In this document: positions 1 to 64,000 of the stretch, one piece after another
Position numbering within the stretch: the first letter of the stretch is position 1
Layout of the letters: every line of letters begins with the position of its first letter
Origin: Anthoceros angustus
Lineage: Eukaryota > Plantae > Anthocerotophyta
DNA: 64,000 nucleotides
Direction: 5' to 3'
Assembly: GCA_010909165.1 (NCBI GenBank)
Contig: MU008154.1
Location: 1,229,478 to 1,293,477 of the forward strand
Translations under genes and position numbers: made by a program
Notes under the pieces: model-generated
Told to the model about the DNA's origin: nothing
Databases searched by the model: none
What the model saw: the letters and a program-made list of their open reading frames with translations, nothing else

Positions 1-320
1 ACAATAATCATCTTGCCATACCATTTTGAAAAAATTGACATTCATTTCAAGTTATTTTATTTTTCTCTCCAAAACATATTTAACTCACCATTAAAAATAA
101 ATTATTATTTAAAAATAGTAATTATTAAAGCTATTAATTTTTATAAAATGATGCAAGAAGACCAAAAACCGAGCACCAAAATGGAGAAGCAGTGGCTGCA
201 TTGATTAAGTGTAATAAAGTTCAATTTGAATCTTGCAGATTCCAATCTTCTCACAATACACTATGATCAAATGAGAAGATATTTTTTCAAAAAATATTAA
301 ATTATTAGTAATATCAATTT
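1..320 (+). pseudogene. Inverted, degenerate partial copy of the adjacent pectin methylesterase-like gene (end of exon 2, intron 2, most of exon 3)
   Basis: Matches the reverse complement of ~1150-1470 (e.g. attgacattcatttcaag, gaagcagtggctgcattgattaag, tctcacaatacac). Both splice sites are lost, there is a small deletion and a stop, and G>A/C>T changes are frequent. Confidence 0.85.
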
Positions 321-527
321 CGCAAAAGCGCCAAAGACACTAGCACAATAACTGTGGATTACCCTTTTTTTTGTGAATTTGGTTATCCAAAATCAAGAAA
401 AAAGAGTAAAACCAATACTAGATATACAATGGATTCATTATGAAATGTTTACCCCACTCCTCTTACCAATCATAAATCCCAAACCTTTCACTAAGGACAT
501 TTGAACTTGTTAATACTTAATATGCAT

Positions 528-2070
528 TCATTCAATAGTAATCCAATCCTGACCGTCTATAAAATCTGTGGTGAGAAATGGACGTGCTTCATCCTCGCTT
601 AGGTCACGATGCACCCATTTTGGAAAAGTAGCGGTATTAGCACCAGCACCTGTGCACTTGTACAACCCATAGTATGCAGAACTGCAAAAACACACATATC
701 ATGGGGATGAAATAATAAGTACAATCATGAAATTTAATAGATAACATGTCACAACATAAAGTGACAGTGACCATTGAAACTTACCTACGTCTGCTCTGGT
801 CTCCCCAATCGGTCCAAGGTTGGTCTTTGTTGATTATATTTGCAATATGTGAATTTGCAAATATCACTCGAGAAGCTTTACCCCACGCTCTACCAAAGCT
901 GTTTGAACCTGTCCCGGTGAGGTTGCAATTCAAAAATGAAAAGCCTGTGCTATCAGAAATATAATCTCTCTTTTGTGCTGTGAAAGATCCCTCATGCTTG
1001 TTTGCCGTAGAGTGAAGCTCACAATTCTATTAAAACGCAAAGTCACTTTTCAGAATGCCTAATTATATTTGATATTAATACAAACACCTTATGAAGTAAA
1101 TGAAGCACGAAGTACCTTGTATACGGATTGACCATTTCCACAGATGAAGTCGACGTTGCCAATAATTTTACATTTTTTGAAGAAATGTCTTCCCATTTGA
1201 TCATATAGAGTATTGTGAGATGATTCGAATATGCAGGATTCAAATTGAGCTTTATCACCCTTAATCAATACAGCCACTGCTTCTCCATTTGGTCGCCTAG
1301 TTTTTTGCCTTCTTGCATCATTCTATGAAAATTCGCATGATTATTATTTATGTTAATAAACTATTATATTATTTTTATAATAAATAAAGTCTTATTTGAA
1401 GAGTTAAATAAAATAATATACCTTAAAATGAATGTCAATTGCTTGAAAAAAGTCTGACTCAATGGTAATTGTTGCACTCTTAGACATATTACCTACTTCC
1501 TTTGCAGTATCATTCCATACTACATGTGTGTGTCTAGCTCCAGCTCCCTTCAATGTGATATGTGTTTTGTCGGACGGTACGTGTATCTTTTCCCTACACA
1601 AGTCCATAAATAATTTAAAATATCATACATATTTTTTTATTTCATACAAATATGTCTCACCTGTAAGTGCCAGGTGCAATATTGATGACAATTTGGTTGT
1701 CACTATTACTTGGAGCATTGTCGATTGCTTCTTGAATAGTCTCGTAGTGTGAATGGTTTCCTGATCCCACCAAGATGTCATTTCCTAATCCTACCAAGAT
1801 GTTATTTCCCGATCCTACTGAGATGTCGTTTGCTATGGAGATGTTATTTCCTGATCCTACCGAGATGTTGTGGTTGTCTCTCATAGTTGTACTCAAATCG
1901 TCTGAGATGTGGATGTTGACTCGCATAGTTGTACTCAATTGGTTAGTTGCACTATGTGTCCTGCTCAAAATTTTATGCCAATTAAGGTACTCTAGCATCT
2001 TAGGGTCGAAGAAAAGCACAAACCCAATTGTGAAGAGTAACCCCACCAATAGAACGGTGAATCGGGCCAT
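528..2070 (-). CDS. Pectin methylesterase (pectinesterase)-like protein with N-terminal hydrophobic anchor; 5 exons (1661-2070, 1422-1593, 1116-1322, 785-1026, 528-681)
   Basis: Spliced translation with GT-AG introns gives YETIQEAID...IAPGTYREK, EAVAVLIKGD, SHNTLY, GNVDFICG, FGRAWG, YYGLYKCTGAGA, PFLTTDFIDGQDW, the PME fold motifs. Confidence 0.92.
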
Positions 2071-2352
2071 ATTGAAGAGTTGCTCACAAAACTTTTCAGT
2101 TCTTCGTGGACAAAAAAGAAGACGAAGAGATCCTTATGGAGATATCACTAATACCTTATATGGTGAAAGCACTGCACAACATTCTTGAATAGAGGACTTG
2201 TCTTCAACTTCAAGCTATTTTATAGCGACAATAGAAGTGTTTACTTTGGCTTGATGCCTTATATCTATTTTAACAGCTTTCCTTGTTCGCTTGAGGAGTC
2301 TTATCCATAAATCCAAGAACGCCCAACCCACTTGAATAGAGTCTTGTGGCCC

Positions 2353-2550
2353 ATGGTCTTCAACATTGTGCACGATGTTTTATGATACTAATGCATATTA
2401 GGGTTGCCTTTCGTGGAAAATTTCATTGACTCTCCGTTCAACCCACTAAAAATAGAAACTTTTGACTATGTTCTTCAACATTGTGCACAATTTTTATAAC
2501 ATGCTATTAATTCATGTTCACATTGCCTTTTGAGGAAAAATTTATCCTCT
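2353..2550. repeat. Diverged ~115-bp tandem duplication upstream of the PME gene
   Basis: tcttcaacattgtgcac...ttgcctt..ggaaaa recurs starting near 2353 and 2468. Confidence 0.6.
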
Positions 2551-3221
2551 ATATTAACCCTAAATCCCTATTTTTGATTATTTTATCTGATATAAATACC
2601 AAAAAGTATTTAAAATAATTCACCAACCCTCAAGACGAAGAAGAAGAATTTTATTTAAGTCCACTAAGGACGGATTTTCGTCATGGGACTGAAATATGAT
2701 AACTACATAGATTGTGGTAAAATAGTCTGGACTAATGTAAAGGTAAAATTTAAATAAGATAAATAATCTTCAATCAATCAACAGTGTGAATAAAATTGCG
2801 TGAACGAGGGCCAAACACCACCAATCCTTCATCTCCACAAAAGAAATCCTCCCCACGAAAGAAAACCACTTGACCTGCAGCACGAGCTGCTCTTCCCGTG
2901 CATAAGAGAGTCAGGCTGACGCTTATTTGTAGGCTGGGATGTGCACCCAGCGATGCCAGCTGAACGCAACTCCCTAGCCAAACACAACTTTGGAGCTGAA
3001 GACAACTTTGGATCTGCCAATTTGGCAGTTCTTCTTGCTGCCGCTGACAAGCCTTGAATTCCCTAACATCGGCCTGGGTTCCAAGTAATGACTTTGTGGA
3101 GACGCGGAGCATAATCCTCGTTTTCAGTGCCCTCAAGTTACACCTTCCGTGTGTTGTTCGGTTCGGATGTGTCGAGGTTGGGAGTGATTGGCCTAAACCC
3201 TGTCAGCTGGGCTTGGATGTC

Positions 3222-3346
3222 CCCGTCGCCTAAGGCTAACGCAAACTTAATGAGCCCTGCCTTTCGTACCACCATCGGGGTCACGCACCCCGATGGTGGT
3301 ACGAAAGGCAGGGCTCATTAAGTTTGCGTTAGCCTTAGGCGACGGG
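3222..3346. repeat. Perfect inverted repeat: 60-bp stem, 5-nt loop (foldback/MITE-like or hairpin RNA)
   Basis: 3222-3281 is the exact reverse complement of 3287-3346; loop CACGC; GGATGT occurs at 3215-3220 and 3345-3350. Confidence 0.95.
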
Positions 3347-4078
3347 ATGTTGTCATGTGTACTTCTTTCCTGTAGATACGGTGGCAGCATCTTGACACCC
3401 TGCACAGCGTGGTTAGTCAGAACGGTGTGATTTGTGTCTGAGTTTTCATGTTGAAGTCTCCCATCCACCGAGAGACTTTGAGACCCCTGTGAGAAGTGAG
3501 AAACCTACGGAGGCAGAGAGGCTGGGTTCCCAGAACGACTGTTGCAACGAGTGATTCGCATGCAATACAAGCTCCGGCAACGATCAAGGAGCCCCTCAGC
3601 AAAACATGTCAGTCACCTCTCCAGCGTCGAGCCCATGTATCTAAGCTGTAACTAACCAGCTTTAAGTCACATCCACACATCACGGCGCACAGCAGCACAG
3701 CCTTCACCAAGAAACCGACGGAGGGATGAGAGGTAAGCTTGTGCCCGCCACACAAACGTCATGAGTTGTCTTACTGCTCACTCAACCCCGTTGGATGCTC
3801 TGGCCTAAGACAAGGAAGAAGGCTGGGGAGTGTGAGCGCGCCCAGATTGGCCCGGTGCTGCAGGTAACAGCTGCGTTGAAGGGCATGCCTTCACTCTAAC
3901 GAGGGCAGCTCATTTTCCTACAGTGCTGCAGGGCACGTTTTTCCACTTTGGGTAGATCGGTGACAGATCTACTATTGCATTCGCCCTAGTGAGCAGTGAG
4001 CAGTGAGAGCAGCCAAGGATCTGTAATTGGCACGCACAGGAGGGATATAGGTGTGATTGGGGGCTCTGTGCCTCACCC

Positions 4079-7000
4079 ATGATCGCTACCACAGCCTGCA
4101 TCCGGGGTGGCGTGCAGTTGTTGCGTTACAGTCGTGTTCGCCTTCGACTGGAGGTTGGCGCCGGCGGCTCCTTGCAGTCTCAGGCAATCCCAAGGGGGGA
4201 TTGGGGTCGACTGTCTCTTCAGTTCATGGCCACTAAGGTATGGTGCTGTGTTCCAAATTGCTTGAGAGCACGGGATCTGGCTTGCGAGGTTCTTGTCTGA
4301 GCGATTGTTGTGATTTGCAGAGCGGTAAAAAGCGTCAGCAATGGAGAACTGTTCAACAAGACGATCCTCACAAGGTGGTGGTAGCCGAGAGCACCGGTGC
4401 ACCGTTGGAGGAAGCACTTCCAGAGTTGAAGAAACCTCCAGGATTGGCCAAGGTGGAAACGAAGGTAGTCGAGAAGAGGCCTGAGGCAAAACCTGAGACT
4501 GTCAAACCAGCAACTCCAGGAGGAGGAAGTAGATATGTTGCAGCGTCGTCACCGAGAATGTGGGTTGCAAAATCTCCGACACCTGCGGTCCAGCCGGCAA
4601 CCAAGGCAGTGCATACTCCATCCACACCCCGTACTCTGAGCCATGATGCTAAGCTTGGAACCGATGCGGTGAAAGGGACCACGTTGGTTTCGGACAAGCC
4701 GGCACCGAAGCAAGCTGACAAGAACCTGAAGCAATCTGACAAGCAGCAGAACAAGGATTCTGGAGAGAACAAGAAGGCTGCCGTAGCCCAAGCATTAGTG
4801 AGAGCCACTTTCTATCCCAAGTTTGAGAACGAAAAGTCCGATCAAGAAGTTAGGTCAAGGATGATCGAGGTGGTCTCAGCTGGTCAGGGTGTATTGGAGG
4901 TTTCTTTGAAGCACTCGGGATCTCTTTTCATGTATTCTGGTGACAAGGGTGGAGCATATGCCAAAAACAGCTATGGTAATCTTTACACAGCCACTGGTGT
5001 GTTTGTGTTGGGGCGGACGCTTCAGGAGGCTTGGGGTCCACAAGCTGCAAAGAAGCAGCAGGAATTCAACAGATATCTTGAGGAGAATCGGATATCTATT
5101 GCAATGGAGCTAGTGACGGCTGTGTTGGGAGATCATGGTCAGCGTCCTTTGAAGGATTATGTTGTGGTAACAGCAGTAACCGATCTGACTGGGCAGCCTA
5201 GATTCTACTCCGCTCCTGATGTTGTGGCCTTCTGTCGTCGTTGGCGACTGCCCACAAATCACTTCTGGCTGTTCTCCTCAAAGAAGTCTGTTTCGGCCTT
5301 CTTCACAGCGTACGATGCCCTCTGTGAGGAGGGGCTTGCCACCAGTGTCTCTCGTACGCTGGATGAGATTGCAGATGCCTCCGTTCCGGCAACCAAGTCC
5401 CATCAGGATGTTCAGGGAGAAATTCTTGAAGGTGTTGTGGCTCGAGTTGTATCCCCTGACGCATTAGTGCGTATGAAGGAAACAAGTCAGAACCTGCCTC
5501 CTGCTCAAGTGCCTGAAGGTTCAGCGCCCAAGGTGGGGCTTCGAGAAATCTTTGCCGCTAACAAGATCAGTGAGAAAGATCAGATAAAGGCTGTTCTTGC
5601 AGCTGTTGGATCTGATTTTTGCCCAGATCGTTCCCAGTGGCTTAATGAAGGGGATGGCACAGTACAGACTGTGAAGAAGGCAGAGACCACAGCGCTATCA
5701 ACTTTCTTGCAGGCTCAGCCTGCAGATAAAGTGACAGCTAAGGTCCAGGAAGTCATTCGATTTTTGAAGAAGAGAAACATGCACGTACGATTCAAGTGCT
5801 CCCATCATTCTGGTCAGAAAGGGGATGATGATGCTTTCCGCCTAATTATTCATGTACTTTCAGACTCTGTCTTCAGGAGATACCAGAATGACTTGAAGAA
5901 GCACGCAAACCTGTGGCCATTGTACAGGGGCTTCTTTTTGGATGTTAGGTTCTGCGGCTCTGATGTCACCCCATATTCTGCTGATGAAGCTGATGTCAAA
6001 GCCATCACTGACGTGGAGCAAACAGGCACAACTGAGAATTTGATGTTGAAGCTCAAGTTTCTACCTTATAAGCTTCGTACGTTTCTTATCCGAAATGGGT
6101 TGACAACCCTTTACACCAAGGGACCAGCCTCTTATCGGGAGTATTACACAAAGCAGATGAAGAACTGGGGCACATCAGCAGAGAAGCGGAAAGATGTCAG
6201 CGAGCTCCTGAATGAATGGGCGAAGTATATTACTGACAAAACCGGAGGGAAGCAGTTGAGTAGTGATACTTATTTGTCAGAAGCAGAGCCTTTCTTGGAA
6301 GCCTTTGCCCGGCGAAGTGCCAAAAACAAGCAGCTGGTAGGATCTGCGGGCAGTGTAGTCAATGTTGAAGATTTCCTTGCTGCAGAAAGGAGTTCAGAAG
6401 ATGAAATTGGGTTGAGAGATGGGGACGTATTAGACGATAGTTCTTCACCCCCTTCGGCACCGCAACCAGAAGAAGAGGTAAAGGCAAAAGGGTTGTTGGT
6501 CTTTTTCCCAGGAATTCCTGGATGTGCCAAGTCAGCCCTCTGCAAGCAGGTGATCAGCCACAACAGCAATGGGTTTGGTGATGGGCGAAAGGTGGCCACA
6601 TTGATGGGCGATCTTATCAAGGGCAGGTATTGGCAGAGATTGGCAGCAGACCAGAAGAAGAATCCAAATACCATAATGTTGGCAGACAAGAATGCCCCGA
6701 ATGATGACGTGTGGAAGCAGATTGAAACCATCTGTGAGAACACTCAGGCGCTTGGTGTGCCAGTTGTGCCGGAGTCAGAAGGCACTAGTTCAAATCCTTA
6801 TGGTATTGATGACCTGGCTGTCTTCATCTATCGGGTTTTACAGCGTGTTAATCACCCAGGAAACTTGGACAAGAACTCCCCAACTCCAGGGTATGTTCTA
6901 TTAATGTTCTATCACCTTTACGAGGGGACAGATCGGAAAGATTTTGAGGCTACACTGTTGGGAAAATATGGTCGCCTTATCAAGCTTCCCCTGCTGAAAA

Positions 7001-7752
7001 GAGAGAGAGCACCATTGCCCGCAGATATCTCGAATGTCCTCAAGGATGGGATTGCGTTATTTAGGCGGCACAAAAGCAAGCATGGAAAATTGGATGCTTT
7101 GCAGGGAAGCTATAAGAGTGATTGGGTGGCATGGGAGAAGCGCTTAAAGGAGACCCTGTTTGAAAATGCTGCACACTTGGATGCCATCCAGGTCCCGTTT
7201 GAGGAAGTTGCGAACTCCTTTGTCGTGCAACTGAAAGAGGTAGCAACTGGAGACAATCGCATGCATGTGGCTGTTGCAGAGGAGGAGCGGAACTTTAACA
7301 ATGTAACTTTTGCTGCTATTTCTTTGCCACAAGAGGAAATTTTGGCTGCTCTGAGTTCTCTCTCTTTAGCTGATACTACAGTCCAGGAATACCTCTCCGA
7401 CAAGGCCATCGAGAAGAGTCTTCAGAGAGCTCACATCACACTTGCTCATAAGCGAGCACATGGGGTGGCTGCAGTAGCTAGCTATGGCGATGTACGAGGT
7501 GTAAATGTTCCTGTGGAGCTGACTGCCTTGTTGTTTTCAGACAAGCTGTGTGCGATAGAGGCGAATCTGAAGTGTGCCCCTGATCGTGCAATCTTGTCTA
7601 GGAACGAATGGCCTCACATTACTCTTTGGACAGATAAGGGGGTGGCTGCCAAGGAGGCAAATAGTCTTCCCTCTTTGGTTGACGCTGGAAAGGCAAACCG
7701 TTTCCAGTTCCCAACGCCCAAAACTGTGGTGGGACATGTGCAATTCCTTTGA
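4079..7752 (+). CDS. RNL: Plant tRNA ligase (Trl1-type: ligase, polynucleotide kinase, cyclic phosphodiesterase); exons 4079-4237 and 4321-7752
   Basis: RATFYPKFENEKSDQEVR, adenylylation motif EVSLKHSGSLF, P-loop GIPGCAKS, two 2H motifs (HITLAH, HITLWT). Phase-0 intron AAG|GTATGG...TTGCAG joins MATK to SGKKRQQW. Confidence 0.95.
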
Positions 7753-9618
7753 GTCAGATTTGGGGTCACTGTAAAGTTGGGTCTGGCAAGAATTTGACCG
7801 GACTTACGTGAAGTTTCTGAGCAACACTGGGATTGGCAATTGGTGCCTTCGCAGCTAGCTAATGTCTAATCTAGACTTTGGTAGCGGACTGATAACACAA
7901 TTTATTCAGGAGCAGGCAGAGGACCTATCGTAGAGCATGATTGAAAGTTTGGGACGTGCTATGCCATCTTTCCGGAGAAAACTGAAAACAAAGTTTTTGA
8001 GTTGAGAGAGTGACAACAGAGTTTACTGGATTTGAAAGTTCTTTCTGTAACTCTCATGTTTGTTGTGAGCGGCCACTGGAAGAGTTCTTGCGGCTCGGCA
8101 CCTTTCACCCTTATCACTTGCTGCTTGGATATCATGATCAAAGTCCACGGGGCATCAACTAGTCGCTTATCAACTAAGTACAGTGCTCATTTCTATTTCG
8201 CTTTCTGTCTCCTCACCACCCACCATCTCTCGTTGCTCATTCTTCATCTAACGTCTTCCGTGTCATGTATACAGAGTCATTGCTGCATGTACCACTGTAA
8301 ATCTCGTTGGAGGTCTACCTTCCTGAAAGTCCTTCACCCACCCTCGTGTTCTGAAACCGTCACACACGATATGTACGTGAGCTTGTGCTTTTAGTGCAAC
8401 TGGACTGCGGCTGTTGCTCACGGACGGAAGGTCGTAATGTAGAACGTAAGTACATTGCCACGAAAGGAAAAACGTGATGATGCCATCCGACTTTAGGTTT
8501 AGATTTGTAGAGCTCCAGGGAACTCTGCCCAAAAAGTAGGGTATGCCGCTTTTTGTATCCCACGCACGGTATTCTTTAGTAAAAGGCGAAAGAATAGTTC
8601 GCTATGCGTTGAATACGCGACCCTGTAATTGGAGTACAGTGCCCCCGATTATATCGCAGTGAAGGGGCTACGCATACACTGGGAACGATATGGGGTAATA
8701 ATATTCCATGCTGAAAGCAAACCCTGCTCTTGACGTCAGACTGTCCAGCCTTGATTGCGTTTCCTATTGTGTTTTTGGTACTTGACAACTTGTACTATGG
8801 TGTGCCTAAGCTAGTTGCACCAAGGGCATCCACTCCCTTTAGGCACCCCATCTAAGTACCGATCTAAGCGCAGGATGCTTAATCACGACGTTCTTAGTGG
8901 ACTTCAATAAAATTCTTCTTCTTCTATTCCCTCATATGTTATGTGCGCGACACATAGACCTCAGGGGCTGCGGAAGTATTAGAACAGGATCAATTCTCAG
9001 AGCATGTTGCTCGGGGCCAAGTTTAGTGCAGGCCCCCGATGCCAGTGGCACGAAAATCTACAGTCTGTGGATGGAGCTGGGGACACTGGATTCTCATTGG
9101 ATCCTGAATGTTTTCAATCCATGACATAACTACTCACAACGTGGTGTGAAAGCAAGGCCCTCGATGAAAGGAGAAGCCTGAGGTTGGGGAATACTGCCAC
9201 CCTCGGAATCATCAGCGCCGGTGACAACAAAAATGGAACGGCACAATGCAACTCACTGTGTGCCCTCAGGAGGGTCAGACAATCACACAATACTCCCTGA
9301 ACCGCAAGAGAACGAGGATCACATACACGCACATCATCGCCCATCATCAGTGGGTATCTCTCTTCCATGGCTCTGCAGTAGTCGGACGACATCTCCTCTC
9401 TCGGCCGTGGCTGCTTGAGCCAAAAAATGGGGTGGGTCGAAGCGCCTGGAACAGAATTCGCCAAGCAACACCTTCCAGCCTTCCCTTCCAGACGACCCAT
9501 GCCTGACACCCACGCAGGTTGTCACATGGCGTCCTCAACCCAGCAGCACCTGCCAACCTCCCGCGGCAGCATGCACGAATCACAGACTCCTCCTGTGTCG
9601 GGAACAAGGACTCTCCTC

Positions 9619-10675
9619 TCAGCCCAGCATGGCAAACTCCGCACCCCCTCCCTCCAGCTGCGGCGAGCTGTGATGGTGCACGATGTACCACTGCCCCCCG
9701 TGATACTCGAAGCAGTTGGTCGCCAGCAGAGGCTCCCTGGACGAGTTCACGAACTCCTTCACCGTCACCCAGGCCACGTCCCCAACCACCCTCACACGGA
9801 CGTCCTGCAGCACGAACTCGTATCTCTGGCTCCAGTTGAACACCAGCTGCCAATTCTCCATGACCACACGATACCTGAGAGGCCCCCGCAGCTGCTGTCA
9901 GGCAAAGAGGCACACACACATTCCATCCCCCATGCACCAGCCACGCATCATAATCCATGGATCACACCGTGCCAACACCACAACACAACGAGCATCCCAC
10001 TCACCCGGACAGAATTTCGCCCCCGGGATGAATGCACTTGACGTAGTCCGCGGGGAGCCAGAGGCATTTCATGCCCTTGAGCGACTTGGCCTGGAATTTC
10101 TTGTAGAACTCCGAGTTCACCTCGTTCACGGCCCTGGTGACGGCGTAGTGCGCCTTCCAGCCGAACTTAGGCACCCAGGCCTCCTGCTCCCCGTTAAAGT
10201 CCTTCCGGAAGAGGGCCTTCCAGGCGCTGTCATCGTTGGCGGCTCGGCGCATAGCGGAATTCGTCATGGACACGCAGCACAGGCTCTTGAAGTCCAGGTA
10301 ACTGAGCGCGTGGTGCGTGATCTCGGGCACCAGCTGCTCCAGCGTCATGGCCGGCGTCACCTTACCGTTTGCGACGGCGGGCGCCGCCATAGCCGCCGCC
10401 GCGGCCTCCACCGCCTTGCCCTTGCCCTTGCCCTTGCCCTGGCCCTTTCCCTTGCCCTTGCCCTTGCCCTTCCGCTCCGCCTTCTTGGCCCCCGCCGTGC
10501 AGGACGCCAGGCGGGGACTCCCCCGCAGCAGCAGGCTCAGCAGCAACGCGCACACGCAGCACAGGCACGCCACAAGCACGGCGCACACGGAGCTCCCATC
10601 CTGCTGCTGCCTCTGCCCCGCCGCCGCCGCTGCTGCCGCGCAACTTCCTGCCGCATTTCCGGATCCCGCCACCAT
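9619..10675 (-). CDS. F-box protein SKIP8-like (F-box plus SnoaL/NTF2-like domain); exons 10005-10675 and 9619-9874
   Basis: LEQLVPEITHHALSYLDFKSLC F-box; WLPADYVKCIHPGGE|...WQLVFNW...DVAWVT...WYIVHHHSS SnoaL-like domain; N-terminal hydrophobic stretch and (KG)n tract. Confidence 0.88.
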
Positions 10676-11678
10676 GCCTGCCGCTGCCGCTGCCGGAGCG
10701 CGAGATCGAGCGCCTCACCACCGGGGATGGGAATGCGAATGGGAATGGCGTCCAATCCGTCTCGGCCCAGGCCCGCGCCGTCCGACTCCCATCTCCCGCT
10801 GCACCCGGCCAGCCGCAATTTCTTGGCGATCGAAGCAGGAGCGCGCGCCCGGACGCTCGGACAGGGCGGCGGCCGAACATGCACATCCAACATAGAAAAC
10901 ATGAACATAGACTGCCAGTCTCGTCCACCTGCTTCTCTCCTCCTCCCTTGCCCGGTCCCCGCGGAGAGAGAGAGATATATAGACGGAGTTAGGGCACGCG
11001 CATTCTGTCTCTGCTCACCGCACCGGTTTCTTTGCCTTGGTCTTCTCCTGCAGAAAATTCGCACCCTCTCCTGCAATCCCACGTTGGTGATCATGGATTC
11101 ATGGCTCCTAACTCCGGCAGCCGAGGCAATGCTTTAGGCTTCAGTGATTCAGTCATGTCTCCCGAGTGGGGCCCTTCGCCCGCCCTGCAAATATCGTCGT
11201 GGGACTGCTAGGTGTCAGCTCGCCCGGGCTGATCACAAGGAAGGAATAAACTCCGACGCTTCCGACACGCAGGGAAGCAAGAGCCATGGCTAGGGCAATA
11301 CATTACACTCCAGCGAGCATGCCTTCCTTGCGGCCGGCCTGCAAGGCTGCAACACATGAACATCAGGTGAGCAACACAAAGGAGAATGCAGTGGAAATGC
11401 AACTGGGGTGCAGCCAAGGGAAGTGTGAAGGTAGTGTAGTAGTATTACAGTAGCTAGGTGTAGGGAGGAATAACTCTACAAACCTGTGATAGGTAGCCTC
11501 TCTGGCTCATAGTACAAGAAGGCTGTGCTGTGTGTGCATGCCAGTCTACCAACAGCCCACCTTAGCCTCACGTAGAATACATATCAATGTGATAATCTTC
11601 TCTAGGGTACAATATTGCTACAGTCTATGTAGTAGTACAGGTGCACTCAAGCCAAGGAAGCAGGCAAAGGCGAGCTCC

Positions 11679-14375
11679 TCACAGCTGGTGGGGTACCGCT
11701 GTGGTGACAGGGCTGCCCTGGAAGCGTTGCAGGAGGTACGAGGAAAGAGGAGACCGGCAGGGGGTGTCGTAGGAAGCATCCAGCAGGGGACCTCTGATCT
11801 TCTTGTTGGTGAGGGTGTGGGGTCGTCGGCATGGAGACTCTGCCTGCCCTCCAACAGGTGAGTCCAATACCGACAACTGGCAGCCTTCCAATGCGCTCAG
11901 CAGAAATTGCCTTTCCTGGACAAGCGGACGGGGAAGAGACGGGTGAGTTTGACGCATGAGCTTGTCCCAGGAGCTTAGGCACGCCAGCTTTGTGCTGGAA
12001 CTTACCGTGTCGGAGAATTGTGGACTTGGCATGCCGTTCATCAAGTGCCGTGAGCTTGGGGTGAGGCTGACTGGGGTGCGAACACTCTGATGTGAAGTAG
12101 TGCGGGGAGGGGACTCCACAGGGATGTCATCCTTCAGTTCACTTGGATTCTCCTCCATTTGCTCTGCCCCTTGAAAACAATCACCCAAATTAGAACATGG
12201 TGTGCATTCCGATCCTACACCCTGTCAGTTACTGTGAATGTTCTCTTGCTCACTGTAGTACATACCTGTTGACTCTTGTGGGCCGGAAGCTTCGTCTGAT
12301 TCTTGCTTGACAGGCAAGTCGTCTTCAGCGTTTCCCAAGCTCGATTGCGATTCTTCTGTAACTCCAAAATCGGCTGCCCCGCCAGTGCAGTCGCATGCAG
12401 CATCTTGCCGCACATCCACACTTGCCGGCTGGTCCCAAGCGTTTTCGAAGGAAATCACTCTTGGGTGCGCACATGAGTCAGGGGACACAGAGAAATGCCC
12501 GGTGCTTTCCGGCATGGCACCAACTGTCAACGGCCTTCAAGCAAGGACAAAACAGCCATCTCAGTTACATTTTTCACGCACGAGTTGGAAGCACGTGTTC
12601 AGAAGCAGGAAAACAATATTTGAACGACTCACGAATCCGACTCACGCATCTAAGTCCGCCTTACCTATGCTGGAGATGAGGACTGAAAGTTCCCGTGTTC
12701 TCTCTTTGCTCATTCATTGGCCCGTCGGCAGCTCTATCAGAGAAGGAGGTAAGGAAGTAGTTCAGAGCGCTTGAAGAAACGGGTGCTTCCATTTTGGCCA
12801 CGGCCAGCCATTCCATTTCCTGCTGTGAGTGAATCAAAGTGTGAGGATGCCATGACGAGGTGGTACACAGGCTATCCAACATAAACATTATATAAGCGAA
12901 CTATCTGCTCCTCCACGAACGGGATTGATGGTACCTTCCAAGACTCAGTCAGCACCGAAGAACAGGCTCTGGAGTCATGATGTCCGTCGAAGTACAGGCC
13001 AACGTTTCTGGATTCTTCAGCTAGGCCTCCCCCTGCAGGAATGCCGCCTAGAGTCAGCAACGCCGCCCACACAAGAGAAGAGGTAACCCACGAGACTTCA
13101 TGGCCAGCATGTGCAACTAACCACGATTCAGAGCACAGCAGCTGACTCCATCTTCTGATATAGGACTAGCAAATGCTCCAGAAAGAAACCCTCTCCAGTT
13201 CTGTTGAAGCACTGAGTCTGGTGTCAAGGCCTGAACAATACCATCGCTCCTGATAATGTCAAGGTAAATTTTGTTCTTAGTCACACTCTTATAGCAGATA
13301 CCAGGTCAATTACTATCATGTAACCTTGCTGCGCATAAAGCGAAAAAAGTACCTTGCTCTTTTACTGCTGGAGTAGTTAGGTGTGCTGCTCTCACTGAAG
13401 TGGTCACTTCCTCTTCTCTTGTGCATGGGCTTGTTGAGCTCAGAACCCATATCCCCACTGCTTTCAGTTTGGGAGCATTCCGATTCCCTTGCATGCTTCC
13501 TGACGAGTGATGTGAACCGATTCTTTACCGCATTGTCTGTCCTGGTACAGGTACATAGCCAGAGAACATATCAGTGATTCATTATACAATGATTCCACAA
13601 ATGCACCCAAAATTTGTACAAGTCAGTCGATCTTTCCGAGTTGGCGTGGAAATGAACCTGCCGGGAAGAACTTTGGCTATTTCCGTCCAGCGGTTACCAT
13701 GCTTCTGATGAGCCTGATGAAGAAGGGTTAGTGAGCAGCCCCTTGATACTGCACGCTCAGGGGCAAACTAAGACCATGAATCAACAGTGATGCTAACCTC
13801 AAACAGAACACGATCCTCCTCGAGAGTCCAGCCACCTTTTTTACTTGGTACATTCAAACAGAGTTGCCATCTGACATCGAAACCCCAAGTAAGAACAAAG
13901 GAGTTACCAAAGTTGAGGCTAATGCATAGACAGACGCAGAACGAGAGAGAAATATGGTACCTTCGCCTACACTGCCTGCCAGTCTTGTTTCCCAGGTGCG
14001 ATGCAATCATTGGCCACCTGGGACAGAGATTGGATCACTTTGCATCACACAACCTGAAACACTCAGTGACGCAAGTGGAAGAAATTCTTCAAAAAGGAAG
14101 TACTCACTTGTCTGTCCCAAGGAGTCGAACTTGATCTCTCAGAATCCTGTCTTCCTGAAATCAACGGAAGAACAAGTTAAACCCCACCGGCACAAAGAGA
14201 GCTGAAGCCCACAAAACCAGTTCGCAACATGAGGCGATGCTCGAATATGCCAGACGGGATCCTGGAAGGCATAAGCACCAACCTTGTCTGTCCATATAAC
14301 GAAATGACGATCACCAGACAAGGACTTCTCGTCGTGGTAATCTGGAGAGACATGATCAGCAAGCCGGACTCCCAT
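11679..14375 (-). CDS. FLP: FOUR LIPS/MYB88-like R2R3-MYB transcription factor (multi-exon)
   Basis: Spliced RHFVIWTDK|EDRILRDQV...|WPMIASHLGNKTGRQCRR|RW...KKGGWTLEED|AHQKHGNRWTEIAKVLPG|RTDNAVKNRF and C-terminal SPQFSDT|ERQFLL motif typical of FLP/MYB88. Middle exons were not fully resolved. Confidence 0.85.
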
Positions 14376-15747
14376 AGTGTCTTCCAGAAGGTCTGGGGCA
14401 GCACCCAAGATTAGTATCAAGCTCACGATATCATTGCGATCCACTAAAACACAACCAATCCTTGCAACGATTCTGAGAGACTCACCTCTATCAGTACCGA
14501 ACAAGCAGACCCTCCTCCTCTTCCCCCTTTTCCAGCACCCACTGTTCTATTCTCTATCTTTCACCAGACCACTCGTGCTTAACCTTTTCTTCCTAAAACG
14601 CCTGTAAAAACGGGAAAGTTTGAAACTCCCGATAATGCAAGACACAAGCCGTGTCCCCGACCCCATTGTCAACCTTCGCCGCTATCATCCTGAGTTTGAT
14701 ACGCAACTACTCTCCATGGATTTTGAATTCCCGCCAACGCCCTCACCAACCGTTCCTCGTCGGCGCTAAACAGCGACACTGTCACAGCATTCCCAACCGC
14801 GCAGGCAGAATTCAAACCTAGCTCACGCCTCACTCCGTCCTCACCAGACCTAGGGCTGAAGCGACATCCAAAACCAGAATCCTTGTGGGATTTCCGCAAT
14901 CCTGCAGACTCGAAAGCCAGTTCCCTCCCACACGAAACCGCAGAGCAAAATTTTCCTCACCAACACCAGCCCCCATCCTCCATTCTTGGCTCCAAGACAA
15001 GGTCCTCAACCCCAGACTCCTGTGCTCCACACCAGAACGACAGGCCCAGCCGTGGCAGCTCCAGTGCGCAGCCTTGCCTTCCCCGCAGAGAGAAACAGAC
15101 CAGGCCACAGAGCCAGCCCCACACCCGCCAGAATCCGGCGGGGAACGGGGTGCAGAGGGGCGAGTTAGGTGAGCTGACGGAGGCACAAGGAGCCTGCTCA
15201 AATGTTCGAAATTGGCGCAGGCGAGAACGCGGAAACAGAGACGCAGGAAGGGGAATGCGGGCGAGGGCCCTGAAAGGGAGAATCGGGAAGAGCGGGGGAT
15301 GTCGGGACAGGGCAGCGGAGCCCAACCCTGCCCAGCCGTGATCGGGCGGGGAAGAGAGACCTTCAAAGGCAAAGAACGAAAAAAGAGAGGGAGAGGACCT
15401 GTTACCGCCCAAGTTTGAATTGCGCCTTGGCTGCCTCCTGGTATTGTACATGTAGATAGCCTTTGTAGCCATACAGCTCATTTTTGTAATCAATATAGCC
15501 CCTACCTACCACCTTGGGTACAATTTGTGCATTTCCCAGCTACCCGTTTGTCAGTTTTCAAAATTCCGGTTTGTATGTGCAATATTTGTTGGCTACAATA
15601 TCCTGCTTGCAGGCATTACGATGAGTTATTTTCAATTTAACTTGTGCAAGACATGTCAAACTGTCGAGCAAATAACTTAGAATCGACACTTATACCAGGG
15701 AACGGACGCGCATCGGGGCGCCCCTCCCCGCGTCCGTTCCCTAATAC

Positions 15748-16293
15748 AAGTTTGTCATCGGCCACAAGGTTACGTGTGAGAAACCCAAGAATGAATTGTG
15801 ATTGGCCACAAGGTTACCACAGTGTTCAACTCTTGCATGGCCGCAACTGATCCGAACGAAGTTGAAATAATGCTTTTGATTCACTTCTCGTCAATCACAT
15901 TACAATTTGAATTGTAGGGCATGAGAGAATGCTTGTAGGGCATGGGAGAATGCGGAAAAGCCGAACACTGGCTCTGGAAATGAAAGGTAGTGAGTCGATT
16001 TTTAGTTAGTGATCCTTACTAGCCATAACAGTTTAGTCGCAAGGTTAAGTGTAAGAAACCCAAGAGACGGGTTTGTAATTGGCCATACGATTATGTGCGA
16101 GAAATCCAAGAATGGCTTGCCATATCAATTTAGACACAAAGTTATGTGGAAGACAGTAAAAAACCCAAGAGACAAGTTTGTCATCGGCGATACGGTTATG
16201 TGTGAGAAACACAAGAATGAATTGTGATTGGCCACAAGGTTACCACAATATTCAACTTCTGCATGGCCGCAACTGATCTGAACGGAGTTGAAA
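15748..16293. repeat. Locally duplicated ~120-bp unit with internal sub-repeats (probable transposon relic)
   Basis: caagtttgtcatcgg...gaatgaattgtgattggccacaaggttaccac...gcatggccgcaactgatc occurs near 15748 and 16172; gtgagaaacccaaga-like motif repeated several times. Confidence 0.7.
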
Positions 16294-16479
16294 TATGACG
16301 CCCAGAGTGTAGCCTTAAACAATGATAGAAGTTGGATAAGTTGGAGATGGATTTCATAAGGGAACACCTTGGGGTCCGGCAACATGTGTAAACAAAATTG
16401 CAGACTCCCTCAAACAAATTCTTTAGCACAAGACATTATCTAAAAACTTGAACTATCTATCAACTATCCCCTTTCCAGT

Positions 16480-16760
16480 GTCGTGGCATATTTCATGCAC
16501 TGGATTTCCATTGCCCTGCAAAGGGCGTTGGCCAGCGCCATCCTTAGGACGATCACGAGTGCTGGAGACGCGGCATCGGCAACATTAGTGGTAAGTAGGC
16601 CCTTCTCTATCTCGGACGGCGACAACTTGGGGGCAGTTGGGGGTTATAGGGTAGATTCGTGCAGGTGTACGCCCCCCTGATTTGGTGCCCCGTCATGGGT
16701 TGTGCCCTTTCACCTCGAGGTAGATGGGATTTCCCATCTTGTTCTTTTTATAAAGTCTCC
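16480..16760 (+). mobile_element. 5'-truncated 3' fragment of an RLE-type (CRE-like) non-LTR retrotransposon
   Basis: Encodes VVAYFMHWISIALQRALASAIL..., homologous to 39530-39640; ends in TAAAGTCTCC like the 39.7-kb copy; followed shortly by (TTGAAC)n. Confidence 0.6.
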
Positions 16761-17025
16761 ACATTCTCCTCATTCAACTTGAACTTGAACTTGAACTTAT
16801 GAAGTAGTACAAAGATAGCCCTACTCCATATCATATCTACATACCTGAATAATATATTTTGGCATATAATTTTATTTATTAAATACTTTTATCAATGCTC
16901 CACAAATGATTATAATCGACGGTGAACAAGTTTGATATGTAGAACACTCGTCTTAGGGCAGACTCCCCGATGACGAGATTCTTAGGGTGGTAAGTAGTTT
17001 TGAGAAGTCTTAGAGGACTCCCCGA

Positions 17026-20000
17026 TTTTTTTTTTTTAATTTGGTATTTTGAAAATAAATCAAAACAACCCCGGGGGAGAAATCTTCAGCAAGGGTTCTG
17101 ATTCCCCTATGTTACACATCGTATCATCCCAACAGAAGAGACTTTACTCTTCCCGAGGTCATCCGAGTACGTGCCTAAATACCATCGGTTATGGGACTTG
17201 GGAAGAACTCCTCACCCACTAAAACTCCCCACCTTTACCTTTGCCCGAGAATAAGGGCTGCCATACATTGCTGCTTCGGCTCCAATAAAATCGCCATCTT
17301 GAACCTGTCCGTCCCAAACCAATTGCCTCCCCATCCCCAATGATCGTTCTCACCCAAGAACGCACTCCTGTGGAAGGTCTTCGCATCCTTCCAATAGGAC
17401 CCGCCCCACCAAGATGATGATTGACCATCCCAGTCACCCTTAAGGCGGCCCATATGGTAATACCTCCGCGGAAAAGGGCCACTGACGAAACCCGGTGTCC
17501 CCTTTCTTCAAGGTCCAGAAAGCGGACCCTCTCACGTAACCCCTAGAGAACAACTACTTTATCCTCACCTCCACTGAAAACTGTGAACTCACACTTTGCG
17601 AATGAGCTCTCCCATAATCCTCTGCCGCGCCGAGAGGACGTGGTTGCACTCAAGAAGAAGATGTGCTAAAGATTTCCGATCCGCATTGCGAGAGGGCGCT
17701 CAAGGTGTGTTGAGGCACCACCCCAAACCGAATAGCGGCTCCAAAGATAAGAGCCCTGTTCTAGCTCGAATGACATGAGTAATCGTAGCCGGACATCGAA
17801 TCGGGCGAAGCTCGTGAGATAAACCGACGAGAAGCCGAGAAACCCCTTTGGACATACAAAGGCAAACCGAAGGTACTACTATGCTCGAGTTGGCTCCAAA
17901 GACGACAAAACGGTTTAAGGTGTGACTCAAGACCTCAAACCTCTCCGGGCGAGCCCCAAACCGTTCACCCTCTTTTGCCCGTTATAGACCCAGGTGTGTT
18001 TGTGTCTCTTGTTACGATGGGGTCGGTACTTGAAGAGGTCTCCAACATAGGAAGAGAGTGTCGGGAATTTAAAGAAGGCTCGCCGACCACAGAGGCAAAA
18101 AGGAGTAACCCCAAGCTCCTCAGAAGAGGACCAGACCACCGAGTGGAAGCACCTGGTTTTCCAATTATCCACATGGGCGCCTTGTGTACGAGGGCCCCAA
18201 GCTTCTTTGTCTGCTGAGCCCCAATAATCCCCAAAAGTTCGGCTCCATGAAAGCATGCTGGTAAAATGACAGAGCGCAGTATTGAGACCCGGAATGCAGT
18301 GGGAATCCTCTTAGATTTGAGAACGTGTTTGTACGAAGAGAGGATGCGGGTCCCAAGGTGCAGACGATCCTGGATGATAGTTTTCAGGGACAAACTTTCA
18401 TCCAATACGATGCCCAGATACGTATACTCTTGTACATAAGGAACTACTGCACCAGCCAACAACATAGGTGTCTGTCTAAAATCCTGAATCTGTTGGGGGC
18501 TGCCATGCCACACCGAAACACCATATTTGCTGATGCCGAAAGTCATACCCCATTGTAGAGCCCACGCGGACAGGTGGTCTAGAGTCCTCTGCAGCTCGGT
18601 CGGCGATTCACCCAATACTAGAAGGTCGTCCGCATAAAGGAGGGCATCCAGATTGTACGGCATCCCAGGGACCTCCACACCAACCGGGGAGAAAGTCTCA
18701 TGGGATACCGGTCTCCCTGGCTTTGGCGACACGAATAGGTCGTTGATAAAAACATTGAATAGACAGGGGGAGGCGGGGAATCCTTGTCGTAACCCGCAAA
18801 GGACATCAAAGGGTTCAAAGGTATCTTCCCCGATTCTAACCCTCATTCGGGCCGAGGCATACAAGACCCGGAAGAATGTGAGGGCCGACCCATGCACCCC
18901 GGCTCTCTCCAGCTTATAAAACAATGCCCAGTGGGGCACCGTGTCACAGGCTTTTCGAAAGTCAATATAGGCCACATAAGTTGGGAGCCCAACATTCCTC
19001 CTACGTCCTGCCACCTCCATAGCTGATACCACTTGCGCCATACACTCATTTCTTGGCCGGAAACCCGCTTGACCCGGGTGAAAGAAGTTGGCACTCCAAC
19101 CTCGCACTGTAATGATGATCTTGGTAGCAATTTTGAGGGCCACGGATATGAGGGCAATGCCTCTATAATTATCTGGCAGAGTCATATCTCCCTTTTTCCC
19201 GATGGAGACCACGTTAGCCGTATTGATATGGGCAGGGAATGGGGTGGAGCCACACCTCATTGACATACCGGAGGAAAGCAATGCCCATCTTCGATTTAGG
19301 TGCACAGGAACCACCCCGCACACGGCGGCCTTTGTCGGCTAGCAGGATTCGAAACCAGGCCGGGGGATACCATCGGGCCCCGGGGCCCTATGTGGGGACA
19401 TTTGGTGCAGGGCCTTGCGAACCTCTCCCCAACGAATGAGAGCATTGATCCCTGGAAGGGGGTCAACCGGCGGAGGGGGTGGGAGAGGAGGCAAGGTTTG
19501 TCGCACCCCAACAAGCTTCCGATAATGTTGTAACCAGAAGTTCACAATGGCAGGCTCCGTGACCTGCAACCTGCCATCTTCATCTTGCATGGGCGCCAAC
19601 TTAGAACCCCCATGGACCTTTTTTCCGACGAGTCCCTGTAGCCATCTCCACAGGGACTTATGATCTCTGCGCATCACGAAGCTTTGTCCCAATCGGATGG
19701 ATTTGAGAAACTGGGCCTTGCCCTCTGCCCTGGAGAGAGTGCAAACTCTCTTACAGAGATCCAGCCACGAATCATAAGAAGTTTTCTTATCCACCAGCGT
19801 ACTGCGACGCAACACCTTGTAAGCCGCTTTACGTTGTTTGATGAGTCTTTTTAACTCCTCTGAGAGGTGGGGGCCAGGAGCGGGGGTGGGCTTGGGGGCA
19901 GTTTTAATCCCAAGTTCTGTGGCAATGGAGTTGGAGAGGTCCGAAAAGGAGTCCTCCCCATCGGTCCACCGCAGGGCCTCCCACCGATTATCGCTCAAAA

Positions 20001-21332
20001 TGGTATCTGTATGCGTAGCAATCTTCTTGACCACCACCCGGGGAAGGGGGGCGGGAGAAGGGGCTTGGGGGGCCAATGCCGACAACCTGAAGGACACTTG
20101 AAGGGGCCAGTGGTCAGAGAGATCGCACGACTTCCGCACACGGGGACGTGTGAGTTTGGAGCGGGCACATTCATTAACCCACAGATGGTCGACAGCCGAC
20201 TTAGGGACCCCCATTTTCGAATGAAACGTGGCCGGGTCCCCAAGGGGCCGTAAACCCGAGGGAGGGGTAGGCAGATGAAGTCCCCACTTGTCAATGTCAT
20301 TACAAGGTGTGTTGAAGTCTCCCATAATGAGCGTTGGGCTATCAGTAAATCTGCCCAAGAGTTCTCGAAGTCGGTGCTTGATCTCCTTTCGAGCAGCTAT
20401 TCGAGCATCACGGTGTCGACGTTGCGGGACATATATAGAACCGACAAGCCAAGGGATAGATCCGAAACGACCCCCACTGACCAGGGCAAACACCGAATAG
20501 GGGCTAGGAATCCCAAGGGGGGCCACTCGAAATTCGCTGGACACTACCAAAGCAAGGCCACGTGCACCAATGAGAGAGGGATTGTCAGCGCTAGAGATCG
20601 TCTCGAACCCCGGGAACGCGAGAGGCCAGTGGCCATTCGCTACCCGGGTTTCTTGCAAAGCCAAGATACCCCAGGATCTAGTGGCCATTTGGCTCATGAG
20701 TTCCCTACCCTTGTGACGAACTCCGTTTATGTTCCAAGAGGCAAATCGGAGACTAGGGGAAGGGGCCAAAGCAGAAGGGTCCTTTCGTAGTCGGAGTGCA
20801 TAGGGGACATGAGGTTTAACCCGAAAGGGGCGCGACCTAGGATCTAGCTTCATCCACCGGCGGAGGGCTCCAATCCCGGTGGAAATCCTAAGGAAAATGT
20901 CAAACCTCGTCCTACACTCCTCCCCTGTCTTGGTCTCCGAAACCCGGTCCCACTTCACAATGTTTTGCATGACCCAGATTGGTAGAATGGCAGCCAGTAG
21001 GGTGCCGAAAGCAGACGCAGAGTAGCCCCCCGCGCCCCAAATGCACACCGGAGTAATACTTAGGAAAACGGGGGCAAATGGGCGCAGGAGTAGAAGGCGC
21101 CATGGCGTGGGGGTCTCAAATACAACGGTCACAAAGGGTCCGAAAGTCGAGATTGCGGCTAGCTCGACACGAGAAAAGGGCCGATGTTGCTTCCCCAACT
21201 CCAGAGGAGTAGAGGACCGCGGGGCAACACCGCCTACCCTTAAGCTACTAGTAAGAGACTTGGCTTCGGGACCGCCACGGGGAGGCGTCTCTCAACAAGG
21301 CACGTAGCATATATCTTGTTTTTTGGTCCCAA
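17026..21332 (-). mobile_element. Full-length non-LTR retrotransposon (LINE): APE endonuclease, RT and C-terminal Cys/His motif in one frameshifted polyprotein; poly(A) tail and TSD
   Basis: APE motifs SWNING, LALQET, MGDFN, DHLWV, SDHWP (19339-21198); RT motifs NYRGIAL, QAGFRP, IDFRKA, GLRQG, YADDL, YTYLG (17965-19323); SHLLLEC near 17650-17670; T12 at 17026-17037; frameshifts near 19350 and further 3'. Confidence 0.95.
21252..21330 (-). ncRNA. HDV-like self-cleaving ribozyme (minimal, P4-less) at the 5' end of the LINE
   Basis: Minus strand: P1 GGGACC/GGUCCC; P2 UGAGAGAC/GUCUCUUA; P3 GCC/GGC; L3 UCCCCGU; J4/2 GAAG-C-CAA; J1/2 with AACAAG/CUUGUU hairpin. G1 at 21330 is 2 nt from the TSD. 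Confidence 0.85.
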
Positions 21333-21544
21333 AGGACTCCCCGATGACGAGATTCTTAGAACGGTAAGTAATTTTGAGAAAAGTATCGTGGGAATAGGTC
21401 TCCTTGGCCTAGTGCCCTTTGGTTGACCCCCGTTTTTTTTTTTCCTGCTGTGGATGATGTTTTTTCCATCTCTTTTCTTTCTGCATAAAGTCTCACTAAC
21501 GCTCGTCTTATGAACACCCGGTGTCGGGCACGGTTTATAAAGGT

Positions 21545-21695
21545 GGCCTGGGCTGGAGGGCCCAATTCCATGTCTACACGAAAATCGGCCCTAAAATAAC
21601 TTTTGGTCAATGTGTTATAGGTTTCCGAGAAACACCTTTGGCCGGTGCTGTCATGAATTGAGAAGGGGTTTAGGGTTTTGGGCTTAGGTTTAGCT
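21545..21695 (+). promoter_or_regulatory. Site-II-like (TGGGCY/GGCCCA) motifs and telo-box (TAGGGTTT) upstream of prohibitin
   Basis: tgggct ~21549, gggccca ~21559, gggtttagggtttt ~21665-21678; this pairing is typical of plant housekeeping promoters. Confidence 0.5.
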
Positions 21696-21754
21696 TCCTC
21701 TTTCTCCAGTTCACCAGAACAGCGAGGGAGCGTAGGCAGCTTGAATCTCTGACA

Positions 21755-22920
21755 ATGAATATCAACATGCGTAATGTGAAGTTGCCATCCGGAGGGCCAG
21801 CTGCGACGCTGGCCAAGCTTGCCGTGGTGGGAGGACTGGGAGTGTATGGAGCGTTCAACAGTCTCTACAATGTGGAGGGAGGGCACCGTGCAATCGTCTT
21901 CAATCGAATTGTAGGCATCAAGGACAAGGTGTATCCGGAGGGTACGCATTTCATGGTCCCTTGGTTTGACAGACCTGTTATATATGATGTGCGAGCTAGG
22001 CCACACATGGTGGAGAGTACATCTGGCAGCAAGGATCTGCAAATGGTAATCTACAGGTTACCCCCACTGGTTTTCTTCGCTTCTCTGCCGTGGTCTAGGG
22101 TTTAGGGTGACTTCTTTTGATGGATTCCCATTGATCTGGACAGGTGAGGATCTCTCTTCGTGTCCTGACAAGACCTATGGCGGATATGCTTCCCACCATT
22201 TATCGAACACTTGGCCAAGACTACGCTGAGCGAGTTCTGCCATCGATTGTTCAAGAGACACTCAAGGCTGTTGTTGCACAATATAATGCTAGTCAGCTTA
22301 TCACTCAACGTGAGGTATGTTTCAAAGTGACCAAGCATGTAAGTTTGCTTACTTGTGTGTGGGGTGACACATTGGGACTGTCTCTTGCAGGTTGTGAGCA
22401 GGGAAATTCGCCGAATACTGCATGAGCGGGCTGCAAACTTTAACATAGCTCTGGATGATGTATCGATCACCAATCTCACGTTCGGTAGAGAGTTCACAGC
22501 AGCCATTGAGGCAAAGCAGGTTGCTGCGCAAGAAGCTGAGCGTGCAAAGTTTGTGGTGGAGAAAGCCGAGCAGGACAAGCGAAGTGCGATTATCCGAGCT
22601 CAGGTCTCTGTCTATGTCTCATAGCTGCTGTCAGAAACTTCCGGTCTTACTTGATGCCTGAGTGTTGAGATGTAAGTTTCGGTTATGATGCTGCTGTGTG
22701 GCAGGGAGAGGCAAAAAGTGCACAGCTTATTGGCGAAGCCATATCGAACAACCCTGCATTTATCACTCTCAGGAAGATTGAAGCCAGTCGAGAAATTGCC
22801 AACACTATCTCGACATCCACGAACAAAGTGTTTCTGAATGCCGATTCTCTGCTTCTCAACATTCAGGAGGTGGGGAGTGACGACGGTGGTCAGCTGATGT
22901 CCAACAAAATGAAAAAGTGA
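21755..22920 (+). CDS. PHB: Mitochondrial prohibitin, PHB2-type; exons 21755-22045, 22144-22314, 22391-22603, 22705-22920
   Basis: [21 protein letters not shown]|[52 protein letters not shown]|GEAKSA; GT-AG introns in frame. Confidence 0.96.
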
Positions 22921-23589
22921 TTCGCCGTCCAGAACACTTCATTCGGCACATTTCTATTGAGGGCCACGTTGCAGGCTCGAGAGTGTGAGATTGGATTTGG
23001 AGACGCATTGTCACTGCAATTTTGGGGAAAAGTATGAAGTCTCCAGTAGCATCAGGTACTGAGCTGTTCTGTTTAGACCGATTTATTTCGTTATGCTCAC
23101 CCTTCTCCGTAGAATCTCTTCCCTTTAGTTTTTGCTACAGATCTGGCCTCCCAAATTGCTTGGCTTGGTGGTCTGTACCGCAGCGGTGCCCACCGAGGAT
23201 CCTGAATATCTGTATATCCTCGTACAGACCTGGTATCTTGGACTGATAAAAAGTCAGGTCTCGTTCACTCGATGATAGGATGCACGTGCTCCCAAGAGTA
23301 TCTCGACCTCATTCGATCCCTGCTGCAGATCTATGTGGCAGCAACTCGCAAGTTGTCCAATTTGCAACTTCTACTCAACATAACTCCCCGTTCCCTGTAT
23401 CCTGCGCACTGCACTCTGACAAATTCTACCATGCTGTGCCTCGGGGTGTCCGCGACGATCAATCCCTCGGAAACGACTACTGAAGCTTTGCTGCGGTTCA
23501 GCCCCCGGTGCAATGGCATCCGGGGCGGCCACCATTGCAGTCCCTCTCTTCAGAAAAGGGTTCACGGACTTCCTGCCTTACAAAAAACG

Positions 23590-24029
23590 TCACATGCGAC
23601 GTGAACATGGTAAGCAAGCCGGACTACGGAATCCTTTCTTCTGATTCGAGTTTAGGCATCGACAGTCCCACTCTGCCTGCCGTGTCTGTCAAGCGGGCCT
23701 GCAGCTCGTTTGTTCTGTCGATGTCAATGTTGTAGGAACGTAACAAATCCTGCAGCATCCAGTGAACCTCCCGTTCATCATCTTGTCCTCAACGAATTCC
23801 TCACCAGAAGAAGAAGTTGTCTACTTACTTTGTGATGGTGCACGCTGGTGATCAGAGTTGTGTAATCCTCCGCAAGAGACATCTTTTGCTTGATCACGGA
23901 AGCATCCGTGAGACCTGCATTCTTCCGAAATTCCGCCACCACAAATTCCCTGAAATGAACATTTTTCTCATCACCACGCACATGAACATGCACCGCTCTG
24001 AGGAGGTTCCTCAGCGCTGCCCTGGCCAT
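23590..24029 (-). CDS. Small mitochondrial LYR-family / FMC1-like protein; exons 23829-24029 and 23590-23749
   Basis: ALRNLLRAV...FREFVVAEFRKN...LAEDYTTLITSVHHHK|DLLRSYNIDIDR...TAGRVGLSMP; the 3' end could be alternatively spliced. Confidence 0.75.
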
Positions 24030-24698
24030 GCCGGGCTAGTCCTGTGTGATGATCCTCTCCCGCTTGCCTACCACACGCAGCAGATTCGCCCCTAATTCCG
24101 CAGCCAACCCTAACGGATGAGGGTCGGTCTTAACGGAACACTAGGAGCGATCTGTGAATCAATTGTCTGCGTTCAACTGAAGGTCTGGCGGTTGTGGCAG
24201 GTTTTTGGTGGTGAGAGTCTAGGGTTCCATCAGCCAGTAGTCCCTTACACGAACATTTCTCGTGCTCTGGTGAAACTTCTGGCTGGTAAGTATTTGATTC
24301 ATGTTCTCTACAGATTGGGGTACTTGATAGTTGGCTACGTCGTCAGGCTCATTCCCTTTGCCTTCATTTTGTCTTGCTGCCGTGATAGCTCTGCTCTTAA
24401 TTGGCCCAGATATCTGCAGAGGGGACTAGATGTCCTGGCACATCAGCAGAAGGATTGGATAGATTGATGTGCACAAATTGGCAAGGTTGCTGAGTCTGAC
24501 AGCAAAATCTAGCAGTATCTGCAAGTGGTTGGAAGGAGCCGTATGTGATTTGCATTCTCAAGTCTCAAGTCCACAATGCCCAAATGGTGGAATTGTGACG
24601 AGTGTGTTTGGTATGAAAGCTGCAAGTTGTGGTCACATCGTCGCCTGAGATGATCCTGGAACATCCACGAGCCATACAGTGGTACCTTGGGAACAAAG

Positions 24699-27373
24699 AT
24701 GAGTGAAGAGATTGAGAAGCATGTGTTGCGAAAGTATCATGTCTGTCAAAAGCTCGGGAAAGGAGTGAGCATTAAAACCTACCCTCAAGTTTTCCAGTTT
24801 GAATGCAACTTGGGATGCATACACTGGGAGTAAGTTGCTGTATTATTGACAGGCCTACGGCATTGTGTGGAAAGCAATTGACAGACGGACCAATGAAGTT
24901 GTGGCGCTCAAGAAAATCTTTGATGCATTTCAAAATGCCACTGATGCACAGGTCATAACCATGATTTCCGTTTCTCTTGTGCCAGTTCATGAGTGACAGA
25001 TTGAGTTCTTCTGATGGTCTCATGGCTTTCGCTTGATCACACGTTCCGTAATTTGCAGAGAACCTTTCGAGAGGTTATGTTTCTGCAGGAGATGGAGCAT
25101 GAAAATATAATCAGGTGAGGGTTTGGTCTTGCTAGCTCGTGATTATGATCATCAGAGATGATGCTTGTGAGTGCCCATGCACTAGTCTTAACTCGCTCGG
25201 ATCCGGCGTAGATTGTTGAACGTTCTGAAAGCGGAAAACGACCGTGATTTGTATCTCGTCTTCGACTACATGGGTATGCTTCTTCTCTGGAGCTCTAAAC
25301 CACCCAAACATTGCCTGTACAGTGTTCAGAATTGTGCATTACTTTGTTTGCAAAAAGCAGGCCTGCCATGAGTGACCAAAAGTTCTGAACGATGTGACAC
25401 TATAGAGTGAAATTGTTTTTGCCACAGAGACCGATTTGCATGCGGTTATAAGGGCGAACATTCTTGAAGAGGTTCATAAGCAAGTAAGATGCGTGCAGTT
25501 TCTGCTTGCAAAGTTCTTGAACATCATGAGAAATCCTCTCGTAGGTTCACAGTCTGCTGTATGCAGTTCATCATGTATCAGCTCTTCAAGGGATTGAAGT
25601 ATATGCATTCAGCAGAGCTCCTACATCGGGATATCAAAGTAAGCCAGCCGGGTAGATACAAGTTAGTTGCTTCTCCAGACTTCAATTTTGCACAGTGTCG
25701 ATGAACTAGTTGCTTAATTTTACATAGGTGTCATGCACGATGGAGACTGTGCTAAATGAGCTTCTTGCATTTGGTCCTCTGTTGGGAAATAGCTCAGCCC
25801 AGCAACTTGCTTCTGGATTCGGAGTGTATTGTGAAACTGGCTGACTTGGGCCTCGCGCGATCCGTGAGTCTACTTTTACCTTTCTCTGTTGTTGCAAGTT
25901 TTTGTCCTAAAAGTTCTGAAACAGCACTCTAAGCGGATTCCTCTGGCTGTCAGGTTGCCCAACTCAGGGAGGACACCACCCAAAACCCAGTTCTTACAGA
26001 CTATGTAGCCACCCGCTGGTATGACTCCAAAGCCTTTCAGATGCTATCATGCTTACGTGCTGCAATTATGAATCGCTATCGACAGTAGGTCAAAAGCACT
26101 TGAAACTCTCACACGTTACTGGATTGTAACAATCAGGTATCGAGCTCCAGAGATTCTGCTTGGTTCGGGGAAGTAAGTTTCTTTCTACATGTGCTTTCGT
26201 CTCTGCTGTTTGATTCCAGAAATCTTGGCACTCAGTTGTGGCTACACTAGGTTTATGCAGAGGAGCATGCTTTGATTGAATCTGTGGTTGAAGTTTTGGG
26301 AACTAGGTATACGTTCGGGGTGGATATGTGGTCAAGTGGTTGCATTCTTGGGGAACTTATGTCGGGCAGGCCCTTATTTCCCGGTACGACGAACTGCTCT
26401 TCAAGAACGTTATTTGGTTACAGTCCAACATGACATCTAGGATGACATTATTCGTCTGCATGTGTGCTCTGCTCACAGGGACATCAACAATGAACCAGAT
26501 TGAGAAGGTGTTGGAGGTCATTGGCAAGCCAAAACCAGTAAAGCTTTGGCTGGTTTCCTCTTGCTTTTCGTCAAAAATGTGTTTGTGCACTGCTCTGACT
26601 TTTTGCATACTGTGCATGGTTTCAACCTAATTTGAAGGAAGACATAGACGCCATACACTCCCCTTTCGCCGCAACCATGCTTGAGAACATGTCCCCTTTA
26701 AATACCAAGTAAATTCACAACTCTATGCTTAGCTCCATCTGCTCATACCGCCATTTGTAGTGGAATCTTGCTAGTTGCCTGCCAATGTATTCATGGGCAA
26801 TGTCGAATTTGCAGAACGTGGAAGCAGTTGTTTCCAAACATTTCTCCTCAGGCTGAAGACCTGATTTGCAGATTGTTGCAATTCAATCCCCACAGGCGAC
26901 TCACAGCTGAGGTACCAGAGATTTCAGAAATTTCAGTCCAGCAGTCATGTTGCTAGTGTATTCCATGTTGGCTGCACAGCTACGGTTGATCTGTCAAATG
27001 GCCCAGTACTAAGCTTTTGGGCTCCATTTTGGCAGCAAGCTCTGAGGCATCCTTATGTGGCCCAATTCCACAATCCCAAAGATGAACCCAGGTGCAACAG
27101 GATCATCACCATTCCCATCGACGATAATACTAAGTACGTATTTACTATGGCGTTACTCGTAACCAAGCGACTCTGTCCAGAGCAAATGTAATTGAAATGC
27201 CCTGTTGCAGGTTCACTATCCAGGAATATCGGGAAAAATTGTACTCGGAAATTGTGCAACGTAAGAAGGAGATCAGGAGGAGAATGAGGGACAAGGAACG
27301 GGAGAAGGAGTTGGCTGCTAGAGGGAATCGCAGAAGCAGTAGATCTCGGTCAAGCGGCAGTATTCAAGGATAG
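24699..27373 (+). CDS. MAPK15: MAP kinase 15 (ERK7/8-type), TDY activation motif, many short exons
   Basis: [13 protein letters not shown]...LGKG|AYGIVWKA...[16 protein letters not shown]|RTFRE...HRDIK|PSNLL...DLGLARS|...[11 protein letters not shown]|YRAPE...EYREKLY, ERK7/8-specific signatures. Confidence 0.92.
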
Positions 27374-27749
27374 AAACGAGGCTTCTTCTTCTGGTTTGGG
27401 GCCAGCATAAAAATTCGTCAGCACTACTGAACTGTCTCTACCCTATTTTGGCTCGCGAGTGAAGGGTGCAACGCGATCCACATACAACAGAGGTGTGTGT
27501 TGTGACACATACTATGTTGTGCCGCGAGTCTGTCCTTCATGTACCGTCTATGATCAGTGTGTAGAACTCGTCATCAACTTGAGCTGGTTCAGTTTGATTA
27601 CTCGCAAACAAGTAATTCAAAAGGTGTCGCGATCATGTAGGAGTAGTTTGAACTTGTGGCAGTCCTGCAAACACCAAAAAAGTCCTAGTACCTGTGGATT
27701 GTAGCTCTTGACTGAACAATCCGAAGACTGTACCATGAATTCCACATAC

Positions 27750-28881
27750 CTTTTCTAAAGCAAGCAATGTTGCCTCTATGAGGTCAATTTTAGCTGTGAC
27801 CTCCTCCTGAGTCTTTCCAATGCTACTACGGCTTGTGCCTGTGTCCTTCAGTTCCCGTTGTACTCCTTGGTGTGCGAGCTGGATCTGCATGGATGACAGT
27901 GAGTAATTGACATGCTAGGGATCATCAATACACTGACCATCCATAGATCCATTCCCAAGGATGGAGAGGCCAACCGCCTGGATCATGTCCTTCAACTCGG
28001 CTTCTCTTTGATGAAGCTTGTTGAGCCTTTTATCAACTTCCCTTGAAGCTCGCTCAAGATCCTGAAAACACACCCGGACATCCGTTCTGAGGAGGAAAAC
28101 GCCTACATTGAACGAGTTCTGCGTGGCACACGTCCTAATGGCACCTGCTTTGCCTCCAAAGTATCGACAAGCTCATGTCGTAGAATGTTGCAACGAATCT
28201 GGGCTCGTGCCAGTTTTTCTGGAAGTCCATCTCTGTTCAATACATGCGTCGCAATTCAACTTGGCTTGGATTGCAAAGCCGTCAGGTTGTCAATCAGCTT
28301 TTGAAGAGAAAGATTGAGGGTTTGAGACACAATTTTCTGGCGACAATAGGGGCATGTAGCTTTGTGAGCGTTGCCGCGAGTATGAACTGCCAAACACTGC
28401 ACTAGGGTGAGACGTTTTTGAATTGCAGCATTCTGGTGGTGAACATGACAAGCTATGGATACACAAAAAGAATACCATCACAGGTGAACTGATAGGAGCA
28501 AGAGAGGAAGGAACCTTGGCACAGAACGTGTGACCGCAAGGCGAGAGAAGCATTGGCTGGCGTGCAGGCGACTTCATCAGCTCGAAACAAATAGGACACG
28601 AGTTGCTCTCTAACTCAGCAGCCAACGAGCTGCAACAGAAGATGCATTGCCTCCAGTTCAACCAGGCACGTCCCATCCTCAACTCAAATTCAACCAAGCA
28701 GAAAGCACTAAACAAGCAGCACCATGGCACGCCATGCAAGAAGCATTTCGCCGATCATTTCAGCCCGTTACGAGGGCCTTGTGCTGAGCAAACTCCCAAT
28801 CTACCTGGCAAGATCGTCCACAGCCACCTCCGCTGTCGCTGGTGGCCCAGGTTTCAACGTCGGATCCTTCAACCGTGCCAT
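27750..28881 (-). CDS. RING-HC finger plus coiled-coil protein containing an in-frame TGA (28256-28258); terminal exon unresolved; alternative upstream ATG at 29010
   Basis: Spliced CPICFELM...PCGHTFCAK|CL...CPYCR; the frame continues past TGA into EKLARAQIRCNILRHEL and two further clean coiled-coil exons. Confidence 0.7.
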
Positions 28882-29644
28882 CGGCGCTTTCCACACTCCA
28901 ATCTTGAACGACAAGAATGCCACAACTAGCAAGAGTCCAAGAACGCAAGTTGTGCTCCAACAGTGGGACAAAGTGAACGGATCAGGATCAAATTCGCACA
29001 AGGCTGCCATCAAGACGTTGCGACATCACCAGGCTGTTCCATCCCAGAAGTCGATGATCTAAAACCATCACAGCCGTGCCTGCGAGTTCATTTTCGGCCG
29101 CACACGGCCCTCGAATTTTCCTCCATTGCTATACGGGGAACAATGGCCGGCAATACGACGAGCGTCGCTGCCGGGAAGGGAAGGATGAAATGGCAGAGCT
29201 CATGCCAGCCACGGCGGCAGAGGCTTGGCTGGTGCGCGGTTCGAGACGTTCTTCACGACTCGGCCGGTTTGTGTTTGTTGCGAAGAACCAGGAACCGGCC
29301 CAGATGCGGGAATGAGATGTGTATATTCACGGAACACATACATGCACCAGTAGCGAAATAGAAAGAGATAGATAAATACTGGAATTGTATATCCGCTTAA
29401 ACCCCTGCATGCCGCTGCGGGAGAGAGGCAAAGGAACCGAGTCCACCAGATTGTTGGCCCAGGCGATCCTGACCGAATTCCTGGACTCTGGTTGTGGGCA
29501 TCGTTGATGTTGCAGGATTTGTGTGTGGGCAGCTGGAATGGGCGCCGGCCATGTGCGCTGGATTGCGCAGTTTGGGCTCGCTGAGATTTTCGGGATTGTT
29601 GGAGGCCAGGTGTAGGTACCGTGCTGGTGCAGGAGCAGAGGGCC

Positions 29645-34904
<5,260 letters not shown>

Positions 34905-36079
34905 CAGATCAAGCAGTCAGCTTCCCAGGTTTGAAGCTCTGGTTTCTTGATCAATTCTGTTTTGTCAGCTGTACAACGTGTAGACCACCTATTCCTCCTT
35001 TACCAGCGTCCACACTGCGGTGAGACAAGACATTGCCACGACTTCGAATCCGCAATACCGAGTTCTTGTAAAATTCAAGCTTATGCATATGTAGTTCCTA
35101 TTTATTGTTTTCAGTACAACAATCAGCTTTTTTGTCCCTTCATCCTCATAGCGCTGGGGAAGGGAATTTAACGGCCGTCACGGCATGACAAATCAAGGTA
35201 GCGCAGAGTTCAGGTTCGGCATGGCTTAGGGCCATGCGAAGTTCTACACCCCGTTACACATATCGGGCCGGTGACCGTGATGGGATCATATATCACCCTT
35301 TATTCATCACTTGTGGCTTCGCACGCCCTGACCTTCTCATGCCGCAGGGTTACATTGCGCGCTCCGCATCACTGCTTGGAGACTAGAGTTATGGCATTTG
35401 AGGTTTTAGGGTTTGGGGTTGCTCGTGGTTGGGTGCAATCATTTCCCACCGTTCTTCTCAAGAATTGTTGAAAATGTTCATTTTGCTACCACATCAAGGC
35501 CCCCCTTCATGTCAAGCCTCAACCAACAAAAGTACTCAAGCAACTAGTCCGGTGGTGAGAGTGCCTTTCCGTCATTACTCTTGACTTATCGCTTAAGACC
35601 AAGCTTATGAAGTGTTTTGTGTGCTTGCAGGAGAATTGCAAGCTTGCTGGCAAACCACCACTCATCACGAAATCAATTGGTTTGCCATTGAGATCTTTCT
35701 CAAGTGCAAGATACACTTGAGACACACAAGTGAAGCAAAATGATCACCTGCTACAGTCATTTCTTACTCAAGAGCCAATTACTCAGCTAATTCATGAGCC
35801 AACTCCTGTAAGACACACAAGCGGTGCTAAATGATCACTTGCCACAGCCATTTCTTACTCAAGAGCCTATTCCCGAGCCAACTCCTGTATTTCTAGAAGA
35901 GACGGAAAACCATGGAAAGGTCAACATAGGCAGGCCATCACGAAGTTCCACAGAATCCTGTGTAGAAGGTATTCTCAGACTGAGCGTAGAAGGTGGGATG
36001 AAAGCGCGTTGTTGGTGTTGGTGGCCTATCGCAAGGAAGACATGGTAAAACACAAAGATGGGGGAAAAAGAAAAAACCA

Positions 36080-36365
36080 CAAGTGGTGATGTTAGATGGC
36101 TAGTAATCTCAACTATTTATGCAGCTCTGGGAGTGTACAGACAGGAAAGCAATGCCAGGATAAGTGGTTGTCTTGCAAGACAGAGTATAACAAGATTGCA
36201 GACTGGGAAAGACCCTACTAGAGGATCTCATTTAGGCCAGAGTTCCTATTGGAGTATGGACAAAAGGAGAGCGTCAAAGAAGAGTGTCAAGCTTAGAGGC
36301 TGTCAAAATCATTCTTTCACTCTATGATGCTATTGATGAATTTATGGCTAACAGGGCTATCAATC
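36080..36365 (+). pseudogene. Frameshifted Myb/SANT-like (trihelix or PIF/Harbinger DNA-binding) relic
   Basis: Joined frames read RWLVIS/NYLCSSG..QTGKQCQDKW...EYNKIADWE...SYWSM...LYDAIDEFM, with stop and frameshifts. Confidence 0.6.
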
Positions 36366-37034
36366 TTAGTAATACCATGGACTCCAGCAGACCTTCATCA
36401 TCATGTGACAAAGACATGAAGGATTTTGAATTGTATGGCTAGACTGGCTAGGCCAAAGGAGATACCAGTGCAAAAACATCAATTGCCGCAAACTAGCATG
36501 AAAAGGAAAGCACGAAATGGTAATGCCATGTCTAGTTTCCTGCCTGTTTTGGAAAAGAATAATGCAGCACTTATCGCAAAACATGCTGAGGAGCAATTGC
36601 AAGTGTGACATGCAAAACAAATGGCACTAACCAAATAAGCTTGAAGTCTTTGCCAAGAGTGAGATAAGAAAATCCAGCATCATAGTGAAATTAGTCAAGG
36701 TGTAGTAATAGCTATAACAAAGATATCAGCTTCTATTAAGAGCTTTGAAGCGTCCAGTAGACTCACATATTGCTTCAGTGCTAGTCCACATTCCGCTAAG
36801 GACATGACAGGCACACAAAATTCATGTACGGACCATTCAAAAACCATTTCTACATCAATTGTTCTATGCTTGCCACAAATATTGCATCAGCTGAGCTCGG
36901 AGACGATGGCCTTCTCGGTTAACTGGAGGGACTACATGCGATGTTGGTCTATTACGAGACATGAGACCTTAGCAGCGTCTGGGTAGAAAGGGGTTTCTTC
37001 AGCAACCCTTTTTTCCACACGGACTTCCGCAAAC

Positions 37035-37322
37035 CACAAATTGCATGCTGAAAAATCCGTACTAAAAATGGCCGTTTTGAAGAGTTTAGGTCTTGTTTAT
37101 GCGTGCAAAAACGTATTTGATTTTAAACTTCACAAATTGCATGCTGAAAAATCCGCACTAAAAACGGCCGTTTCGAAGAGTTTAGGTCTTGTTTACGCGT
37201 GCAAAAACGTATTTGATTTTAAACTTCACAAATTGCATGCTGAAAAATCCGCACTAAAAACGGCCGTTTCGAAGAGTTTAGGTCTTGTTTACGCGTGCAA
37301 AAACGTATTTGATTTTAAACTT
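37035..37322. repeat. 96-bp tandem repeat x3
   Basis: Units start at 37035, 37131 and 37227; units 2 and 3 appear identical. Confidence 0.95.
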
Positions 37323-37964
37323 TATCCAATTCTGAGCCTTCTTAAAAGAAGGTTATTCTCACAACCGGCACGTGTACCAACATTTAGAGTTTTTAGAGAT
37401 TGTTGTAATTCTGGTGCGCAAATTTGTTTGCGCACCAACCTTTCACTCATATCAGTCAACCCTAAGACTATACTCTCGCTCTGGGAATTCTGCAGGACTT
37501 TGTTTATTAAACATTGGGACAATAATATCTTTGTTGACCTGATGCTGTTCTTGATCCGTGTGCAGTGCGAGAATGAGAGTGGTATGGTCTGCACTTGGAG
37601 CTGGGCCCATGCCAAATGTCTCAAGATTCAAAAGATGAAAAGGTTCTCACTACTAGCTCAAAGCTTTAACCACTAGAAAAAAGATGAGGGCTAAGTCAAA
37701 ATAAGGACATATCGACATTAGGGAGGTGCACAAAAAGGGTTGAAAACGCCGAAAGGAACCTTTTAAAACAACAAAAAGATAAAAAATAAATACAAAAACA
37801 GCACAAAATAATACCAAAATTTTAGGGCAAGTGCACGCACTTGCCTCAAAAAATTCATTTTTTTTGGGATATTTTCGTATTTTTAAGATTTTTTGCTCTT
37901 TTTTTCTTTGGATCAACCATCAAGGAATGCACTAGGAGGCATGAACCATATGGGTTCATGCCCC

Positions 37965-38352
37965 TAGGCCCTCCTTGACCCTGGGTGCGCGCACAAGTGC
38001 GCGCACCTGGGCCCCCTTGCCCACTGGTGCGCGCACCTAGGGCCCCTTTGCCCCCTAGTGCAGACACTAGTGCGCGCACCTGGGCCCCCTTGCTCCATTG
38101 TGCACACACTTGTTCACCCAATTGGGCCCCCTTCCCCCCTGGTGTGCGCACTTGTTCGCCCACTTGGGCACCTTTGTCTCATGGTGCGTGCACTTGTTCG
38201 CCCACCTGGGCCTCCTTGTCCCCAAGTACGCACACCTGGGTCTTCTTGCCCCTGAGTGCGCAAACATGTTTACGCACCTAGATCTTCTTACTCATTTTGC
38301 GCAAACAAGCTTGCACATTATCAAGTTGGGTGCGCAAACTTGTTTGCGCACA
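37965..38352. repeat. Array of GC-rich short repeats built on GTGCGC(GC)AC palindromes plus CTGGGCCCC
   Basis: About ten degenerate gtgcgcgcacctgggccccttgccc-type units. Confidence 0.75.
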
Positions 38353-39329
38353 CATCTCGTACTGTCTGTTTTCTAACAAAAACTTTTGTACGGGATGAAC
38401 GGTGACCAAATGAACATATAGGGTGTGGCACCGCGGGTTTGAACACCACATTAAAATTAGCAAACACTATCAAAAAAGGCCAAAAAAAGATGGGATTTTA
38501 GCCGTAACCCCTTTTTGCTGGAGAAACCTCTTTCTACCCAGACGCTTTTCCTTCATGCCTCGTAATAGACCAGCATCGCATGTAGTCCCTCCAGACTTTC
38601 CGTCCAAAAATACGCCACATATTCGTCGAAACCCGAATGCACCTTCCATAAACCATTCTAGTAGAAGAATGTATGAAGTTGAAGGAATCCAACTCAGGTG
38701 ACAGTCCACGTCCGGGAATGGAACTATCAACCAAAGAAACAACAGGGTACCCTGCATCATTATATACTCCCAAATAGGGTGCTCATTGACATCTATTGCT
38801 GAACCTTCTAACCGGTGCTCATCATTTGCCAGGAGATAGAAAGCACTAATTGACAAAATGCACATGACCTACAAATATCACTGAAGTTAGATTGTAGGTC
38901 TTGGGGAAAGTCTCTCTAGGTTAAAGTTATATAAGGCTGAAGACGCACTATCTTCAAACACGTTTGATTCAAAGCCATCCGGCACTAACCTCATCGTCCA
39001 TATGCATGGATAGTGATGTATACCACTACCACCACTTGAAGCATGGGCTTAGAAACTAGGAAAGAAGGGAAATGGAGAGCAGTGGTTCCCTCTAGCGTCA
39101 AGACAAAAGCAAGGGATTATTATGCAAATCTAAGAGAGACACTGGATTGTCACGAACGAGTGTGTGATCTCCACACACTTCCTGTCATTCTTGGATGCAT
39201 AATAAGAAAAATGACATCCAATGGCATGCAGCATAGCAGAAGTTTTGAAGATTGCGTGCAGTTAGGCACATCTTGGTTTATATAACCGTAAACACACATT
39301 GGATCAGTCACCTGTTGTGAGCATGTCAC

Positions 39330-39713
39330 TGTCAACCCTCCAGGCTGGGCGGCGGAGGGATGCGTGATTGCCAAGGTGCACAAGTACACAGGTATGCAAG
39401 ACGGCCACACCTTCATCCCCTCGCCATTGAGACTGACGGGGCTATGGGCAAGGATGTTTCCCGCTCATTAAGGATTGTGTTAAATCCTACCATAGCCGTC
39501 GGAACAGGGAAGGTCTCCCTCTTTCCTCGGTGGTGGCTTTCTTTCGACAACAGGTATCCATCGCCTTGTAGAGGGCGCTGGCCAATGCTATTTACAAGAC
39601 AACAATGAGCGCAGGAGACGTGGCGTCATCGGCACCATCAGCGTCATACTGGGTTGTCCCCTCGATTCGGGCTAAATGAGTTCCCAAAAATCTCTCTTTA
39701 TAATAAAGTCTCC
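39330..39713 (+). mobile_element. 3' fragment of an RLE-type (CRE-like) non-LTR retrotransposon (restriction-like endonuclease C-terminus)
   Basis: Joined frames: AAE...KVHKY...TFIP/LAIETDGAMG...FFRQQVSIAL*RALANAI; 3' end TAATAAAGTCTCC shared with the 16.7-kb copy. Confidence 0.7.
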
Positions 39714-39862
39714 ATTGAATTCCTGTGTAGACAAAGATTACACTACTATAGCCAGGGGTGGTATGGCCCGTTCGGGTTGACTGCCCTCTTGAGATAGCAA
39801 GTCACCAGGGTTGACACGCTTGTCTTAAGGTCTTTGGTACTGGAAGCACTTGTCCGCACGTA

Positions 39863-40021
39863 CAAAATCCCCTGGGAATGCGATACATGCTTTGCAGCCC
39901 CTTCCCCAATTCTATCAAAATCCCCTGGGAATGCGATACATGCTTTGCAGCCCCTTCCCCAATTCTATCAAAATCCCCTGGGAATGCGATACATGCTTTG
40001 CAGCCCCTTCCCCAATTCTAT
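39863..40021. repeat. Perfect 53-bp tandem repeat x3
   Basis: caaaatcccctgggaatgcgatacatgctttgcagccccttccccaattctat at 39863, 39916 and 39969. Confidence 0.95.
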
Positions 40022-40424
40022 CGATAGCTTCCTCTGTATCCAAGCCACAACTTCGGCACATATCATAGAACTGAGGCGCATGACCACTGGGATGGGGTGC
40101 TTATCCCAAGAATGAAGCTTCTGAGAGTCGAGGACCTCAGTAAAAATCTCTCAAGCAGGGCTCAATTCGAGCCAGGAATGAAAAAGATTCACTCTGGAAA
40201 TGAACAGCTTCTCACCTCTAGGTCCAACCCAATGGCGACCCGGGGGCTAATTGCCGACCCGGCTGTCGAAGATCCGGCCCTACACGCGAGCCGAACCAGA
40301 TTCTAGATGTCTGGGATAATTGCCGATTTAACGGGCGTGGAAGATAGGTGTGTTAGAAACGATTCAGGTAACCTTTTTACTGGTACAGGAACTTGAACAT
40401 CATCGATGTTTCAACTGCTAAGCA

Positions 40425-43004
40425 TCATCTCTTTCTACCACCACGCTCCTTCAGGCCCAGAGAGACCGTCTCTCCGGGACCTACATTGTAGAACGCTAAA
40501 GAAGCACTATCTTTGAGCACATTCGAGTGAAAGGACAACTTCTGCTTGTTGGCTGCTAAAGATAACTCGCTACCAATTTTCTCCTTCAGACTGCCGACTG
40601 TTTCAGCCAGTGACTGAATAGTCAAGTCCAGATATTGCCCCTTCAAATTGCTGTCTCCCTCCACTGTAGGCACCGAGACGACAATGCGGACAGCTCCCTG
40701 CAACCAAAGCAGATTATTAGAGTGCCTACCAAAGAAGCTTCAAAAGCAACAGATACACAAAAACACGAGATATGCCCAAATACAGTGGGACGCATAAAAA
40801 GATGGTCCAACGCAAGGGGTATGAGAGTAACGTACCGGATGCTGGGCAAGCCATTGGTCCTCCGGAATAGTGTCATCCACCTTCTGCCTCTTGGGTTCAG
40901 GCTCGTCTGGAGGAGGAGGAGGGTCTTCCTCAGGTAGCGGTGGGGGTGGTATTGACATGGAAGGAGAAGAGGAAGGAGGTGGAGGTGGTGGTGGCGGGGC
41001 CGACATTGGTGGTGGAGGCATAGGGGCAAAAGGCGGCCTTGGAAGTGGGAGAGGTGCATACTGGGGCATCCTAGGTGCTGTAGACATGGGAGGAGGGAGA
41101 GACTGAGGCAAAGGTGGAGCAGGTCTGGGAAGCACCGGAGGCAAGGGAGGAGGAAGTGAAGGCCGAACACTAGAGGCAGGTGTAGGTAAAATTGGTGTCC
41201 TTATCATAGAGCTGGGAGGCAGTGGTGGAGGGGCAGGTCCTTGAGCAGTTGACTGTGGTGGGCGTGGAATATTCAGAGCCAGGCCAGGAGGCGGTGGCAA
41301 GGGCCGAGCTGGTGTAGGAGCTAGTTTAGGAAGAGGCGGAGGAATGGGTCCTGGAAGCTGGCGCCCATCTGGACCTACAGCTAGCTTTTCCTTCCCATCA
41401 CCCTGCTCATCAATCATGTTCTGAGCCATTGCCTGATTTGCAGTTCTACTGATACTTCCAGTGTGTCCATCCCAAATAACCTGTTTCGGCTCCTCCTTCT
41501 TCTTCTCAATCTCAGCCTTGACAGCATTGGACACTTCTTCCTCAGTCGTACCAAATATGTCCGGCCGGGTACGAGCAAGACCAACAATATTCCTAGATAT
41601 CTCATCATCTGTTGCTAGAGTAGTCTCCCTAAGCTTCGCCATCATCCTCTCCTTCTGTTCCTTGTACTTGGGATCAATCAGTGAGATGCGCATGTGCTCT
41701 GCCATTTCGTTTATGGAAACAAGCTCCCCAGTGATCGGGGACACAACAAACCTAGTCAGGTCCTTCTCAGCAGGAAGCCTCTCCTCCGGCCGCTTCCAGT
41801 TCTTCACAATCCGCATAGGGTGGTCATCCTCATCCATGGGCTGAACCCCGTTCCCACTACCCAGCGTGGTAGCCCTCAGGCTATCCTCTACAAGCTGAAT
41901 CTCCTCCTCGTCCATCTCCATCTCCACCTCCTTCCCAGCCTCAGTAACCTCCTCCTCCGCCTCCTCCAGAGCCAAAGCCTTGCTCCGCCTCACCACCTCC
42001 TCTACAGTCATAGGCCTCGGCAGCTCATCCTCATCCTCATCAAACTCAATCGTCTCTACAACTACAAAATCGTGCCAATCAATAAGTGCCATCTGCATCC
42101 GCTCCTGCTCAATCTCATCCTCCGCCTTCTGCCTAGCACGCTCCCTGGACCTCTCCCACTCCAACCTGGACAGACACCTCTCCAAAACCGCCGTCTTGCT
42201 GGAAGCATCATTCCTCAGCTTCTCCACAAGCCCCTTGGGGGGCATCAGCACCTTAGAATAGGCATCCGCCAGGGCTGTGAAAAATGTGAACATGCTATGC
42301 GTAGGCTTCAAAAAATGAAACTGCGGGTTCATGTGCTCCCTGCTAGTGAGCCCTGTCAAAAAGCTCTTCCCATTCCTTGCAACAAATTGAGCCGTCAGCT
42401 TAATAATATCAAGATCCAGCCCCGTCAACCCATCCGGCAGCCGCACCGTGTACTGCTCCGGTTCAGGCTGCTCTGCAGGCTTTGCAGCAGGTTTCAGTTG
42501 CACATCTGCAATCAACTTGGCCGCCCCAGAAACGACCGCCTGAGGAGCTGCCCCGGCCTGCTCCGCAGGCTTCGCAGCTGCACCCTGCTCTGCCGGCTTC
42601 GGCGCCCCAGCTGCAGGCTGCGCGGCCGCCTGCCCCTGAGCTCGAGCCTCCGCCACCCTGTGCTGGTAGTATGCATGGTACGGGTCTGTGGATGTCAAGA
42701 AGTTGAACTTCACGTTGTTCTTCTCATTTGCCAGAATTCTCTTCTCGAACTCCGGACCATTCCGCGCCACGAACTGTGCTGTCTTGTCTACGATGCTCCG
42801 GATGTCGGGTGGAGGATGGATCATCCCGATGGACCTGGTCTGAGTAGCCACCCTCTGAGGAGGTGCCGGAGGCGCCTCCCCATTTTCCTTCTCGCTTTCA
42901 TCGACTCCATCGTCCTTGGCGGCGGGGAGCTGCGACGGCGGGAGCGGACCTACACCGTCCGCCGAAGGTGGTGGCAGGGCGAGCACCTCGCCAACCACCG
43001 GCAT
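40425..43004 (-). CDS. SF3A1: Splicing factor 3A subunit 1 (PRP21/SAP114); exons 40836-43004 and 40425-40697
   Basis: Two SURP domains (IVDKTAQFVARNG; IIKLTAQFVARNG), IDWHDFVVVETIEF, EHMRISLIDPKYKEQ, Pro-rich region and C-terminal ubiquitin-like domain ending LKERGGRKR. Confidence 0.96.
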
Positions 43005-43354
43005 GGTGCCGACTTGCACAACTACGAATCCAAAGGAATACGCTCCGCTCGAGCCTTGTGCTCCGAAGTCGGACCTAGAATTGTCATTTCTCAACCCTAG
43101 CCGAGGTTAACTAACCATGGCTTCCGGTTAACTAACCGCACGCGGTTAACTTGTCCTGTCTTCGCGAGCGCGGACCTGGAGTCCTGGACGCGGCAATGGC
43201 GGAATCGGGCGCTCTGACGGCGCCGGGAGCGATGTGCGGAATTCTTGGCGGGAGAACATTCATGTCAGCATTGTGTGCAGGCTGCGGTGCAGGAATGCTG
43301 ATTTGAGTGCTCTTTTGCCAATTCTGGTGGATTGGGAAGGCTTCTCCGTCTGAT
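43005..43354. promoter_or_regulatory. Compact bidirectional promoter SF3A1/NHX with telo-box-like AACCCTAG and repeated GGTTAACTAACC
   Basis: Start codons diverge 350 bp apart; motifs at 43093, 43105-43116, 43126-43137, 43143-43150. Confidence 0.55.
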
Positions 43355-46300
43355 ATGGAGGACGAGGAGGCGGAGAATGTGGCTAGTTTGTCCATCATGG
43401 TACAAATCCTGATGCTTGGTACTACGTTCATCATCGGCCATGTGCTGCGGCGCAAAAAGATATTGATAGTGCATGAGGCTGGCGCCGCTCTGCTTCTTGG
43501 TATGCCGTGCTGCATTGGAATGTTTGATGAACTGAGTCCTTGTGTCGGAGTAAGTAGATTCTGGAGAAGTGTTGTGATGATGATACGACCGCTTGACACG
43601 GGGTGAAGCTTCCGTAGGTTGTTTTGTCTGCCTGTCTCTGAACGCATAGCACTGCCCATCATGCAGGTGTTGTCGTTGGATTGATGGTAACATTTATTGG
43701 CGAGGAAAAAGGTTTCAGGTGAACTGAATCGTGCAAATGGATGGTGTGTTAAATCCGCAGTAGTCATACTTTGCCTTCGTTGGAACTGCTTCTGGCACGT
43801 CTTTGGATGCAGTGGATTTTACTTTTGCAACACGTTGTATGCCTGTCGTGCAGGAAATGGATAGATTTTAACAACCGCTTTTTCTTCTATTTTCTTCTGC
43901 CTCCGATCATATTATATCCTTTGAATGGGCCTAAATGCAGCTTAGACATGGCCTGTTATCATATGACTTGATCCCGTACTGTGATAACCCTTGACACATT
44001 CATTTCTGCACTGAATCCGGTTGGAGTTTGAAGACTGTAAGCCATCCTTTTCTGTTGCTGGATGCATGTGGTGGCTCTTAATCTGTTTAGTGTTTTGAGT
44101 TGCATTGAATGGGAACCAGCACCAATTCGACGCCATTTTGCAGAAACCTTTTTTTGACAACTTCGGGGCAATCTGCGTCTTTGCTTTTGGAGGCACACTT
44201 CTTTCAACTTTTGCGGTTGGCATGCTTGTGTAAGGAAACATCTGCTTCTTATACAACTCCCACAGGCTGCAGGAACTATGTCCGATGCATCAACCGATAG
44301 CCAAGCCAGCTAACACTCTCGTGGTTGCTCAGCTGGTTTTTTGGGGCCTTGAATCTCACTTACCAGATGCCATTTATGGTTTGCTTGACTTTTGGCGCCC
44401 TCATCTCCGCAACTGATCCTGTGACTGTCCTTGCTATTTTTAACGTAAGGTCTCTCCATCAAAAAGTTTGTCATTTATGTGTGCATAGAGTGCGTCAGCT
44501 TCTCTATTTGTGAGGTCTGTCTTACCTGTGATATTTGTGGGCATGGCCTCCAGGAACTAGGAGTTAATCCCAACCTTTATGCATATGTGTTTGGGGAGTC
44601 TGTGCTGAATGATGCTGTAAGTCTGTGCTGAAACTCTGTCCAATGATTTAATTGTTGCTCTGGCATCTTGGCTCACTGAAGAAGGTGGCTATTTTGTAGC
44701 TCCTAGCTGTTGTCAACTTGTTGCATGAAAGGGTTCTATCCGTTTATGAGACTCATTGCTGCTTTAATGGCATGCATGCAGGTGGCTATAGTCATGTACA
44801 AGTATGTCCAGCTTACCAGCTTCTGAGAGTTTTATGGTTCTGGGAAATGTGTTACCTTGCACTCTTATATATAGTTCCAGGACTGAAAACTTTAATGGCA
44901 GGAGCATCGTGCTTGTGGTTAATAAGCTTGTTGTCTCGCTGCCAGGACTGTCCTTTCGTTTGTGATCCATCCTGGAAGTGACCGTGGATTGTTTGGAGCG
45001 TTGTGGTTTTTCATTGTGATTTTTATCGGCTCTTTCTCAATCGGTAGTTTTGCTAGTGCTGATTCTCTCATTCTAGTTTCTGGCAAGGTGGAATTGCTGA
45101 TCATGCATTCGTCAGTCAATTTTCACTCGTCTGGGTGCCTGCTAACCTGGGTCATCGTCTTCTTGCTCTCTGTGCCACAGGTGTGTTAGTGTCATTGCTG
45201 AGTGCACTCCTGTTTAAGTATGGAGGTTTCCAAGAGAGAGAGTAAGGCTGTTCTTGTTTTTTCTTTGCTATGGTGCTGTCAGAATTAGATTAGAGACAGG
45301 CATTTAGAATTTCTGTTTGGACATTTGTCACATGCAAGGTCTAAGTATGCACTGTGTGCAAACAGGCTTGGAATTCTGGAGTCTTGCCTGGTGGTGCTGT
45401 TTCCTTACCTTGCATACATGATGGCTGATGCAATGGAGTTATCTGGCATTGTTGCTATTCTGTTTGCGGGGATTGTAAGTGCTGGGATACTCTCAGTCAG
45501 ACATGGAGAAGGCACTTCTTGATGAATACCTGTGCCGTGCATTTTGAGTTGACAGACATGCTCCCTCTATCCACCGTTCATCGTTCATTATGTTTTATGT
45601 GGCTCATTTAAACGTTTTTGCAGACCATGAAATACTACACAGCTCCAAACCTTTCACAGCAGGCCAGAGAAATCACTACTCAGTTCTTTCTGATGTTGGC
45701 TAAGCTTTCAGAAACATTTGTGTAGGTAGCCTCATGTCCACTTGCTTGACTTTGTCCGTACATCCTCCTGAGTTTACCTTGGAGATGTTTGACTCGGAGT
45801 TTGATTTGTGTGTTGCAGATTTGTGTACATGGGCGTTGCTATGTTTCTGGAGAAACAAAGCTGGGACAACATTGGTTTCACGTTCTTTACCATTGTATCT
45901 TTTTTTCGGATTCTGATTTGCATGCTGATCTGGTTACGTGAACCACCCTTTTGCAATTGCTTGCTACCCGGTTATCTGAATCACAAGAAGGAACAGCAAC
46001 GATCCGCCCCCTGCTGTTAGTGCTCAAACCTTCATGCCTGGAGTACTTGACCTATTAATTGGCAGCTTTGAAGCATGGGGAAATGTCTCCTTGACCCTAA
46101 GGCTTATCTGATACTCTGCAGATCAGCATTCTTCTTGCAAGGTGAGTACATAGTCTGCGTTAGGGTCTGTTTTCCGTTCATTAGCTGCTGTATGAAGCGC
46201 TTATAAGCCTAGTTCAAGAAGAGGGGACGTGATACGATGAGCTGTGTGTGAAAATGCTGAAATCATTGTTTCACAGGATTGTTAACGTATACCCCTGTTC

Positions 46301-48208
46301 TTATCTCGTTAACTATTATCGTGAGCCCGCCACGCATATCCCAATGAATCATCAGCATGCTCTGTGGTACAGTGGTACGAGAAAATCGATATTTGAAGTT
46401 AATTTGGCATTCATAGAGGGGTTATCATGTCTTCTTCACTGGAAGCAGCGAGCATGTTTCAGGTCTGCGAGGAGCTATGGCCTTCGCCCTCTCCATGCAG
46501 TCTGTTACAGACCTTCCAAAGCATGGCCGAGTTCTACTGACGTCTACATTGTTCACCATTTTTTTCACTGTAAGTTTGTAGGAGATGTGGTTGTCCAATT
46601 TCAATGAAGTTGATTGGGGTACAGCCATGCCAGTGTGATTGGGAAGCTAAGAAATTGCTTTCATCCGGTATTCGATCAGGTATTGCTGATTGGAGGCTCT
46701 ACGTCAAACATGCTGGAAAAGTTAGAAATTGAACTTCATGGCCCATCAGGGCATGACGAAGAGGTAACAGAGCTGGGAACGTCGTTAGCTAGATTGGGAT
46801 GCTGTGACTTCACTGATCTCGACGTTGGGTTGAATTTTCTGTGCAGATAGAGCTACCGGAGTCACCCACCACGGTATGTTTACAATACCAACAAAAGCTT
46901 GGGTGTGGCTAGTTGCTGGTCGATATCTTACCAATCACGGCATGTCGTGGCTCTTTGACTCTTTAGGGTCCAGAGATTGAGGCCACAGAGGATGAGAATG
47001 AGGATCTGGAGTACGAGGATGCTTCAGGACAGCTGCAGATATTGACTGCGCAGAAAAAGAAGATTCAGAGAAAGCTTCGTCAACTCAAAAATGAGTGAGA
47101 GATCCAACCTCTGCTTTTAGCAGCCATGGATCAGCTAACTGTCCAGACTAGTGTGTTTATTATTCACTCTGGAGTGTCGTTTCCTGCTCAGCACATCGTT
47201 TGCTACTTTGGATAAGAAGTATCTGAAACCCTTTTTCGCTGCTAATAATCAAGGGCAGCCAGATTTGGAGAGCCCGACTTCACTTCAGCAAGGTAGTCCA
47301 CGAAACCTGCAAAACTGAGGCAAAGATAGACACTGAAGAGTATATCATGTTCACCTGTTTCCGGCACTGATCCCCAAGATGAGCTTGTCCATTGTTTCCT
47401 TGTTCCCAACGTAGATGGCATGAAGCAGATGCAGGATGCAGAGTTAGACGACATGCAGCCCATGCAGAAGAAACCTCCTATCCAGAGCTCACCGCAGAAC
47501 GCACAAAACTGGGCTGACATGCAACGTGCAGAGGGTGTGCAGTCAGACCAGTACAGTGGTCCAAGGAAGTACTCAGATTCGAGCAACCGAAACCCAACAA
47601 GAAACGACCAAGTTATGCAGAGAATGCCTATCAGCACCGGCCCAAGGAATTCCGACCACAACTCCCAAAGGCCTCCAGACAGATATGACTCCTACGATCA
47701 GAGGGGCGCAGACAAATACAATGCCCCGTCTGGACAAATTGTCCAGAAGAGTGGAGATAGATACAATACGTCCTCGGAGCAGAATGTGCAGAGGGGTGCA
47801 GACAGATACAATGCCCCGTCTGGGCAGAATATCCAAAAGGGTGGAGACAGATACAATACCTCCACGGAGCAGAAGATTCCCGACAGGTTTAGCAACTCGG
47901 AGCAGAGCATGCAGAGGAGCGGTGACGGGAGCCAGGATCAGAGGTACAGCCCAGAGAGATACAGTGCGCGGGACAGGCCGCCGGAACGAGCCTCCGACAG
48001 GCTCTCAGCTTCCAAGATGGGTCCACCAAAGGAAGAAGAAGAGGAGGACGATATGGTGCCACCAGAGAAGATGGAGAGGAGGAGCTTGCTGTTAAACCCA
48101 GGGAGCTTTCCCAAATTTCCAGACAGACCGTCCATGCTGTCGTTGCCTGACGTAGCCAATGTAGCAAACCGCCTGAAACAAGCTGTGAACAAGAACTGGC
48201 CCCGCTGA
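43355..48208 (+). CDS. NHX: Endosomal-type Na+(K+)/H+ antiporter (NHX5/6-like, CPA1) with long repeat-containing C-terminal tail; many exons
   Basis: [21 protein letters not shown]|[47 protein letters not shown]|[19 protein letters not shown]; last exon 47415-48208. Confidence 0.92.
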
Positions 48209-48679
48209 AAGGACACGCACGGAGTACTGGGTCCTTCGCTTCAAATTTGATATTTTGCCTCGGGGCCTTGCGAGCCAAGCGGCTTGGTTATTATATGATT
48301 CAGCTGAAGCCCTGAACAGTCGGGACTGCGGCGCCCACTAGGCGGGCCGCCCGTTTCGTATCCGGGCTCGCGGCCGTTAGCCGTTGCGGTGGCAAACCGG
48401 TAGGAAGAACCCGGTCAGGCGGCGTGGGACATGGCGGGTGATGGCGGTTGCATTCGCGCGGCATGTCCGGCAGTTAGTTGACCAGGCAACTGTCTCGCCG
48501 CTGTAGCCTTTCTCTGGCCCAACGTCCTGTTCCCCGAGACTCTTCATTCCCCCAGGACACAAGCTGGTGAGAGCACGCCGCTCTGTTTCTGCCTCTCACA
48601 AGCTGCGCCCCAGATTGCAGTGCCAATCTCCCTATCCCTCTCCCTCTCCCGGAGCCGGAGAAATTAAGCATCATCCAAC

Positions 48680-50335
<1,656 letters not shown>

Positions 50336-51133
50336 TTTCTCTTTTACCGTGCATCTTCGACTGTTTTGCTGCATGCATGCTAGCTAATTAGCGAGACACT
50401 GCTACAATCGGCCCTAATTAGTTCCGAATCGTCATCCCTGCTGCTTTTTAACTTCTAACTCTCGACTCAGGACTGCACTTCCTTCTGACCCTGCTCTGCC
50501 ATCCCTACCCTGCCCTGGCCTGCCCTGCCCTGCCCTACTCGGCCTTGCTTTGCGTTGTTGCGGTCTCTCTAGCTGCAGGACTAGGGACCAAGTAACCTGT
50601 TCAGGATGCAGAGTGACGAGGCCAAGCTTGTTTTGCCATCTGCAGAAAGAAATGAGTGCTATGTATTATTTCGCACCTCACTGCCAGTCACTGGAATAAT
50701 ACATGGCGTAATATGTACATGCATCCTACATACCTCCCCTTCTTGCTCTTTTCCTTGACTGGCTTGGTACCATGCTAGTAGCAGGTGGTACACCCTCAAG
50801 GTGGTGCATATGCGTCACACCAATGTGGACGGTCCGGTCCTAGAATGAGCTCCCTGAACAAGCTCAAAGAAACACAAGAACCATAAATCATTCTCCCATC
50901 TCTCTCTCTCTCTCTCTCTGCATGTTGACAGCCTGCAGCAATCATCTCCCGCACTGCACGACCTCCAGTTCCAGCTCTGCGTTGCCATAAATGCCGCACC
51001 TAACTTGCGAAAAAATACACAATCCCCTCACCTGGTTCCCAATGCTTTCACACTGCTGGCAGCGGCCTGCACCAAGTCCCGTGGGTGCACCCCGCTTCAC
51101 AGAAGCAAAATCCATGTACAGTATCAGCTTCTT

Positions 51134-52384
51134 CTATCCTCGGGATCTCTTCCTTTTCGAAGTTTCTCGCCTCTTTTTCCTCTTTTCCTCTTTTCTTGTC
51201 TCGTGTCTCAACCTAGATTTGCTCGAACCGTTTTCTCTGTCTTTCCTTTTTCGCAACACTTCTGTACCCGCAGAGGACGTCCTTGTCATCAACGAAGGCC
51301 CTGATGCTGGACCCAAAACCCTATCCTCCCAATCTTCTTTGAGCCTCGTATCAGAAAAGCAGCCGCCCGGCCCAGGGCCCTCTTCAGGGGCGAGGTATGG
51401 CCCCGGCTCATCCATTCTGCAACCTACGGCACCTCGTCCACGTTTTGCCCTGCACGACACAACAAAACCAAAAAGGCCTCAAAAACGACGGTCACTACCC
51501 TACCACACAACAGACCACCATCACGTGACGCAGAACATCACCAACCTGGACTTCAAAAACTGGTCAATATCGTCGTCTTTCCACTCGCCGCCATCTCGCA
51601 GATCTTCGCTTCCGCTTGTACTTTCGCCAGAGTGCTCTGCAGCTTCATTATCAACGTATCTAACACTCCTACCACGCCGGCTTTCCTTCTCCGGCCTGGA
51701 GTCATAATCCCTACACGAACTCTGCCATCGAGAGTCATCCTCACCGGTGGAAACCCTTCCACCATCCCTCAACTCTGCATCCCTCCCGAACCGCTGCCGC
51801 CCTGGAGCCCGATCTGATCTCCGCGCCCGCTTGCTATGATTATCGCCTACTTCCACATACCTCCTCCTCCACATCTCGTTTATTTCCACCACCCTGTTGG
51901 CTGGCACCATGCCCGAGCACCAATCTCAGCAACAACAAAACAACCCTAACCTCAAACACCACATCCAGAGATCCAGTCACACCAACACGGACCCCACCCG
52001 CATGCCACACGGACCCTCCATGCCCCGACTCCCGCATTATCCTAACCCTCGCACCACACCTCGTCACCCACCCACATCCCAACTCCCAGCACAACAGAAC
52101 TCAGCAAAAACGCACCCCCTTGCCCCGAAGCCGGGGCAGCAATTGCTCCAAGCTGCCAAGCAAGCCAAACTGCAAAATCTAATACCCTGCACCACGATCA
52201 AGGCACGCACTTCACCTTGCTGCACACCCTGCACTGTGGCCCTCATAAACTGTGGATTGGGGCGCACCCGCGCCACAGGCTTAGCCAAGAAAGCCCCGAC
52301 TCCCTCCTTGTCCGCCCGTTGCCGCAACCGCGTCGCCTCCTCCATCAGCAGCGCGGCCAGCTTTGCCTCCGTCTCCGGATCCAT
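51134..52384 (-). CDS. Uncharacterised conserved plant protein, basic and probably nuclear; exons 52216-52384, 51546-51900, 51134-51449
   Basis: MDPETEAKLAALLMEEA...RPNPQFMRATVQGVQQ|ANRVVEINEMW...DQFLKSR|AKRGRGAVGCRMDEPGPY...KRKKRR; splice phases consistent. Confidence 0.8.
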
Positions 52385-53265
52385 CCGATTCCCAGCTATA
52401 GAACTCACAGCAGCACCGCTTAACGCTCAAACCACGGCGCGCCGGTGTCGAGCACAAAACGAAACCTCTGCGATCAGTGCCTTTTACCTCACATATATAG
52501 TCTACCTACATATTTTGTAGGAAAAAAGAATTTGTCGATGGCTTGCATAGAGCGAGTAGGATGTCAATCTGGACATATATATAGCACATACAAGACATAG
52601 GTGAAATAGGATATATTTAGGTGAATATAATAGACAATTGGATAAATAGGGACGTGATCCAAGGATATAAAGTCGATCACGTTCGAAGCCCAAGGACGAA
52701 ACGGCTACATAAAGAAGGTAGGTAATAGTTAGGGTTTAGGCCGGTTGGCCACGGGGTCTCCCGGCAGATCGGTAGGCGCAGGTTTCAGTGGTGTCTGTTA
52801 TGCATCTCGTAGGCGGGCTGCAGAATGCTCTCGTTGGATGGGGACGTAGGCATTATACTCATGGGTTGAAGGTGGCTTCGCGAGTCATTGATATCAGCGA
52901 CGTCCGAGGAATGATGTAGCAGCGGGATAAAGCGATGGCAGCGCATGGTGCTCCATGGATTGTTATATTTGCACAACCTAAGTAAAGCACATAGTGTGTG
53001 GATATAGCTTCTTGTTTGTCTACGTCTTGGAGGGATGTGAACTGATCAGAGCTTGTGGCGATGCTGCAAATGCAACTTTGATCATCGGTATTTGTGTTCG
53101 CACATGTAGCCTCATGCTAAGTAGGCAGGTGTTCGGTAGATGTGGTCTTAGGCTGATAAACCGATGCGAGGAACGTGAAGATGGCTTCCCATGATAGCTA
53201 TGCCGCCTGCTTGCGGTGTGACAAATTCCTTCCTCCACTTGCAATTGCTCTATATGTTGGTGTAG

Positions 53266-53356
53266 GTAATGCCATGCTTTAGCAAATCTTGTTTTTAAGA
53301 TATCTTTATCGGGTAATGTCATGCTTTAGCAAATCTTGTTTTAAGATATCTTTATC
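53266..53356. repeat. ~47-bp tandem duplication
   Basis: gtaatgYcatgctttagcaaatcttgttttaagatatctttatc x2. Confidence 0.85.
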
Positions 53357-54668
53357 TTCTTACATTGGTTGTTCAGTCCCTAATTATGCTGCCATTTTCT
53401 TTATAATTTGTAGTGCACTTCTAGATTATGCCACCTTTCGTGGTCTTTTTCTTTGCCATCTTAATGGTATTTTTTTATTATGTTCTATAGACCTATCGTA
53501 TTCTAAATAATACAATATTAACAAAAATGTTCTAATTCTCTCCTTTGCATTCTTTTCATGATTCTGATTTGAGGGTCTCTTACTCTAAAATGATATGATT
53601 TAGCTTCAACCCAATTAACTCATCTTTTGTTGCAGAAATTGATGATTATCATATCATGCCTCCATCATGATTCATTTCATAATAATTCCACAATAAAAAA
53701 TTCAAACTAAAATCCAACTTTAAACTCAAAATATCCGATCTGAATCAATCATGAATCTTAAGAGTTTGATCATCCTAAAAGCTGATCATCACTACTACCA
53801 CTTCTACTTACAATGATTCCCCACAACAAAAATGATTTTGCTAGTCTTCCTTACCAGCACTTCCTCTTGGCTTTTTTTGTCACTGTATTGCTGAATGGTT
53901 ACCTCAAGATTGGCTTTTCCGTTCTTCACTTCGTATAAGTTGCTCTCCAGTATAGCCTCCTCTTCAATCAAATCAGTCAGTTATGACTTAGCAAGCCTAA
54001 GCAAATCAACTCACTCCAAGTAGTCGCTAACAGCTTCTACCTACACTTGTGTTCTCCCACATGGCTAAGAAAGCTCTCCTTCGAATAACTAATTTTACGT
54101 TCTTGCCTTACACTAGCCCTCTTCTTGACATTTAACTTCAATGTAACGCTGTCCTCTTTTTTTCTAACTAAAGTTGATTTTTCTAAACGAGAATCATTCA
54201 AAACATCCAAATTGACATTAGTCAATTTGGGTGTTGCATCAAGATTTGTTAGTATTGATTTCTACTAACCCTACTCCTATTTCATGATTATGATGGTCAG
54301 AAATTTTAGCTACCATTCCCCTTTCTACCACAGCTTGGTGATCAAGACTTTCCTTTTCACTACCTTCAATTTCAGTTAAAGTTCCCCTCCCCATACCATA
54401 TGTGCAAGTCTCCCTACACACGACTCACGCGTGTTACAGACATAGGTGGCCCGTCCTAGTTAGATCTTTCTTATTCTTTATCTTGGAAATGCGCATGCAT
54501 GATTTTGATATTGTTTGTCGTCATTTCCAGTTCATGGAATTTCATGAAGTGTAGGTGTAGGCAGCGCTGCTTGCCGTACTGTCAACCAGTGGCCCTGACC
54601 CCACACATTTGCTGATGTGTTCAAATGAGTTTGTGCTACACCATCCTAAACAGCTATCACCTTCGGTT

Positions 54669-54860
54669 CATCCGGAATGCTTGAGCCGCACTTGCACAGC
54701 TGATAGCTTGTCCACTTTCAGACTTGTTATCATTCACATCAGTAACCGCATCAAGTCCATCAGGGATGCCTGAGCCTGCACTTGCACTGATAGCTTATCC
54801 ACATCTAGACTGGTTACCATCAACATTAGTATCCACATCAAATCCTTCAGGGGTGCCTGA
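54669..54860. repeat. Degenerate ~88-bp tandem repeat (2 copies plus a partial third)
   Basis: catc..g.atgc.tgagcc.gcacttgcac..tgatagctt.tccac...agact..tta.cat repeated. Confidence 0.65.
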
Positions 54861-56205
54861 GACTACACTCATGTTGGCCCAGCTTGCACATATTCAAGTT
54901 TATTGTCACATGGTATCCCTTCAAACTAGTTTGCGTTAGTCTTCAAAACCGTATTTATACCACAGACAACTACCTGGATATTGCTATTTTGTGATGTACT
55001 CATGTTGTCACAGAATGTCTTTGACATGTTGTCGCTAGACACAACAACACTTCCACATGTGCAAAACACATTTGAAATCACATTTGTGCAAGCATCAACC
55101 TTTTGCGTACCTGCTCGATCACTGGAACATCTCCAAATGCATGCGATGAGTTTGTGTGAACATCAGCCTTACGAGAACCTCTGTTTCATCATGTGAGCAT
55201 CTCCAGACGCGTGAAGCGAGTCTGAAATTTAGCTTATGTAAACATCCGCCCCATGATCACCTTCGCTGACCCTCCGAATGTGTGAAGCGAGTCGGAAAGC
55301 TTGTACAGACATCTACTTTATGACCATCTTCATTAACCCTCGGAGCATCTCCAAATGCGTGCTCAAAGTAAGTCTAGTTAGGCATCCATCTTCACGAGAC
55401 ACAACTGCTTCGTTTGAGTGGCGAGTGTGCTAGGCACCTCACACATGTCAACACACAACGACTCTGAAAAAACCAGACAGTTCCATTGCAAAAAAAAAAA
55501 AAAAGCAAGCATCGCTTGGAACCGGGCACTTAGCCTCACAAAACTAGGGGAACGTTTCAGCTTGACCTCTTTCATTCCAATTACGACAAATATACGCATC
55601 AATAATTCGTGATTCTTGGGTAGTTTGAAAGAAATTTTCTGAGAGGCATCTCCTTCTACTATTGGAAAACTTCGGAGCATTCTCACACCGTAGAATCGAA
55701 GACATAAGTTCTTGGAAATGGCTGGAAATAGGCGCTACCATGGCTCGAGCCGGGTATGGCCCTCGCCCCCCTAGCCACAGCGTCTTACCATACAACGGCC
55801 AGTGCCATCCCGGCCTCTCGACCGGTTCTCAATGTCTATCCATCCCTGGAGTGTTACGGTTTTTAGGATCAGAGAATTTACCACTACCATCAAAGACCAC
55901 ACACCAATTAACCCAGCACAAATTAGAGAAACAATAATCAGCAGCTTACAAAGCCTGTGCAGGCAGCATAGTCTCCTCATAGTCCCCGGCTCAGCAGATA
56001 ATTTATATATCCTGCCCACACAACCAGAAATCCAAGAATTTCAAGAGAAAATAATTCAAATTTTACAGAACCTAGAAGCCAATGCACAAACTAATACTAA
56101 CCACAGAAATTACAGAATAATAATTACACTACAAATACAAACCAACTGCCTTCTCAAGAGCTCCACCATTGGCCTATAAACAATCAAACAATCACTCACA
56201 CCACA

Positions 56206-56290
56206 ATGTCTACACTCTCCCTGTCCAAAGAGGAGAAGTTTGATGGACAACAGCACAATTTTCCAGTATGGAAATTCTGCATCAGGGTGT
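56206..56290 (+). mobile_element. Truncated Ty1/copia gag N-terminus relic
   Basis: MSTLSLSKEEKFDGQQHNFPVWKF resembles the copia Gag start (EKFDG..NF..WK); no pol present. Confidence 0.45.
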
Positions 56291-56589
56291 TTGCAAGCTT
56301 TGGTGGTCAAAAACGTGCTAATAGATCAGTTGTCAAGCGGCCACCAGGCGGTGGCATGCTATCACCGCGAAACTCAATTGAGGTTGACGTTTCGAATTAG
56401 GTTAGGTGATGAGGGTTTTTGGCTGCAGTGTTGGGCGCAAGTTTTTCCCGCCCTGGATCACAAGGCTGTTGGAGGTGTGCATGGACAACAAATGTGCTAG
56501 CGGAGAGGAAGGTGTATAGAAGGAGTTCAGGCGAGCAAGGAGCAGAATGCGGTCACCGGCCAGTGGCGTCTTGGGCGAACAAACGAGGG

Positions 56590-57345
56590 CGTGAAGGCAA
56601 GGCTGGTAAGGCTAGGGATGAGGCATAGCCAAGAACTAACTTGCAGGTTGTTGGACAAAGAGGGGAATGAGGAAGTGCCAACACCTCCTTCGACTTCCAC
56701 AGCGAGAGTACGTGTGTGGCGCGCAATGCACCGGGCAGTAGCGACTACCTTGGGAAGTGAGGAGTGCACAGTGCGAAGGAAGCAACAAGTGGGCAAGGCG
56801 CTGGCAGAAGAGTTTTTGAAGATGACAGACTAGTTTTCAGGCCATGTCGACGCGAGATTTTGGAGTGGTTTCATCGCGCTCCTCTTCTTCAGGATTTTCG
56901 GACTCCTCCCCCTCTGGACGCCAAAGATGCACAGTTGTTTGGTGTTGTAATGCAGAACCTGAGGACGGCTTGCAGGAATCTTAGAGATGTACAAGTGGGC
57001 GATCACTTGCGAGCACGGAACACGTTGTGGAACCTCATATTGTCGAAAGACATTGACCAGTTTAACATGGTTCCAACACTAGCAAAGCACATTGGTGTCA
57101 GCCGAAAGCAGATTCGGCGAGCGTTGGGTGGTTGTGGAGAGGCAAAGCGTTCAGAGCAAACACTCTGGTGTGGGAGTGGAAGGAGAACAAGGTGCGACGT
57201 CGTCTCCGTAACTATGAAGGCCACCATAGTGCAATTTTAGGAGGTGGCATCTCAGCCTTCTTCAAACACAAGGACACAAAGTGGATGCGCACTGGTCCCA
57301 ACTCATACATCAAGCATATAATCCACTACCTCGACACCTCTCAAG
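56590..57345 (+). mobile_element. Degenerate DNA-transposon protein relic (family uncertain)
   Basis: Broken ORFs ending RRTRCDVVS...IVQF*...KDTKWMRTGPNSYIKHIIHYLDTSQ, reminiscent of bryophyte transposase N-terminal regions; stops and frameshifts. Confidence 0.35.
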
Positions 57346-58890
57346 TGATGCACTCGGTGGTCTTCAAATCAGTTTAACAAGCCTGACATGTGGTGGTTCT
57401 TGTTCTTCCTAGTGCGTCTTCTAAGAACCTTGTTTGGTTCGAAAATGCATGTTGTTGCAAGTGGTCTTTGTAGGAGCAGGTCTGATGGGAATTGGTTGAA
57501 TTTCCTGCAATTCCCGGAGGAGGGTTTAGCCGGGTTGCGCAATTCTTGAGTTCGAGGGTTACCGGGTGTGGGTGCCTGTGTGAATCATACTGTCAGGATG
57601 TATGCTGCATAAAGCTAGTATTGAAGGTGGCTCTCCAACGGTGTTTGTGTGTGAATTTTGGTGTGCTACTATTGAATCAGATGTTGTGTAGATGTCTTTG
57701 CCTCAGTGGCTTGCTTGTGAGGCCTCTCTGGTTGCAGTTGCTTGCAAAATGAACCTCGCCACTTACATGCATGTGGATGTTCACGCGGGTCTCATGCTCC
57801 TTGCTCTTCACACTTTAGCATGGCGCATTTGTTTGCAGCAGAGGGGGAGGGTGCAGCTGTTTCGAAGCTTAGGGGTTTAGGGTATGGACCCATAATGGTA
57901 GATGTTTTTTGTCTTTAGTGTGGTGTGAATTTTTTCCTTTTTGCAAGCACCTGTTGTGGAAGTCCGTGGCACTTCATTCTGGTCGTGCTTAGTGTCGGTT
58001 GTAGAGTGATGGGGTCTGGCATTGCAGGCAGGGGAGGAGATTTACCTAGCGGAGTTTGACTTATGTTTGGTTGAGTTTGGTATGTGCGCGAGGGCATCCT
58101 TGTGGAAGTCCGTGGCATGTCCCCTCGGCCCTGAAAGCAAGCATCTGCATGCAGCATCATAAAGAGCAAAAGCAAGTGCTCCGGTTCCCTACCAGCCTCC
58201 ACTTCCACCCTTAGAAACATAACCTGCTGGAGTACAACAAACACGCTGACATATTTGTAGGCAGCAATCATTGCACACTCATTGCAGCAACCCCTGACCT
58301 TCAGAATCATCCTCCTCATATTCCAGCAGGAATAAAAAACATTTGCACACATCTGCTGCAACAACAGGTGCTATTGGGCACTTCAACAATTGGGGGAGAA
58401 ATTCAAGGGACACAAATTAAAACACCCCCCCTCGAAATAGCCACATTGATTGCGGATGACTGCGATCGACTAACAAACGTACCTTGTGCGGACACGACGG
58501 CATGGTGTTACCGATGATGTGCTGTGGGAGTGGCATGGAGCCCGCCGGTGTGGACTCTTCACTCTTAGATGGTGAATCCGCTGGATCGCCTGCTTGAAAT
58601 CCAAAAAGCCAGCAACATGTTCTTGCAGCTTGCTCCTACAAGCTAGGTTTTCGGCCAACTTCTTGTTCACAACATTACAGTGGTCTGTCTTGGCCTTCAC
58701 ACTTTGGCGGACCAGTTCCATGGTGCCTCGTTGAGTTTACGAGTCCAACCCCACGCCATATTGAGCACAAGGTCCGCTAGCTGAACCTTTGTCAAGTCCA
58801 GATCCTTCAAGGCATCCTCCCCTGCCTTAGCAAGCTTTGACTCCTCATCCGCGCACGTGTGGACCACGGACTCTCCCCGGGGGTAGGAAA

Positions 58891-61800
58891 TGAGTTAGGT
58901 TTTGTTTTTTTCGTAGGTGCGGAGTAGAAAATAAAAGGCGGAAAGGAAGAAATAAGCCGAGATACTCGGTGTGATCCGGACCCCGACTCGAGAGTAGATC
59001 GGACTCGGAGTAGGTGAAGGACTCGGGAGCACACTCCGAGCTCGGACCACACCGGAGTATCGGGATAAGTCCGGACCACACTCGGAGGCAGGACGCCAGG
59101 ATAAGTACATGAGTAAAGTAACTTAGAAGTTGGAGGCGTGATTTGAGCAGATGGCCACGTGGGCGATGCTGAGTGAGTAGCAGGCATGCGGCAGACCCGG
59201 GATCGTAGGGTTGCAGTGGCGTGTAAGTGATATTCACGCTCCCGAGTCGATTCGGGCGTGCAAGGTTAGAGTACGCAGCGGTGTGAGGCCAGAGTAAGCG
59301 GAAGCGTAAGACGGGAGTAAGCCATACATACCTTTAGCGATTACAGGCGGCGAAGGGACACCCTCTCGCCCTGACTACTCGGCGTTGCGGCACGGGGGAA
59401 GGCCATTTCTCTTTGTGACCTGCGGACGATTTCGCGGTCTCTCTCGCCACCCGCTCTTTGGCGCCTATCTCTTCGAGCGCCGGGCACCTTGGCGTGCGGC
59501 TCACCGTGGTTGGGCGGCAAGCGGCGAAGAGGAGCAACGCGCCAACAATATGCCATGCGATCGCTGAGCCGGGCAAGGGCGGGCGATGGACCAAGGAAAA
59601 TGCGTGAGTATGGGAGCCGGGCGCCTGGTGGCGCAACATTGTCACGAGATACCCGACCGGACCACAGGCTGAGAGGAGGCGAGAGGACTTAGTGGAGAAA
59701 TGGCACGGACATCTTGTTGGTTTGGACGTTCAACAGCGCCACACTCGTCAGAATCGCCCGGGGAAGATGCTTGGCCGTCGCCAACAAGGTCCAGCTCCAA
59801 AAAGCTTGAGGAGGATCTGGGAGGTGGTGGTGGAGGTTCCTGAGGCGGTTTACAGCAGCACGGTGGGAAAGGTGGGGTGTAGTCCGGAGCCCTCAAGGTG
59901 AGGGAAGGTAGAAGCGTGAAGGCGGCGATGCTATGCGGCCCAAGGACTGGCAGTGGTCCAACAATTTGGTGATGTCGGACCTGCTTGGATAGGCGGGTGA
60001 GGGCGTGCTTTCGAGTCATTGTCCAACTATGCTCCAAGGTGGATCACCTTGGTGATAATCTTTGGTGTTCCTGCACGCCCTATAGCGGGCAACGGAACGG
60101 GCGATCATTATCCTCGCCTCGGATCGCCAAGAGGCTGTGAAGCTACGGAGCGAGAAGCCGCCTCACAAGACCGCCCCTTTCCTCATCCATGTATGGGGAC
60201 ACCTCAACCTCAAGGAGGGAGAAGAAGAGCGGCCCGGAAGGGTTGGCGCCGGGCGAGGGGAGTGGCGCGCCAGGCGAGGCCCGACCTCCTAAGGCCAAAC
60301 GGCCTGGAGGAGGATGATTGGGAGGGGATTCCGGATTCCATCTGACTGGAACGGACCCCCTCGCCGCCCCGAGAGGTATGGGAGGATATCCCTGCCTCCC
60401 TCCTTCCGATCCCGGAGGCGAGGTGCCCGCCCGATGGAGCACCACGGAAGGGAGCCGCAACACCTACCACCAAAGAAACCGCCATACCAAAGAAATGAGC
60501 CACAGACGAAGCGAGTCGTCAAGAGGCAAGGTGGCCCTACCAACGGCGCCAAGGAGATCCTCCGCCACCCACGGAGCGTGGAGGCAGGAGGTGGGAGAGC
60601 GGAGAGGGACGCCCGCCTCAAGGCGGGGCACCGGCAGCAGCCCACATCCGGAGTCTGGCCTGCCTCCTCTCGACGGGAGAGGAAACCGCCAGCCCTGACC
60701 GCCCGCCACCAAGCCCAAAACGAAGGCGTGAGAAGGAGTGCGCCAAGCCAAGGAGGAAGGCCGGACTGGCACCTGTGACTCGAGGGTCCGTGATCAGTCC
60801 AGAACCAAGTCCCGACTCACTCCCGGATGCAGCCCGGCCCTTAACGGACGAAATGCCCGGCCCCACGATGTACTTGGGTGCACACCGTGGCCGGGAAGAG
60901 ACACGGCTGAGTTCCGCAACCGCCATGGACGGATGCCTGGGGTCTCTGGATGGTAGAGAAGACCCAGAGGTGAGGCAACCAGAGGCGCATGGTGCTCCCT
61001 CCAGAGCAAGGTGGAGGCGGCCTGTGAGGCCAGAAGAAGGCGAATCCCTCGCCGGATCGGGAGGAGGGAAAGCGAGCAGGGAGGTCCGGCTCATCTTCAA
61101 AGACCCGACCAAAGTCCTTCAGCAAGCGAACAACCGGCGGAAGTAGGAGGCCCAAGCCCGAGGAGGACCGGCAGCACGACGGAAGCTGCACAGAGGGAGT
61201 TGGAGGAAGCCCGGGACAAAGTGAGTGCTCGAGACTCGCCGAGGCAACGCAAAGAAGAACAACACCAAGCCGCAAGCTTAGGTGAAGGCGGCGAGAGGCG
61301 GAGGTCATGGCTAAAACCAACCAGTGATCATTACCGTAGATCGAACCGGTGGAGGGAGACGGACATCCGCGGGCTAACTCAAGGCGGAGCATGAGGCTGA
61401 GGCAGCCACCGGTAAGAGAAGGAGGCCAACAGCAAGGAGATGGGGATCTCGGGCTCGATTCGCGTGGAGGCGGAGCAGCGAGGAGATGGAAGGCCGCAGG
61501 AGACCACAGCTACTGCCCAACATACGATTGAGAATGGAGCTCTTGAGTGTGATCGCGGATCACGAGCGGAGGTAAGCGACTCCGGCTACGGTTGGGCGAA
61601 GAGGTAAGGCGATAGAACAAGGAGCCGTCGCGAAATGGAGGACACAGACGAAGCACTGAAATCAGGCGAGTTGCGGACCCTTTGGGAAAGAGATGGCGGA
61701 GCTTCAAGCCGAGGATGAGCGGAGGAAGAGGGCCTTGGGCCTTGAGAAAAGAAGCTGCTGGTCCGAGTTGAGGAAGGCGGAGGGCTGACTGCGCCATGGC

Positions 61801-64000
61801 GGGAAGGTTAGCGGCGGGCCAGCGGCGGGAGTTGGGCGGCGGAGGCGACAGCAGCTGCTGCGGGGAAATATGAGGCCTCCCTCGTGGCCTCGAGATTCTG
61901 CTCGACTCCGGTGACAAATGCAGCGTGAGGCAGGTCGACAAAGTCGGGACACGGCTCAACTAGCACTTATGGAGAAGAGTGCAGGTGCTCGGGCGCGTAA
62001 TGGAGGCAATCCAGCAGATTGACTGGTTTTGCCTTACTGAGCTCCTCAGGCGTTGGAAGCTTCTCGGCACATTCTGTTCGACGGACCTCGGAAGGTCGGA
62101 AGAGGTGAAAGGAGAAGAAGACGCAGGGATAGCGGCGGATCTCTGTCTGGGCCAGTGCTATCCCCACAGGGCCCAAGGCCCGGGCCTAATAACCTTGTTC
62201 GGTGGACGGCGGCGGAGGAGAGGAGCCCGGAGGAGCATGATGCGTACGTAGCAGGCTTGAGATAAGCCACCAAACCACGGGAAGGATAGGGCGAGGACCC
62301 CGAAAGGTGGGGAAGGAAGAAACCGGACCCAAGCTGGAGGAGGCCGGTGAGTGAGTTGAGCCCCAGCGGTCGAGGTCCAAGTCGGGGCTTGAGGGGCCGA
62401 CACAGTAATAAGGCGGACCAGGTCCGAACCCAGGCAGACGGACCACGAGGTCCGGACTCTAGAAATAAGGCCGACTTGAGATCGGGCCGAGGTCGAGCAG
62501 GACCCAGGTCCCGGGTTCGAGGAGGAGAGGAGTCACCGACTTGCTCAGGAGGAGCAGTCCACCGGTGGCCCTACAGAGCAGGGACCTACTCGAAGGCCAG
62601 GAGAGGAGGATGTGGTGGTTACCGCGGTTGTCGACCGCCCGAGCCAACCACGGGGTCTTGGGAAGGGGAAGGGGACCCGCCTCGCGGATCATCTGATTGG
62701 GTGCGCCGCAACTGTCAGGGCAGGGAGTAGGGTCATTGGCGCCGAGGCGGAACCAAGGGCATCCCCAGGCCTACCGCCGACGACAGAGATAGGTGGGGGG
62801 AAGTAAGATGGTAGGCGGCCGATTAGGGCATACTGAGCATGCCATCAGCTCAGAATAGGGGTGTAATAAAGACGCCGACCTTGGGCGTAGTATAAGAGGG
62901 CTGAGGCTGCTCTAGTAAAGTATCTTTCTCTTGGTGTGGATACCCCGTTTCTTGCAGACCCTTGTACGTCTTCTTGCTAACGTGAGTCACGGAGTCGAGT
63001 AGGCACGGCTCGGAGGCCTCTGAGTCTGATGACGGACCCTAGCGGTGGTGGTGTGTGCGGGCGAATGATCGTAGACCCTTGCTCGTCGAGCGGCGGACCC
63101 GGCGTTGGACGGGCCGGAGCGTGTGAGCGGAGGGACTTCGGGAGGCGTGTAGGCGGGCGGAGGCGTGGCGGAGCAGCGGAGGAGGTCGGACCACGCACCC
63201 CGCCTTTTCCCAAGAATGATGAGTGTAGCGAGAGTGGTGAGCGGACTAGAAGAACGCAGTGGCGGTTGGGTTGTCTGGACGCTGAACGTAGTCCTTAACG
63301 CGTTGGCGCGCGAGTCTGTTCGGTGGATCGTTACGGTAGTTAGGTCGATAAGCGTGTGTTTGAGTGCGAAGCGGCCGCGGCGTGGTGAGAAAGCGATTGA
63401 AGCGTGTAGCGGAGCCTATCATTCTCTCGGAGGCGGACTCCTTACTATACACGGGATTATGTGCGCCCGACTGGCCGTGCAGCGAAAGTAGCGTCATGGC
63501 GGGAAGGTTGGGCCGAGCGAAAAACGACGGAGTTGAGGCAAAAGTGAGCGAGCAGCATAGGGAGGAATCTGAGGCCTCCCTCGTGGCTCTGCGAGATTCC
63601 TCGCTCGACTCCACCGACAACCGCGCAACAGACGGGCCAAGTCGGACAAAGACGCTCAACTACCGATGAGAAGAGGAACCTGGATGCCCGGCCAAGATGT
63701 GGAGGAGGCAATCCAGCAGATTGACTCGGATTTTCCTACGCCCGAGCTCCTCAAGGCTGAAGCTTCTCGCACCCGCCACAACTGGACGGACCTCGGAAGG
63801 GTCAAGGAGTGAAAGGAGAAGAAGCACGGGAAAGACTGCCCGCTATCCCCTGTAGCCTGAAGGTTATCCCTCGGGCCCAAGGCCCTGTGGGCCTTGGTGG
63901 CGTGACGACGATGGGAGGTGAGAGGAGCCCCGGGAGGAGCATGATGCGCCAACGTAACCACCTTGAGATAAGCCACCGCAACCCGGCAGGGAAGGATAGG
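58891..64000. mobile_element. GC-rich degenerate repeat block, probably retrotransposon-derived, containing a diverged ~500-bp direct repeat (61793-62290 vs 63494-64000)
   Basis: No coherent spliced gene; short CCGAG/CTCGG motifs at 58960-59100; purine tract at ~62785-62802 followed by a TATA-containing segment; the two repeat copies differ by many indels. Confidence 0.45.

Follow-up and report, generated by a model that had tools for sequence, protein, structure and literature searches.

A candidate P4-less HDV-like ribozyme at the 5' end of a LINE from the hornwort Anthoceros angustus

The LINE insertion and the fold of its leader

The window analyzed here, a 64-kb stretch of the genome of the hornwort Anthoceros angustus, carries a LINE insertion of ~4.3 kb on its minus strand (Table 1), along with ordinary eukaryotic genes, including those for U5 snRNA, tubulin and a PRP21-like factor. 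From the 5' end, the element consists of a ribozyme-like leader, a single ORF encoding an APE endonuclease followed by a reverse transcriptase (RT), a 3' UTR and a poly(A) tail. In a Pfam search of the minus strand, the two domains are recognized as Exo_endo_phos (E = 4e-12) and RVT_1 (E = 4e-26). The APE and RT parts lie in the same frame but are split by an in-frame stop, and the region downstream of the RT part is decayed, indicating that this LINE copy is dead. No ATG occurs in frame before 20973, while homology to related proteins begins about 25-30 codons upstream of it, with alignments starting at query residues 47-51; the original start codon was either lost or never an ATG.

Both ends of the insertion are defined by a TSD, consisting of 11 perfect base pairs and an ambiguous T (11-12 bp), the 3' copy of which directly follows the poly(A) tail. 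The first base of the ribozyme-like leader, G21330 (G1), is separated from the TSD by 2 nt (TT) if the TSD is taken as 12 bp, or by 3 nt if it is taken as 11 bp. These two or three extra T residues resemble the untemplated or micro-homology bases that are frequent at LINE 5' junctions. A third, imperfect TSD copy is present at 16960-16976, as the target itself is a tandem duplication of roughly 55 nt. On the opposite strand, a prohibitin-like gene starts ~420 bp from the LINE 5' end (21755 onward) and faces it; as a matter of speculation, divergent transcription from the promoter of this gene could in principle read into the LINE.

The first 79 nt of the LINE (minus strand, 21330-21252) form an HDV-like nested double pseudoknot when read from sequence, with helices in the order P1-P2-P3-P3'-P1'-P2' (6 + 8 + 3 bp) and all 17 pairs closed. 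The conserved L3 and the cytosine that opens J4/2 are both present (UCCCCGU and CCAA, respectively), whereas the P4 helix is absent, with only 8 nt between P1' and P2'. Within this junction, GAAGCCAA, we read G21267 as P1.1, AAG as a linker in the place of P4, and CCAA as J4/2, in which C21263 is the presumed catalytic cytosine by analogy to aligned relatives and to published minimal ribozymes. P1.1 consists of a single pair between G21267 and C21281, the third base of L3, followed by an A-C mismatch, whereas two pairs are present in classical members. The linker from P1.1 to C21263 is thus AG (2 nt), or 3 nt with the mismatched A counted. The G1-U wobble of the HDV-like class is also absent, and G1 pairs here with C. 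A 7-bp P1 starting at U21331 (U-G pair), which was a descriptor match, is disfavored because it leaves no P1.1 pair.

An initial annotation of this DNA, made from its letters, had proposed these P1, P2 and P3 strands in this register (G1, 6-bp P1), a G1 lying 2 nt (TT) from the TSD, and hence a P4-less HDV-like double pseudoknot at the exact 5' end of a plant LINE. All of the strands were found at the positions given and close, the repeat is present at both ends of the element, next to the 12-nt poly(A) on the 3' side, and the 8-nt junction is as described. Of the two registers considered, it is the proposed one, with its single G-C pair in P1.1, that agrees with how P1.1 co-varies among relatives (see below).

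Table 1. Positions of the features of the LINE in the window (window coordinates), and of the HDV-like folds found in related LINEs (positions on their own contigs).
Feature	Position	Strand	Sequence or pairing	Remarks
Whole LINE insertion	17026-21332	minus		~4.3 kb; bounded by TSD and poly(A)
5' TSD copy	21333-21344	minus	TCGGGGAGTCC(T)	11 bp perfect plus ambiguous T (11-12 bp)
TT	21331-21332	minus	TT	between TSD and G1
P1, 5' strand	21325-21330	minus	GGGACC	predicted cleavage site 5' of G21330
J1/2	21295-21324	minus		30 nt; weak hairpin, -2.6 kcal/mol
P2, 5' strand	21287-21294	minus	UGAGAGAC	8 bp with GUCUCUUA, one G-U
P3	21286-21284 / 21276-21274	minus	GCC/GGC	3 bp
L3	21283-21277	minus	UCCCCGU	loop between P3 and P3'
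P1'	21268-21273	minus	GGUCCC	pairs with GGGACC, 21330-21325
Junction	21260-21267	minus	GAAGCCAA	8 nt; joins P1' to P2'
P2'	21252-21259	minus	GUCUCUUA	partner of UGAGAGAC
ORF, N-terminal part	19342-21198	minus		APE endonuclease domain at about 20742-20110
In-frame stop	19339-19341	minus		splits APE and RT parts
ORF, RT part	17965-19323	minus		same frame; downstream region decayed
3' UTR motif	17214-17230	minus	GGGGAGUUUUAGUGGGU	DNA-level conservation in distant relatives
Poly(A) tail	17026-17037	minus		12 nt
3' TSD copy	17014-17025	minus	TCGGGGAGTCC(T)	directly after poly(A)
L001	contig base 1 onward		P1 CCCAGCA/UGCUGGG; P2 GUUCUCC/GGAGAGC; P3 GCC/GGC; L3 UCUUCGU; J4/2 CCAACG	long P4
L012	base 49 onward		P1 GGGCUCC/GGGGCCU; P2 UGGCU/AGCCA; P3 ACC/GGU; L3 UUCUCGU; J4/2 CCAAA	G1-U wobble; P4 present
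L014-L019	28S junction		P1 CCCCCCC/GGGGGGG; P2 GGCACCGCUG/CAGCGGUGCC; P3 ACC/GGU; L3 UUGUCGU; J4/2 CUAA	one family, several samples; P4 present
L013	contig begins inside P2		P2 UGGGGG/CCCUCA; P3 ACC/GGU; L3 UCCUCGU; J4/2 CUAA	P1 5' strand off contig; GGGCAAC, then 5-bp P4
L002	base 237 onward		P2 AACAGGC/GCCUGUU; P3 ACC/GGU; L3 UCUACGU; J4/2 CUAACG	P1 5' strand not found; P4 present

False positives are frequent with minimal HDV descriptors (PMC10879173), and a loose descriptor returns dozens of matches per window, as would suit a chance arrangement of short complementary segments near the end of the element. A strict P4-less descriptor (L3 UCCNCGN, junction G..CNAA), in contrast, gave one match when both strands of the window were scanned and none in 100 dinucleotide shuffles, and there were no matches to decoy descriptors in which A, G or U replaced the catalytic C. 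For a looser descriptor that permits a P4 (≤140 nt), the chance rate is ~0.75 per 128 kb; a match of this kind is weak alone, and the argument is therefore carried by the position at the end of the element and by the relatives. The nested-only MFE fold of the motif is unremarkable (z = -0.79), as expected for a pseudoknot. Rfam searches assigned no ribozyme family to the window stretch or to four relatives, at gathering thresholds and at E ≤ 10, a test of little power because relatives bearing P4 were missed too. Of the descriptor and covariance searches proposed in the initial annotation, it was thus the descriptor that singled out the motif, while the covariance models returned no match.

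The fold in related LINEs

No second copy of this LINE family is present within the 64-kb window, and a word-indexed protein search with the 619-aa piece and a 255-aa N-terminal piece found no copy of the same family. When the 619-aa N-terminal piece was used in an exhaustive profile search, 549 LINE proteins were retrieved, the best with 32% identity. Contigs were sought for 12 of these (three yielded no DNA); the retrieved contigs are mostly 4-6 kb, which is the size of a LINE, and several have a terminal poly(A). A metagenome scan with the window protein was uninformative, reaching only distant LINEs through one motif (L003-L008), and PDB and ESM Atlas matches of the RT are LINE-1-like or R2-like only. 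In a FastTree phylogeny of 52 proteins, for which the in-frame stop of the window ORF was translated as X, the window element lies on a long branch beside P0012, and the ribozyme-bearing lineages are scattered. The proteins of the ribozyme-bearing relatives are 24-33% identical to that of the window LINE.

A second link to these relatives is found at the other end of the element. Just after the ORF, a motif of the form GGGG..UUUUAGUGGGU is shared by the window element (17230-17214), L001, L010, L011 and L012, tying the window LINE to the same group. Its partner, CCCACACUACC, is present in several relatives, and the motif is probably part of a stem recognized by the reverse transcriptase.

An HDV-like core occurs at the extreme 5' ends of relatives, on the coding strand only. 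The whole fold is present in four lineages including the window element (WIN), and a partial fold in two more, L013 and L002 (Table 1). For L002, the 5' strand of P1 was not identified, the best candidate having one mismatch. A general descriptor found no other matches on either strand of 16 retrieved relatives' contigs, and ten of the contigs (48 kb), when compared with shuffles, gave 3 real matches, where 0.63 would be expected anywhere by chance. No convincing HDV-like motif was found in L009, L010, L011, L020/L021 or L022, even with a relaxed L3; the 5' ends of these relatives may be incomplete. Loose matches in the same contigs look like noise.

The helices co-vary among lineages. The strands of each lineage pair 100% with each other, whereas after strands are swapped between lineages, on average only about 3 of the 7 P1 positions and about 2 of the 5 P2 positions still pair, and two to four standard pair types occur at 6 of the 7 P1 positions and all 5 P2 positions compared. 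The first P3 pair is G-C in some lineages and A-U in others. L3 follows the pattern U-Y-N-N-C-G-U, with positions 1, 5, 6 and 7 (U, C, G and U) invariant, and all six lineages have C-Y-A-A as J4/2. In each of the five relatives, the nucleotide that follows P1' is complementary to L3 position 3 (A-U, G-C, C-G, G-C and A-U), and the window element has a P1.1 pair of this kind, G21267-C21281, only in the 6-bp P1 register from G21330. The comparison makes a good case for a structured RNA of the HDV type, with which the window motif appears homologous. Set against a motif that is conserved and co-varying in five other lineages, at 5' ends and on the coding strand only, a chance origin is very improbable.

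The L014-L019 family provides a further view of the insertion junction. In these contigs 28S rRNA lies upstream, and P1 starts with the first base after ...GATTCCCACT, so that in this group of LINEs the 5' ends of insertions do fall at the predicted cleavage site. The same observation bears on another explanation of the 5' end, namely that it is set by initiation from an internal promoter, with the fold serving in protein binding or ribosome recruitment and undergoing little or no cleavage. There are precedents for such functions: the same 77 nt of L1Tc have been described both as an internal promoter and as a ribozyme (PMC3185411), and in R2, ribozyme folds are bound by the R2 protein and may have an IRES-like function (PMC6765202). 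However, the positions conserved among the relatives are those of the catalytic core (U..CGU in L3 and C-Y-A-A in J4/2), and relatives inserted in rDNA need to be released from the rRNA co-transcript, with P1 starting exactly at the junction. We therefore regard an internal promoter as a very unlikely explanation.

Known HDV-like ribozymes and the status of the P4-less form

The genomic HDV ribozyme has an L3 of UCCUCGC... and a J4/2 of C75-G-A-A, which is the same signature as that of the window motif. The HDV and CPEB3 ribozymes share its topology, but possess P4 together with a G1-U wobble and a P1.1 of two pairs, none of which is present in the window motif.

In the retrotransposons R2, RTE, Baggins and L1Tc/ingi, an HDV-like ribozyme makes up about the first 80-180 nt, and cleavage 5' of position +1 frees the element RNA from its co-transcript; integrated 5' ends correspond to the cleavage site (PMC6765202, PMC4035085). 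The initial annotation had taken this mechanism as established, in agreement with these sources. The mapped +1 of L1Tc-type ribozymes is C1 (PMC4035085), and the G1-U wobble is thus not universal. The window element has the same nested double pseudoknot and, in C21263, a presumed counterpart of the catalytic cytosine in J4/2; in the one copy of its family, +1 coincides with the 5' end of the insertion to within 2-3 nt. It differs from these systems in its plant host, its APE-type single-ORF LINE, the absence of P4 and a 30-nt J1/2. No report of an HDV-like ribozyme in a LINE of a bryophyte or of any plant was found in the literature searched, while a 2009 survey of HDV-like ribozymes is cited in PMC4035085 as including plants.

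The closest structural parallel is with the published minimal (theta) ribozymes of the drz-Mtgn-1 type from gut Caudoviricetes phages, in which P4 is likewise absent and is dispensable (PMC10879173). Listed members, partly validated by assay, have a P1 of 6-7 bp (6-bp helices and G1-C closing pairs are both included), a P3 of GCC/GGC or ACC/GGU, an L3 of U-CC-NCGY, a P1.1 of GG, GA or GC that co-varies with L3, a J4/2 such as CUAA or CCAA, a J1/2 of 1-3 nt and an L4 linker measuring 5-8 nt (PMC10879173). The GCC-UCCCCGU-GGC block and the CCAA of the window element occur verbatim among them, and with their conservation in relatives this upholds the fit to the L3 consensus and to a C-H-A-A J4/2 that had been noted initially. 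The differences lie in the J1/2, which is ten times longer in the window element (30 nt compared with 1-3 nt), in the linker (2-3 nt compared with 5-8 nt), in P1.1 (one pair compared with two) and in genomic setting, as theta ribozymes are found in phage genomes, often at the 3' end of a tRNA, and the window motif at the 5' end of a eukaryotic LINE. Nearly 99% of minimal forms are in Caudoviricetes phages, consistent with the initial statement that they are known mainly from microbiome and phage sequences, and searches of human, mouse and protist genomes gave no matches (PMC10879173). Since it fails the theta descriptor, the window element is not a theta ribozyme as defined, and its sequence points to a separately derived P4-less variant in a eukaryotic LINE lineage.

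In contrast to the window element, all five relatives have a stable P4 between P1' and J4/2 (31-97 nt, -8 to -47 kcal/mol), and a J1/2 of 3-5 nt. The motif is very likely a real or once-real ribozyme, judging from its sequence and that of its relatives. Our preferred explanation, which we consider probable, is that the first 79 nt of the LINE represent an HDV-like (delta) ribozyme of derived form, lacking P4 and inherited from ancestors that would have had a conventional P4-bearing 5' ribozyme. We infer both cleavage itself and that the P4-less form, and not a P4-bearing parent, is the working one. In the proposed mechanism, the LINE would need no precise start site of its own, and a transcript reading in from upstream would fold into the double pseudoknot formed by P1, P2, P3 and the one-pair P1.1. 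C21263, together with a metal ion held by L3, would cut the chain 5' of G21330, and the resulting 5'-OH RNA would then template target-primed reverse transcription at a new site. With cleavage at this position, a full-length insertion would start at G1 or a few bases from it, as the window LINE does. On the view of the initial annotation, such a family would be promoter-independent, and its ribozyme might also support cap-independent translation.

The P4-less form itself is about as likely as not to be the working variant, which is favored by the exactness of the P4 loss, by 17 intact helix pairs in a decayed element and by the remodeled J1/2. Alternatively, the motif could be a relic, in which the ribozyme of the family bears a P4 and a dead copy lost the hairpin cleanly after insertion, leaving a crippled remnant. 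Such a history would accord with the stable P4 hairpins of every relative compared, with the in-frame stop and decayed C-terminus of this copy, and with a linker shorter than those of the published minimal forms (PMC10879173). It accounts less well for a loss so exact that it spared the G of P1.1, a short linker and the whole of CCAA, for the integrity of P1, P2 and P3 despite decay elsewhere in the element, and for the unique 30-nt J1/2 insertion, which suggests a ribozyme that was remodeled, not randomly damaged. We consider a relic unlikely. The fuller version of the preferred reading, in which the P4-less form with its 2-3 nt linker would be the functional ribozyme of a hornwort LINE family that is, or recently was, active, is more tentative and on balance slightly doubtful. 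The unusual compactness claimed initially accordingly holds for the linker of this copy when compared with published forms, but may not be a property of a working family, given the P4 of all five relatives and the dead state of the copy.

Implications for LINE 5' ends

In animals and trypanosomes, the release of LINE RNAs from read-through transcripts by HDV-like ribozymes is well documented, and no concept is overturned by the present motif. It would place both a LINE-releasing HDV-like ribozyme and the P4-less form in a land plant, and would show a natural series from P4-bearing to P4-less ribozymes inside one LINE group. If the reading is true, the window element would have a more compact junction than any other natural HDV-like ribozyme, judged against the list in PMC10879173, and would be the first minimal form linked to a eukaryotic retrotransposon. 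For ribozyme specialists, it would offer a limit case of how short the replacement of P4 can be. The LINE itself would belong to a broad and as yet unnamed clade of APE-type LINEs, including rDNA-specific ones, whose members combine a 5' HDV-like ribozyme with a conserved 3' UTR stem. The pairing of a 5' ribozyme with a conserved 3' stem would provide a marker for true LINE 5' ends in this poorly described clade with its rDNA-targeting members.

Host genes and repeats around the insertion

The 5' end of the window LINE faces the start of an exon on the opposite strand, ~420 bp away, which, from its translation, we take to be the first exon of a prohibitin-like gene. The long ORFs matching RNA ligase, PRP21/Surp and tubulin look like ordinary host genes. 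Three short tandem-repeat arrays also lie in the window and have no relation to the LINE ribozyme finding.

Features of the window, and of contigs encoding related LINE proteins (L handles)
Feature	Location	Strand	Basis or remark
RNA ligase (RNA_lig_T4_1) match	window 4240-7752	+	Pfam, below curated cut-off; 1170-aa uninterrupted ORF
U5 spliceosomal snRNA gene	window 8508-8622	-	Rfam RF00020, 91 bits, full length
Tandem pair of ~55-nt units	window 16960-17013 and 21334-21385	-	...TTCTCAAAAYTACTTACC...CTAAGAATCTCGTCATCGGGGAGTCY
3' UTR motif GGGG..UUUUAGUGGGU	window 17214-17230	-	just past ORF stop
Presumed prohibitin-like first exon	window 21755-22105	+	translation
Tandem-repeat array, 96-nt unit	window 37035-37322		short
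Tandem-repeat array, ~42-73-nt unit	window 37953-38224		short
PRP21/Surp splicing factor match	window 40740-43094	-	Pfam; long ORF
Tandem-repeat array, 45-nt unit	window 47699-47874		short
Tubulin C-terminal domain match	window 49220-50335	+	Pfam; long ORF
GGGG..UUUUAGUGGGU in relatives	L001:4518, L010:4071, L011:4296, L012:4365		3' UTR motif
28S rDNA-inserted LINE family	L014:1-264, and L015-L019		protein P0026
LINE inserted in 18S rDNA	L022:1-130		flank ...CAACACGGGAAAACT
LINE just downstream of U1 snRNA-like gene	L020:480-660		AUACUUACCUGG ... AAUUUUUGG

Target site and 3' UTR motif of the window LINE

The target of the window LINE was this tandem pair of ~55-nt units, and the element inserted where the first unit ends. 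In the listed relatives, as in the window LINE, the GGGG..UUUUAGUGGGU motif comes just past the ORF stop; several relatives have a partner, CCCACACUACC, downstream of it. The DNA sequence of the motif is shared by LINEs whose proteins are only ~30% identical, and it is probably the stem recognized by the reverse transcriptase of these LINEs.

Relatives inserted in or beside RNA genes

An HDV-like motif was looked for in the relatives adjoining 18S rDNA (L022) and the U1 snRNA-like gene (L020), and was found in neither. Members of the P0026 family, which occurs in many metagenome samples, lie in 28S rDNA directly behind ...GATTCCCACT, and ~14 bp of rRNA sequence is repeated at the 3' junction. 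Two of its metagenome contigs, L014 (1-70) and L015 (1-62), open with what appear to be Illumina adapter sequences fused to 28S rRNA; this fusion looks like an assembly artefact in public data. The family carries a predicted full HDV-like ribozyme, the first helix of which (P1, CCCCCCC) begins at the 28S junction. The LINEs of the P0026 family are APE-type and rDNA-specific, and have a predicted 5' ribozyme.
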